NCBI GenBank assembly: GCA_002189035.1
Contig: NEEC01000004.1
Location: 5,456,001 to 5,520,000 of the forward strand
Source: Utricularia gibba
Lineage: Eukaryota > Plantae > Magnoliophyta
DNA length: 64,000 nt
Reading direction: 5' to 3'
Every line of letters starts with the position of its first letter. Positions within the stretch are counted from its first letter, which is position 1. A program made the translations under genes and the position numbers. The notes under the pieces are model-generated. The model searched no databases. It saw only the letters and a program-made list of their open reading frames with translations, and was not told the origin of the DNA. This document shows positions 1 to 64,000 of the stretch, in pieces.

Positions 1-125
1 TTTCAAGTCAACTGTTGTACACCAGTACACACTCCTACGCCCAAAAGAATTTTGGCCAACGAGAGAAGAGGTAAGCCATTCAACAGGCATGAACTCTGTA
101 TTAAAGTTTACTTGTACATAGACAA

Positions 126-3100
126 TCACAAGTCTATGTATATCACAAGTGGTTCATTTCCCTGTTCAACAACAAAGGTCTTGAGCACCTTCCCAGTCGG
201 GAGATCAACACGTGCTTCATATGATCCAAGGAATCCCCGAAAGGCAACCTGGCCTTCTTCGTCAGAGCATCCTTGAATATGAGTAGACCATTCCTTTTTC
301 AGGGCGATGAGTCTTCTACCAGCTTCGTTGATATCTCCTTCAGCGTTCACTAGGTGAGCATTTTGCCTGCTCATGCACAACTCCCAGAATCCCCACAGCA
401 CGACACCGCCAACAGCAGGGTGTGCAAAAGATTCACGGAGCATAACTTCAAGATCATCAGCTCTTATGTATTCATTGTCTGAAGCAACATCAAGCTCTGT
501 GAACCAGATCGGAAGGCCAAGAGTAGATAATTTATCCAGTGCAGAGCATACTATGGAGCCAATTGGAGAGCTTGTATGCCCCTGTATACCTATTCCTCCA
601 ACTGGCGCACCCTGTCCTTGCAGGCTTAGAATATGCTCAGTGTACTTCTCAGGTGATGATCTTGCGTCAAATCCATCCTCGATATTGTAATCGTTCACGA
701 AAAGTGTTGCCGAGGGGTCCATCACACTTGCCCTCTTGAACATGGTAGCCCTGATTTCATCTCCGAGATGATCTTTGAAGAAGGAACCATGCAGCATCTC
801 ATTGTTTACATCATAGTGCTTGAAATTTCCCGTGTACTTGGTAAGCAGGCTACTTAACCGGTTTTCGACTGCTGACATCATGTCGTTTTTGTTCAAACTA
901 CGCACCCATGAAGGAACAGCTGATTCCACCTCCCAGAAGATGCAGTGGCCCCTAAGTTGAATGCCATGCGCGTTGCACAACTTCAACAAGTCATCAGCAT
1001 CTCTGTAATTCAAGTTCCCCTGCTGTGGCTCTGTCCAATACCATTTCAACTCGTTTTCAAATACTCCCCAGTTGAATGTCTTGGTGAAAAACTCGACATT
1101 CTCTTCATTATCTATGTAAGTCCTGTTAATGCATGACCCGATTGGGAAACTACTTTGAGTTTGCCTAATCTTCAATGAAATTCCCAGCAGTTTGGTGGGA
1201 TCAGGCGCTCTCAGCTTCAAGATAACATCACGCTTCCTTATCTGCAACATGTAAAGCTAAGAACTTGAGCTACTCTTAACGCATACAACGAGCAAAATCA
1301 AAATCATACCATGTTGATCTGCTTTGTTAGTTTTCGGTATCTCAGGCGTCGATCAACAGGAAAGATTTGAAGGCCAGCAAGCATTAAGTCAACACCAGGA
1401 TCAGGGCCCTGCGCATAGACCATTATCTTTGATGGTAGCTTCTCAATCCTGAAGGATCCCCCAATCTCATGCCATCTTCCATCATTACCACACTCAACTT
1501 GACCTCCATTGACCCATTGAGAATCAACATCCAGAGCAATATTAATGTTTTGAGCTCTCGTTGCCTGATTTCCAATCCGAACCCATGCAGACACTTGATA
1601 TGTCAAGTAAGGTTTCACCTTTTCAGTGATCATCTGAGCAGGGCCCATCCACGTCTGTGTACGATGTGTTACGAGTATGTAACGACCACTTAAAGGTTCA
1701 AGGACTCCGAGGGAATCTCTAGCCATCGGAGGAGCAACATGTGGGGAACCGCTTTGAGCACTAAGAGTGCAATCTCCCAAGGGGAACCATCCATTTGTTC
1801 CATCATAGAGATCGGAGTTAACAATGATATTGACACCAAAATCAACATTCTGGGGCCAAAGAGAAAGAGCAAGCATATCTCTTGATTAAATAAATCAAAG
1901 GATTATTCACTTTCATACAGGGTATAAGGCAACCATCTAACTATGTACCTCTGTGCCTGGGGGAGGCGGTGGAGGAACCTTTGCTGCGTGCTTTATGATG
2001 AGATTATTGAGGAGAATGTCGGTTCCTGGAGGAGGGCCTTCTAAGAAAACAACTGCCCGTGAAGGAGAACCATTTATTAGGAACTTTCCTTGCAACTGAA
2101 CCCAATCTTTGTCTGTCGCCTGGACACTAAAATGAAAGTGAAATCATCATTTTGTCTCTCTTCAAACTAAATAAGCAATGGTTCACTAAAAGGCAATGAT
2201 TGTTACTGTTATGAAGTTTTTTGAGAGAATGCAACTTACCTCGCGATACCAATGTATTGTTCACGGTCACCGACCTTCAGCCAAAGTGTAGCTCTGACAT
2301 CTGAACTGGTTATGTTATCACCGAATAGCCTGACAGTGGCAAGGAACTCATAAGCAAGTTTCCGCTGAACTCTCCCACTTATCTCCTGCTGTATTCCATT
2401 CCAGTTCTGAGACCGATTAGCTGTTGATATGAAAAACTTCCCAGTCTTTGGTATCACTCTGCCCTCTGCCATAGAATCGTGCAACACAACACTGCAACCT
2501 CTTCCAGACCAAGAGTTAAGGCCATCATCAAATTGTGGATTCTGAACTATGTTCCCATCTCCATCCCTTACACTTCTCCTGTGACTACAGGAGATCACCA
2601 CCGATCGTATTAACAGGTCGATTCCAGTAGAAGGCCCTTCGAGGTAAAATATTGATCGTCGAGGAGGGGTGTCCAAAGAAAATTTTCCTTCTACCTTTTC
2701 CCACCGATCCATTGCTGCACAAGTCCTGCCTTAGGTGTGATAGATCAAGATCTTTTCACAAAGAAACAAAGAAAACCAGAAAGTTGTGAACTTTACCTTC
2801 CAATAAATACGTAGTCAATTGAACCATCTTGTCTTTCAAGTTTCAAAGTTGCTAACACTTCTTGAGCACCATGAGAGGAATCCCCTGATATTGCTACCCA
2901 AGCACATACTGAGTAACTTGAACTTATGGTAACCCTGTCAGTGATGTCTTGTTCCAGTCCTTGCCAACACTCTTTCCGGTTTGTGACCACCGCAAAACGG
3001 CCTTGTAACTTTGATGGATGTTCCTCAGAGACTATGTAGGCATCACAACAATTGGGATGCCATGAATCAAGCCCTCCAGAAAAGTCATGGTTAAGTATGA

Positions 3101-3539
3101 TATTTTTAGATACCGTGCTGCTTGAATCGTTTAAATCCTCATTTGAGCTCTGCAATACAAGCCATAAACTACTTGACATAACTTATAAAGTTCACCAAAA
3201 GACACTTGTAAGTCATCGTGAAATACTTGGGTGTGCTTGGACTACTTCGAGCAAAACGCATATTAACATATATAAATCTTTATCAGCTTCGGGCCATGAA
3301 ACAAAAAAACTGAGCACAGCAAAGAATGTTTCATTTCTTCACCTCAGGATGGAGCCTCGTATCCTCATTGCTAATCACCGTGTCCTCCAATCCGTCTCTC
3401 GGTTCCTAGAACAAGATTCCCGTTAGGTAAATAGGCATCGAAAACTTGAAAAAACAGGACAAGTCGGCAAATTCCAAAACATCTCCATCACCTCCGACTG
3501 ATGATGTATATCTGCGCTGCTCGTGTGTGGCTTCTCCAT
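126..3539 (-). CDS. Endo-1,4-beta-xylanase (GH10) with three N-terminal CBM22/CBM4_9 modules, multi-exon
   Basis: ORF 126-1250 has GH10 motifs (LRGHCIFWE, HYDVNNEMLH, LFVNDYN, WFTELD). ORFs 2793-3179, 2236-2712 and 1304-1876 each carry a CBM22 repeat (NIILNHDFSGGL, NIVQNPQFDDGL, NIIVNSDLYDGT). GT-AG introns join them. The start ATG at 3539 (MEKPHTSS) is inferred from splice sites. Confidence 0.9.
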
Positions 3540-4510
3540 AATGCCCTTTGAAAGCTAAACCAAGAAACAAACACTAATCATATCCAATCAAGCTAAAGCA
3601 ACAAATTAATATTAGATCATCACTCTTGAATGTGGGCTTCTGTCTAAAGATCCACAGATTGAAAAACAATTTAAACATCGGGTCATCATATATACTGCTG
3701 CCGGCCCTCGGAGATCCCTTTAAAGTGAAACCTAAGAAATGGGTTGACCATTCTTCAAACACGAGCAAAAGATCCTGTCTTTCGGTTGGATTGCGACAAC
3801 GGCCGCCACTTCTCCGACCATCTCCAATTAAATGGCTTGAAATTAAACTCAAGATTAAAATAGTGGGCTGTGAAGATAAAGAAATTTTTGTTGGTGGGTT
3901 TAGTTTCTTAGGAGTGCAGATTAATCTTAGCCAAAATGCTGAAGGAACATGGATTACAACCAAAGACAGCATCTTCCGCTCCCCCATTTCCCACTCTTTA
4001 CTAATTTCTATACCTTTCTCTCCGTCTCGGACATTAAAATGGGAAAGAAGAATCATTTCATAATATATAGGGATTTGACTTTCAGTGGCGCCTCTGGATA
4101 GGTCCAGCACCATGCCACATCGAGTGTATAACCTTTCATACCTTATGAAAGTAATACAAATTTTTGTCTCCTCCAGGCATCGAGAAGAGGATCATGCTAC
4201 CACTGGAGGAATTCGTACATTCATCATCACATAGCCTCCTGAGCTAACAACATTCATTGCCTTTCCTGAGGAGATTTTGTTGTAACCGCAGAAATTCGTA
4301 TATTTTCAACAAGGAATTGGTCACATTACCACATGCATGCAATCACAGCAAATAGGAATCAACAAATCATAAAGAAGCCGTTGCTTGCAAACCAAACAAA
4401 GGTCATGTTTCGGTGCCTCGCTGATGATAGCTGCAGCAATTCTGATCTGATGGTGAGACGAGAGCTCGAGGCCACATCATTTTTTGAGCAGATGAAAAAT
4501 ATGATGATGG

Positions 4511-6112
4511 CTATGTCCTTGAGTTTTTCATGGCAATGCCTTCTAGGCATTCAACAACATCCGACATTGCAGGCCGTTTCTTGGGGTCTATTTCAAGGCA
4601 TCTGAGAGCCAGATGAGCAGCCTCAAATGCTGCCTTGGGTGAATACTGCCCTTCCATTTGTTCATCAATTATGAACTTCAGATTCCGTTTCTGCCGGAGA
4701 AGTGGTTTCATCCAACTGACCAAGCTCTGCTTCTCGTGGTGGCGTCTTCTGTCAAGTGCCCTCAAGCCTGTCATCATTTCAAGAAGCACCACTCCGAAGC
4801 CATACACATCACTCTTGACGGATAGACGACCTGTATGTGCAGGTCATCAGCCCCATGGTTTTACATCTTCGAAGGGTGATGATAGGGTCTCACCTGTGCT
4901 AACATACTCCGGGGCAGCATACCCCGGTGTTCCCATGACTTGACTCGTTACATGAGAACCTGATGGCGCCAGTCTTGCCAACCCAAAATCTGATATTTTT
5001 GCATTGTAACTCTACGTGTAAAAGATAGACAGGGAATAGTTGAGAATAGAAAAAAGAGGAAGAATGCTCCTTGGGGCCTGTCTCTTGTGGGGAAAAACAA
5101 TACCTCGTCTAGGAGAATGTTGGACGTCTTGAAATCACGGTATATGACTTCCATCCCTGAATTGTGTAAAAAAGCCAATCCCCTTGCAGCCCCTATAGCG
5201 ATCTTAAGTCGTAAATCCCATGAGAGTGGTTCGAGCCCAGCATTCCCTGAGTAACGAACAAAAAAAGGTTGCGAATGAACCCAGCCGATCAAGATAGGAT
5301 TCCTGGATTCTCCAGGTGCAAAAAATACATACTTTTAAAAAGATGATTCTCGAGGCTTCCTTTCTCAACATACTCATACACAAGTATGAGCTCCTTGTGT
5401 TCCCAACAGAAGCCTAATAGCTTCACCAAGTTAGGATGCGACAACATTCCGAGAAAGTTCACTTCAGACTGCATGTTCACATAAAGCAGTTTGTAGCATC
5501 AAGGTATGCTCGTGATTAGCAAATCTCCAATCCCAACAAGACACACACTATACACCTGACACTTATTCCCAAGCCTAAGTACAAATCCTTCGCCTGTAAA
5601 ATTCACAGCTATAACATTGCGAAAACTTAAACGAATAAAAGTACCTGCCATTCTTCAAACCCCTGCAAACTTCTAGGATTCAACTTCTTGATAGCAACCA
5701 TCATTCCAGTTCCAAGTCTAGATGATGGCATGAGGGTTTTCTGATCTACCCATCCCCTGTAAACAGTGCCAAAACCACCCACTCCCAACACCATAATCGG
5801 ATTGAAGTTCCCAGACGCAATCTCTAACTCTTCAAAGCTATAAATTTTCAAACTCAGAGTAGCGGATTCTTCCCCTGCCAAGTCTATATCAATAACTGAA
5901 CCATCAAAATATCTGCTGCTGTTGCCTGAAACTGGCGGACTCTGTCTTCCCCTTCCCCCAAAGCTGTAATTACGAGATACCCCTGAAACACAAAAGGGCC
6001 ATATAATCTCAATTGTTATGAACCAGAAGGAACTGAACCCTGAGCTAAAACTATGAGTACCTACGGCAGACGCTATTACGGAAGATTCCAGAGCTCCGGA
6101 GCAATTTCCCAT
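4511..6112 (-). CDS. Receptor-like cytoplasmic Ser/Thr kinase (RLCK-VII/PBL family), 6 exons
   Basis: MGNC acylation motif, [41 protein letters not shown] spliced all exons manually in frame with GT-AG introns. Confidence 0.93.
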
Positions 6113-7414
6113 AACTGAAGCTTGTCTTTTTGACTAGTCCTCTAGTTAGAACTAAAAACCCAACAAAGTTTCCCTTCCAGGAATCCTCGAAGCGGAAAAG
6201 ACGATGAATATTCTTCCAGAAAACGACATCAAACGTTAACACTTGTAAAAATGTGAACCCACGTCGAATCGGAATCATATCCAGAGCCGACCCCGGTTAC
6301 TAGGCAACACGGGAGGGAAGACTTTTCAGTTTCCTGTCAAAGTAACTCTAGAAGTCATTTTTTTAAATATTCGTTATTGGGCTATTGTGATGGGCCCGAT
6401 GTTTGGTTACTGAGCTAATAACCCTTTACCGATGAGCCCAATGCGTTGGGTCTTCGGTCTATATATGCGTACAAATAATAATTAGTTTATTTTCAAATGC
6501 AAAAAGAAACCCGCAAGTAAAGAATTCCTGGTTGGCCGGCCACTGGCGGCAGAACCCAATTGCATCACGGTATCCAGCTCCGACGTGCATTGGAGACTCA
6601 ATGTAGGAGGTGCATATCTTTCTATCATCAATCCCTAAGTACCAAATCAATCGGACATTTGAACTCGCAGATCAGATCCAACGACGCTTGGACCGCTCCC
6701 TGGTAGCTATCTGGATGTCAACATTCCGTCGGTTCGTTATCGTATCCAACTTCGCTACTCCTTTTTTGATATAATGCACGTGAAATCTGCCCGGCTGCGC
6801 TGGGAAATTGGAGTTGTTCCTGAACTCCTCCTTGAAGGTGCATACTGATTGCGCTTCAGTTTTCATGTTCTCCGTTTCCGTTTCTGTACTTCGGAGTAGT
6901 TATTCCGAGAGAGAAGGTAACCGTTACTGAAAACTATGAACTCATGTCTCTATCGCCTGCTCCAATAAGCTTTCTGGTCTTCTTGCCTCCATTTTTCACC
7001 TCTGAAGAAACCGAAATCTATGCTGCATTTTTTTCACTTCTGAAGGGAAAAAAAAGGTTCTTTTTGTTTTTTTTTTAATTCTTTAGGTAAAGAAATACTA
7101 TCTCTGAGTACTAGGGATTTGTTGTAACTTTAAATTTGAAATTTGCTTTAAAATTTTTTAATTTCTGTTTAATTTACAAAAAGATCTTACACGTGTGCAA
7201 AAATCGCAATGGGAATGGTTATTATCCCTTTACTGCCCATGTCCAATGGCATGGTGCCACGTAAGCCAAGGTGTCACTTATGGAAAGTCTGCTTCTACTT
7301 TCTTTCTTCTGGCGTGCTTTCCCGACTCATGCGAATGTCTGCATCTTCACATCAGCCACTCGTCTTTAAAGGCTCCCTAGAGGATCGAACACAGAGATAG
7401 CAGCTGACCGAACA

Positions 7415-9495
7415 ATGGGTTTCTGGTCTCTGTTGGAAGTTTCTTCAATGCCAATGTTGCAGGTCATAGTGATCGGCCTGTTGGGAGCTTTTATGGCGAC
7501 CGATCATCTCGATCTTCTTTCGGCAGACGCCCGTAAATCACTGAACAAAGTAAGCGATTATCAGTTACTCGAGACTAATCGTTCGTGAAGATGTAATAGA
7601 ACTATATCAGTTTCGACAAAACTCTTATGGACATCTATTTCAGATCGTGTTTGCTGTCTTCACTCCCTCCTTGTGTTTTGCGAGTTTAGCATCGACAGTT
7701 CAGCTTAAAGACATAATCTCATGGTAGACTTTTGTTCCATGTCATGCGTTCGTGAAGTTGGTTTTGCAATAGGAGAGACGTTGAAGAGGATTGTACAGAT
7801 TTTTCCTTTTCTTTGTCATTCATCAGATTGAAATCTGCAGGTGGTTTATGCCTGTAAACATTGGGATAACATTTTTGGTTGGAGGGACTTTTGGATGGAT
7901 AGCTATGAAAATAATCAGACCAAAACCGTATCTCCAAAGCCTCATAATTGCAATGTGCGCAACAGGTAATGCGTGCTACTTCTCTAATTTTGTATTTGTG
8001 TACATTACATTTGAATTGCAGATTGCTTTTTGTCTGGGAAATGAACAGGAAACTTGGGAAATATTCTGTTGATCATAATCCCTGCTATTTGCAATGAAAG
8101 TGGGAGCCCGTTTGGTGAAAAGAGTGTCTGCAGCAGCGCTGGATTCTCATATGTTTCCTTCTCCTTGGCAGTACGTTTTACTTATTTATTTTTTTTGTGC
8201 TTACCCTTTTAGTGTATTCACTATCACTAAAGTTCAAGTTCGTGCGTATTAGATTATGATTTGACTTGTTTTTTAAACTTGGCGATCAACAGATAGGAGC
8301 TTTCTATGTATGGACTTATGCTTTTCACTTGATACGAAGAGCCTCCGAGCAATATAATGCTATGCTTTTGGATGAGGAGAAGGACAAGGAGCCTTGCAGA
8401 GATTCAGAGGCCAGCGAGAAAGCTCCTCTTCTGGCTGAACAAGTTCACATAGTAGTCGGCTCAACCAGCGGCCTAAATGACAACATTCAGCAATCAGTAA
8501 GCTCTTTTTATAGAGCTTTTGTTACCAATATTTGTATCACAATAAATAAATATACGGTGTTATAGACATAATCTTCATTAGATTCTGAATTTCCTTCCTT
8601 TTCTACGTTTCGTGTCAATGTAAGAGAACTTTGGGGAAAGCGGTACATGGAGTTCTGCATCAGATTCTGAAGGAGCTCAAGTCACCTCCCATTTTTTCAT
8701 CTGTAAGTTCTTAATAAATAGTCGGAAATATTACAAAGATTTCAATGCAGAAAGCACTGCAGGTCATTGGTTTCATAGTCGGGGCAGTTCCATGGGTTAG
8801 GACCCTCATCATAGGCGACGATGCTCCTCTAAGAGTCCTGTACGACTGCGCAAAGTTGCTCGGGTAAGAAAATCTAGAAAGGGTGACTGTTTAAAACAAG
8901 AGGTGCATTTGACATGATCTTTGTGGAAGAGCTTAAGTCACCTTCCACTTTGCAGAGACGGAACCATCCCCTGCATCACCTTGATTCTGGGAGGCAACTT
9001 AACCCAAGGTACCAAAAAAATGTCTTGACAAGCATTCTCATACAGAGCCTTCCTCACTCTCGAATGTGACCCCAAAGGCTTACAATGATAAAAACTACAA
9101 TGCAGGGATGAGAAAGGCGCAGGTGAGTGTATGGATGGCGATGGCGGTGATCGTCGTGAGATACGTAATACTGCCGGTGGTCGGAATCGGCGTTGTCACC
9201 GGAGCTTCGCGTCTGGGATTCCTGCCCCCCGATCCACTCTTCCATTTCATCCTCATGATTCAGTTCACTCTCCCTCCTGCTATGAATATAAGTAAGTAGA
9301 CTCGCGTCAGTTTTCTCCACAGTTTCTCATTCCTTTAACCTCGTTTGGTATATCATTTACTGCAATGCAGGCACCATGACGCAGCTGTTCGAAGTGGCAC
9401 TAGAAGAGAGCGGGGTTCTGTTTCTGTGGAGCTATTTGGTTGCGGCCTTAGCCATGACCGGATGGTCCACGGTCTTCATGTGGATTTTATCGTAA
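7415..9495 (+). CDS. PILS: PIN-LIKES auxin efflux carrier family protein, 10 exons
   Basis: Starts MGFWSLLEVSSMPMLQVIVIGLLGAFMATDHLDLLSADARKSLNK. Later exons give VFTPSL, WFMPVNIG, GNLGN, DGTIPCITLILGGNL, PPAMNI and GTMTQLF, ending WILS*. The exons splice in frame. Confidence 0.93.
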
Positions 9496-9728
9496 ATGCC
9501 CAACTGCTTTTAGGCATGGCCTTGGATCTATCTCTTATTATGTGCTAATTTTTTTATTACTTGATTCTCTTCAGTTTATGAAGTTTGTGCAGAAACAAAA
9601 AGGGGGAAGCACTCCTCTTCCTCGTCCAGAAGATTGCATGCTCAGATTCACCACATAATTACAACCGATTTACCTAAAATGCGTCTTATTCGTAAAGATG
9701 CCCCCAAGCTGGCTGATGCAGATTCCTC

Positions 9729-10846
9729 TCAACTCTTCTTCACAAATCTTCCCTGCGTGTGCATAACCAGTTCAGTATACATCAACCCAGAAGAAAAGAT
9801 TCCATCACTAGATAAAGAGATTCATTTGAGAGCACCTTGAGTCGAGGGCGTTTCTCAGCGTTTAGCTTTCTAACTTGGTATCGAATTTTCTTGCAGAAAA
9901 GTCTGCTTTGCCTCTTTTCTCTGTACCTCAACACGCTGGCTTCTCTTTGCCCCATCGTCTCCTCTCGGCTTTTCCTGGTGGTATCGCCCTTTTCATTGTT
10001 CCCAACCATTTCTGGAACCGTCCAGTGCCCCACATTGCCTCCCCAGCCCACTCCCTGCAATGCCAACGGTTCAGATCCATGCTGAAAGTTGTGTGTTTGA
10101 ATAAAGATGGAATCTTGAGGAGATTACGCTGATGGTGGAAGTTTCATGGAAAAAGAAGTCATTGTTGATGTCGGGGACGATCTGGGAGCACTCTGAGTAG
10201 ATGTAGAGTGGCCCTTTATTCGACCAGGCGTTCATTATTTCATCGTAGTCCAGTTTCAGCAATGGTCCCTTGGTTGCTTTTCCGCTCCCCGCCGCCTGCC
10301 GCCGCTGAAGATCCACCGCGGAGCTGCTCACTTCCTCCTCTTTGACCTTCCTCTCGACGACCTCCGAGTAACTCACCCACTTCTCCCTACGGAAATCGCG
10401 ATCCCGGCTTCTCATCGCCGTCCGCACCAGCGCTGCGCGCTCCTCTTTATACGACGCTGGGGAGAAATCTCCAACCCTGAACCGGAAATCCAGATGAGTT
10501 AGTCAGCGGATTGTGAAAATTGGCAGATTGGGAAATCGATTTCGTACCTCGAGGCGTTGCTGTTCGCTTGGGAGGAGTTGGATTCCACGGCGGAGCCGTC
10601 GAGCAGGCCATTCAGTGAGGTGGCGCCAGTATCCCCCTCCGAGAACAGAAGGGCTACATTCTTTTCCGCCTCCGTGTCATCAGCTTGCTCCTCCGCGGGA
10701 ACCGGGAAATCACGGAGATCTGGCGCCGCATTCCCATCCCCAGTTTCGCTCTGGGTTGTCTCTTCCGGCGGAAACTGAAGACGAAGGCTGAGAAACTTGG
10801 GCTTCTTCAGCGATCGCCGTGGCTGCGGACGCCGCTTCCTCTTCAT
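9729..10846 (-). CDS. CCT-motif family protein without B-box (COL16/CMF-like)
   Basis: N-terminal [25 protein letters not shown] domain [37 protein letters not shown] and a terminal mini-exon GRFVKKS* at 9729-9752. Confidence 0.88.
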
Positions 10847-11421
10847 CGATTCTCGGATGGAGAAAGCTTGCAAGCAAGTAGATCCAGCAAGTGGGGATTA
10901 GAGCAAGCAAATGGCCCCCGCAGTGGGGGAGAGCTCAGAAAAGGTGCGAGCTTTTTAGGGACACTTCATCCAACGTCATCACACGTACGGAGGAGGAAGA
11001 AGAAGATCAGGTAAGGGGACGCGTGGTGATGAATGATTGGGTGGCGATGAAGATGAGATGGATCTTATTGGTGCGCGTGGATGCGATCCTTTATAAAGGG
11101 GGTTGGGTTAGGTGCATGAATTATCTCTTTGCTGGTTTTAGTTTGTCACGTTTGTTTTTAAGTTTCTTGTCACGTGTTTCCTGATTCAATCATTAAATCA
11201 AACTCCTGTTGACTGGCTGGCAGCAGGACAACACATTAATCCATGAAACTATCATTTCGCACCCCAGCAATCAGCCTTCAGCTCCTCTGCTCTTCCATGT
11301 CGAATGTATGGTGTCTGATGGTTTGTGAGCCAGTCATACGCACGATGGACACACAAAAGCTTGGTTCAAATTCCTCCATTTTCAGCTCGTCTCTGGTGAC
11401 CACGTCCATTTTTCTTCCCCT

Positions 11422-12829
11422 CTACAGTTTATCCAGCCAGTCAAACGCACTGTCCGGTGAGGGAAACTGCAGATCCTGGACATTACAGAAGGAAATGAGC
11501 CTGGAGCGGTCTTCTAAGATTATTGAACAGAATCAAGGGAAGTGATTACATTAAGCTGAAAATCTGGGGGTGTGTCGAAGGCCAAGTTGTAAAGATCAGT
11601 TATCCCACATGAAGCATTCGGATCACTGATGTCATCAGCTGCAGCATCAGAAGTGAAGATCGAGCTTTGAGCAATGCAACTGTTGCATTCCAAGTCATTC
11701 TCTATATGCTCTGCTTCCTGCACCAAGACACACCGAAAATCCATCCATGTCCATATGTGATCCCAAATAGGAAGGTGTGAGGTCAAGAAGCACAAACCTT
11801 GAGTGAATAATCGGCTCGGGGAGGTTCAGGGGTGTTAGTTTTGGGCGTCTGTGGGATTACTTGAAGGCCTCCTTCAGTTTCATGTTCCTCAATAAGTACC
11901 AGAGGAGGTTCAATCTCCTTCTGTGGCTGATAAAAGATTTTCGACACAACATATTCGGAATCCGTTTCGTCTTCAGAGTTTCCCAGATGGTACTGATGCA
12001 TGACCCAGTTGCATTTATCAGGCTTGGATCCCCTCTTGGGTGTTGCATACAGAACCATGATCTTTTTATACCCTTTGAGAACTCCATTCTCCATCACTTG
12101 CTTTGTTTTCCCTGTCTTGTGCCAACGAACCACACCTTCTTCTTGATCTTGAATCTTCCGGCGCTTCCTTTGTCCACTTCCATAGGCGTTACTAATCTTG
12201 TGGAAGAAGTGGATGCTGCTTCCATCCTTCATAGCTCCTGCAATTGAAATCATAAACTGCGGGTTATCTGTATATATATACACACAACATTCGCACCCAT
12301 TTTCACAATGATGGAGCTTTTTTCTTTTTACCAGGAAGATTTTCAGGATGAGTGTAGCAAATCCCTGCATTGTCTTCAAGGGTAGGGATAAACTCATCAA
12401 TGAAGGGATGAGGATCCAATTCCCCCAAGCCATGTTTCGAAGCCAAATGATCCAGCAACTCAACATCAGATGGGCTGAACTTCACCCCAGCTGGAAATCC
12501 AGGCCAATCATCACGCACCTGAACAGCAAGTTCAATGCACATGAAGAAGACATCTACGTAACTCATTCATCTTACCAGTGAACTGAAACAGACAAAATGT
12601 GATCTCACATCATCGTTGTCAATGACGCACTCGCAACTCGGACAGTGCCGCTTCGCTCCGCAGTCTTTGATTTGATCAGCAGGAGGGAGACCCGCGTTCT
12701 TCACTTTCTTCGCAAGCCCCCGACAATCAATCAGCCAAACCCTGCATCGTTCAAGAAAAACCCATTACAGAAAACCTCGAGTTTCCATCGAGAATTACAG
12801 TTTTCCTTGTGTTCTGTATACCTTGCCAT
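11422..12829 (-). CDS. SOG1-clade NAC transcription factor, ANAC044/ANAC085 type
   Basis: Exons give MAR/VWLIDCRGLAKKVKN, CPSC, WPGFPAGVKFSPSD, ICYTHPENLPG, RWHKTGKTK, WVMHQYHLG, FDTPPDFQL and terminal DLQFPSPDSAFDWLDKL*. The short C-terminus fits ANAC044/085 rather than SOG1. Confidence 0.88.
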
Positions 12830-13112
12830 GGATTCAGGGTCTCAAAGAAGCGAGAGAAGAACAAGAATTCACGGTTTTATATGCCCGCGTAGCTTCTTCT
12901 CCACTCAGCTACGCAAAGCACGCTGCCCAAACCGGGCGGGAACTTGAAGTGCCTGACAGTACCCGAGCCTAACCATTTAAAATAATAATCAAACTGATTT
13001 GAGTGTAAAATTAGAGAATAGATGGTTGTTGTGGGACCGAGGCTTGTCCGAAGCAAACTCCGAACCTCGGACCGCGTAGAGAAAGGAGGGAGTCTAGCTG
13101 GGAACGCAAAGA

Positions 13113-13125
13113 CTTGCTCCCCAAG
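13113..13125. promoter_or_regulatory. SOG1 consensus site CTT(N)7AAG upstream of the NAC gene
   Basis: CTTgctccccAAG about 285 bp upstream of the NAC ATG. The motif is short and could occur by chance. Confidence 0.35.
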
Positions 13126-13938
13126 CTATAAACGGAAATTCCGACATTTTATGATTTGACCATTTCATCCCTCACGTTGTCCGCAGCAAGCTTCTTGCCC
13201 CCTCACAACGACTAGGGACTTTGGTGTAATTTTTCAGACTTTTTGAGGTTAAAAGAGGAAGCTCTAGGTCTCCATAAACAAGAGTGACTGGCTGCCCGCC
13301 GCCCCTCCGCTGACGTACTCACGGCACTAATTATTTGTATTTATTCTAATTTTTTAAAAATAATCGTATTGGGCCTCCGCCCCCGATAGCCCCAAAAGCC
13401 AAGATTAAGACCCAACAAAAACTCTGGTTCCCGGAGCTCAGTGAGGGCAAACCCGGGGAGGGTTGACCGGCGACGAAGATGACAGCGTAGTTTTGCAAAT
13501 TCTTCTTGGGATTGTACACGGTGAGACCGTTTATCAGCTTATTTTGCTACGTTTTTCGTATTACTTGTAGATTCTGTTTGGAGCACTGCCTTTTTCTTCG
13601 AGCTTAGTTACGTTTTCCATCGGATCGCGTTCGGTCTGCTGGGTGCTTGATTTGGCATTGTTCTTGGTTTTGGTCTTAGATGCATTGTCCGGTCTTCCAT
13701 TTTCTGTTGGTTAATTTGCTGTTTCGATTTAGGGTTTACATCTGTTGGTATTTTATTGTTAATAGAATATATTGAATGGAGCTCTAAATTTGGAGTTGAA
13801 TGAACTTAATTGAGCTTTAGAGGATAATGCTTTCATTTTCCATGAGTCAGTATACCTCGCATCCAGAATTTTTACTGGATTTTCTAATGTGTTTCAAGGT
13901 TTTTTGATGCCTCATCGTTTCTGTTGAAGATATTTATC

Positions 13939-15742
13939 ATGTCTGCAAACAATAACCTGCAAAAGAGTATTGGCGGTGCATCTCCTTTTGGAAATTCTTT
14001 CTCTGCAAATCCAGCTGCTCAGCAACAATTGGGATCCGGTTTCCCTGCCCAGTTTCAGCTGTCTCCTTCACAAGTACAAGCTCTAGCTCAAGCCCAAGCC
14101 AGCCAAGCTCAGTCGAAAGTGCAGGCTCAGGCACAGGCACAGGCACATGCTCAGGCTCAAGCGCAATTTCAAGCCCAATTGCAGGCTCAGGGGCTATCCT
14201 TTAATCATATGCATGCTGGTGGTGTACCAAATTTTGGCTCACCATCACACTCGATTCCAGGGGCAGGAAACTTAGCTCTGAAAAGGTTTCCACAAAAACC
14301 TCCAGTTCGCCACCCCAGCTATGTCCCTTTCAACACCCCTTCTCCTCTGAGGGCAAACATCATTGCAGATCCTGCTCAGAAAAAGAAGCAAAAACTTAAT
14401 GAGAAAAATTTGCAAGAGAGAGTTGCAGCTATTTTACCCGAGTCTGCTCTCTACACTCAACTCCTTGAGTTTGAATCCCGTGTGGATGCAGCTTTGACAA
14501 GGAAGAAGATTGATATTCAAGATGCTTTGAAGAGCCCAACCTACATTCAGAGATATCTTCGTATTTATGTGTTTAATACCTTTTCGAATCAGTTGCGCAC
14601 AGCTCCAAAGAAACCAAATGCAGAGCCACCAACTTGGACTCTGAAAATTGTTGGCAGAATTCTGGAGGACCCCGATTCAGATCAGGCTACCGTGACTCAG
14701 AAACCAAGTGCGGTTTACCCCAAGTTCTCTACCTTTTTTAAGAGAGTTCATATCACCTTGGACCAGAAAATGTATCCTGATAACCATTTGATTGTGTGGG
14801 ACAGTTCTCGAGCACCTGCTCCTCATGAAGGCTTCGAGGTTAAAAGGAAAGGGGATCAAGAATTCACAGCATCCATAAGACTAGAAATGAATTATATGCC
14901 TGACAAGTTTAAACTATCCCCCGCTTTGACGGATCTATTGGGTATTGAGATTGATACTCGTGCCAGAATCGTGGCTGCAGTGTGGCATTATGTGAGGGCT
15001 CGGAAATTGCAGTGTCCGGATGATCCATCTGCTTTTATTTGTGATTTGGCTCTTCAGAAAGTGTTCAACGAGACCAGAATCAAGTTTACTGCAGTCACTC
15101 AAAAAATTGCACAACATCTCTCTGCCCCTCACCCCATACATTTAGAGCATCGGGTCAAACTTTCAGGAAATAGTCCTGTTGGAAATGCATGTTATGATGT
15201 CTTGGTGGATATACCCTTTCCTGTACAGAGAGAGTTGAGTGCCTTGTTGGTACATACTGAAAAAACAAAGGAGATTGAGGCATGTGATGAAGCAATCTGT
15301 GCTGCTATTAGAAAGATCCACGAGCACCGCAGGAGAAGGGCATTCTTCTTGGGATTTAGTCAGTCACCCGTTGAATTCATAAATGCTCTGATAGATTCTC
15401 AGAACAAGGATTTGAAGCTTGTTTCAGGGGAAGCTAGTCGAAATGCAGAAAAAGAGCGTCATTCTGACTTCTACAACCAACCATGGTATGATTTGTGGCC
15501 ATTTGTAAAAAATGACTACCTGTTATTTTGTGAAGTGGTTAGAATTTCTGGCTTGCAGTTACGTTTCCAGCGTTATGAGGTTTCGTATCTCCTTCTGTGC
15601 TACCATTTCAATGCCATTTTTTTTCATTACTGCGAATGATTGGTATCGGCGTTGAAACATGTCGCTGATTTGCAGGGTTGAAGATGCTGTTATTCGCTAC
15701 CTAAACAGAAAGTCTGCTACTGATGGCCCGGCGGGAATCTAA
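13939..15742 (+). CDS. SWP73: SWI/SNF complex subunit SWP73/BAF60 (SWIB domain), 2 coding exons
   Basis: Gln-Ala-rich N-terminus, [31 protein letters not shown] domain; intron after QPW, last exon [12 protein letters not shown]...GI*. Confidence 0.93.
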
Positions 15743-16230
15743 ACCACAAGGATAATTCTACCTCCAAGGTGCCCTTTTTAGTATTATTTTTGGCATGGTG
15801 ATCGTGCCCCGATGAATCTTCTTTTAGGTTTGCTTACACATGGCGACAGAAAGACTTGGCTCAGAGATGCCTGCGTGAAAAATATAACCTTGGTACAGCA
15901 ATAGAAATGGTGCCCCTATGCTGCTCTTCCCTGACATAGAGCATATGTTCCTATCCATTTTTCTACTTGAAGCGCCATCAGTCAGTGTGCATTATGGGTT
16001 TGTAGTAAGTCGGAGCTGTATAAGGTTCATCATGAACTGCTTTTTTAGGAAGCTCCAAAGGTGTTATTCTTGTAGTATATAGACTTTCTTTCTCGGTTTC
16101 CGTGGATGCGTGTATTAACCTCGACACTGACCTAGGCAGGCATTGTGACCATCTCTCAACACCTTAACCAAACTTGCTGTTATTTGTTCCTTTCTTTTTG
16201 GAGCAACGTATTACATACTCACCCTTGCTG

Positions 16231-17355
16231 CTACATGTTGGATTGATCACCTGGTTGTGAATCCAATTTATGCATACGGGCAGTATTTCTGCCTTTCTGA
16301 ACAGCACGGGGGACGAATTCGAGACCCTGACCTCGGCGACGCCCAAAACTGATACATGAAGGAGAATCTGAAGTGCTTAATCTCGAGACTGCTGAAATGA
16401 GCTCATCCACGTTCTCCTTCTCCACCTGCATCGCATTGTGTTCTTCCTCTGCTGTGCTGGAGCGCTCTTGTCTCCGCTTCATTTTCTGCCGTTGCTTCTT
16501 GGACAGGTTCGCCTTCTTGAAGAACTCAAATGAACCAGGAAACTTGTGCTTGTCCACCAGGTGCTGCTGCCGGCTCTTGTAGCTCATCATCTTTGCCCCA
16601 CACCCTTCAACAAGGCACTCGTACTACACGAAAACAGGGCCAGAGAATGCAATAGCTGAGTGATGGACTTCATTTTTCACACAAACACGAGCTTCCCACA
16701 AAATCAACCGCCATCGAGCGTCTTACCATTGCAAAGCCTCGGGCAACCTTTGCTTGAAAGAAAGAGTCATGAGCTTCAGACACATGGATGCTGAGCAATC
16801 GTGCGGTCGGATACACTCGTGCGCAGACTGAGCAAGATGCCATGTGCCTTGCATTGTAGTGATCTTCAAAGTCTTCCAAAGATTTCAGGATTGCACGGCA
16901 ACCAGCAATTGGGCAAAGAAACGTGCTGTGAGAGGAAGAACAAAAACGCTGCAATGGGAGTCATATCCAGAAAATTAAAACCCAGAACGAAATAAAACGA
17001 AATACATACCAAGAACCCCAATCGTCAAAATCACGTACTTGCTGCTTTTCTTCTTCAGTTAAAGTCACTGCAACCTAGACGCGAATGAAATTTGAAGTTG
17101 GGTAACTACTGGAATTCATAAACCCTAAAAGACGTCAAACTCCTTCCATAAAAAAAGATGAATTACTTGAGCAACCGAACGAAATGAAGGCCGCAGCATT
17201 ATCACGGGAACGAAATTCATTACCTGCTTTGCGAGGATCTCTCTCTCTACGTTTCCGGCGGCGAAGAAAGGATCATCCACTGCGAGACGACGGCGTACGG
17301 CCTTCCAAACAGTAAACTCGAAGCCAACTCCACTGCCTTCCACTTCCACGGCCAT
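16231..17355 (-). CDS. ZNF511-like C2H2 zinc-finger protein, 4 exons
   Basis: DPFFAAGNVERE N-terminus; fingers CPIAGC..H, CSVC..H, YECLVEGC..HLVDKHKFP; spliced in frame. Confidence 0.85.
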
Positions 17356-17531
17356 AGATCCAATATTTTGAAATTTGGGGCTCTCTCGCTCTATTTACAA
17401 AGAAGTATGATTTAAAAAAAAAAACATAAAAAATTGTAAAAATCTATGGGATTTTTTTAAAAAAAATACTTAAATCAAAATTTGTGTATTCCTTGTTTCC
17501 TCCGTACATACACTCTACAGATCTTGTGTCT

Positions 17532-20258
17532 TCACAGAGACCTCACTGCGTGCTTTGATCTGGCTGTTTCCCTCAAGACAGCACCTACAATGGCTGCTTG
17601 CTGAAGACACTCAGCTTTGTGAAGGGCATCCAGAAGAACAACACAAGTTTTGGTATAGATATTACATCCCTTCAGCCTTGTTTCCTCGAATAACTGATAT
17701 GCTTCCTGTGGTCTGTTGGCAATGCTGAACCCTTCTATCATGGTGTTATAGCAGGCGGAATCAGGCTTACCTCCATTCTTCTTGAACCTCTCGAAGAGTT
17801 TATCCGCCTCGGATACATTCCCGGCCTTGGCGAGCCCTGATATCATGGTGAGATAAGTGATCACATTGGGTTTCAGCCCTTGTTTCTGCATGTCTTGCCA
17901 GAATACAAAGGCTTTATTGAAATTTTGGACACAACATAAGCCATTTATGATGATGCTGTAGGATACAATGTTTGGGCTACAGTTCAGTTCCTTCATGGAG
18001 TTCCAACAGACAAGGGCCTCCTCTATTTCCCCTGATTTCACTAGTGCGTCAAGCAAGCAGTTCCATGTTTGAATGGTGGGGGTTATGTTCCTCTGCATCA
18101 TCTCCTCTATGATGAGATATGCTTCGTCAATTCTACCCACCTTCCCGAAACCATCCACGAGACTGCTGTAAACAACAACATTCACCTCAATACCAATTGA
18201 TTTTGCTTCTTCAAAGAGCATATAGGCTTCATCCAGCCGGTCAATCTTTGCAAGTCCATCAATGACTGAACCGTATGTAACTACAGTTGGTTGGAGACCT
18301 TTAGCTCTCATTTCCTCTAGAAGCTGATATGCTTTGTTCACTTTCCCTGATTTGCAGAATCCATCTATCACAGTGTTATAAGCAAGAGTATCTAGAACAC
18401 ATCCCTGTTCCTTCATTGCGTAGTATATTTCATTGGTTTCACGAGCAAAACCAGCTTTTATGAGACCATGAATGAAAATTGAATAGCTCCTTGTATCTGG
18501 GGTGAATCGAGTTTTAATCTCATCGAACAGAAGTCTAGCCTTTTCTACTTCCCCAGCCCTGAAGAGACAATCCATGTATGTGTTGAGGAGTGTCAGATCT
18601 GGCGACACACCTCTCCGGATCATTTCTTTGTAAATCTTCTGTCCATCCTCCTTTCTGCCAACCTTGAAAAAATGTCTTATTAGTGATGTATAGGCAACTG
18701 CATCTGGTTTATCCTTGGAATCCAACATCAACTCATACAATCTATAGGCATCATCTACTCTCCCATTCCGACCCAAGCCATCTATCAATGAACAGAATGT
18801 ATATCTATCTGGAGTACAAACTTTATGATCCAGTCCCTTGAAAATGGACAGAGCATCATCAAGCTTGTTTGCTTTACACAAACGGTCTATCATGATATTA
18901 AGAGTCATTATGCTAGGAACCAAGCCGATCGATTTCATGTCATTTTGTATCCTCAATGCTGCATCAATTTTCCCAGCTCTACAAAGCATATCCTCAAGAA
19001 TATTATATGTAGAAAGGTTAGGCATAGCATCTTTTTTCATGTCATCAAATACCTTCAAGGCCTCATCTATTTTCCCTTTCTTACCAAGGCAACTCAGAAG
19101 ACTATTATAGGCAATTACACAAGGGACAGAACCCTTTACCCGTTGCCTATCCAAAAGGCTACATGCTTCATCAAACCGTCCAGCAAGTCCATAGCCCATG
19201 ATCATGGTGTTATAGGCATAAGCACATGGAACCGCCCTATTTGACTCCATCTCCTCAAATAACTTAATAGCTTCATCCATTCTACCTGACCTGCAAAGAA
19301 CTCCAATCATGCTTGTATACGATACATCATCAGGTGTGAGACCATGGGCTTTCACCTCATGAAAGAACTTCCAAGCCATATCCACTTTACCAACCTTGCC
19401 GAAACAGTCAATACACACATTATAGAGAACAATATCTGTCTCAATGGAATGGCTCTTCACATCATCTAACAAAGAAAGAGCAGCATCAAGACGGCCCTCA
19501 CGTGCAAATGTGCGAATGACTGTTGTGAACAGGTGCACATTAACCTCATACCCCAACTCTTGCATCTGATGAAAGAGGGAAAGCATGAGATCAGCATATT
19601 CAGGTTTATGGTCATTAGCCAATGCACCTATCAGAGTTGTATAAGCTGAAAATGCAGGGCGCAGCTTGAGTTTTCTCATAGTTTGAATAAGATTAAAGGC
19701 CTCTCTCAATCTTCGCAACTTTACACAACAGGAAACCATTTCCACACACGTATCATTAGAAGGGCCATATGCTGCTAGACTCATTTCCTCCATAAGATGG
19801 CCTAATTGGTCAAATTTCATGCATCTGGTCATCAACAAGAGGAGTGAGTCATATGCTCCCGGAAAATTCACTTTATTTGTCACCTTCTCAACCCATCTAA
19901 AATAGTTAAGAGCTATATCAGCATCCTTCAATCTTCGTATAACCCCAATAACCACACTGGCCTGAGGCTTAGCATCATATGAAGATAGAGCTTCTTCTAT
20001 TGAAGGACCCCAAGGAGCGCTCTCTAATATCATACACATATTCTCAGCAACTTGCTTAAACACTTCATTTTTTCTTGGCCTTAAACCATCTCCAGCATCA
20101 ACGGGATGAACTGGTTCTCCTCCCTTACTTAAATCCTTACCATTTTCAATATTTGTATTCGCGTCAGATTGCAAATCATTGGAAAAGAAATATCCCTGGC
20201 AGAAATTGCAGAGAACACGGTTTCTGAAATCAAAAGAATTGAACCCTGAACAAGACAT
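17532..20258 (-). CDS. P-class pentatricopeptide repeat protein (At3g06920-like)
   Basis: 908-aa uninterrupted ORF of tandem 35-aa PPR motifs. A true N-terminal exon further upstream is possible. Confidence 0.93.
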   Translation of the reverse strand: MSCSGFNSFDFRNRVLCNFCQGYFFSNDLQSDANTNIENGKDLSKGGEPVHPVDAGDGLRPRKNEVFKQVAENMCMILESAPWGPSIEEALSSYDAKPQASVVIGVIRRLKDADIALNYFRWVEKVTNKVNFPGAYDSLLLLMTRCMKFDQLGHLMEEMSLAAYGPSNDTCVEMVSCCVKLRRLREAFNLIQTMRKLKLRPAFSAYTTLIGALANDHKPEYADLMLSLFHQMQELGYEVNVHLFTTVIRTFAREGRLDAALSLLDDVKSHSIETDIVLYNVCIDCFGKVGKVDMAWKFFHEVKAHGLTPDDVSYTSMIGVLCRSGRMDEAIKLFEEMESNRAVPCAYAYNTMIMGYGLAGRFDEACSLLDRQRVKGSVPCVIAYNSLLSCLGKKGKIDEALKVFDDMKKDAMPNLSTYNILEDMLCRAGKIDAALRIQNDMKSIGLVPSIMTLNIMIDRLCKANKLDDALSIFKGLDHKVCTPDRYTFCSLIDGLGRNGRVDDAYRLYELMLDSKDKPDAVAYTSLIRHFFKVGRKEDGQKIYKEMIRRGVSPDLTLLNTYMDCLFRAGEVEKARLLFDEIKTRFTPDTRSYSIFIHGLIKAGFARETNEIYYAMKEQGCVLDTLAYNTVIDGFCKSGKVNKAYQLLEEMRAKGLQPTVVTYGSVIDGLAKIDRLDEAYMLFEEAKSIGIEVNVVVYSSLVDGFGKVGRIDEAYLIIEEMMQRNITPTIQTWNCLLDALVKSGEIEEALVCWNSMKELNCSPNIVSYSIIINGLCCVQNFNKAFVFWQDMQKQGLKPNVITYLTMISGLAKAGNVSEADKLFERFKKNGGKPDSACYNTMIEGFSIANRPQEAYQLFEETRLKGCNIYTKTCVVLLDALHKAECLQQAAIVGAVLRETARSKHAVRSL

Positions 20259-21518
20259 GGAAGTAGAAACATAATATGAGAAACAGTCTTATGGAAACAA
20301 TCCAGTTCACCAAAAACGCAGGAAGTCATAAGTGAAAAGACTCAACTGATACTATTACTAATTACCTCGATATAAAACCAGAAACCGCATTACCAAGGGG
20401 TTTCTCTAGAGTGGGTCGACGAAAGTTACGATTTTTCTGCACTTCTGTAGCTCTGCTCTGGACAAATATAAATATGGCGTTTTGGGGGTGGACGTAGAAA
20501 TCCCGGATGTGAGGGGAGCTGATTCACAAAGAATAAAAGCTTTAGAGCTGATTCCAATGATGGGCAATTAGGTTCACGAAAAGAGCACAGCTTCATTGAC
20601 ATGGAGCTCAATTGGGTTCATAAAAATTCACACGTTAAGGTTTTCATAGACAACATAAAAAACCAACCGTAAACAGCAATGTGCTGAAAAAAAAATACCA
20701 TTTTTATTCGGGATAAACCCTAATTCCAACCAGCAAAAAACCAAAGCGCACTCACCCCACTTAACCAATAGCCAGCCACCTGTTGGTAAAGCAAGCACAG
20801 AAGCCAGCATCATCTGCATCCCTGTGAAGATGTAATCAATCTCTTAACGCCATTTTTGTCGTGAAAATCAAGGCAGTGAGATGTTTACGGCCCACTGGCT
20901 AGGCCCAATAAGGTTAGTTAGGCCTGGAAACGCACAAGCCCACTAAACCAAAAGAAACACCTCAAACTATGTATGCACGTGCGCGTCCTGAACACCTAAA
21001 GAAGCTCACCTCATACTTCTACTTTAGTCATCGGTTTCCATATTTAAAAGACAAGAGATTGATCCCTCAAGGGATTAAAATAATAAGGGATTAATTATAC
21101 ATAATTCAGGCCCCGCCTGAAAGTTCCTTCACGTATAACCGTAAACGTGACGCTGTTGACCGGTTGAAAAATTGAGCTCCGCACTCCACGTTACGAGATT
21201 TCAGTTGAGTTGAAGAAAGAGGAGCTCCGAGCTCGAGCTAGGGGAACTGCCGCGAATTTTAATGACCTCTTCAGGGAGAAGGTAGATAGCAGAAGAGAGG
21301 GAGGAGAACTTGGGTCATTTCTCATCTTTGCTCCTCACGATACCTTGCTCTTTCGTCACTTCGCCCGGCGGCTGCAAGCGTTAGAATTTTCTCCATTTTT
21401 CCATCCTTTTTTTTCTTAGTTTCTTCCTGCTTCCGGGTGGAGAACGGGACCGACTTCTGATTGATTTCTCCAGACCCAGGATTCTCCTCACTCCGATTTG
21501 ATTTTTTTTTTTTTTAAG

Positions 21519-24500
21519 ATGAAATCGCCGCTCCGGAAACTGAAAAAATTCGCGCTGCACAAGTCTGACCCGGAGGAGAACAGCCTCCAGTTTTTTTCCG
21601 CCCACATCGATGGACTAAATAAGGCTGCCAAGGTGCCGGAACCTCTACGATTCTGTTTCATCTTATCCAGCGGATGTCTTTGTGTGCATCGGTTGACATA
21701 TTGTATGAAATGCATTGGCTTCGAACTCAATGTTGACGCTTCTTTCACGTATTTTGTGCTAATTGCCACAAGTCTAGGAGACTGTGCTTGCATTTTTACT
21801 GGTTTTGGGCACTTTCGCGGAGAGAAGACGCTAGATCTAATCCTTCAAGTCTATGACGTACATAAAAATTGAATTTTGAGAAATGAGCTACCGTTTTGGG
21901 ATATCTGTGCGTAATCTGGAGCATGAGCTTGAGATGTGTCACATGTTTTACGTGTAGTATAGTAATCTGTGTTCACTGTAGCTTTATTGGCTATCAAACC
22001 TGGGCAAGTTCCGACTTCTCTTCTACCGTTTGGATGTGTTTTTCGGGGTTGGCTTTGGAAAGTAGTTATGATGCACGGTAAACATACTCCTTAGTGGAGT
22101 CACCTGACCAATTAAAAAAAGAAACTTTGAATTGTTGTAGCCGCTGCAGTCATTTTTTCCTTCTTTTTTGCTTGTTTCTGCTGTTTATATGGAAGATCTT
22201 GGTGTAGTTGGTCATCTTACTGTATTTATCTCGGTCCATTGTTGTCTGTTTCTCTTACATGAAAACTGACAGCTACTTTATCTTTCCAGGATGTTGAAAA
22301 CATGAAAATATGCTATGATGGTTTGCTTGCGGCAGCAGCCGCTACAGCAAATAGTGCCTACGGTATTTATTTATCTTGCTCTGTGAAGATATAATTCTGA
22401 ATATGACGTAGGTTTAACAGAAATGCAAGTTTGAGGAAACTGCCGTGGCCATCAATAATTTCTGAAAAGAGTGCTTTAAGATAAAGATTTCCGTGTGGTG
22501 AAAAATGATTGATTTTTGTTTCTAAAATTTAGTTAATGACTCTTTGGTGACGATTTTTTTTTCCCCAAGATAGTCATATCGAATTTGATTTTTTCCATTC
22601 AGAGTTTTCACAATCATTGCAAGATATGGGAAATTCTCTGCTGGAGAAAACTGTGATGCATGACGATGGGAGGCTGGTTAGCGAATACTTATTTACTCTG
22701 AATCCTTGTTCTTTTGGTTGTTTTTTGACTGAAAACTGAGTGATCTTACAACTATGTTCCATTAATGCGCTAGTACCATGCCTTAAATGTTCCAATGTAA
22801 CCATCATTTTTTGATGGCCTGTATGCTGTAAGGCTGTTTTTCATATTTCAAATTGAGTTGTGTTATGATCCAGGACAAGCATTAAAGCAGCTGGGGAGAG
22901 TGCAGCTTGCACTTCCAAAACTTTTTGATTGTTATGTCAGTATCTGTTGTCATTTCAAATTATGTGCCACACCATACATTAGGATGGTTTCATAACACTC
23001 CATTTTATATGTTCTAGAGGTCCCAGATTATCTCAACAGTAACAAATCCATCGGACTCCCTCCTAACTGAGCTACGTAAAGTCGAGGTTGAACAATGCTC
23101 ATTTCATAACCAATTTTGTGCTTCATGGATAATAATTTTCTTCTTATTGCTGCAGGAAATGATTTTGCAATGTGGTGAGAAAAGGTATGAAACGGTTTCC
23201 TTGGGTCCCTTTCTCCCTGGTTAATTCTTTATCCTAACAAATTCTATCTGTGAATCACGTTAATCAAAATCTAGGGATTTATTTGAACACATAGTAGGAC
23301 AGCTTCGAGAAAAAGGTAAGGCCAGATATGGGAAAGTTGATGCACTTACCTCTGACCAATTGAAGGCAGTCCGTGAGGAGTATGATGAGACAGCAAGGTT
23401 GTGCATTTTTCGTGTACAGTCATTGAAAAAAGGGCAATGTCGCAGCCTTCTAACTTTGGCAGCTCATCATCATGCTGCACAGGTCTCATTGATTTCCATG
23501 TTTGTATGGTGCCTTATGTGGCTGCCTGCCTTGATTTGCAATTAATGTCAATTTCTTAAAACAGTTAAACTTCTTCCGTAAGGGACTTCAGTCACTCGAT
23601 GCAGTAGATATACATATTAGGAGTGTTGCAGAGAGGCTTCATATAGATTATCAACTATCTGAATCACATTTCCGGGAGGAATGTGGCGATGGAGGATATA
23701 TTGTAGAAGCCTCTGGAGATGGAGAGTTGAGCTTTGATCATAGCATGAATGTGGAAGCGGAAGCTGAAGTGAGCAACTCTACAGTTTTATCATACATTGC
23801 AATCACTATAAGTTATCCTGTTTGTATCCAATTTTCAGGCATCAAGAGTAAGAAATGACGGACGGTTAAGCATGGGAAAATCCCAGGGGGAACCAATGTT
23901 GAGTCAACAGCACAAGGCAAGTAGCTATTCGGCTCCTCTGTGTTCAGAGAAATATGATCCTGGTGAAAGGCTGAGGGGATGCGGCAATCTCCACAAAAGT
24001 TTAATACACACGTGCTGCCTACTCCTGCTGATGCCAAGGGCTCTTCGGCCATTTCAACATCTCTTTCAAGCAACATGTTAGCAGGAGGAGGAGGAAGCTC
24101 CAAAAATTTATGGCATTCATCACCGCTGGACATTGACAAGCAGAAGAAATCCGTAGATGAGCCAATATCTTGGCGCAGTTTTCCTAAACCTCAAGTATCT
24201 AGTGAAGAGAACAACAGCAACAAACATCTGCTCCCATTACCCCTCCCACTGACAGAGGCAGCTTCCTCAATGCAGGTCGATTCTCTGAGTATATATGACG
24301 GTCATAAAAGTAAAAGGCCAGCTTTCTCTGATCCCTTGGCAAGCAAATCATTGTCCAGCAAGTCCTTTACAGGAGTGGGTGGACCTCAGGCACCTCCATC
24401 TCTAAGTATGCCACACAATTCCTCTTCTATTGCTTCTTCACTGAAGGTGAGTGAACTACATGAACTACCAAGACCCCCGGATTTTCTCAATGCAAAGCCA

Positions 24501-24982
24501 GTTCGTTCTGTTGGAGGTCAAAGACATTCTGCCCCCATATTCAACATGGATCGAGAGGTATCTCCTCCAAGTATAAATACTCTCGTACCATCAAATGAAG
24601 GCTGCCGCTACTTCTCCCTAAACTTACTGTTTCTCGGAGCTTCTCTACTCCCTCTTCTTTTGATAGAACTATATTTAGCTCCGGCAAGCTGTTTCAATCT
24701 TCCCAAGTTGTGCAGATGACAGAGGCGGCGGCTTCTTCAACTCCCCCGCTGACACATTTTCCCCCTTCAAACCTGAAGTCTGTGGAGTCTCCACAACACA
24801 TAGGAGGTACATAACTGAATCCTATCATATGAGACGTCTCCTTGTTGATTTTAAGTTCCTTTCCATCATCGAGAGCCTCATATGGTTTCTGTTCTGAATC
24901 TTTGACTGCGTTCTTTCTGATGCTTTTCTTCTTATTCTAAATGCAACGAGCCTGATATCCAGTAGATGCAGGTGGCAGCTGA
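21519..24982 (+). CDS. At2g33490-like protein (BAR-like N-terminus, Pro/Ser-rich C-terminus), multi-exon; two frameshifts in the long exon
   Basis: Exons give MKSPLRKLKKFALHK, MKICYDGLLAAAAATANSAY, EFSESF, EEYDETARLCIFRVQSLKKGQCRSLLTLAAHHHAAQ, YSAPL, FNTHVLPTP, ELHELPRPP, TVSRSFS and a C-terminal GGS*. Confidence 0.82.
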
Positions 24983-26073
24983 GCTCACTCCTGCAGGTTT
25001 GAAGTGGGGAAAAAATGTGCTGCAATTTTGGTTTCGGGAACTTATCAGGACACTAGAATTGTTCTTGGAACAGACAACGCTTGTAAATAATACTTATCCA
25101 CTGCGGTATCCTGCTCTTTGTCGGGGGACTAGTGATGTATGCGAAATCGTGCTTCCTCTGGCCGAGCTTACCAACTAATAATGGTTTTGTTAGGCACTCA
25201 CTATTTTTTCCCTTTTTTAATTTATTGGTTTTAATGCTGTATTTTAAGACAAATGGACGAGTGGACGGGTCCAATGCATAAAGCAAGCTCGTTTTCAGGC
25301 CCATGGCCCGAAACATGAGTTGGAGTTTTTTAAATGTTCTTTTCCTGGGCCGGTTTTCCACTCACGCTTTAGGCCGGGGGTCAGGCTCGGTCCGTGATAA
25401 CCTCATCTCTGGGCCTAAGGAAATGGGTCCGTGGCTTGTAAATAGAGGTCTGAAATTGGGCCTATGCCTAAATAAAAGCCCAATTTAAAGAACAGTTATA
25501 GGGCTGACAAATTTCCATAGAACCACCAAGATTTGTACGGGAGGTGTCCTGTCCTGCCTCTCGGCAGCAGCAGTTCGACGCAAATTCTCTTATCGTGAAA
25601 CTTACCGTATCCAGCAGCGTTCAGAACGCAAGATGATTTGATTCGTAAGTCAATGAAAAGCTTTCGTTCTCCATCCGCAACTCCCGAGATCATCTTTGCA
25701 GAATATCGGGAAATTGGCACATTTTGTAATGTTGTTACTGGAAATTTTCTGTTTTATGTTTATCCGGACGCAGTTTTTGTAGCCTGGGTTCGTGAAAGAT
25801 ATGATTTTTTAATTGAGCCATTTTTGTATCTGTCTTTCATTTAAGCTCTAGTTCCTATCTCGACCATGCTGAAATGTTGTTTCCCTCAATGGTTTTGTCG
25901 CTGTTTTTAGTTTCATTCTTGAGTCCTGCAATGAGCTTCTTTTCCTTTGATGATTGTTATTCCTTGATTTCGAATCTTTTTTTTAATTGATTTTGTCGTT
26001 GACATTATTTTGATGTGGATTTCTGTTTACATGAATCGCAGTCGATTCTATTAGAATCTTAGGTGGTCTTTTG

Positions 26074-28518
26074 ATGATGGATAGCAAGAAAATCATAGCT
26101 ATATGCCAGTCTGGTGGAGAGTTTGTGACGAACAAGGACGATGGTTCTTTGTTTTATACTGGGGGAGAAGCATATGCTCTGGACATTGACCAGCATACGA
26201 TGCTCAAAGACTTCAAGATTGAACTTGCAGATACTTTTCAATTCAGTGCAGATGCCATGGCAATCAAGTATTTTCTGCCGGGGAACAGAAAAACCCTTAT
26301 TACCATATCTAAGGATAAAGATCTCAAACGCATGATTAACTTCTTCAGGGATTCTGATCAGGTAGAGGTTTTTATAATTTCCGAAGAAGCTGCTGCACGT
26401 AATGTGTCCACCATGCCTGCCAGCAGGTATTCACCATAGTGCTGATCTGTGAAAATCTTAAGCCCTTTGTGATTGTTGTTCCACTCTTATTAACGTGAAT
26501 GCCAGCAACCTCTAGTAAATTGATGACTTTAGAAGCCTATGTAAGATTTATCAAGCTGTGTCTTTGGTTTTCTAGTTATACAAAATACTTAATTAAGTTG
26601 GTGATAGTGGAATGGGCTGTATTTTTTTATATGTTGGTTTGCTAAGCCTTTTGATCGCACAGGTCAAGCAGGACCACCATGTCCGAAGCAGCAAATCCTT
26701 CTGATATTCCTCTGGATGTCATGAAGACTGCTGTCTCCGATGAGCCTCTCGAAACCACAGCACTCAGTGTTTTCACCAATAGCAATAAGAATCGGAGAGC
26801 AGCAGCTCAGTGGGAGAATATTATTACAGGCGTCGATCAAAGATTTAATACCTTTGCAGAATTTCGTGAAGCTCTCCACAAATACTCCATAGCTCATGGA
26901 TTCACCTACAAGTATAAGAAAAATGATAGCCATCGTGTCACTGCTAAGTGCAAAACAGAGGGCTGTCCATGGCGCATATACGCTTCCAGGTTGGCTACTA
27001 CCCAATTAATATGTATAAAAAAATGGAACCCAGAGCATACATGTGAAGGAGCTGCTGTTAAGGCTGGTTATAGGGCCACTAGGGGCTGGATTGGAAGTAT
27101 CATCAAGGAGAAGCTAAAAGTTTCCCCTAATTATAAGCCAAAGGATATTGCCAGTGATATAAAGCGAGATTATGGCATTCAGTTGAACTATACTCAAGCA
27201 TGGCGTGCTAAGGAGATTGCCAGAGAGCAACTTCAGGGCTCTTATAAGGAGGCATACTCGCAGCTTCCATTTTTTTGTGAGAAGATAATTGAATCTAATC
27301 CTGGAAGTCTTGCAACGTTTGAGACCAAGGAAAATTCAAGTTTTCGCAGTTTTTTATATCATTCCATGCATGTATATGGGTTTCCACCAATGTCGCCCCC
27401 TGCTTTTTATTGACAGCACTCTTCTTTACTCCAAATATCAAGGAACTTTATTGGCTGCTACAGCTGCTGATGGGAATGATGATTTTCTTCCTGTGGCTTT
27501 TGCTGTGGTTGATGAGGAAACTGAAGACAACTGGCATTGGTTTTTGATGCAATTAAAATCTGCTATTCCTACCACAGAGCAAATTACCTTTGTATCTGAT
27601 TTTCAGAAAGGAATTAAGGAGTCCTTGATCAGCATATTTGGGGAGGACTGCTATCACGGTTACTGCTTGCGTTGTCTCGCTGAGAAACTTAATAAGGATC
27701 TGAAGGGACAGTTTTCTCATGATGCCCGACGGCTCATGGTTCAAGATTTTTATGCTGCTGCATATGCATCAAAAGTGGAGGTGTTTGATAGATGCCTTGA
27801 GAACATCAAAGTTATTTCAGCTGAGGCATTTAATTGGGTCGCAAACAGTGAACCAGATCACTGGGCGAATGTCTATTTTAATGGGGCTAGATACAACCAT
27901 ATGACTGCCAACTTTGGTCAGCGGTTCTACAGTTGGGTGTCTGAGGTGGATGAGCTGCCCATAACCCAAATGGTTGATGTTTTGCGTGAAAAAATTATGG
28001 AATTGATCTACAGGCGGCGGCTTGAATCCAATGAATGGGTGACAAGATTGACACCTTCTATGGAGGATAAACTTCAGCATGAGATTGAAAAAGCCCAATC
28101 ACTACAAATACTAAGCTCACATGGCAACACTTTTGAGGTCTGTGGAGAGTCGGTGGAGGTGGTTGATATTGATCAATGGGACTGTAGTTGCAAAGGCTGG
28201 CGCCTCAGTGGTCTGCCTTGCTGCCATGCTATTGCTGTTATTGAATGTCTTGGGCGCGACATTTATGATTATTGCGCCAGGTTCTTTACAACTGAAGGTT
28301 ACCGCTTGACATATGCAGAATCTATTAACCCAGTCCAAAATGTAGAGAAACCGGAGAAATGTGAACTTCCAGTTTCAACAATTGTCACTCCTCCTCCTAC
28401 TAAACGCCCTCCAGGCCGTCCAAAGTTGAAATTGGTGGAATCTGTTGATATAATTAAGCGGCAGCTTCAGTGCAGCAAGTGCAAGGGCCTGGGCCACAAC
28501 AAGAAAACCTGCAAGTAG
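26074..28518 (+). CDS. MUG: MUSTANG-B domesticated Mutator-like transposase (PB1 + MuDR + MULE DDE + SWIM + zinc knuckle); two frameshifts at ~27350-27380
   Basis: IIAICQSGGEF PB1 domain, YKKND, CPWRIYAS, RPLLFIDS, TFVSD, CSCKGWRLSGLPCCHAIAV (SWIM), QCSKCKGLGHNKKTC. No TIR or TSD seen. Confidence 0.9.
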
Positions 28519-29581
28519 GTTTCTTCTTTTATGTATCTTGATTGTAGGATTTCAGGCAAGCATTCTTTTGTCTGCAGTTTTCATGCAGACCGATTAAGTG
28601 CTGAGTTACAATTTATTTCCTGAAGGTTGAACAGGCCGGAGGAACCCGAGACTCCTGTTATGTTAAACATGATTGCTGATGAACCCGTTGGAAGTTCTTG
28701 ATCCTGGAATGCTGCAAGTGCTCTCCTCTTAGTCGTGCATGGCTGGCGTTTGTTGTCATCCCAGTGACTGTAGAAGAACCGCCTTTTACTCATCAGACTT
28801 TCTGTGATGTGTTTTTCTGTTCAGGCAGCCTAGACTTAGCCTCATGGGGTAGAAGTAAAGTGACCTGTGTGTTTTGGGGGTGTGGTGTTTAGCTGTAGGA
28901 GTAAGCGTCGAAGAATGGACTACACTTGTGAAATATAGTTTTGGGAATGGACTTGATCTCACCTCACTGACACAACCCTTTCCTTGCACCTTGAACTCCA
29001 AAAACGGTTATACTGTATTCAAAAGGTTCGTCACTGAATTGGGTCGAAAGACACTGTCGTCCCGATCTCTCTTCTTACTGTAGATTGGCTTCCAGATCAT
29101 GTCGGATATGCTTTAGTACTGTGAATCCACTCATTTTCTCAGTTCCCTTTACTTTTCGCTGGTAATGAGTTTTTAGCCTGAGGATTCCAGCGTGCCATCA
29201 GACTGGGTTTCCCCTGGTTCGTGGGTCGCATCTGGTGGTTGGGCCAGGCTCAAATACATACACATGCGGCTGGGCTATGGCTCAGTTCCTGCGTTTGTGA
29301 CAGGCTTTCAATTCTAGATATGGAACGATTCAGCGAGCATTCTGTAGTGTCGTACGGGATGGGCGTTGGGTTGATCTTTTTCCGATGTGGTATAATTTTA
29401 ATGTGGGAAGAAAACTGTGTGTGCCAAGTGCCATTTGCAGAAGGCATGAGTGATGATGATAAACCTGTTAGATTCCATACATTTGTCTTTTTAGCCAAGT
29501 CTGGCGCAGAGACTCTCCCTGCACCAACTACAACTACATCAGCAAAAGAGACGACGACATGGATGGCTTGCGCAGCCACAG

Positions 29582-29605
29582 CAGCTCATGAGGAGGGATA
29601 GACAA
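29582..29605 (-). promoter_or_regulatory. 3' miR390 target site of TAS3 carrying a 3-nt insertion
   Basis: Minus strand TTGTCTATCCCTCCT-cat-GAGCTG versus the canonical CTTGTCTATCCCTCCTGAGCTG. Confidence 0.9.
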
Positions 29606-29700
29606 GGAAGGAGAAGGTGGGATGGGAGGAAGAGACACAGACACCACGCACGCCAATGCATCCCCAAACCAGATGCCAACGCCAAAACGCCTCGTAAAAC

Positions 29701-29742
29701 CGGGTCTTACAAGGTCAAGAAAAGGTCTTACAAGGTCAAGAA
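29701..29742 (-). ncRNA. Tandem tasiR-ARF 21-mers (target ARF2/3/4)
   Basis: Two near-identical 21-nt canonical tasiR-ARF sequences, 29742-29722 and 29721-29701. Confidence 0.97.
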
Positions 29743-29779
29743 CACAACACAACACAACACACACACGAAATCACAACGG

Positions 29780-29800
29780 AAGCTCAGGCCGGATAGCACC
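29780..29800 (-). promoter_or_regulatory. 5' miR390 target site of TAS3 (non-cleavable type)
   Basis: GGTGCTATCCGGCCTGAGCTT pairs with miR390 (AAGCUCAGGAGGGAUAGCGCC) except for mismatches opposite nt 10-11 and a G:U at nt 19. Confidence 0.92.
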
Positions 29801-29808
29801 GCCATCGA

Positions 29809-29922
29809 TCACGCCTCGAAAGGAACGCCGCCGAGGCCGACGGATTCCCCTGAGACTAGGGGATGCTCCTCTTCAGACGCCGCCCTCATCATCGCTGGAG
29901 GAGGTTCGGCCACACGCTTCAT
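29809..29922 (-). CDS. TAS3 short ORF (37 aa) ending just upstream of the 5' miR390 site
   Basis: MKRVAEPPPAMMRAASEEEHPLVSGESVGLGGVPFEA*. It is the first ATG after the putative TATA and its stop lies 8 nt before the miR390 site, the known arrangement of TAS3 sORFs. Confidence 0.5.
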   Translation of the reverse strand: MKRVAEPPPAMMRAASEEEHPLVSGESVGLGGVPFEA

Positions 29923-31382
29923 TGTGCGCAGCAGGAGAGCAACTGGGAGTTGGGAGCTGAGAAGGCCAAGGATTGGGCCATATAAATTGTATGGTGGGGT
30001 GTACGGACCATACACACAAAAAAAAACACCATGTGGCTGGTCTGGTCCTCAAAATGGCCGTGGTGACTGACCCTGCTGCCCATTTCAGACAAGGTTTCGA
30101 GTAAATTCAGGCAAAATCATCAAATCTAGACGCCCGTTTCAGTAACTGATCATCAATCCATAGGGGACCATCGAAGAAGCTATTTATGTCTTTCCACACA
30201 CATTGGCTCCATCCATGAGATGAGACTTCATGTGCCAAGGTGAAAACTATAGTCTTCTCATACTGAACACACAAGTACATAACGCAAAACCTCTTCATGA
30301 CTCGACTCCGAGTATGCGCATCCTCATCCCTGACGCCCCTGGTGCAACACTAACACTGCAATCAAACACTCAGAAGCGTATGCGTCTCGATTTGATTCAC
30401 ATGTTTAACCACCCCAAAGATCCCAACAGGATCCCTCTGGACTCCCCCCGCTGTGGTCCTGTTCACTTGCTGGATAAATTATTTAACACTTCAATGAAAC
30501 AAGAAGACACAGGCAAAACAAACCTACAGTAGCCATGATTGCTGTGCCTTACTTCCGCTTGCTTATCTGCTGCTGCATTCATGGTTCCAACACAAATAAA
30601 CGAGACCATAGAGACTGATTCCTTGTTACTTGTTCTGCTACACACGAGACCGCATCCAATCATGCTCCCAACCCATGTACGCGCATAATAGCAACCTGTT
30701 CCTGTTGCTGTGAAGCCAAAAGTTATAAATGGAAGGCAGCGATGGAGGGATGCCCTCATGCCAGAACCTCAGTCACTGTATTTGTATGGTAACATAGGCT
30801 CTGAAAGTGATGCATGTATGTGTCTGCTCCTTCGCCATTGCCCACCCACTATACGACTATGCCAATTTTTATTATTTTATTACTCCTGGATATATTTATA
30901 AATAGAAAGGTGGTCCAATGAATAAACTTTAAACATCTTCTGCGGAAATAATTTTTTTTTAATAATTCCTTGGACCACACCCATCAATCGTCATTATTAA
31001 AATTATTGATTTTATATCATTTATGGTTATAAAAAAAGTGTTTACAGAAATAAACCAAGCTTTTCCCCCCTTTGTTCATCATGTCTCTTTGTTTAAAAGC
31101 GTTCTTGCAGCATTTAATGCCATTCCACCCAACCGAATTCTTTCTATTTATGGCCGGTCGGAAGCCCATATCGCGTATGTACGTGGTTTGGGCGAGGACG
31201 CCCAAATCGGACCAATAATATATGGGCCAGCGCTTCGGCCCAATCCATGCAACATTAGTTTCTGACCACATTTTCGCCACACAATTGCATTATAGGGGGG
31301 GACCGCAATTATTAGTGTTCGTATTAACAGCCTCATTTCCTTGAGAAATATTGCTAGTTAACTGCTTGGGCGTCGGTTGATC

Positions 31383-31583
31383 ATGTGCTTGGGGGTAGTG
31401 AGATGGTACTGGGCGGAGCTCCGGTGGCCGGATCTCAACTTTTCCTACTTCCTCAACTCCTTCCGGTGGCTGGAGGCGATCCCTGTGGACGATGCTTTGT
31501 GGGGTCTGATTTCAGCGGTTGAGTTTGTGGGTCTGGCGACTATGCTCTGCTGCTTCTTCCTATTCTGCGGATGTACCCTGTAA
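31383..31583 (+). CDS. Small (66 aa) plant transmembrane microprotein of unknown function
   Basis: MCLGVVRWYWAELRWPDLNFSY...VDDALWGLISAVEFVGLATMLCCFFLFCGCTL*. It resembles a family I recall ending MLCxFFLFCGCTx (not database-verified). The C-terminal segment is hydrophobic. Confidence 0.7.
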   Translation: MCLGVVRWYWAELRWPDLNFSYFLNSFRWLEAIPVDDALWGLISAVEFVGLATMLCCFFLFCGCTL

Positions 31584-32781
31584 ACTTTCCGACTTTTAAT
31601 TTGAGTCTTCACCTGTGTGCACCTGTTCAATTCTTCATCAGCTGTTTTTAATCTTGGTGTTAAGTTGATGGTGGATGCCAGAGCTGCAGCAGGTATCTAA
31701 CTTGATTGGGTGAAAAGCTGAAATCTCTATGAACCAAGTCCCTCTCAATCGTGTATATGATGATGAGTAGCTAACATGCCATGGATGTAGATGTTTTTGC
31801 CTTTCATTGGGTTGTGTGGGAAGTAGCAGGATCTATACAGTGTAAAATTGTGTCCATGGAATAGTTTCCAAGCCGCAACTCAAGGAAAAGCGAGCAGTAG
31901 CCGAGAAACAGGGGAGTTTCAGTGAACATGCAATTGTGGAAGAGCACCAGATTGCCTTGTGTAGGAGCAATGCAATTCACACAGGGAGAGTGCCAGCAGG
32001 ACGTGAGAGGAATAGCATGGTTTGAGCCAAAGAAACAAACAAACAAACGATGCTGGTAAAGTTGAATGCTGTTTCCACAAACAAAACTAGTGGCTAGCGC
32101 TGCAACTTTTCACATGGTGCTGTTTCTCTTGGGGGATTACTACTCCGCATCAAACAGCAAAGACAAACGAGCCTAATAAAATATATCAGTGGAGCCACTT
32201 GTACTACACTCGGTAACCGCAAAAACCGACGTACACTGATACTGTATCATGATCGACACTGCACCAGCATTCCATTCTGCTTGAGCAATACATGTCGAAG
32301 TCACAACAGGCTCGGGTTTCCTGCGCCTTCATATCGTGCTGTATTATCACTTTGTGTTGTTACAGGGAAGCGCTTTTTATGAAGCTTGTTCTTCGTAGCA
32401 CTTCCATTTCCAGTGCAGCTTATTTTTGCCATTTTGCACCTGTGTGTCGTCACTACATATGATTTAAGAATGCTCTCATGGGATATGCTGGTTAGGAGTG
32501 TATACGCACTGACCTTACTTCCCTAAGCTGTCTACATTTACATTTAGTTTCTCAATGATCGAACCCTTCGTCCTTCACTCAATCTTGAATCTGTTTCACA
32601 CTGTAAACGTCACGTTTTCTCTCGTAGTACAAGGATTGCATGCCAAGAGAAAACACACATTCCTCAAACTCCACCAAGGAACAAACCCATATGGAGCTTG
32701 TCGATGCCCCAAGTTCCCATATTTCGTTCTCCCGTGAATCCTACTTCATTCATGAAGATGCTGAATTAAATCTTTCGCCAA

Positions 32782-32795
32782 AAACCCTAACCCTA
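32782..32795 (+). promoter_or_regulatory. Telo-box / short interstitial telomere-like motif AAACCCTAACCCTA
   Basis: Read directly; a second telo-box TTAGGGTTT lies at 13729-13737 in the SWP73 leader. Confidence 0.5.
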
Positions 32796-33051
32796 GATGT
32801 CCAAACGAGTTTCCTGCGAAAAGGAAAGAATTGGACAGACGAATAACTGGGGGGAAAAAAGATATTCAACAGTCAACCGTTAAAATTCTTTTGAAAGGGT
32901 GAAGTGTAAATATCAGCTCATATTTTTACAAAGTAAACCCCAGGCTTAGCCTCGCACTAAAACCTCTGAAAACATCACTTAGGACATACTTTAACAACAC
33001 TAAAAATTGAACTAAAAATGGATTAACTCAACCTTAGAGTTTGTCTAATTA

Positions 33052-34596
33052 CTACACACTTGGGTCCTTCATAATCTTCGAAGGCAGCATGTCTTCAAGA
33101 AGCCCATGATCCCTCTCCATGGAAGAAGCAGGCGGGCGAAAGGGTCTTTCATGGAATGCTGGATTCCTGTCACTGAAACTCAACTGCGGATTGAGTGTGG
33201 GGATATAAGGTGGCACCCTCTGTTGAGTGGCATTTTTCATTTGCTGCTGAATATGGTGAGTTTGCGGCATCACCAGCTGAGACGAGGGGTACGCGCCTTC
33301 CCCGATTCGGCTGGCGGAGAAGGCGGCGGACTCCGACAGTAGGCCGAAGGCTCCTCGTGGCATAATGGGGCATGGATGTGTATGTGTACCTTCGTAGGTT
33401 GTAATGACGATGGATCGATCTTCGGAAGATCTTTCTACTCTTTTTTGACCCACAGGATGTACTGGTGCAGCGATAGTAGCTCCTACATTGTCACGAGGAG
33501 GAAATGCATCAACAACAACAAAAGAAAAAGAGGATCTTAGACGAGGAAAGTGTCAATGCTGGCTTCATGGATTTATCACGCATTGGAAAAATTAAACCAA
33601 CAAGATTTGACGAGATAATCAACTACTCTTTTGAATTTAAATTTCATGTAGAAATATCATCCACACCAGACGATGCGCTTCGAACAGTATACACTCACAC
33701 AGGAGGAATGCATCATTGTTTATTCTGGGGATGAAGCTACAACTACAAGAGTGAAGCTAAACTATGTGCGGGGGCGCCCATGTGAAGGGAAGAAGAAGAG
33801 AAGTAGGTCATAGATGAGAGTGTGAATGAGGGAGGGGGCCAACCAGTTTGTGTGTATGGTGTGTGAAAAGGAAAACATACCTAGGAAATGGACTGTTCTT
33901 CACTCCCTTTTGGCCGTACTTTCTCCATCTATAGCCATCATCGAGATGATCAACTTCGCTCTTGGTCATGAAAGCAAATCTCGGCTCCCTCTGCCGCTTC
34001 TGGTTCTTCTTCTTCACTCCCAGACTGAGCAAAGAGGGATCAACCGTAAACTAATAGGCACACACTCGGCCGGTCAAATCCCAAATTCATCCACTTTCCT
34101 TTTTTTTTTTTCCAAATCACGAAATAGTGTGTGTCTAGGAAAATACTAAAAAGAAGAAAAGAAAAACTCACAGTTTCTTGATCTTGTCTTGACTTTCATC
34201 TTCGTCGCCAGTGTTCCTCGTCTTCCGATCGCCTTCTCCGACTCCCTCATTTGTGGAAGAAGAAGCGGAGTTGGAAGAATTGGGAGTCGCCGGAGCGTTG
34301 AACACCTCCGAATATTCCGTCGCAGCGGAAACCGGCAGCTGCGGCGGCGGCTCCGGCAGAATCATATGGGTGGTAACATTCTGGAGCAGATCGTCGAATG
34401 TAGAGTGAGAAGAAGCAAAGTCGTGTGAACTCAGCATATCCAAGAACCCTAAAGATCCCTTGGTATCACGATCGCCATAAAAACTCCCTTCTTCGGCCAT
34501 GGAAAAGCTACTGGCTTCTGGGATCATCATCATCATCTGAATCTGATCCAACTCGGAAGAAAATTCATCTGAATTCTCCTTTCTCTTCTCATCCAT
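33052..34596 (-). CDS. Group IIc WRKY transcription factor (WRKY48/23-like), 3 exons
   Basis: [37 protein letters not shown] / [10 protein letters not shown]...HTH (C-X4-C, H-X-H). Confidence 0.94.
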
Positions 34597-35633
34597 GGCT
34601 GCCCCCTCCCCTTTTTTTATTTTATTATCATTCCATGGAAGAGTTGCTTTTATTCACTTCTGAATGAAAGGAACAGAACATGAGAAAGAGAAAGAGGGAG
34701 AGAGCGGATGGACTTCCCTTCCACAAGCCAGTAGAAGAAGTAGCTTTTTGTTTTGGAATATCGATACAATACTGAGAGAGATACACACACCGCAAAACCT
34801 GAATTTACCCTTTTCTCCCTCTCAACACACACACACACAAACACATCCTTATTTATTTATTTGCATATTTTGTATCCATTAAATGACTATAAATATGCAA
34901 TTTATGGATGCCTTGGGCAGACCATTCTAACTTGTTTTTCTTTTCTGTAAAAAAAAAGGGGTTGGGTTGGGTTGGAGTGGAAGGAAGTTCCCCACTTGTT
35001 CCTTCAACTATTTATTTACCTCTTTTACCGTGTATTATTACCGCACCCTAAAGGTCCACCATCCTAGCCACTAATTACATTAATCTAATCGCCCACTTTA
35101 ATTACCCCTTAACCCAAATCCTAAGACTTCACAATTCTACCCATTTAACGAGAGTGGAGACAGTGAAAAAGGAGGAAAATTACCGGGCTTTTTAAAGGGG
35201 AGAAAGAGCAAAGGGATGGATAGGTGTATAAATAGGGGGACGCATTGAATGTGAGGAGGCCAACGCCCATGAGGTGGTCCGCCCAATTTGTCCATGTTTT
35301 CATACCTTTCCCTTTGACCGCCGCCCTTCCCAGTGTGAACTGTGAACTGTGAATGAATGGGCGCTCAATCCCAGTCCAGTAATCCTACCATCCATCTATC
35401 TATCTCCTGCCTGCCTTGTGTGTTTTCTGTAATCATTTTGAGTGAATGCGTTTTAACAAGGTTTTCTGGTGCAGAGAAATGGGACGGGGTTTCTTAGAAA
35501 TACGAGTAGGAGGATCGAGTTTGGCTGTTTTGGTGCTAGGGGGACAGACATGTGCTGAGAGGAGGGGCCTGAGGTGTAGTACACAGTGCATGCAATAAGA
35601 GGGGGGCGAGTGGGGACGTTGTCTATGCACAGA

Positions 35634-35651
35634 GGGGGGGGGGGGGGGGGG
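35634..35651 (+). repeat. Poly-G tract (G18)
   Basis: Read directly from the sequence. Confidence 0.95.
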
Positions 35652-36438
35652 AGCCGAAGATTGAGAAGGCGGCCCCATCGGAGGAGGGAAGGAGGGAACC
35701 CCCCGGTCTGAAAAACCAGGTGGTCGCTTCTTCGAACCGCATCGCATTTAATTCGGTGATGACGATCGCTCCACGTCTTCGCAGCCCCACTCCCTCTCCC
35801 TCTCCTGGAGGGCGGACAGTCCCATTTGAACGCCCCACGATCACCGTTTCCCAACTGCGTTTAACCATTCCGGACCGTGATCAGATTCACGGGCGTCACT
35901 TGGAAGGTGGAAACCCACTGTATTCTTCTCTTTCTACTGCCGTCACGCACTCACTAGAAAGAATATCGTCCTCTTTGCTTACCAAGTTTTTTTTTCTTTT
36001 TTGAGAAAAATATATTATCCTTTTGATTTCATAGACCACCAAATCAAATAAAAAAAGGGGGAAATCTGCGGTCTGATGGATTGAATACAAAACAACATGG
36101 TTTTACATATGCAGTCAACTGTGGCTTCGAATTCCAATTGGGGTGTCGTGTGCCATGGAGTTGTTTGGAACAGATACTGAGATGGCATGACGAAGGGGTT
36201 GCATCCACGGCATACGTGCACCAGGAAACCATATGATAAGAATATGAACGTATCGAGTATACTCGTGTGAGTGGCATCGCACATTAAAGATCATTTAATC
36301 CAATGGCATCCTCCAATAAATACGCAAGATCCTGTATCTTTTGCGATCTTCCATTGCAACAATTGGAAAGATCGAGGGGAAGAGTTGCAAATAGTAGGGG
36401 ATTAGGTGTAGGTAGGGGATGGAATTGTCCTTTTTGAT

Positions 36439-36457
36439 CCCCCCCCCCCCCCCCCCC
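36439..36457 (+). repeat. Poly-C tract (C19)
   Basis: Read directly from the sequence. Confidence 0.95.
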
Positions 36458-37321
36458 TCCCTGTGTGCTTCGTTTCCGTGCCGTGCCGTGCAACACCGTT
36501 TGATCTTCGAGACTGGGACTGGACTGGGCTTGTTGTAGCTTGTGCCCATGGCAAGGATTCCACCCTTAACATGGGACTGTGCCTGAGATAAATAAAGCAA
36601 AAAGAGGGGTCTTTTTCGAATTTGAATGGGCACACCCAAAACCTAATGCGGCCACGCTATTGCACTTTCTTTTTGCAACCTAAGCTGCAAAGAAAGTTGG
36701 GTGAAATGGACCTAGAAGGCTTTTGTAGCCGGCCTTTGCCTTTTATGGCCTGCAGTCCTAATTCTTACATGGTATGGTTGCTCACTCAATTGCATGTTTC
36801 ATAAATTCTTGCCACATGCCCTCACTTTCAGAAACCATATGCGTACGTACCGCCTTTGCATCAACAGAAACCAATTTGGATGGAGTAGGAATCAAGGAAA
36901 AAAATATGATATGATTACCCCAGAGAGCCTTCCTTCATCTCCAACCGCACTTCCTTCCTTTGTGTTTGTCCAGTGGACAGCATCCTTTCTTTCCCAGAGC
37001 TTCTTCTGTACATACTCCTTCCTGTTGCCCAAGGCCATCGTCGCCAGAATTTGACGGGCCAACGGTTTGCGGCAGTTACCAGTTGAGACGGAGCCGGTCA
37101 TCTCAAGCATTCATTAAGAGGGTTCAGGCATTAACTCCACCCGATCCCAGTTCTAACATCCAAACTCCTGTCCTGTATCCCTCGCTGTAATGATGGAGCA
37201 AAACCAGGCAACCCTTCACGTAATAAACCGCAGACATTTGATTCAATTTAAACACACAAAAGTATTCTTGGTGTCTGTAGGCTGGATGCTATGAACATGA
37301 TTGATGCAATATCACTCTTTT

Positions 37322-37440
37322 ATTCCCACATAGCAGATTAGAACTAGGCATGGGCGTATCTTATAGCCCTAAAAGAACCCACATCGGAAATCAAAATCAA
37401 TCAACACTAATCCAGTCCTGAAGAATCTAACCCACATCGA
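37322..37440 (+). promoter_or_regulatory. Three USE-like motifs (CCCACATnG) at 53-bp spacing
   Basis: attCCCACATAG (core at 37325), gaaCCCACATCG (37378), taaCCCACATCG (37431); the plant snRNA USE consensus is RTCCCACATCG. Confidence 0.45.
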
Positions 37441-38238
37441 TTTAGGAAGGTGATAATAAGTATCTTGGACTTACTTCAATATTTAGTGAATCACAAAACT
37501 ACCCCTCAAAAAAAGAATCTTCCATCCGGGGGCACCGACACGGGCCGGGAACGGGACACGGCAGAGGATACCTTTTTGGGTGGGGTTGGAGGAACTGACT
37601 ATGCATTATTGCAATTGTCATATGATTTTCCAACATTATTCTGCTTGGGTTATATCGCGTATTTCATACTCTGATACATTGAATGATTGTCCCCCACAGA
37701 ATAGTAATTTTCGTAAAATGATATAATAAATAATTCTGGGACACGGTACCAAACATGACGAAATTGGGGCCGCCAAAAGTTGATTGCAACACCGCACCCA
37801 CCGCCCCCTCACGCCCCGCCGAAGATCGCGGCCGCACTTATACTATTATTTTAATCCACATTTTATTTAATTTATATACGTCAATAATTGCAACTCCATG
37901 TGCACATTTACCCGCGGCAAAAACTGCGATAATATATAATTTTAAATTATTTTTGTTTTCATGCAAAATAGGGGGATGGGCCGGGTGCATGGAAACCCGG
38001 ATATGAACATTTTATTTAATTGGGCCGGTCCAACACGCCGTCCTTGGCAACTGCTCTGGCCCAGCATTATCGCATGAGAAGGGGCCCAGTGTCTGGCTAA
38101 TGGGGAGCCGAAGGCGGGATCGTCATGGATCTCTACGAGTTGAGGAGAGGAGAGGAGAAAATTTCTGAGAGGAAACCAAACGCTTTTTGGGTATGAGGTT
38201 TCATCACCGTGTTGGAGAAGAAGCTCGACGAAAGAGCG

Positions 38239-39632
38239 ATGCCTCATTCTGCTGTTTTTGTGGGGATTCTTTTTTGATTATCGTTGCATTATTCTTCATC
38301 CTACTGGGTTCTGTGTATGGATCCCCGCCGTCGAAGCAAAACGTCATCGATGGCGTCGTATTGACGCACAAAACTGGGAATAATAGAACCCTCGTTGTGG
38401 ATGCCAATGGGCAGGGGAGTTCAAGTCTGTGCAGGCTGCGATTGATCATGTCCGGATGGGAATTCTGATTGGGTGGTTATTCAGATAAGGAAGGGAGTTT
38501 ACAGGTTCGAATTCGCCTTCCCATTTGTAATCATACGTTTTTTTTGCCTGCAAATTCCACTTCATACATCGGCTGCGCTTTGTTATGAATGCGTATGCAG
38601 AGAGAAGGTTACAATACCGGCAAATAAGCCGTATGTGTTCCTCAGAGGAAGCGGGAAAGGTAAGACGAACATTGTTTGGTCTGAGAACTCAGCCAAGAGC
38701 CATGATTCCGCTACCTTCAAACTCGAAGCTCCCCATTTCGTGGCCTTTGGCATCAGCTTCAAGGTTCAGTACACTACTGCAAATGCTTCATTCCTCTATG
38801 GATCGATCATATGGCATTATTAATCATTGTTGTTTGGGACTTCAGAATGAAGCTTCAACTGGGATTTCTCAGACTGCCGAAAACAGTGCCGTGGCGGCTC
38901 TTGTAGCAGGAGACATGGCTGCTTTCTATCACTGCGGTTTCTACAGTAATCACAACACGCTCTATGATCTCAATGGCAGGCACTACTACGATAGATGCTA
39001 CTTTCAGGGCTCTGTGGATTTCATTTTCGGCCAAGGCCTGGCCTTGTTTCATGTTAGCCCTATGATACCAAAATTCGAAAAACTGCATCTGTTCATACCT
39101 GCTCGAATGATTGTATCCACTTTGCAGGACTCAGAGCTCTTTGTTATCAGCGACTGGAACAAGGGAATCCATGGTTCGATTGCAGCCAATGCCAGGAGGT
39201 CGCAAAATGAAACCAGTGGCTTTGTGTTCCTCTCGAGTAGGATCTATGGTGTTGGGCATGTTTACTTAGGCAGGGCTAAAGCAGAGCATTCCAGAGTTGT
39301 TTATGCCAATTCCTACTTATCCAAGGCTGTGATCCCTCAAGGATGGTCAGATCACCAGTACCCGAGCAGCAGCCTAGAGTAAGTAATACGCTGCACTTTT
39401 TTACTTTTTATTTTGAGATCAGACAGGTTAGTGAATGCATCAACATATTGCCCATACCTCTTCTTCTTCTTTTCGAAACAGCAAGTTGTACCAAGCCGAG
39501 TACAAATGCCATGGGCCTGGATCAGGGAGGGGAAGCCGTGCTCATTGGTCGAAACAGCTGACGGACGAAGAGGCGGCTCCTTACCTCTCCATAGATTTCA
39601 TCCAAGGCAGAGACTGGTTGCTTGTCTGGTGA
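38239..39632 (+). CDS. Pectin methylesterase, PME67-like (no pro-domain); apparent frameshifts in exon 1
   Basis: Signal peptide, NRTLVVDANGQG-FKSVQAAID, GVYREKVTIPANKPYVFLRG, QG-VDFIFG, YLGR, DWLLVW*. The start could be at 38193 if the T-run at 38270 is correct. Confidence 0.88.
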
Positions 39633-39866
39633 TCAGCTCCTCAAATTTTCCATGCCTTGGCAAAATGTACTGAATTTGTATATTATTATTCATTTAATTA
39701 TTTAAAAGGGATTTTCCGATGTGGCATAGGATATGCTACGTAAGGGATAGATGCTTCATGCGTGGCCAATCGGTGTCCATTCGATCATTCGTGGACAATG
39801 TTACCCCTGGAAGTAGTAGTTTAAACTCATGATGGAGAAAAAAAAAAGGGTTCAAAAGATCAGGAA

Positions 39867-42419
39867 ATGAACATCATCTCAGTGCCTTCTTCCTCAACCT
39901 CTAAGCTTGCTCACTTTTCCCCTGCACAGAATCCAGATTACCCAAACTTCCATTTCCAAACGTTCAGATCCCTCTATTCTTCTTTGCATAGCCGCGAGGT
40001 GTCCCCCATTAGATCCATGACCAGGCATCCTCACCAATCCTTCAAGAAAAGCCTCAAATCTCTTCGATTAAGGATGAGCAGGGGGAACTGGAAGATGTGG
40101 AAAACAGCCTCGATGAAGAGATTACCAAGGCGAAGAAGTCGTTGGAGGAGCTGCTAGTTATTCGTAAGCCGGCTACCGAGATTTCTGATGAAGAAGGCGA
40201 AGAGAGTAGTTATGGGAGTGTGAAAGATGGGGACTCGAAGGAGGTTGCAGCTTCGTCGGTGATTGATGAGGGCCTTTCGAGATTTGCGAAGAAAATGCCT
40301 TTTTTTGAGCCGGAGAGGGTTGAGTCGAGTGCTAAGGAGAGACCCCTTTTGGTGAACTTGGATTTGGCTCTGTATAAGGCAAAGATATATACGAGGAACT
40401 ATCAGTACAAAGAAGCTGAGGATTTACTTAGAGAGGTAATTGCACATTTTCAGTCTCTTATTCATGTTTTTTTTTTTTTTGTTAGTTATGAAATGGCATT
40501 TGTGGTCAAGAGTTTCAATGCTATGATAACCAGTGTATAAAATTTTGGCCCGAAGATGGAAGACCATATGTGGCTCTCGGAAAGACATTGAGTAAGCAGT
40601 CTAAATGGGAAGAAGCCAGAAGTGTTTATGAAAAAGGCTGCCAATCTACACAAGGGGAAAATTCTTACATTTGGCAGGTTAGATTAAAATTAAAAGTTCT
40701 TCTTGATTGGCCTAAAAGCTGAGGATGCACCTTATTTGCAACTAGTGTTGGGCTGTGCTTGAAAATAAACTTGGAAATGTGAGAAGATCAAGGGAGCTAT
40801 TCGATGCTGCAACGGTAGCAGACAACAAGCACATTGCAGCGTGGCATGGATGGGCGGTGTTGGAGATGAAACAAGGGAATATACAGAAGGCGAGGTATCT
40901 TCTTGGCAAGGGTCTCAAGTATTGTGGTGGGAATGAATATGTTTACCAGACACTTGCACTTCTTGAAGTCAAAGCCAGGCGATATGAACAAGCTCGACAG
41001 TTGTTCAGCCAAGCAACCAAATGCAATCCTAGAAGCTGCGCAAGTTGGCTGGTAAGCTTCCTTTTTTATATATCATTAACTATGCTGATGCTTAATTCAG
41101 TAGAGATGATGATAACCTGAAGTTGTGATCTTTTGCCTATAAAAAGGCATGGGCTCAGCTTGAGGCGCAGCTGGAGAATCACCCTGCTGCTAGGTCTTTT
41201 TTTGAGGTTTGAATTCCTGAGAACTTGAGATGATCCATCCTATTATTCGTCATACCATCAAAAGAATCTAACTTGGTGCTCTGAAACAGAGAGCTGTTCA
41301 GGCTAGTCCAAAGAATAGGTTTGCATGGCATGTTTGGGGGGTATTTGAAGCAAATCTTGGAAATGTTGATTTAGCTAGAAAACTTCTCAAAATAGGCCAC
41401 ATTGTGAACCCCAGAGATCCAGTGCTTCTTCAATCCCTGGCGCTGCTTGAATACCGAAACTCGACGGTGACTCTAGCACGAGAGTTATTCCGGCGGGCGG
41501 CGCAACTAGATCCAAGTCATCAACCTGTGTGGATTGTAAGCCATTTAACAAAGGGGTTCCTTTGTTTTCCTTCCACTCAATCTGTTTTCTCACTTTGCTA
41601 CCTTGTTGTTAAGGCTTGGGGTTGGATGGAGTGGAAAGAAGGAAACTTGGATAAAGCAAGGGAGCTGTATCGAAAAGCATTAGCCATTAATACAACCACA
41701 GAAAGTGCTGCTCGTTGCCTTCAGGTAACTGAAATATGTTTCATATTGACGAAATTTGTAATCTTGACCACAACGTTATGACGTTTTTCAGGCGTGGGGT
41801 GTATTGGAGCAAAGAGAGGGTAACCTTTCAGCAGCCAGAAGACTATTTAGATCTTCACTGAACGTGAATTCTCAAAGCTACATTACATGGATGACATGGG
41901 CCTCTCTCGAAGAAGACCAAGGAAACTCTGTTCGTGCTGAAGAAATTCGCAATCTTTTTTTCCAACAGGTACTCATTTTCCACATTGTCGAAATAACATA
42001 CTGCGAGAGTAACAGCAGATGAACAGAAACACGAGCTGCACTAAACTTCTTGTTCGGCTAACTGGTTGAGGTTGATCTTCGTTTTTCCGCAGCGTACTGA
42101 AATAGTAGATGATGCTTCGTGGGTGATGGGATTTATGGACATTATTGATCCAGCAATCGACAGCATAAAGAGGCTGTTGAACATGGAGGCATCTGAGGTT
42201 TCAAGTGTGCGTGGTGAGAATGAGGACAGTGGTTCCACAAATGATGATGATGCTGTTGAAGATAAATCCGATGGATTCGAGTTAGACTCCTTCGTGCGGG
42301 AAAAGCTGTTCTTGGACCCTTCAAACCTTGAGGCGCGAATGGCGTCACAGCCGGAGACGAGTGGTCGGAGATCATCAGATTCCGATCGGAGAAATGCCTC
42401 CGCCATTCCAAAGATGTGA
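39867..42419 (+). CDS. HCF107: HCF107-like chloroplast HAT/TPR-repeat RNA-binding protein; one apparent frameshift at ~40015
   Basis: Transit-peptide-like N-terminus, NLDLALYKAK, WPEDGRPYVALG, repeated AWHGWAVLE/AWAQLE/AWGWMEW/AWGVLE HAT motifs, QQRTEIVDDASWVMGFMDIIDPAIDS. Confidence 0.9.
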
Positions 42420-42601
42420 ATGGCTGGCGATTCATTCGTAATGTGATAGAGATCGGACATGAGATCTGTATCGAATTCAAACGTGTATAGAAAACCATTT
42501 ATAGCCCAAGGTTTGAACTTTATGGCATCTGCAGTTCTTCTCTACGTACCGGAAGAGCACATTCCAGACACTAACCTAAGGCGACGCCAAGGTTTCCATA
42601 T

Positions 42602-42621
42602 AAGCAGCAGCAGCAGCAGCA
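42602..42621 (+). repeat. (CAG)6 microsatellite
   Basis: aagcagcagcagcagcagca read directly. Confidence 0.85.
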
Positions 42622-43951
42622 ACTTCATCACAGTTACTAACCTTGCGGTGATCGAATGAACCTTTCTTCCAGACAAACATCACGAAACTTGATCCACCAG
42701 ACAACACAACCTTCAACAACGTAAGGAATTTTAAGTACCTTGCTCCAGCTCCAAGCCTTTTTCAGTTCAACATCTTGATCCATCATTGCCCATGCATAAG
42801 TTTGATGACTGCAGAAAACACAGAGGTTTCCCTCGAATTGAGTCCACTTTCTACATATTTTGTAATCTGCAAAATCCCATATTTCTCAGTCTCTAAATCA
42901 CCCATCCCGCAGAAACTGGATTGAAGTTGGCGATCATCACCCAAGGATAGAATAGCATCTACTTTCTACAGCTTCCCTTTGGCAAAAACTGATGAACCAC
43001 CCTCAACTAAGCAGCATTCAAGTCGTCGATACTTCTCGCTCTCGAACTGTAGAGGAGTCTCACAAACATCTCCATCGAATTCCTGTCAATTTTGAATAGC
43101 CCCACAACTTTGTAATCATCATCCAACAAATCCGTAAGCAGAAAAGCTTCTGTGCTTCACCCTGATTCCGGAATCAGGCGCCTCTGTACCCGCGATGCTG
43201 CAGATCAAAGTATTACAGGAACCCACAACCCAAACGCATTTATTTGAAGGATTGTGTAAATGAAGGGCGTCGGATTCTTCTGGGTCATCATCATCGATCG
43301 ATGTGCCGTTTCAGATGGCCCGTCTGATCCGAATCACCATACGGTGTGTGAAAATTGAGTCTTTTGTACATCTTTGTAGATGAGCTGTGCGGAATTCAGG
43401 GCTGGAAATCAAGAAACGCGCTTGAGTCTCGAAATTGAGTGCACTGATTAGGACATTGATGAAATGGGGAATTTGATCCCCCGTTAGAAATCAATCAGTA
43501 GCCAGCGCCACACAGGATGACGAAACCTTGTCAAATCCGCATTGGGCTGCGGTTCTTCAACGGGAACATCGCCATCAATGATATCAAGGGAATGCGATTA
43601 GGAGGAGAAAGAGCCGTACACGAAGCTCGATCCCTCATTATTTTGCTGTGAAAAAGGACTGTGGACATGATAAACAGACTAAAATATCTCAAGAAATGGA
43701 CAACAATGGGCGGCTGGTCTGCCCTCACTGCCACCACCATTCATCTGGATGTTGTCTGTATGTTAGTTATTTATACGATGAAAATCGTTTTGTATAATTC
43801 AGAACACCTCCTTGTTTATGTTGCTGTGGATAAGATATATCCATATCCAGGCACACAAATGGAAGTAAAACAGAGCAGTTTTCCCCGGCGGTGATGGATA
43901 GGTTGACCGGGTTTGGGTGCAACATGAACCAACGACACGCAAGCTTGTCTT

Positions 43952-44361
43952 CTAGCTCCCATCGACTGCCTGCGATTGAAACGGGGGCTGAATCTGAAGC
44001 CAGGGTTCTTCGCCCAAGATGTCTTGAAGAAACGAGTCACAGCGATGCGCATCCAGTGCCTCTTCCAGCATTGCCAGCTTCCTTTTCAGCTCCTCCCCTG
44101 CTTCCTCAGTTTTCTGTTCTCCGACTCCATGCCGGCGTATCGCTCCGTCATGTCCCTGCACTTGCTGTCGATTTCGCCGTTCCGGGCGCTCAAATACACC
44201 ACTTGCTCGTTCAAGTCCTGTATGTACTGCTGCCTCTTCATCCTGGACCGCCGTGCGGATTCTCTATTGGACAGCATCCTCCTCTTCTTCTTCTCATCCA
44301 GCACGGCGGCTCGATTCTCGTAGTCTTCGGAAGAACTCGAGTTGCTCCCCAGCTTTCTCAT
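43952..44361 (-). CDS. Group S1 bZIP transcription factor (bZIP1/53-like); apparent frameshift at 44095-44098
   Basis: KKKRRMLSNRESARRSRMKRQQ basic region plus zipper. Restoring one G joins ORF 44086-44385 to 43952-44161 (EELKRKLAML...EPWLQIQP). Confidence 0.9.
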
Positions 44362-44441
44362 TGCCAATGCTGTGGACAGTTTCACACTTACAGCAGAGAG
44401 GAGGCGGCGCGCAGAGATCGGGGGGTGGAGGCGGAGAGTGC

Positions 44442-44525
44442 TTAAGAGAAAACGTAAAACCAGTACAGAAAAACAACTGAGAACGACTGAACGAGCCCAC
44501 TTCTATGCACAAGGCCTGATTTCAT
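44442..44525 (-). CDS. Conserved sucrose-induced repression of translation (SIRT) peptide uORF
   Basis: MKSGLVHRSGLVQSFSVVFLYWFYVFS* (27 aa) has the diagnostic C-terminus of S1-bZIP uORFs and ends 80 nt upstream of the main ATG. It is too short for the ORF track. Confidence 0.93.
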   Translation of the reverse strand: MKSGLVHRSGLVQSFSVVFLYWFYVFS

Positions 44526-45004
44526 ATTCTGCAGTAGGCATCTTGGATGGAACTCATGACAAAACGGTTCAAAAAGAAGGCCGCAGCAGCTGTGCGATCA
44601 AGAGCTGGAAGAAACGTGAGGGGAATTGAAGCTGTGAAGGATGGAAGATAAAAAGGAAGGAATTGGGAACAACTACATGGCACAGAAAATTCGATGGAGG
44701 ATAGCAGCAACATGCACTGTTTTGGGGAATGGATAAGGTTTTAATAGATATGAAAAGGGCCACGACAGCACAATTTATCATTATCCTGTTCTTCATGTTC
44801 AAGGGTCCCCACATGTGGAAGCCTTGAATTCAAATTACTCATCCACAAACAATAAAATACTCTGCAACCAGTTTGGTAGGGAGTACTAAAAGGAGCCTAT
44901 ACAACCCCAAAATCTGGATCGGTCCATTCGAAGCCGAAGCTGCTGGACCGGATCACGCATATACTGTACGGTGAAATGCATGAGGTGCGCATTACTACAT
45001 TGAT

Positions 45005-47335
45005 TCAAGCCTTTGAACTCCGTTTGTATTTTACGGAAGCATGGCCAGTTTCTGCCAAATGCTTGTGGAGTTTATTCCTGTTTGGAGAAAGGTAACGTAT
45101 TTTAGGGACCCGATGAAGTTCTAACATTAACATTAGTAGGAAACAACATTACCTTGATTCGAATTGCTCCTCACATTTCTCGCATCTGTGCTCTGAGGAG
45201 TCAGCTCCACTCTGAAAATAGGACTAACAATCGTCAGCACCACATAACTTCATCACCCCTTTTTTTGTTAGTAAAAAACAGTGAATCCAAACCCACCTTT
45301 TTCCTCTCTTTTGATGGATCTGCAAGCTTGGAACTACTTCCTTTCTTTCTTGCATTTTTCACAGTTTTGGTTTCACGCTTATGAAAAAGATTTGTTGACT
45401 CGTCTTTCGCATGTTCTGTTGGAAATTGATCACATTCTGCTGCCTCTGCATTGTCAATAGCCTCTTCTTCATCTTCCTTATCCCTCACAGCCGCATCAGC
45501 CTCCCCCGATTCTACTTCCTTTTCATGCTTCCCCTTACCCCTTCTTCTGCATCTCCCGTTCTTGTGATGGCGCACGTTCTTATATCTCATTGACTCTTGC
45601 TCATCTTCACTCTTCTCTACTGCAAGTTCACTTGCAAAACCGTTCTGTTGATTTTCGAAGTTATTTGTATTTCTATGTGCAAAAGCCATCGCTTCAAATG
45701 TGCTTGATTCATCCTCATCCAACCCTGGATCCAGAGGTGTCTCACTCATTTCAGACTCGTGTGCACTACACCATTCCACATCCTTGTCATCTCTGTCGTC
45801 CTTAATTCCAACACCATGCTCGAATTGTTCTGTTAACTCATTCAACCTATCATCTCCAGATAAATGAGAGACAGCATCCCCATCACCCTCCCTTTCTTCC
45901 TCTACATCCCTTGTGTCATAATCGTTATCTTCCTCATCAAATGCCTCTTGTAACTCTCTCAACTTCTCCTTGTGCTTTTTAGATTGTTCATGGTTCTTCC
46001 ATTGTTTATCACTCTTGAATCTCTTGCTGCAAATCACACAATAAAACTCCTGCCTTTTTTCCTGCGACACATCCTCCATCTCGTCTTCCTCAACATCCTC
46101 TACCTTTGACCAGTCGGGTTCCTCATAATTCCTAGCCTTTTCTGCCTTTTGTCTCTCTAATTCTTTCATTTTCTGCTTCTCTATCTCCCTTTTCTTCATC
46201 ATCTCTTCATTCTTCTTCAACTGCATATCCCGTACTCGAATATCCCTCTTTTTGACAAATTCAGAAAGCTGCCTCACTATGTCATTGTACTTTTTCCTCT
46301 CAGCCTTCCTCAACTTCTTGTTATGATCCTCCAGTAGCCTCCTAGACTTTCGGTTCGGCATGACAGCGACCTCATCAACCCAAAAAAACTCCAGTACCGT
46401 TGTAAAAGCCGACCAGTAGTTATAAAATGCTGTAACCTGCAACCCAAGAAAAGCATGATTACGCTATATGATGGGAAACACACATTAGGATAGGGTATCC
46501 CCTTGATCAAGGCTTCGCGTCAGTGACATCAATAAAACTACCTATTTTTGTAAACACTTCTTTGGACATTGAAAAGTAGATAGATATGACTTCCTGATCA
46601 CATAACAGGGAAGCTTATACCCAACCCATTCATGCATTCAACAATTCCACGGAAAAGGAGCAATATTTTCTCGGTCCAATGACACATTCAATATCCAACC
46701 CCGCCCACTTAATCCTCATTTTTTTCAGAAATTGACTCTAAATCATAAGGACACATACTATCAGGTCCCGATCAAGTTTCTTGAAGCTAACATGCAAAGT
46801 AAAAAACTTTTTCCAATGGAGTTGTGTAATCAATAACAAAACCCAAAGCATTGGCAATAACACTTGCCTGAACGTATGGACTTTCAGAGTTGCCAATAAC
46901 GGGAGCTTCCCTGGGGTCAGATACTCCGAATTTTTTCGCGAAATTCCTTTCATTGGCATATATCTTCTCAAAAATATCTCCATAGACCTTATAGAATCCA
47001 CGTCCCGAGTCCGAATACCCGGAAAACACTGAATTGGAGAAGAAGGGGAACAAATCAGGCACCTGGGGAGACGAACCCGATGCTGCAGAATTCGAGGAGA
47101 AGAGAATTTGATTGCGATTAGAGTCGTACCACGCACGCTCCCGAGGATCCGAGAGAACCTCGTACGCATTCACAAGCTCTTGAAAAGCGGCGGTGGCTTC
47201 AGCCTCGGGAACGCCGCTCTGCACAAGCTTGTCAGGGTGGCGCCGGAGGGCAAGCCTCCTATACGCGGTTCGGATCTCGTCGGCAGAGGAGTCGCGGTCG
47301 ACGCCGAGAACCTCGTAGAGGCACCGCTTCGCCAT
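45005..47335 (-). CDS. JJJ1/DNAJC21-like J-domain protein with C2H2 zinc fingers, 4 exons
   Basis: [44 protein letters not shown] and terminal [23 protein letters not shown]...KA*. Confidence 0.92.
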
Positions 47336-47385
47336 CTCAGGCCTCTTCCCGAATCAAACAAACTGCGGCTCTAGGGATGGATGGT

Positions 47386-47556
47386 CAATTATAAGAAAAA
47401 TCAAACTGATGGGCTCGCGCTGGGGCTGGACACCGGATCTTCTTTTAATGGGCTTCTTAAAGCCCATACAATTATGAGAAAAATCAAACTGATGGGCGGG
47501 CCATCGGATCTTCTTCTAATGGGCTTCGCGAAGCCCATACAATTATGAGAAAAATC
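47386..47556. repeat. Imperfect tandem repeat (2.2 copies, 83 and 71 bp units) containing TGGGCY site-II palindromes
   Basis: CAATTATrAGAAAAATCAAACTGATGGGC...CGGATCTTCTTyTAATGGGCTTnnnnAAGCCCATA occurs twice, followed by a partial third copy. Confidence 0.9.
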
Positions 47557-47652
47557 TTTTGAATATTATATTCTTTTATTACTGTGACAATTTCAATCTA
47601 ATGCTGATCGTATGTGTACGTTCATGGTCTCCTCGCCGGAGAGAGAGGTTCC

Positions 47653-48960
47653 TCAAACAGCAAAAAGGCCTTCTTGCAAAATCCAATCTTGCATCAGCAG
47701 CCGGGAATTCCGGGGCTGATCGGTCGGAACAAGATGCCCTGCGTTCATCACAACGGCTTCACTGAAATTCTCCCACTGCTGAACGTACCCAGCCAGCTCT
47801 TCATTCACCCTCCAAATCTTCCTCTCCGCCTCCAGGAACCGTTGGATCCCCTCCCACTTCATCTTCTCCACCCAAGCCAAAGTCGATACCACGCCGTCTC
47901 TCAAATCAGTTTGCCCTTGGTACAGCAAAACCCTGGTTTTCCTTTTCACCAAATATTCCACCATGGGCCTCGCGCTTTTCATCCCGTCTTCGCGCAGTGC
48001 GTCGGCAACCGCCGTGCTGCAGAGTGTGAACGCCATGGATTCGTTGACTCCCAGCGCTTTCTTCGCCACTCGGTCGTTCAAGAACTGGGTTACCAGTCGT
48101 GTTGGGTAAGGCGTCAATCTTCTGAAATCGTAGAGAGTGGCTAAGCCGGTCATGTTTGTCGTAGTGTTCAGCACTCTGAATCTCGCTTCCCTGGCCTCGA
48201 TCCATTTCTCCCTTCTAGCTAAATCAACAGCTTCCGTCTGAAGTTTCTCTAAGATGCTTCTTTGGGCTTCGTTGATGAGACCCAAGTAGTAAGCGTTCGC
48301 AGCAATTACCGAAATCTGGAGAGCGGGATCAGTTAAGCCATTTCCAATAGCAACACCTGCTAAATTGACTCTTTTTTCTCTGGGCAAAAGGGGATTTTTC
48401 TCAAGTATGTGATACCCAAGTGCTGGAAGGTACTTGCCGGCATAGCTTTCCCCAGTGATGTAAATTGGCCTCTTCCTGAATGATGGGCTGGAATCAAGAA
48501 ACCTCTGTATGGCTATGAGGAGATGCCTTGCTATGGCAGTTTGGGTTCTGGGTATCTCCCCTGGTGAAGCTGCGATGCTGAATCCAGTACCAATTGGGCT
48601 ATCAAGAAAAAGCAACGCGAAAACGTTGTTCCAAGAATATGGGTTGCGGTAAAGCGAAGCGTTTTGGTTCACCAGCCAGGGCCCAAGTTCAAACATGTTC
48701 CCCAACATGGAGGAGCAGCCAGGGCCACCCTGGAGCCATACGAGAATGGGGATTTGGGACAGAGGAGCATTTCTTGTTTGCGATTCATAGAATGCGTAAA
48801 AGATTGCTGAACCAGTGGTGGAGTTGACCTCCAAGTAGCCGGATTTTGAGGGTAGAGCTTCTTTAGGGAACGATCCAGCAGCCACTGGGCCTGGTGATTG
48901 GGAGACGAGGAAGAGGACGAGGAGGATGAGACTGTAGAATGGTGACGCCGGAGCTCCCAT
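47653..48960 (-). CDS. Serine carboxypeptidase-like protein (SCPL50-like), intronless
   Basis: Signal peptide, WLQGGPGCSS, GESYAG catalytic Ser, VLLYQGQTD, AGHLVP. Confidence 0.95.
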   Translation of the reverse strand: MGAPASPFYSLILLVLFLVSQSPGPVAAGSFPKEALPSKSGYLEVNSTTGSAIFYAFYESQTRNAPLSQIPILVWLQGGPGCSSMLGNMFELGPWLVNQNASLYRNPYSWNNVFALLFLDSPIGTGFSIAASPGEIPRTQTAIARHLLIAIQRFLDSSPSFRKRPIYITGESYAGKYLPALGYHILEKNPLLPREKRVNLAGVAIGNGLTDPALQISVIAANAYYLGLINEAQRSILEKLQTEAVDLARREKWIEAREARFRVLNTTTNMTGLATLYDFRRLTPYPTRLVTQFLNDRVAKKALGVNESMAFTLCSTAVADALREDGMKSARPMVEYLVKRKTRVLLYQGQTDLRDGVVSTLAWVEKMKWEGIQRFLEAERKIWRVNEELAGYVQQWENFSEAVVMNAGHLVPTDQPRNSRLLMQDWILQEGLFAV

Positions 48961-49987
48961 TGGTGCAGTGAGATTGTGATATTGGAGCTCAGGTCATCTT
49001 CTTCTTATAGGATGAATGATGAACTACAGTAGTCCAAATGACTCTTCCACCATAGGGCGTTATCTTAAATGATGACTGCATACCATGCATCCCTGCGATT
49101 CAAAAAAAAGAAAAAAAAAAGACACTTGGGACAAAGCAACTACAGAAGGAGTACAAATGACTTTCAATAGTCAACGGAAGAGTGCAACCGAAACTCTCCA
49201 AGGACAGGCACAGTGGTTGAGAACAAAAAAAATCTAGTCTTTTTTTTGTTGGTGAGCCCTGTATTACCCACCCACCACAATCAAAGATTAAGGTCCTAAA
49301 TTTCGAATACTTTGACCAGCAAGAACAGGTAGCTGCTTACAGTTTGGTCGGTTTTAGGTGGGAAGGCAATCAAGAGGGAAGAATGAAAAAGTGGTGACTT
49401 GAGATGAAGACCCCCATTTTTCAAAGCTGTCATCACGCGTACCGTGGCATTGATTGTTGAAAAGTCTGACTCGGGCATCCAGATGTCAACGAATTCCTAT
49501 TGTGAGAAGGACACCACAAGAAAGAAAAAGGAGCAGACAAGAAAGACCACCACCATCAAGGGCATCAATCTTCACAGATCCAAGTCCCATGGAGAAGCAA
49601 CGAACACGATGATTGCCTTTGAGTTTGTTGGATGCTTTACTTTATGAAAAAATAAAAGAAAAAGTGGATTTGAAAAGCAAACCAAGACAACAATTTGGCC
49701 CTGCACCTTAGCATTACAATTCACTCGGCATGGAGAGAGGTATTGGGAGTGAAGGGGAATGGTTGTGTGTGTATTTTTTGAGTTCAGATGCGAGCCTCCT
49801 GACTTCATTGGGGTTTCGTCATCCCCGGTCTGCTGAGGGCACCTTTTAAAGCAGTTGGTGTGTCAAGCTCAACTCTCTACTGAATATTTGGGGTGTTGCC
49901 ATTCGAGGTGAAGGGCGGGTTCATTTTGCTCACAGCACAAAGCTGGATGGCTAGAGAGGGCGTCGGGTTTCAAGCTTCCCGCGGTCA

Positions 49988-52900
49988 TCAGAATCCTTGG
50001 GACGCGCAGGAAAGCTCGCCACTGGTAGATTGTTGGTCTTCCATATCTACATCTCGGCTAAGGTCACTCTGGCACTCCGTTTCTGCCTTTCTGCTCACAT
50101 CAGAATGGGCTGGGAAGCATTTCCCTTCATCATCACTCGAAGATTTTGGAGCCTGTTGTAATCTTTTCAGTTGAGGCTCCCCTTCGGAAAACAACTTGCG
50201 TTTGCAGAATGTCACCAGAGCTCGTTTCTTCTCCACGGCATCACAGTCAGCAAGTCCACCAGCCCTTTTCAGTAACAACTTTCAGTTCCAGTAAGCCAAA
50301 TTTCTTTCACTGATGAAGCGAACCATCGACAAGTACCTTTTTGATGGATTTGATGAGGCCTCGTGAACTGATACAGAAGGTTCAGAATCTCCGTGATCGG
50401 CGCTCGTTATACAATCAGATGCTGAACCGTCTTCATTACTGGAGGGAGGGAAGAATTAGACAGCTAAAAAGGCCGACGAGAGAACTTTTAAACAAGGTTT
50501 AACAAAATGCAGAACTGCAATTTCATTTGGTAGCACAGTTATGGTGGAAATCCAAGTTTAACATGAGTTACCAACCTGCCCACATCAAAATGATCCTTCT
50601 CTTCTATGGAAGTAGTAGATGTTCTTACACCTGCACCTCCTAGCAGCAGCTGCGAGCACATGTAAAAAAAGAATTAAGCAACACAACCATAGGAGTATTA
50701 TCTTTAGATGATCACTAGATACTAAGAATGTCGGTCACCCTATCATATGCAACTTTCAGAGCACGGATTGGAGGGAACTTGTCAAATTTGGAAAGCTGGT
50801 TCCAAAAATTTTCAACAAGGTAACGGAGCAAAGGTTTCATATTCTCCTGCAGAAAATTTTCAGGAAATTGACATGAAAAGAGAATAAAAATAAAAGGGAT
50901 ATGATTCTCAATCAGTGAAGCAACGAGAAATAAATGTGAAACGAACGTGCACCTCCCGTATATACTCAAAAAATTCGAGGACAGCAGAGTGCAGAAGATT
51001 GTACCGACTGCCATGATCAACAAATGCTTCCACTATGGGACTGAATAGATTATTCGTGACAATGTGATCCACTAAATATTCATCCTGCAAACGTCCATTA
51101 GATAAAAAAAATGGAATTTTGATACGAAACAAATGAAAAGCAGCACATTGAACTTACACTACAAGAAACAAGAGTCCTCATGAATCTAATGGCAGCAAGT
51201 ACAAGACATTTTTCTCTTCTTCTTGCCAAATACCATACCTTCACAACTGCGCTGTTGAAAAGAAAATAGCACCTGCATTTCCAAAAATAGCTATTAACCG
51301 TATATGACATACAGAAATTCCTTCACCAGGCGCATCAGTTACAAGGATTCAAAAAGTACTTTATTCGGTAAGGGTGATGCAACACACAAAAGCCTAGAAG
51401 ATCACAGATACTTAGTAGCATATCCACGCTCATAGACTTGTACTCTATTTCTCCACCACTACTTGGCGGGCATGATGATGTTATGGCATCAATCAATTGG
51501 CTCAAGTGCTTTCCATAAAAAGTACGAACCAACTGTTCCTTCTGCAATAAAACTGATGTGCTGAAGAACATGTAAAGGAAAAAGGCAGCAATAGATTAAG
51601 AAAATATCATGACACTGCAACCAACATCATGAATCATGAAAGAGAGAAGGGAGGCAACAAAAGACGAGCATAGGTATTATTTGCTTATGAGTGCAGCTTC
51701 AATCATGACAGAAAGGGTGCAAGCGACCACAAAATGCATGTGAACCAAATATGGAAGGCATTTAATGATTGGGAAATAATCCAGACTCAGAGAAATAGAA
51801 AGCTAAAAGTGCATTCCGAAAAAGAATAAGAGAGAAGCCAGAGTTACAGCAGAATGAGCTCAACATACAGGTCCTGGAATAGTTGTATCTAAGAGACGGC
51901 GAATGATTTCAACAAATTGGAAATGCACATCATCTTCAAAATCTTTAAGCATATTATTCACCTGCAGAACAAAATTGAACATATTTTCTACTCAATGAGA
52001 AGTTTTGATAAAATGGATAACACAAGTGACTATGAAACAAGAGCATGGAAAAACACTGCATCCACCAAACTCGGATGATGTAATCAATATAAAAAAACAA
52101 GAGGATTTCAACTATTTTAAACCAATATCATTCATGATGCCATAGCAACCCATCAATAATGATGGGAAAATCTTTCAAAATCACAAATGAATTCTCTAAA
52201 AACTCATTTTAGAGTTATCAGAGATATGGCTAATGGAATCTACATGCCTTTAGAGGCCACCTGACCAACCCAAAGTATTTTGAGAAACTTACCAGGAGCC
52301 CCATCTGATCAACTTCTGGTCTAGTTATCTGAGAAACCAAAGTTTTTTGATCAAGATTGCATAAAAGAATGAGAATTTCTGTCCTGAAAGGTCAAATCAA
52401 ATAGAGTGATCAGAAATTACCTAAAATAGAGAACCATTTACATAGATAAAAAATGTATCTATAGAAGTCTCTCATTACCCAGTCAAAACAAGCTTATGGT
52501 CATCACCACCCAAAACTGCAGCTATGATGTCAAATATACCTTCGTTGACAAGATCCCTCCATGCACAAATGCCACAGAATTGAAGAAATCATATAGCTTT
52601 ACAATTCATAGAATCACAATGACGGAAGCTGTTAGACACATAGGAAGATAAGGACACTAGTACCTCAAAGTACCTGAAAAACTGGAGTTGGCTTGCCTCC
52701 TGCAAGCTCTTACTTAACATACAAAACTCATGTAAAAACTGCAACTGTTTCACGAAAAACAAAACAAGTGTTTTCAATTTTTTTGGATATCATTATTCAT
52801 TTTTTGCTTATTATGGAATTATGGACAAAGTATCTTCTCATGTAACTTCAAAGTTGAGGAAAAAATGCGTTAAAAACTTCAAAGAGTTCTACTTGCCAAA

Positions 52901-55622
52901 ATTTTCTTTGAGTCTACAGAGGTTGTGGGGGAATTGAGCCTAGCTAGCAATTCCTTGGATAATTTGCTGTCATTTTTCACGAAGGAAATGATCTGCAGCA
53001 GATCATACCTAAGGCTAATAACCACTGAAATGTGCAAAGCACTGGCAGGCTGAAACAAATCTTACCGCAGCATTATTCGAATGTATGATAGAGTTAATAT
53101 TTTCATCTATCTTGTCCTCTAATATATTGGCAAAAATCACATCCTATAATGGACAGTAAAAGAGCAAAATTTACTTAAAAACATCGTGAAGAAATTGCAT
53201 CTCAATCAGAAAATAGAGGTATACCTTGATATATTTAAGCCTGTAGTTTTGATGTATCTTCGAAAGAACAAGGGCATTTGTAATAGGTATTGGCTGCACA
53301 TGCTAGAAAAGAATATTCAGATATACACAAGTGAAATCAGTCAGAAACACATGATGGAAATTAAGTTTTCACCTCCTTAAAAATCACATCCTCTCTCAAA
53401 AATTTCCGATGATGTCTTTTAGGTGTGCCTGGACGATCTACAATAAATACCAACACACAATATAAATAAATTCAGTAATGGATGGATTCAAACATATAAA
53501 AAACAACCAAAAAATCAATAACAAATCAGAAGAAGGATAGATATAGAAAGAAGAAAGAACCATAGAATATATTTAGCTCAGGTCTCATCCTTACGATGTT
53601 AGAAGAGCATCAACAAAATGGTGCGTTCCAATTATAGAGATCGTGAAAAAAAAAATTGACCCAACAAACTACTTGGAGTTAGAACTAAAATATATCTCAG
53701 GATTGACATCCTTAAGCAGCCTCGGTACACCTTCTGATTAATATGAATAAAATCCACATGTAAAAAAGTATTGTTATTCAGTGTTTCAAGAAAACTACGG
53801 ATAACAAATGAACGAGAACATGGGTTGGAGAACGAGGAAGAGTTAGAGTTATACTCTCTAGGCATCCAATGATATCCATGATTAAGCCGTCCCCAAATAT
53901 TCTCTCGTGGATAGGAAAGTTGTTCAATAAGACTGAAATTAGAAAAAAAGAAGTGTTGTGGTATGTCGTTGACAAAGCTGAAGGCATCATTGACTAAAAA
54001 GTGTCACCATTCACTCACTGATTCCTCTTACAATTCCGTAGATCAACTGAAGCTTCCCCTTGTTTCCTGAATCTTCACATATTCTAAACAGCGCTACCAG
54101 CTTTTTGAAAAAATCTTGCTGCATTAACAACAATATTGAAATAAGAACTTTTTTAAGATCAAAAGAACTGAAGGGCTGGACACTTCCATTCACAACCATG
54201 AGAAAAATGAAAAGTGGGAAATTGGAAGAAAATAAATGAGTTCTTACATCCTGTAATAGGAGTTCCGCTACTTGGTCTCGTTCATATGTGCCACCTTGAA
54301 CAATCTGCAACAGAAGAATTGGATTACTTGTTCCAGATATAGCATACAGGTAATAAGAGAGATACAAAAGGGACAAATAATCCAAAACAAAAAATGGATG
54401 CATTCATGAGAAGGGGATGACTCAGATAATCATGAGGATTACCTTAAAAATCAAATAAAGATTTGAAAGCTCAACTGGAGGCATCCCCGGTGGTTCCTTG
54501 CTATTTTTTGTAAATACCTTGTCTGTGAATTTGGATAATAAATATTAGACCAGCAGAAGGTTTAAGAAAAATACTGATTGTCACTTCTATTATTGGGCTA
54601 CATTCGACTTTCATAAAATTCATCTAAAAATGCGTGTTCCTAAATGAGATTATGAATCTCAAATTGAACAACAACGATGAACCAGTGACAGTTACTTTGA
54701 GAACTCACTGGTAGTAGAGCTGACACGTGCATTCCTTTGTAGATTACAGATATGATCCCTGCAAAAAACAAGAAATCGTAAGCGAATACAAGCATCATCA
54801 CCAGTATGTAAAAAAAAAACAGAAGATACTAGCCATATATATGAGCAGCCTATCGCCTCTTGAAAGCTCAGAGCAATTTCTGTTAAAAAATCGGGATCAT
54901 TCCATGAAATAATTGTGCCTAAGGAACAAGTTTACAATGAGAAACAAAGCAAAAAGAAAAAGATTAAGTTAATGGACAAAAAGAGAGACCACATACTTTC
55001 TTGCTTGCGATAGATATCTTCCAAGCAGATTGGGTGCTGGAGAATTACTTCATCATCCTCTTCATCAAAAACAAACAAAGCCTGGTCTTTTGATCCCTAC
55101 ATCGTATTAATGTCGACTAATTGGTCATGCCCCAATACAAACAAAAACAAAGTACCGAATCCCCAAGATGGCTCATTGAGAATGGAGAGAAAGGTTGAAC
55201 CTCCAAGTAATGAACAGAGACATGTCCAATACCATGATCCTCCCACTTCTCAGCGTCACTCAGATGGTATAACTTAACACGCTGTAAGTGAAGTACGAAT
55301 GCGTGTAGAAACAGGATGAGGAAAGAATATCACTTAGATACAAGAAATATTCTTCAGCCAATAATGAAATTCAAAAAAGATCCAAGTTTAATCCGTATCC
55401 ACTACTACTGCATATTCAACCAAGAAAGTAAGTAGACCATGATTTCTTTGCCACCACAAATTTCTCAACAAAAAAAAAGAAGCCAACTTCAAACCAAGAA
55501 CAACCCGTTACCGGAGTCGAACAAACATTTCATTCTTACGGCTGGTGTATTCTTGAGATACCGACCTTCATGGGCATTGTATCGTCTTTGTTCCGCAACT
55601 CATCCTGCGAAGCCATGGCCAT
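49988..55622 (-). CDS. PP4R3: Protein phosphatase 4 regulatory subunit 3 (PSY2/SMEK)-like, many exons; exact C-terminus uncertain
   Basis: Exons give RVKLYHLSDAEKWEDHGIGHV, DIYRKQE, IISWNDP..ALSFQE..GCSYIWDHIC, FFKKLVALFRICED, FLHEFC.LSKSL, SICDLLGFCVLHHPYRIK, LVLAAIRFMR, RYNLLHSAVLEFFEYIR. Confidence 0.88.
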
Positions 55623-56171
55623 TGAACGATCGAGCTCAGGGGATTCTCTGCTTTTCCCGCCGGCGGACGTACCACAGACGCACCTGAAACAGGATTATGG
55701 TTCAAGAAATGAGACGAAAGTAAGTTGTGAGTCCAAATTAAAACGAATGAAATCAGAAATTATATCCCCTTTCGTCTTCTTGTTCCTGAAACCCTTGAAT
55801 CCAAATCCTCTTCTCCTGTCTTTCTAGTTTCTACTGCTACTCTTTCTCTGAGCATAGTCTTCACAACTGCATTTGTGTAAAACGGTAACCTTGCTGAGGC
55901 GTGAAATGTGAAATGACGGTATTGCCATTCACAACGGATACTTGTACGTAGACCGTAGTCCACGTGGTAGGATACCCAGTGCGGATATCTCTTCCCTTCC
56001 CTCTTCATTCTCGTTTCCTCTCTGTTTTAACATGTCCGAAATCCCACTGCTTTAATGGTTTTTACATTGCACTAAGTGCATCGATTTGCTTCTTATTCCA
56101 GAAAAACCATGCTTCAGTTTGATCCTCAGGATGCCTATAAAGCCACAAGAGAGACAGGAAAAAATGAAACA

Positions 56172-56542
56172 ATGGGTAAGCTCATGCGCTTCTGGGTGAT
56201 CCTCGTCCTCTCCCTGGCTCTCACGCCGGGTAAGCGAATTCCAGTATCATCTCATCAGTGTCGGCATACAATGAGAAGTAAGTAGCTTATGGTGACTGGT
56301 GATGGTGATGACAGGTTGCTGGGGAAGTATCTGCGAAGTGGAGGATTTGACGACGCTGTGCCCCGATATACCACCGTCGGTGTGCGTGCACCTATCAGTG
56401 CATCAGCAATGCTAAACCTGGGTTCATCTTCTTGGACTACGTGTGTGTGCCATTTGGCGACTTTGAGGACCTCTCCTACTGCCGGTGCATCTACAAGTGC
56501 CCCGATCCCCCCTCTCCTGCTCCCTCGCCGTCGCCGGCGTAG
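56172..56542 (+). pseudogene. Defensin-like (8-Cys) gene with Pro-rich tail, frameshifted by a 4-bp duplication
   Basis: Exon 1 (58 nt) encodes a signal peptide; intron 56230-56314. Removing one GTGC at 56382-56389 gives a 93-aa protein with C-X8-C-X7-C-X3-C-X14-C-X11-C-X-C-X3-C ending PDPPSPAPSPSPA*. Confidence 0.75.
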
Positions 56543-57147
56543 CTGAGGAGAAATCGTGAAATAACGCTGCCCTTCTGCTATCCGGGGAGGCAACACTACT
56601 TTACTTATCATCGAGTAAAGTAGTAAAACAATAACGTTTTCGTAATACCACTTACCAGCTTCACTTACCAGGTTTCACCTTTGTGGCCAAGAATCACAAA
56701 ACAAAAACACCATGAATTCCACTGCTGCCGCATTCTCACCTTCTGCAAAATCTGAGAAAATCAAATGCGGAAGTTGCAAAGTTCATGGCGTTCCTTTTTG
56801 TTTTGATGCACACATTTCGCGATAAAATGTCCAACTACGCCAAATGATGATTGATTCAGTCCGTGAAATACTACAAAAAGTTGCAAAATACCCAAAATAC
56901 AAACTTTTTATCATTAATGTCGAGAAAGTGGAACTATAATTTGGAAGAGGAATCTGTATGGGATATCCAGAATATGAACAGATTGTATTGATACATCTCG
57001 TAACGTTTCTGTCTTTTGGTATTCTAGTAAGTAACCGCTTCAGTCATTGAATGCTAATGTGGAAGCGTACGCTGCAGTCCTGAGGAAAATCTGATTATAA
57101 AACAGGAACAAAATATGCGTTGGATTGGAGACGAGAGTATGAAACAA

Positions 57148-57565
57148 ATGGGCAGGCTTGGTTACCTGTCGTTCCTCCTCATCCTCCATTTGGTTCTCAT
57201 CTCCGGTAGGGGAGTTTGCATGTTTATCCCCTCGCGCAAATCACGTTCATGTTATCACTGGTCACCGCCCTCTTTTCAATTCTACGCATATTTCTGTTCA
57301 CTGAATGCTCTTGACGTACTTCGCACTCTTCTTCTATCTCAGAGTTGTCCCGGTTGTGAGAGGCATAACTTTAGGATGCGAGCTGGACATCGGAGATGAG
57401 TGCCCCCCAAACGATCCGTGGCAGTGCAAAGGAGCCTGCGAGAGTTTCATGGGATCCCTTTTCAGGGGAGCAGAGTGCGTGTTGGCGCCGCAGCACAAGG
57501 ATTATTTCCATTGTCGGTGCTTCTATAAGTGCCCGGAGCCCGGTGAACCAACGCGCCGGCCCTGA
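57148..57565 (+). CDS. Defensin-like (8-Cys) secreted peptide, 2 exons
   Basis: Exon 1 (58 nt) signal peptide, phase-1 intron 57206-57344, mature part C-X7-C-X7-C-X3-C-X12-C-X11-C-X-C-X3-C followed by PEPGEPTRRP*. Confidence 0.85.
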
Positions 57566-57860
57566 CCGCACTGTTGAAGGGCCGGAGTTGATCGACGACT
57601 ATCAAGAAGCCAATGTGACTCCTCATGTGGACGTAATAAATACTACTGAATCAATTTAATACTAAGTTACTGGAGCGACTTGTTAAAATCATACAGACCT
57701 AATCACGTAGTTTGTTGTTCTTTCGTCTGCCCGATGCTTGCATGATGATATATGAAAGCGGCCCGGGCCCTTCGAGTGTTGCAGATGCCTACTTCCAACG
57801 TCTGTCGAGCTCTATAATATGCTTGTATAGCAACGAAACTTTCCGGTCAGGTGGCAGGCG

Positions 57861-60678
57861 ATGGAGAGAGACATCGATTACCTGCCGAAGACAGCGGCGA
57901 ACTGCACGGCCTTGACGCCGCTCCACTTCTTGGGCAGGGCGGCGCTCATCCACCCCAATCGGAGCTCTCTAATCCATGGCTCTTTGACTTACACTTGGTC
58001 CCAAACCTATCGGAGATGTCGCCAGCTTGCCTCTGCCTTCTCCAAACGCGGGATCACCTTCGGCGCCACGGTCAGGGCTCTCATATTTCTGATTCTTGAA
58101 TCATATTCTGGTAGTATGCTTCCTAGATTTTGGGTTAGCCAGCGAATTATTTTTTAGCAGTCTCGTGTTAGAAAACATATTGACTCAGTAGTGACTGCCT
58201 GTCTTCCTTTCGCTTCGGTCCATTGATTCTGAGTTTCAACATAATATTCTCTCTTTGGTTGCTTTCCTTCTTTTGTTAACATTATAACTCTAACCTTGTA
58301 TCGAAAATGGCCCATCTTGGATGGGAGTTATCAAATTGGTTTAACCTGGTTCAAAAAAAAAAAAAAGTAGAAAAAGGTCATCTAACGTTACAAAGCTCCA
58401 TGTTAATCGAAAACGGATGTCCTTCTATGGGTCGACCTGAGGAAACTTTTTTTTCTTCGGGTTGCTTCAAGATTTCAGCTTTTGCGAGTCTCAACTCTGC
58501 TCTATTCTGTTACCACAATGAATGGAGGTGATCAGTTTAGTTAATCAGGTGGCTGAAATGAAGTGGAGCGTCATTGGGTGTTCCAATGTCCAATATGATA
58601 AACTTGCTTGACATGGTATGCGCTTTGGGTCGGAATCCTATGAGCGGAAATTTCTTGCACTTCTGTCTTGCGGTTTTTCATTCAGGGATTGAAGCTTCTG
58701 CTATTCTTTTTTAACAAAATTTTGCTGAATGCTTAAGGATTTCGGATGAACCATCATAATTCTAACTTTGTGGCTACATCTTACAAGAGTGTGCAGTTGT
58801 TCTGGCAGTAGAGTAGGCTTAAGCTTGTAGTTTTACTGAAGATGTTCAAAAATATTTCTTTGTTGTTCAACTTATGCCTTTTTCTTTGTTCGGAAAGTAA
58901 GTAAATTAGTAGTAGTAAGGGGAATATTGAAGCTGCCTTTGTGTGTTATTGTGGAGATGCTGCTATGAACTCCCAGTACGACGATCTCTCTTTGAATTGG
59001 CTGGAATGGACAAAGGTGTGACAGGATAAGATCAGGACTCACATTTCTGTTTGCTGTAAGTGCAGGTAGCTGTGGTCGCACCAAACGTCCCTGCCATGTA
59101 CGAAGCACACTTCGCCGTTCCAATGTCCGGTGCCGTGATAAATGCTCTGAACATTCGTCTCAATGCACCGACTATTGCCTTTCTGTTGGGCCACTCACGC
59201 GCGGCTGCGGTCATGGTAGACCAGGAGTTTTATTCACTGGCGGAGGAGGCTGTGAAGATATGGGCAGATCATGCCAGTGGCGTGGAATTCAAAATGCCGA
59301 TTTTGATAGTAATCAGGGATGAAAACTGTGACGCGAAGCCGTTTCATCATGCCCTCTCCAACGGAGCAGTTGACTATGAGAAGTTTGTGGAAACTGGTGA
59401 CCCTGCGTTTGAATGGAAGCCACCGCAGGATGAGTGGCAGAGCATCGCTTTATGTTACACTTCGGGCACAACCGCTGCGCCTAAAGGAGTGGTTTCACAC
59501 CACCGGGGGGCGTATCTGATGGCTTTAAGTAACGCCATTGGATGGCAAATAAAGGAAGGGGACGTTTACCTGTGGACATTGCCGATGTTCCACGGTAATG
59601 GATGGTGCTTCATTTGGACTCTTGCTGCTCTTTGTGGGACGAACGTCTGTCTCAGACAGGCAAGAGCTACGACTGATTCTACCCTTTTTTTTAGTTTTTT
59701 TTCTTGTTCGGGCTTTAAGTTGTGAGCAGGTTTTTCTTTCACTCATTTTGTGTAGGTTACTGCAAGAGGCGTGTACTCAGCCATAGCTAAACTTGGCGTC
59801 ACTCATTTTTGCGCTGCCCCAGTGGTGCTCAACTCAATCGTGAACGCTTCAAAGGAGGACAGGATCCTCCCCTTCCTCGTCTCGTTCATGTGATGACCGG
59901 CGGTGCAGCACCACCGTCTTCAGTTCTATTGGCAATGTCGCAGCAAGGCTTTCTTGTCACTCACGCTTACGGCCTCTCGGAGACCTTCGCCCCCTCCACG
60001 ATGTGCGTTTGGAAGCCCGAGTGGGACTCACTTCCACCGGAGCAACAGGCCTTGATGAATGCTCGCCAAGGTGTCCGGTGCGTCGCAATGGAGGGCGTGG
60101 ATGTTGTTCACAGTCGAAACATGGAAACAGTGCCGGCCGATGGGAAAACAGTAGGAGAAGTCGTGTTCCGAGGCAATGTTGTGATGAAGGGCTACCTCAG
60201 GAACCCGAAAGCGAATGAAGAAGCTTTCGCCGGAGGGTGGTTCCACTCCGGTGATCTCGCTGTGAAGCATCCAGATGGATACATCGAGATCAAGGACAGG
60301 GCAAAAGACATCATAATTTCTGGAGGCGAGAACATCAGCAGTGTGGAACTTGAGAACACTCTGTATAATCATCCCGCCATTCTAGAAGTCTCTGTAGTTT
60401 CCCGGCCTGACGAGCAGTGGGGCGAGTCACCATGTGCATTCATAACCCTGAAACCAGACACAGACGCTTCCAATCCGCAGCGCTTGGTGGAAGATATAAT
60501 GAGGTTCAGCCGCACAAACATGCCAGCATATTGGATTCCCAAATCGATCGTCTTCGGACCACTGCCTAAAACAGCCACAGGGAAGATACAGAAGAATGTG
60601 TTGAGGAGCAGGGCGCAGCAAATGGGGCCACTGGCAAAGAGCCGCCTCCAGGGAACGACAAGCAACACACACACCTGA
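57861..60678 (+). CDS. AAE7: AAE7/ACN1-like acetate/butyrate-CoA ligase, 3 exons; apparent frameshift at ~59870; SRL followed by a 9-aa extension
   Basis: MERDIDYLPKTAANCTALTPLHFL, YTSGTTAAPKGV, YGLSE, GWFHSGDLAV, KDIIISGGENISS, LPKTATGKIQK, MGPLAKSRL. Confidence 0.9.
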
Positions 60679-61429
60679 GCGCATCGGATTGAAGGAGACC
60701 CAGAAACTGCCAACTCGGAGAAACAAACAAACCAACACCGGATTAGACGCTCTGCAGATCAGAACGTATGCATCATCATCATCTATCTACTCGTCCATCT
60801 TCATCATCTTCTGGGTTGTGTGTACGCATTCATTCCATCCAAAACTCCAGTCATGGGCTCATCCTGTCAATTACCTCACAGATCGAAAGGCATTGAAAGA
60901 CAGTGATAGACGTTATCGGTGACGTGGTCCTGTAAGGAGCACACCCTTTATCCACCAAATCAGATTTCATCGTAATCCCTTCCGGAGTTGCTTTGGGTCT
61001 TTACCCTTCTCCGTGAAGTTGGTGTAACCGACAATTGCTGGCTGAAAAAGCACGGCCGAGGTCGACGACGCTTTTATTACAACGGTAATGCGGGCCGCGA
61101 CACCCCGTCATCATTTTGGCATTATTGCTCATTGCAACACGACAGTTTCCAGAAATATTATTTATGATTTCCAGAATTATTATTCTTAAATTTCACCATT
61201 ATCTGTCTAGACCCGACAGTAGATTGTCCGTTTACCTGCCTGCCATTCGATAATTAATTACAATATGCAACAAATATTACGAAAATTCCCACAAAAAGAT
61301 TAAAAGGGCATGGCTAATCCAGTCCTCTACGCTTCATGCTCATCGTTATCTCCTCCTATATATGCGCACACTCGGGAGCCGCGTCTCTCACTCCTGGAAA
61401 GAGGGAGAGACGAAGCGCATTCTATTTCC

Positions 61430-64000
61430 ATGGCAGGGATCACGAACTTTCTCTTCCTCTTCTACTTCTTCTTCTCCGTGCTCGGATCGGCGCCGCCGTT
61501 TGCCTGTGATCCCCGGAATGGGGCCACGAGGGAGTTCAGATTCTGCAGCCGAGCGTTGAGCGTGAAGGAGAGAGTCCAGGATCTGGTGTCCAGATTGACT
61601 CTCCAGGAGAAAATCAGGCTGATTGTGAACAATGCCATTCCGGTGGACCGTCTCGGAATCCGGGGATACGAGTGGTGGTCGGAGGCCCTCCACGGCGTTT
61701 CCAACACCGGTCCCGGAGTGAGATTTGGCGGTAGTTTCCCTGGCGCCACCAGTTTCCCCCAAGTCATCACCACCGCAGCTTCTTACAACGAGTCCTTGTG
61801 GACGGCTATTGGCCAGGTAAGCCACTACCCTCCGTCACTGATCCAGTACACTGTCATTAGCACGCACAGCAATCATTTCTTAAGAAGCTTTGGATCCGAC
61901 GTTCAAATCCATTCCAAATCCTCAGATTTGCATGATGATTTCCAGTTACAATTGGTTTAGTGTTTGCACATGGCACATGGACTGGTCATAAATGATGATG
62001 AAAGTTACAGTCCAAAAATCGAACCACTACCTTCAAATCGGGATGCTCTCTCTTTCAATCCGTGTCTCTTATTTAGGAGTCCTCTCTGCACTTCCGACCC
62101 TACCCATCCCTACCACTAAACGCAACTTACAAAGATGCTAACACGCAGGTGGTGTCCACGGAAGCAAGGGCGATGCACAACGGTGGTGTGGCCGGGTTGA
62201 CGTATTGGAGTCCAAACGTGAACATTTTCCGTGACCCGAGGTGGGGCCGTGGTCAAGAAACCCCCGGCGAGGACCCTATTCTGGCAGGCCGCTACGCCGC
62301 CAGCTACGTCAGGGGCCTGCAAGGGGGCGCTGGTGACCACCTCAAAGTCGCGGCCTGCTGTAAGCACTACACTGCTTATGACCTCGATTCGTGGAAGGGC
62401 AACGATAGGTTCCATTTCAATGCCAAGGTAACAACAACCCATCATTCTGAATGCATATCCAGTGTTGATTCGAAAGCTAAGCATGCTGCTTGATGCGGGG
62501 ATTTAGGTGAGCAAACAGGATTTGGAGGAAATTTTCAACGTCCCGTTCAAAGCGTGCGTTGTCGAAGGGAAGGTGGCGAGTGTGATGTGCTCTTACAATC
62601 AAGTTAACGGCAAGCCCACCTGTGCGGATCCGTCCCTCCTCCGTGACACCATCCGAGGGGAGTGGCGGTTAGATGGGTAAGAACGAACCAGGAATTTTGT
62701 TTTCTCTTCTGGAAAGTGTTACCGAAAAAAATGTAGGTACATCGTCTCGGACTGCGATTCTGTCGGAGTTTTGTTCGAGGACCAGCACTTCACTCGCACA
62801 CCGGAGGACGCGGCGGCGGCGGCGATCAGAGCTGGTTTGGATTTGGATTGTGGGCCTTTTCTCGCGATTCACACGGAGGCAGCCGTGAGGATGGGGAAAT
62901 TGAGGGAGGCCGATATTGATCAGGCCTTGGCTAATCTGCTGACGGTCCAGATGCGTTTGGGTATGTATGATGGGCCTCAAGGACCCTTCTCGAATCTGGG
63001 CCAACAAGACGTGTGTACTTCGGCCCATCAGCAGTTGACCCGAGAAGCAGCCCAACAAGGAATCGTTCTCCTAAAGAACCATAATCGGGCTCTTCCGCTT
63101 TCTACCAAATGGGCCATCGCCGTCGTCGGTCCCCATGCCGAAGCGACGGACGCGATGATCGGAAACTATGCTGGTACCAAATGAGTTTTAAAAAGCATAT
63201 AGTTTTGTCCATGTTGCTTGCTCGTTCCTGATTTCTTTGTTTTTAGGGGTTCCATGCCGCTATACGACGCCATTGGAGGGAATTTCGAAATACGCGAAGA
63301 CGATTCACTCACTGGGGTGCACTACCGTAAGCTGCTCGACGCCTCGGGCGATTCCCCGGGCGTGTGAGGCGGCACGTGAAGCGGACGCGACGGTTCTGTT
63401 AGTGGGTCTCAGCCAGGAATTCGAACGCGAAGCTCTAGACAGAACTGGGCTTTTTCTTCCGGGGCATCAGCAGGAGCTCGTATCACGCGTCGCCAGAGTC
63501 TCGAAAGGACCCGTCGTGCTGGTTATACTCTCTGGCGGCCCAATTGACATATCATTCGCGAAGAATGATCCGAAAATTGCAGCAATTTTGTGGGCAGGGT
63601 ACCCTGGAGAAGCCGGCGGATTGGCAATTGCTGATGTTTTGTTTGGGACCGTAAATCCTGGTGGTAAATTGCCGATGACTTGGTACCCTGAGGATTATGT
63701 AAACAGGGTGGAGATGACGGATATGGCGATGCGTGCGGACAATTCAAGAGGATTTCCCGGTAGAACTTACAGATTCTACAAAGGCCCCGTAGTGTACCCA
63801 TTTGGGTTCGGGCTCAGCTACACGAATTTCAGAGAAACTATAGCTTTGGCCCCCAGGAAAATGACGGTTCCTGTAACTCCCCACAATTTCACATCTTTCG
63901 AAGCCATTGCCATCTCCAACGCATACTGTGATTCCGCGAAGATGCCCCTGGATATCGAGGTGGAGAATGTGGGCGATAAAGATGGATCACACACGGTGAT
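61430..64000 (+). CDS. Beta-D-xylosidase, GH3 (BXL1/BXL2-like), 3' end outside window
   Basis: [74 protein letters not shown]. Confidence 0.94.

Follow-up and report, generated by a model that had tools for sequence, protein, structure and literature searches.

The minus strand of the window (the whole 64-kb stretch of Utricularia gibba DNA that was analysed) contains a complete long-type TAS3 gene, readable directly from the sequence, whose 3' miR390 site carries three extra bases in its seed-pairing half. By analogy with published bulged sites, this gene is on balance likely to be a functional long-type TAS3 whose 3' site can still be sliced across a bulge at miR390 nt 6/7. Phasing of the tasiR-ARFs, which control ARF2/3/4 and hence leaf polarity and auxin responses, is determined by the TAS3 3' site; a 3' site that was truly dead, or that served as a decoy, would matter for development, if true. 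The anatomy of the gene, the geometry and energies of its miR390 pairing, and the conservation of its functional blocks were all examined directly in the window.

All elements of the gene lie on the minus strand. A putative TATA box (TTTATATGG, 29978..29986) is positioned in a way that fits a transcription start ∼25-35 nt downstream. It is followed by a short open reading frame (ORF; 29809..29922) of 37 codons plus a stop, beginning with ATG and ending 8 nt before the 5' miR390 site. Arabidopsis TAS3a has a similar short ORF, and translating it reportedly influences how tasiRNAs are processed (Bazin et al. 2017, cited in PMC12884037). The 5' miR390 site (GGTGCTATCCGGCCTGAGCTT, 29780..29800) has mismatches opposite miR390 nt 10, 11 and 19, which confirms its assignment in the first-pass annotation, a model's reading of the DNA letters, to the usual non-cleavable type; its predicted duplex contains a central 2-nt internal loop. 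Two tasiR-ARF copies matching the core pattern stand in tandem over 29742..29701: copy 1 (TTCTTGACCTTGTAAGACCTT) at 29722..29742 and copy 2 (TTCTTGACCTTGTAAGACCCG) at 29701..29721, with the 19-nt core exact in both. The stretch separating the 5' site from the tasiR-ARFs (29743-29779) contains a GT-rich, microsatellite-like tract (GTGTGTGTGTTGTGTTGTGTTGTG); the canonical comparator gene introduced below has a T-rich tract in the corresponding place. The 3' miR390 site (TTGTCTATCCCTCCT-CAT-GAGCTG, 29582..29605) has its expected cut at 29595/29594. The spacer from the second tasiR-ARF to this cut is 106 nt, or 5x21+1, so that copy 2 lies 1 nt off phase cycle D6, and the earlier statement that the tasiR-ARFs fall within 1 nt of the 21-nt register holds.

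Pattern searches of the 64-kb window excluded a chance origin of these elements. The full miR390 complement, at 3 mismatches or fewer, gave one match against 0.00 expected, the tasiR-ARF core two matches against 0.01, and the bulged-site pattern CTATCCCTCCTNNNGAGCT one match against 0.02. Neither the complement search nor the bulged-pattern search returned any further miR390-like site in the window. An Rfam search of the window gave no match, as did exact look-ups of the three ORFs that overlap TAS3, and a 160-aa antisense ORF had no real match in either a word-based protein search or a full HMMER search. With its 5' site, tandem tasiR-ARFs and 3' site all in place, the feature is, as judged from its sequence, a long two-hit TAS3.

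Read in the transcript direction (29605..29582), the 3' site is TTGTCTATCCCTCCTCATGAGCTG. Pairing involves miR390 nt 7-17 (opposite 29601..29591) and nt 2-6 (opposite 29587..29583), which leaves CAT (29590..29588) unpaired and bears out both the three extra bases in the seed-pairing half and the split pairing described in the first-pass annotation. The placement can be refined. The extra bases have a T on either side, which allows two equivalent notations for the bulge: CAU at nt 6/7, or UCA at nt 7/8 (TCA at 29591..29589 in the DNA). RNAduplex places it in the second position: in its minimum-energy form with canonical miR390, nt 2-7 and nt 8-17 are paired and three target bases bulge out between them. 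In either placement (6/7 or 7/8), the site carries a seed-half bulge with pairing on both sides, and both flanking half-sites are perfectly complementary to canonical miR390. The looped-out bases also create an exact palindrome, CTCATGAG, at 29592..29585, as had been noticed. The predicted duplex energy with canonical miR390 is -27.4 kcal/mol for the bulged 3' site, compared with -33.1 kcal/mol for a canonical site and -35.3 kcal/mol for the gene's own 5' site (RNAduplex). The bulged duplex thus has 83% of the predicted energy of a canonical site (17% weaker), and at this value a quantitative weakening of cleavage is possible. Being 3' of the cut, the bulge does not disturb the register. A different, ungapped pairing anchored on the seed reaches only -17.2 kcal/mol; by count, it would shift the cut by 3 nt to 29592/29591 and leave the tasiR-ARFs 4 nt out of phase.

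The first-pass annotation had further proposed that the insertion might block slicing, as in IPS1, or turn this copy into a miR390 decoy. In the IPS1/miR399 target mimic, a 3-nt bulge at the scissile nt 10/11 blocks slicing, and what the two cases share is a non-coding RNA that is complementary except for three bulged target bases. However, the IPS1 bulge sits at nt 10/11, whereas that of the TAS3 3' site sits at nt 6/7, away from the cut; because the positions differ, the IPS1 mechanism is not transferable. The TAS3 site has no bulge opposite nt 10/11, and nt 8-17 are fully paired with canonical miR390. As mimicry needs the nt 10/11 bulge, a decoy role is unsupported, and so is blocked slicing by this analogy, given that bulges at nt 6/7 are sliced (PMC4005643).

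The evidence for such slicing comes from two systems. In Arabidopsis BCBP, six target bases bulge out between nt 6 and 7 of the paired miR398, and AGO1 slices the site at nt 10/11 (Brousse et al. 2014, PMC4005643). Shorter bulges at the BCBP site are also functional, mismatches at the miRNA 3' end help, and, among 5' and central positions, experiments have shown only nt 6/7 to accommodate as many as 6 bulged nt while slicing stays at the normal 10/11 (PMC4005643). The U. gibba 3' site resembles the BCBP/miR398 pair in its target-side bulge at nt 6/7 and its unpaired miRNA 3' end, as it carries the usual TAS3 mismatches at miR390 nt 18-21. It differs in that BCBP involves miR398 and AGO1 rather than miR390 and AGO7, a bulge of 6 nt, and a target site in the 5' UTR of a protein-coding gene instead of in a phasing trigger.

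The second system is TAS3 itself. Xia, Xu and Meyers (bioRxiv 10.1101/090647, Fig. 7B; Plant Cell 2017) describe TAS3 3' miR390 sites with large seed-region bulges in several genes. The bulge of soybean GmaxTAS3-1 measures 4 nt and falls between miR390 nt 6 and 7; the PARE data and siRNA register given in the preprint show that this site is cut and determines the phasing (10.1101/090647). The other cases listed there, with bulges of 8 or 3 nt, are a 1KP transcript of Utricularia sp. (HRUR-2002644), PvulgaTAS3-2 of common bean and StuberTAS3-4 of potato (10.1101/090647). As the preprint presents them, these sites match the one studied here in gene family, in being the cleavable 3' miR390 site and in carrying a target-side bulge in the seed half, and one of them is congeneric. 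Cleavage evidence exists for the soybean gene only, and the Utricularia transcript is equated here neither with the window locus nor with a given bulge length. Bulged TAS3 3' sites, including one from Utricularia, were thus already published in 2016-17, and the bulge is a known, ordinary variant.

The congeneric transcript also bears on whether the three bases exist at all. An assembly or consensus error could be suspected from the 1-bp losses that the first-pass annotation reported elsewhere in this assembly. CAT, though, is a 3-nt, non-repetitive change outside any homopolymer, which would be unusual for a long-read consensus error, and a bulged TAS3 3' site also occurs in the independent Utricularia sp. 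transcriptome assembly, as reported in 10.1101/090647. An error is therefore barely credible; the three extra bases are very probably real, as the first-pass annotation had surmised.

A comparison with a canonical gene addresses whether the site is maintained. The comparator consists of six JGI metagenome contigs (L001-L006) carrying one canonical TAS3 from another plant. These were picked by a metagenome scan for bulged sites, with a pattern that demanded a second GAGCT; the scan found no bulged TAS3 copy and returned these six contigs. Canonical long TAS3 genes (the Arabidopsis TAS3a type and L001-L006) resemble the window gene in their non-cleavable 5' site, their tandem tasiR-ARFs, a 3' site mismatched at the miRNA 3' end, and a short ORF whose stop lies just ahead of the 5' site. 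They differ in that the canonical 3' site is gapless (CCTCCTGAGCT), whereas that of the window TAS3 is gapped by the bulge, and in that the tasiR-ARFs occupy cycles D7/D8 in the comparator and D6/D7 in the window TAS3. In a MAFFT alignment of the two (A1), the 5' site is conserved at 19/21 positions and both tasiR-ARFs are conserved, while the spacers have diverged. The stop codon of the 37-codon ORF aligns with the comparator TAS3 stop codon, and the 26-nt block immediately preceding the bulge (CTTCTCCTTCCTTGTCTATCCCTCCT) is identical in the comparator. With these conserved blocks and an intact GAGCT beyond the bulge, the 3' site looks maintained rather than decaying.

Two nt beyond its normal 3' site, the comparator has another GAGCT seed complement (CCTGAGCTATGAGCT; e.g. 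L001:3124-3151). MAFFT renders the bulged site as a 4-nt deletion from CCTGAGCTATGAGCTG; this derivation was rejected, as the comparator's second GAGCT had been demanded by the search pattern and the resemblance is a selection artefact, so the indel may have arisen either as an insertion or as a deletion.

Set against the maintained appearance of the site is the view that the indel strongly cuts or abolishes slicing, the gene being either a decaying paralogue or a source of siRNAs triggered through the 5' site alone. It predicts poorer phasing and a lower tasiR-ARF yield, with other TAS3 copies carrying the load. The duplex energy below that of a canonical site (-27.4 vs -33.1 kcal/mol) and the tasiR-ARFs lying 1 nt out of register are what such a site might be expected to display. 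Intact tasiR-ARFs would not contradict it: one miR390 match, even a non-cleaving one, can trigger TAS3 siRNAs (de Felippes et al. 2017, PMC5435969), so that selection on the tasiR-ARFs could persist even if the 3' site no longer worked. However, both half-sites and the 26-nt upstream block are perfect and give no sign of decay, bulges at nt 6/7 are tolerated (PMC4005643), and the bulged soybean TAS3 is cleaved (10.1101/090647). In the comparator, 127 nt separate the tasiR-ARF from the cut in 5/6 contigs and 126 nt in the remaining one, so the register is itself polymorphic by 1 nt; since the same +1 offset occurs in a canonical TAS3, it is no sign of decay. A strongly weakened or dead 3' site is thus unlikely, although it deserves to be kept in mind.

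It is far less probable that the site acts as a miR390 decoy or depends on a variant miR390 or another miRNA. The 3' site is reportedly replaceable by the site of another miRNA (Montgomery et al. 2008), which would in principle allow a different trigger. A candidate variant exists as well: U. gibba expresses a second MIR390 (unitig_749:2563622-2563769) whose mature form, AAGCUCAAGAGGGAUAGCGCC, carries a G8A change (PMC8333044 Table S2). A string search of the literature main texts found no nt-8 miR390 variants; G8A is present in the supplement. Apart from the bulge position, which speaks against a decoy, the energies run against a variant trigger: G8A pairs with the 3' site at -23.3 kcal/mol, compared with -27.4 kcal/mol for canonical miR390, and any change at nt 8 gives -23.3 to -25.2 kcal/mol, all weaker than canonical. 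The idea that G8A miR390 rescues the bulged site was rejected on this ground, and the variant trigger put forward in the first-pass annotation is likewise unsupported. The ungapped seed-anchored pairing would be both weak and out of phase, as given above, and the window offers no other miR390-like site. The other ∼45 published U. gibba miRNAs were compared with the site by eye only. As a separate observation, the G8A variant would mismatch the C opposite nt 8 in canonical TAS3 3' sites as well as in the window 3' site.

The functional reading, in which canonical miR390 itself directs slicing across the bulge, is favoured by the intact functional blocks, the perfect half-sites, the published sliced bulges at nt 6/7, and the presence of both miR390 and AGO7 in U. 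gibba. Canonical miR390 is expressed in this species, the major RNA of its cluster accounting for 1154 reads (PMC8333044 and supplement), and two AGO7 copies are present (PMC8333044). Among the rows listed in the U. gibba ShortStack table, none represents an siRNA from the TAS3 locus. Under the proposed mechanism, AGO7-miR390 would bind the non-cleavable 5' site (29800..29780), while canonical miR390 would pair with the 3' site through nt 2-6/7 and 7/8-17, with three target bases looped out. Slicing would still occur opposite nt 10/11, between 29595 and 29594, and RDR6 and DCL4 would then process the 5' fragment in 21-nt steps, releasing the tasiR-ARFs at cycles D6 and D7, 1 nt off. In this way, the site at the window locus would be cleaved as in the soybean and BCBP cases and would set the phasing as in soybean, and the bulge would probably lower cleavage efficiency somewhat without abolishing slicing. 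Counted against the functional reading are the weaker duplex, the 1-nt register offset, and the fact that the published bulge scanning used AGO1 and miR398 rather than AGO7 and miR390.

Instead of a developmental lesion, the evidence points to a further example of a published tolerance, whereby plant Argonautes slice across a target bulge at nt 6/7. The window provides a genomic locus for a bulged TAS3 site in a genus for which the earlier case was at transcript level only. Standard ungapped target predictors would miss such a functional TAS3 3' site. A broader and quite speculative extension, which we consider improbable, is that every long TAS3 gene of Utricularia carries a bulged 3' miR390 site that has become fixed in the genus, the bulge predating a genome duplication. 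If true, this would amount to a lineage-wide retuning of AGO7-miR390 slicing and of tasiR-ARF dosage, possibly tied to the unusual organ polarity and body plan of the genus.

The surrounding window is gene-dense, with a GC content of ∼44%. Exact look-ups of the neighbouring PPR and serine carboxypeptidase proteins gave no match. The PPR gene (17532-20258, minus strand) is intact and encodes a 908-aa P-class protein resembling At3g06920. Its best matches in a homology search have 60-70% identity (Cornus, Cannabis, Rehmannia, Striga) and come mostly from asterids and Lamiales; it is at most 70% identical (Cornus, Cannabis) to any protein in the large collection searched, a divergence that fits a fast-evolving or poorly sampled lineage. 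Taken with the gene density and GC content, this divergence suggests a compact eudicot genome from an isolated lineage. No tasiR-ARF was found in the 10-kb flanks of the Rehmannia and Striga orthologues of this gene. Approximately 1 kb downstream of the TAS3 3' site lies a MULE/MuDR-type transposon (26071-28518, plus strand) with MuDR DNA-binding, MULE transposase and SWIM domains, and an ORF with a PB1 domain is located just upstream of it.
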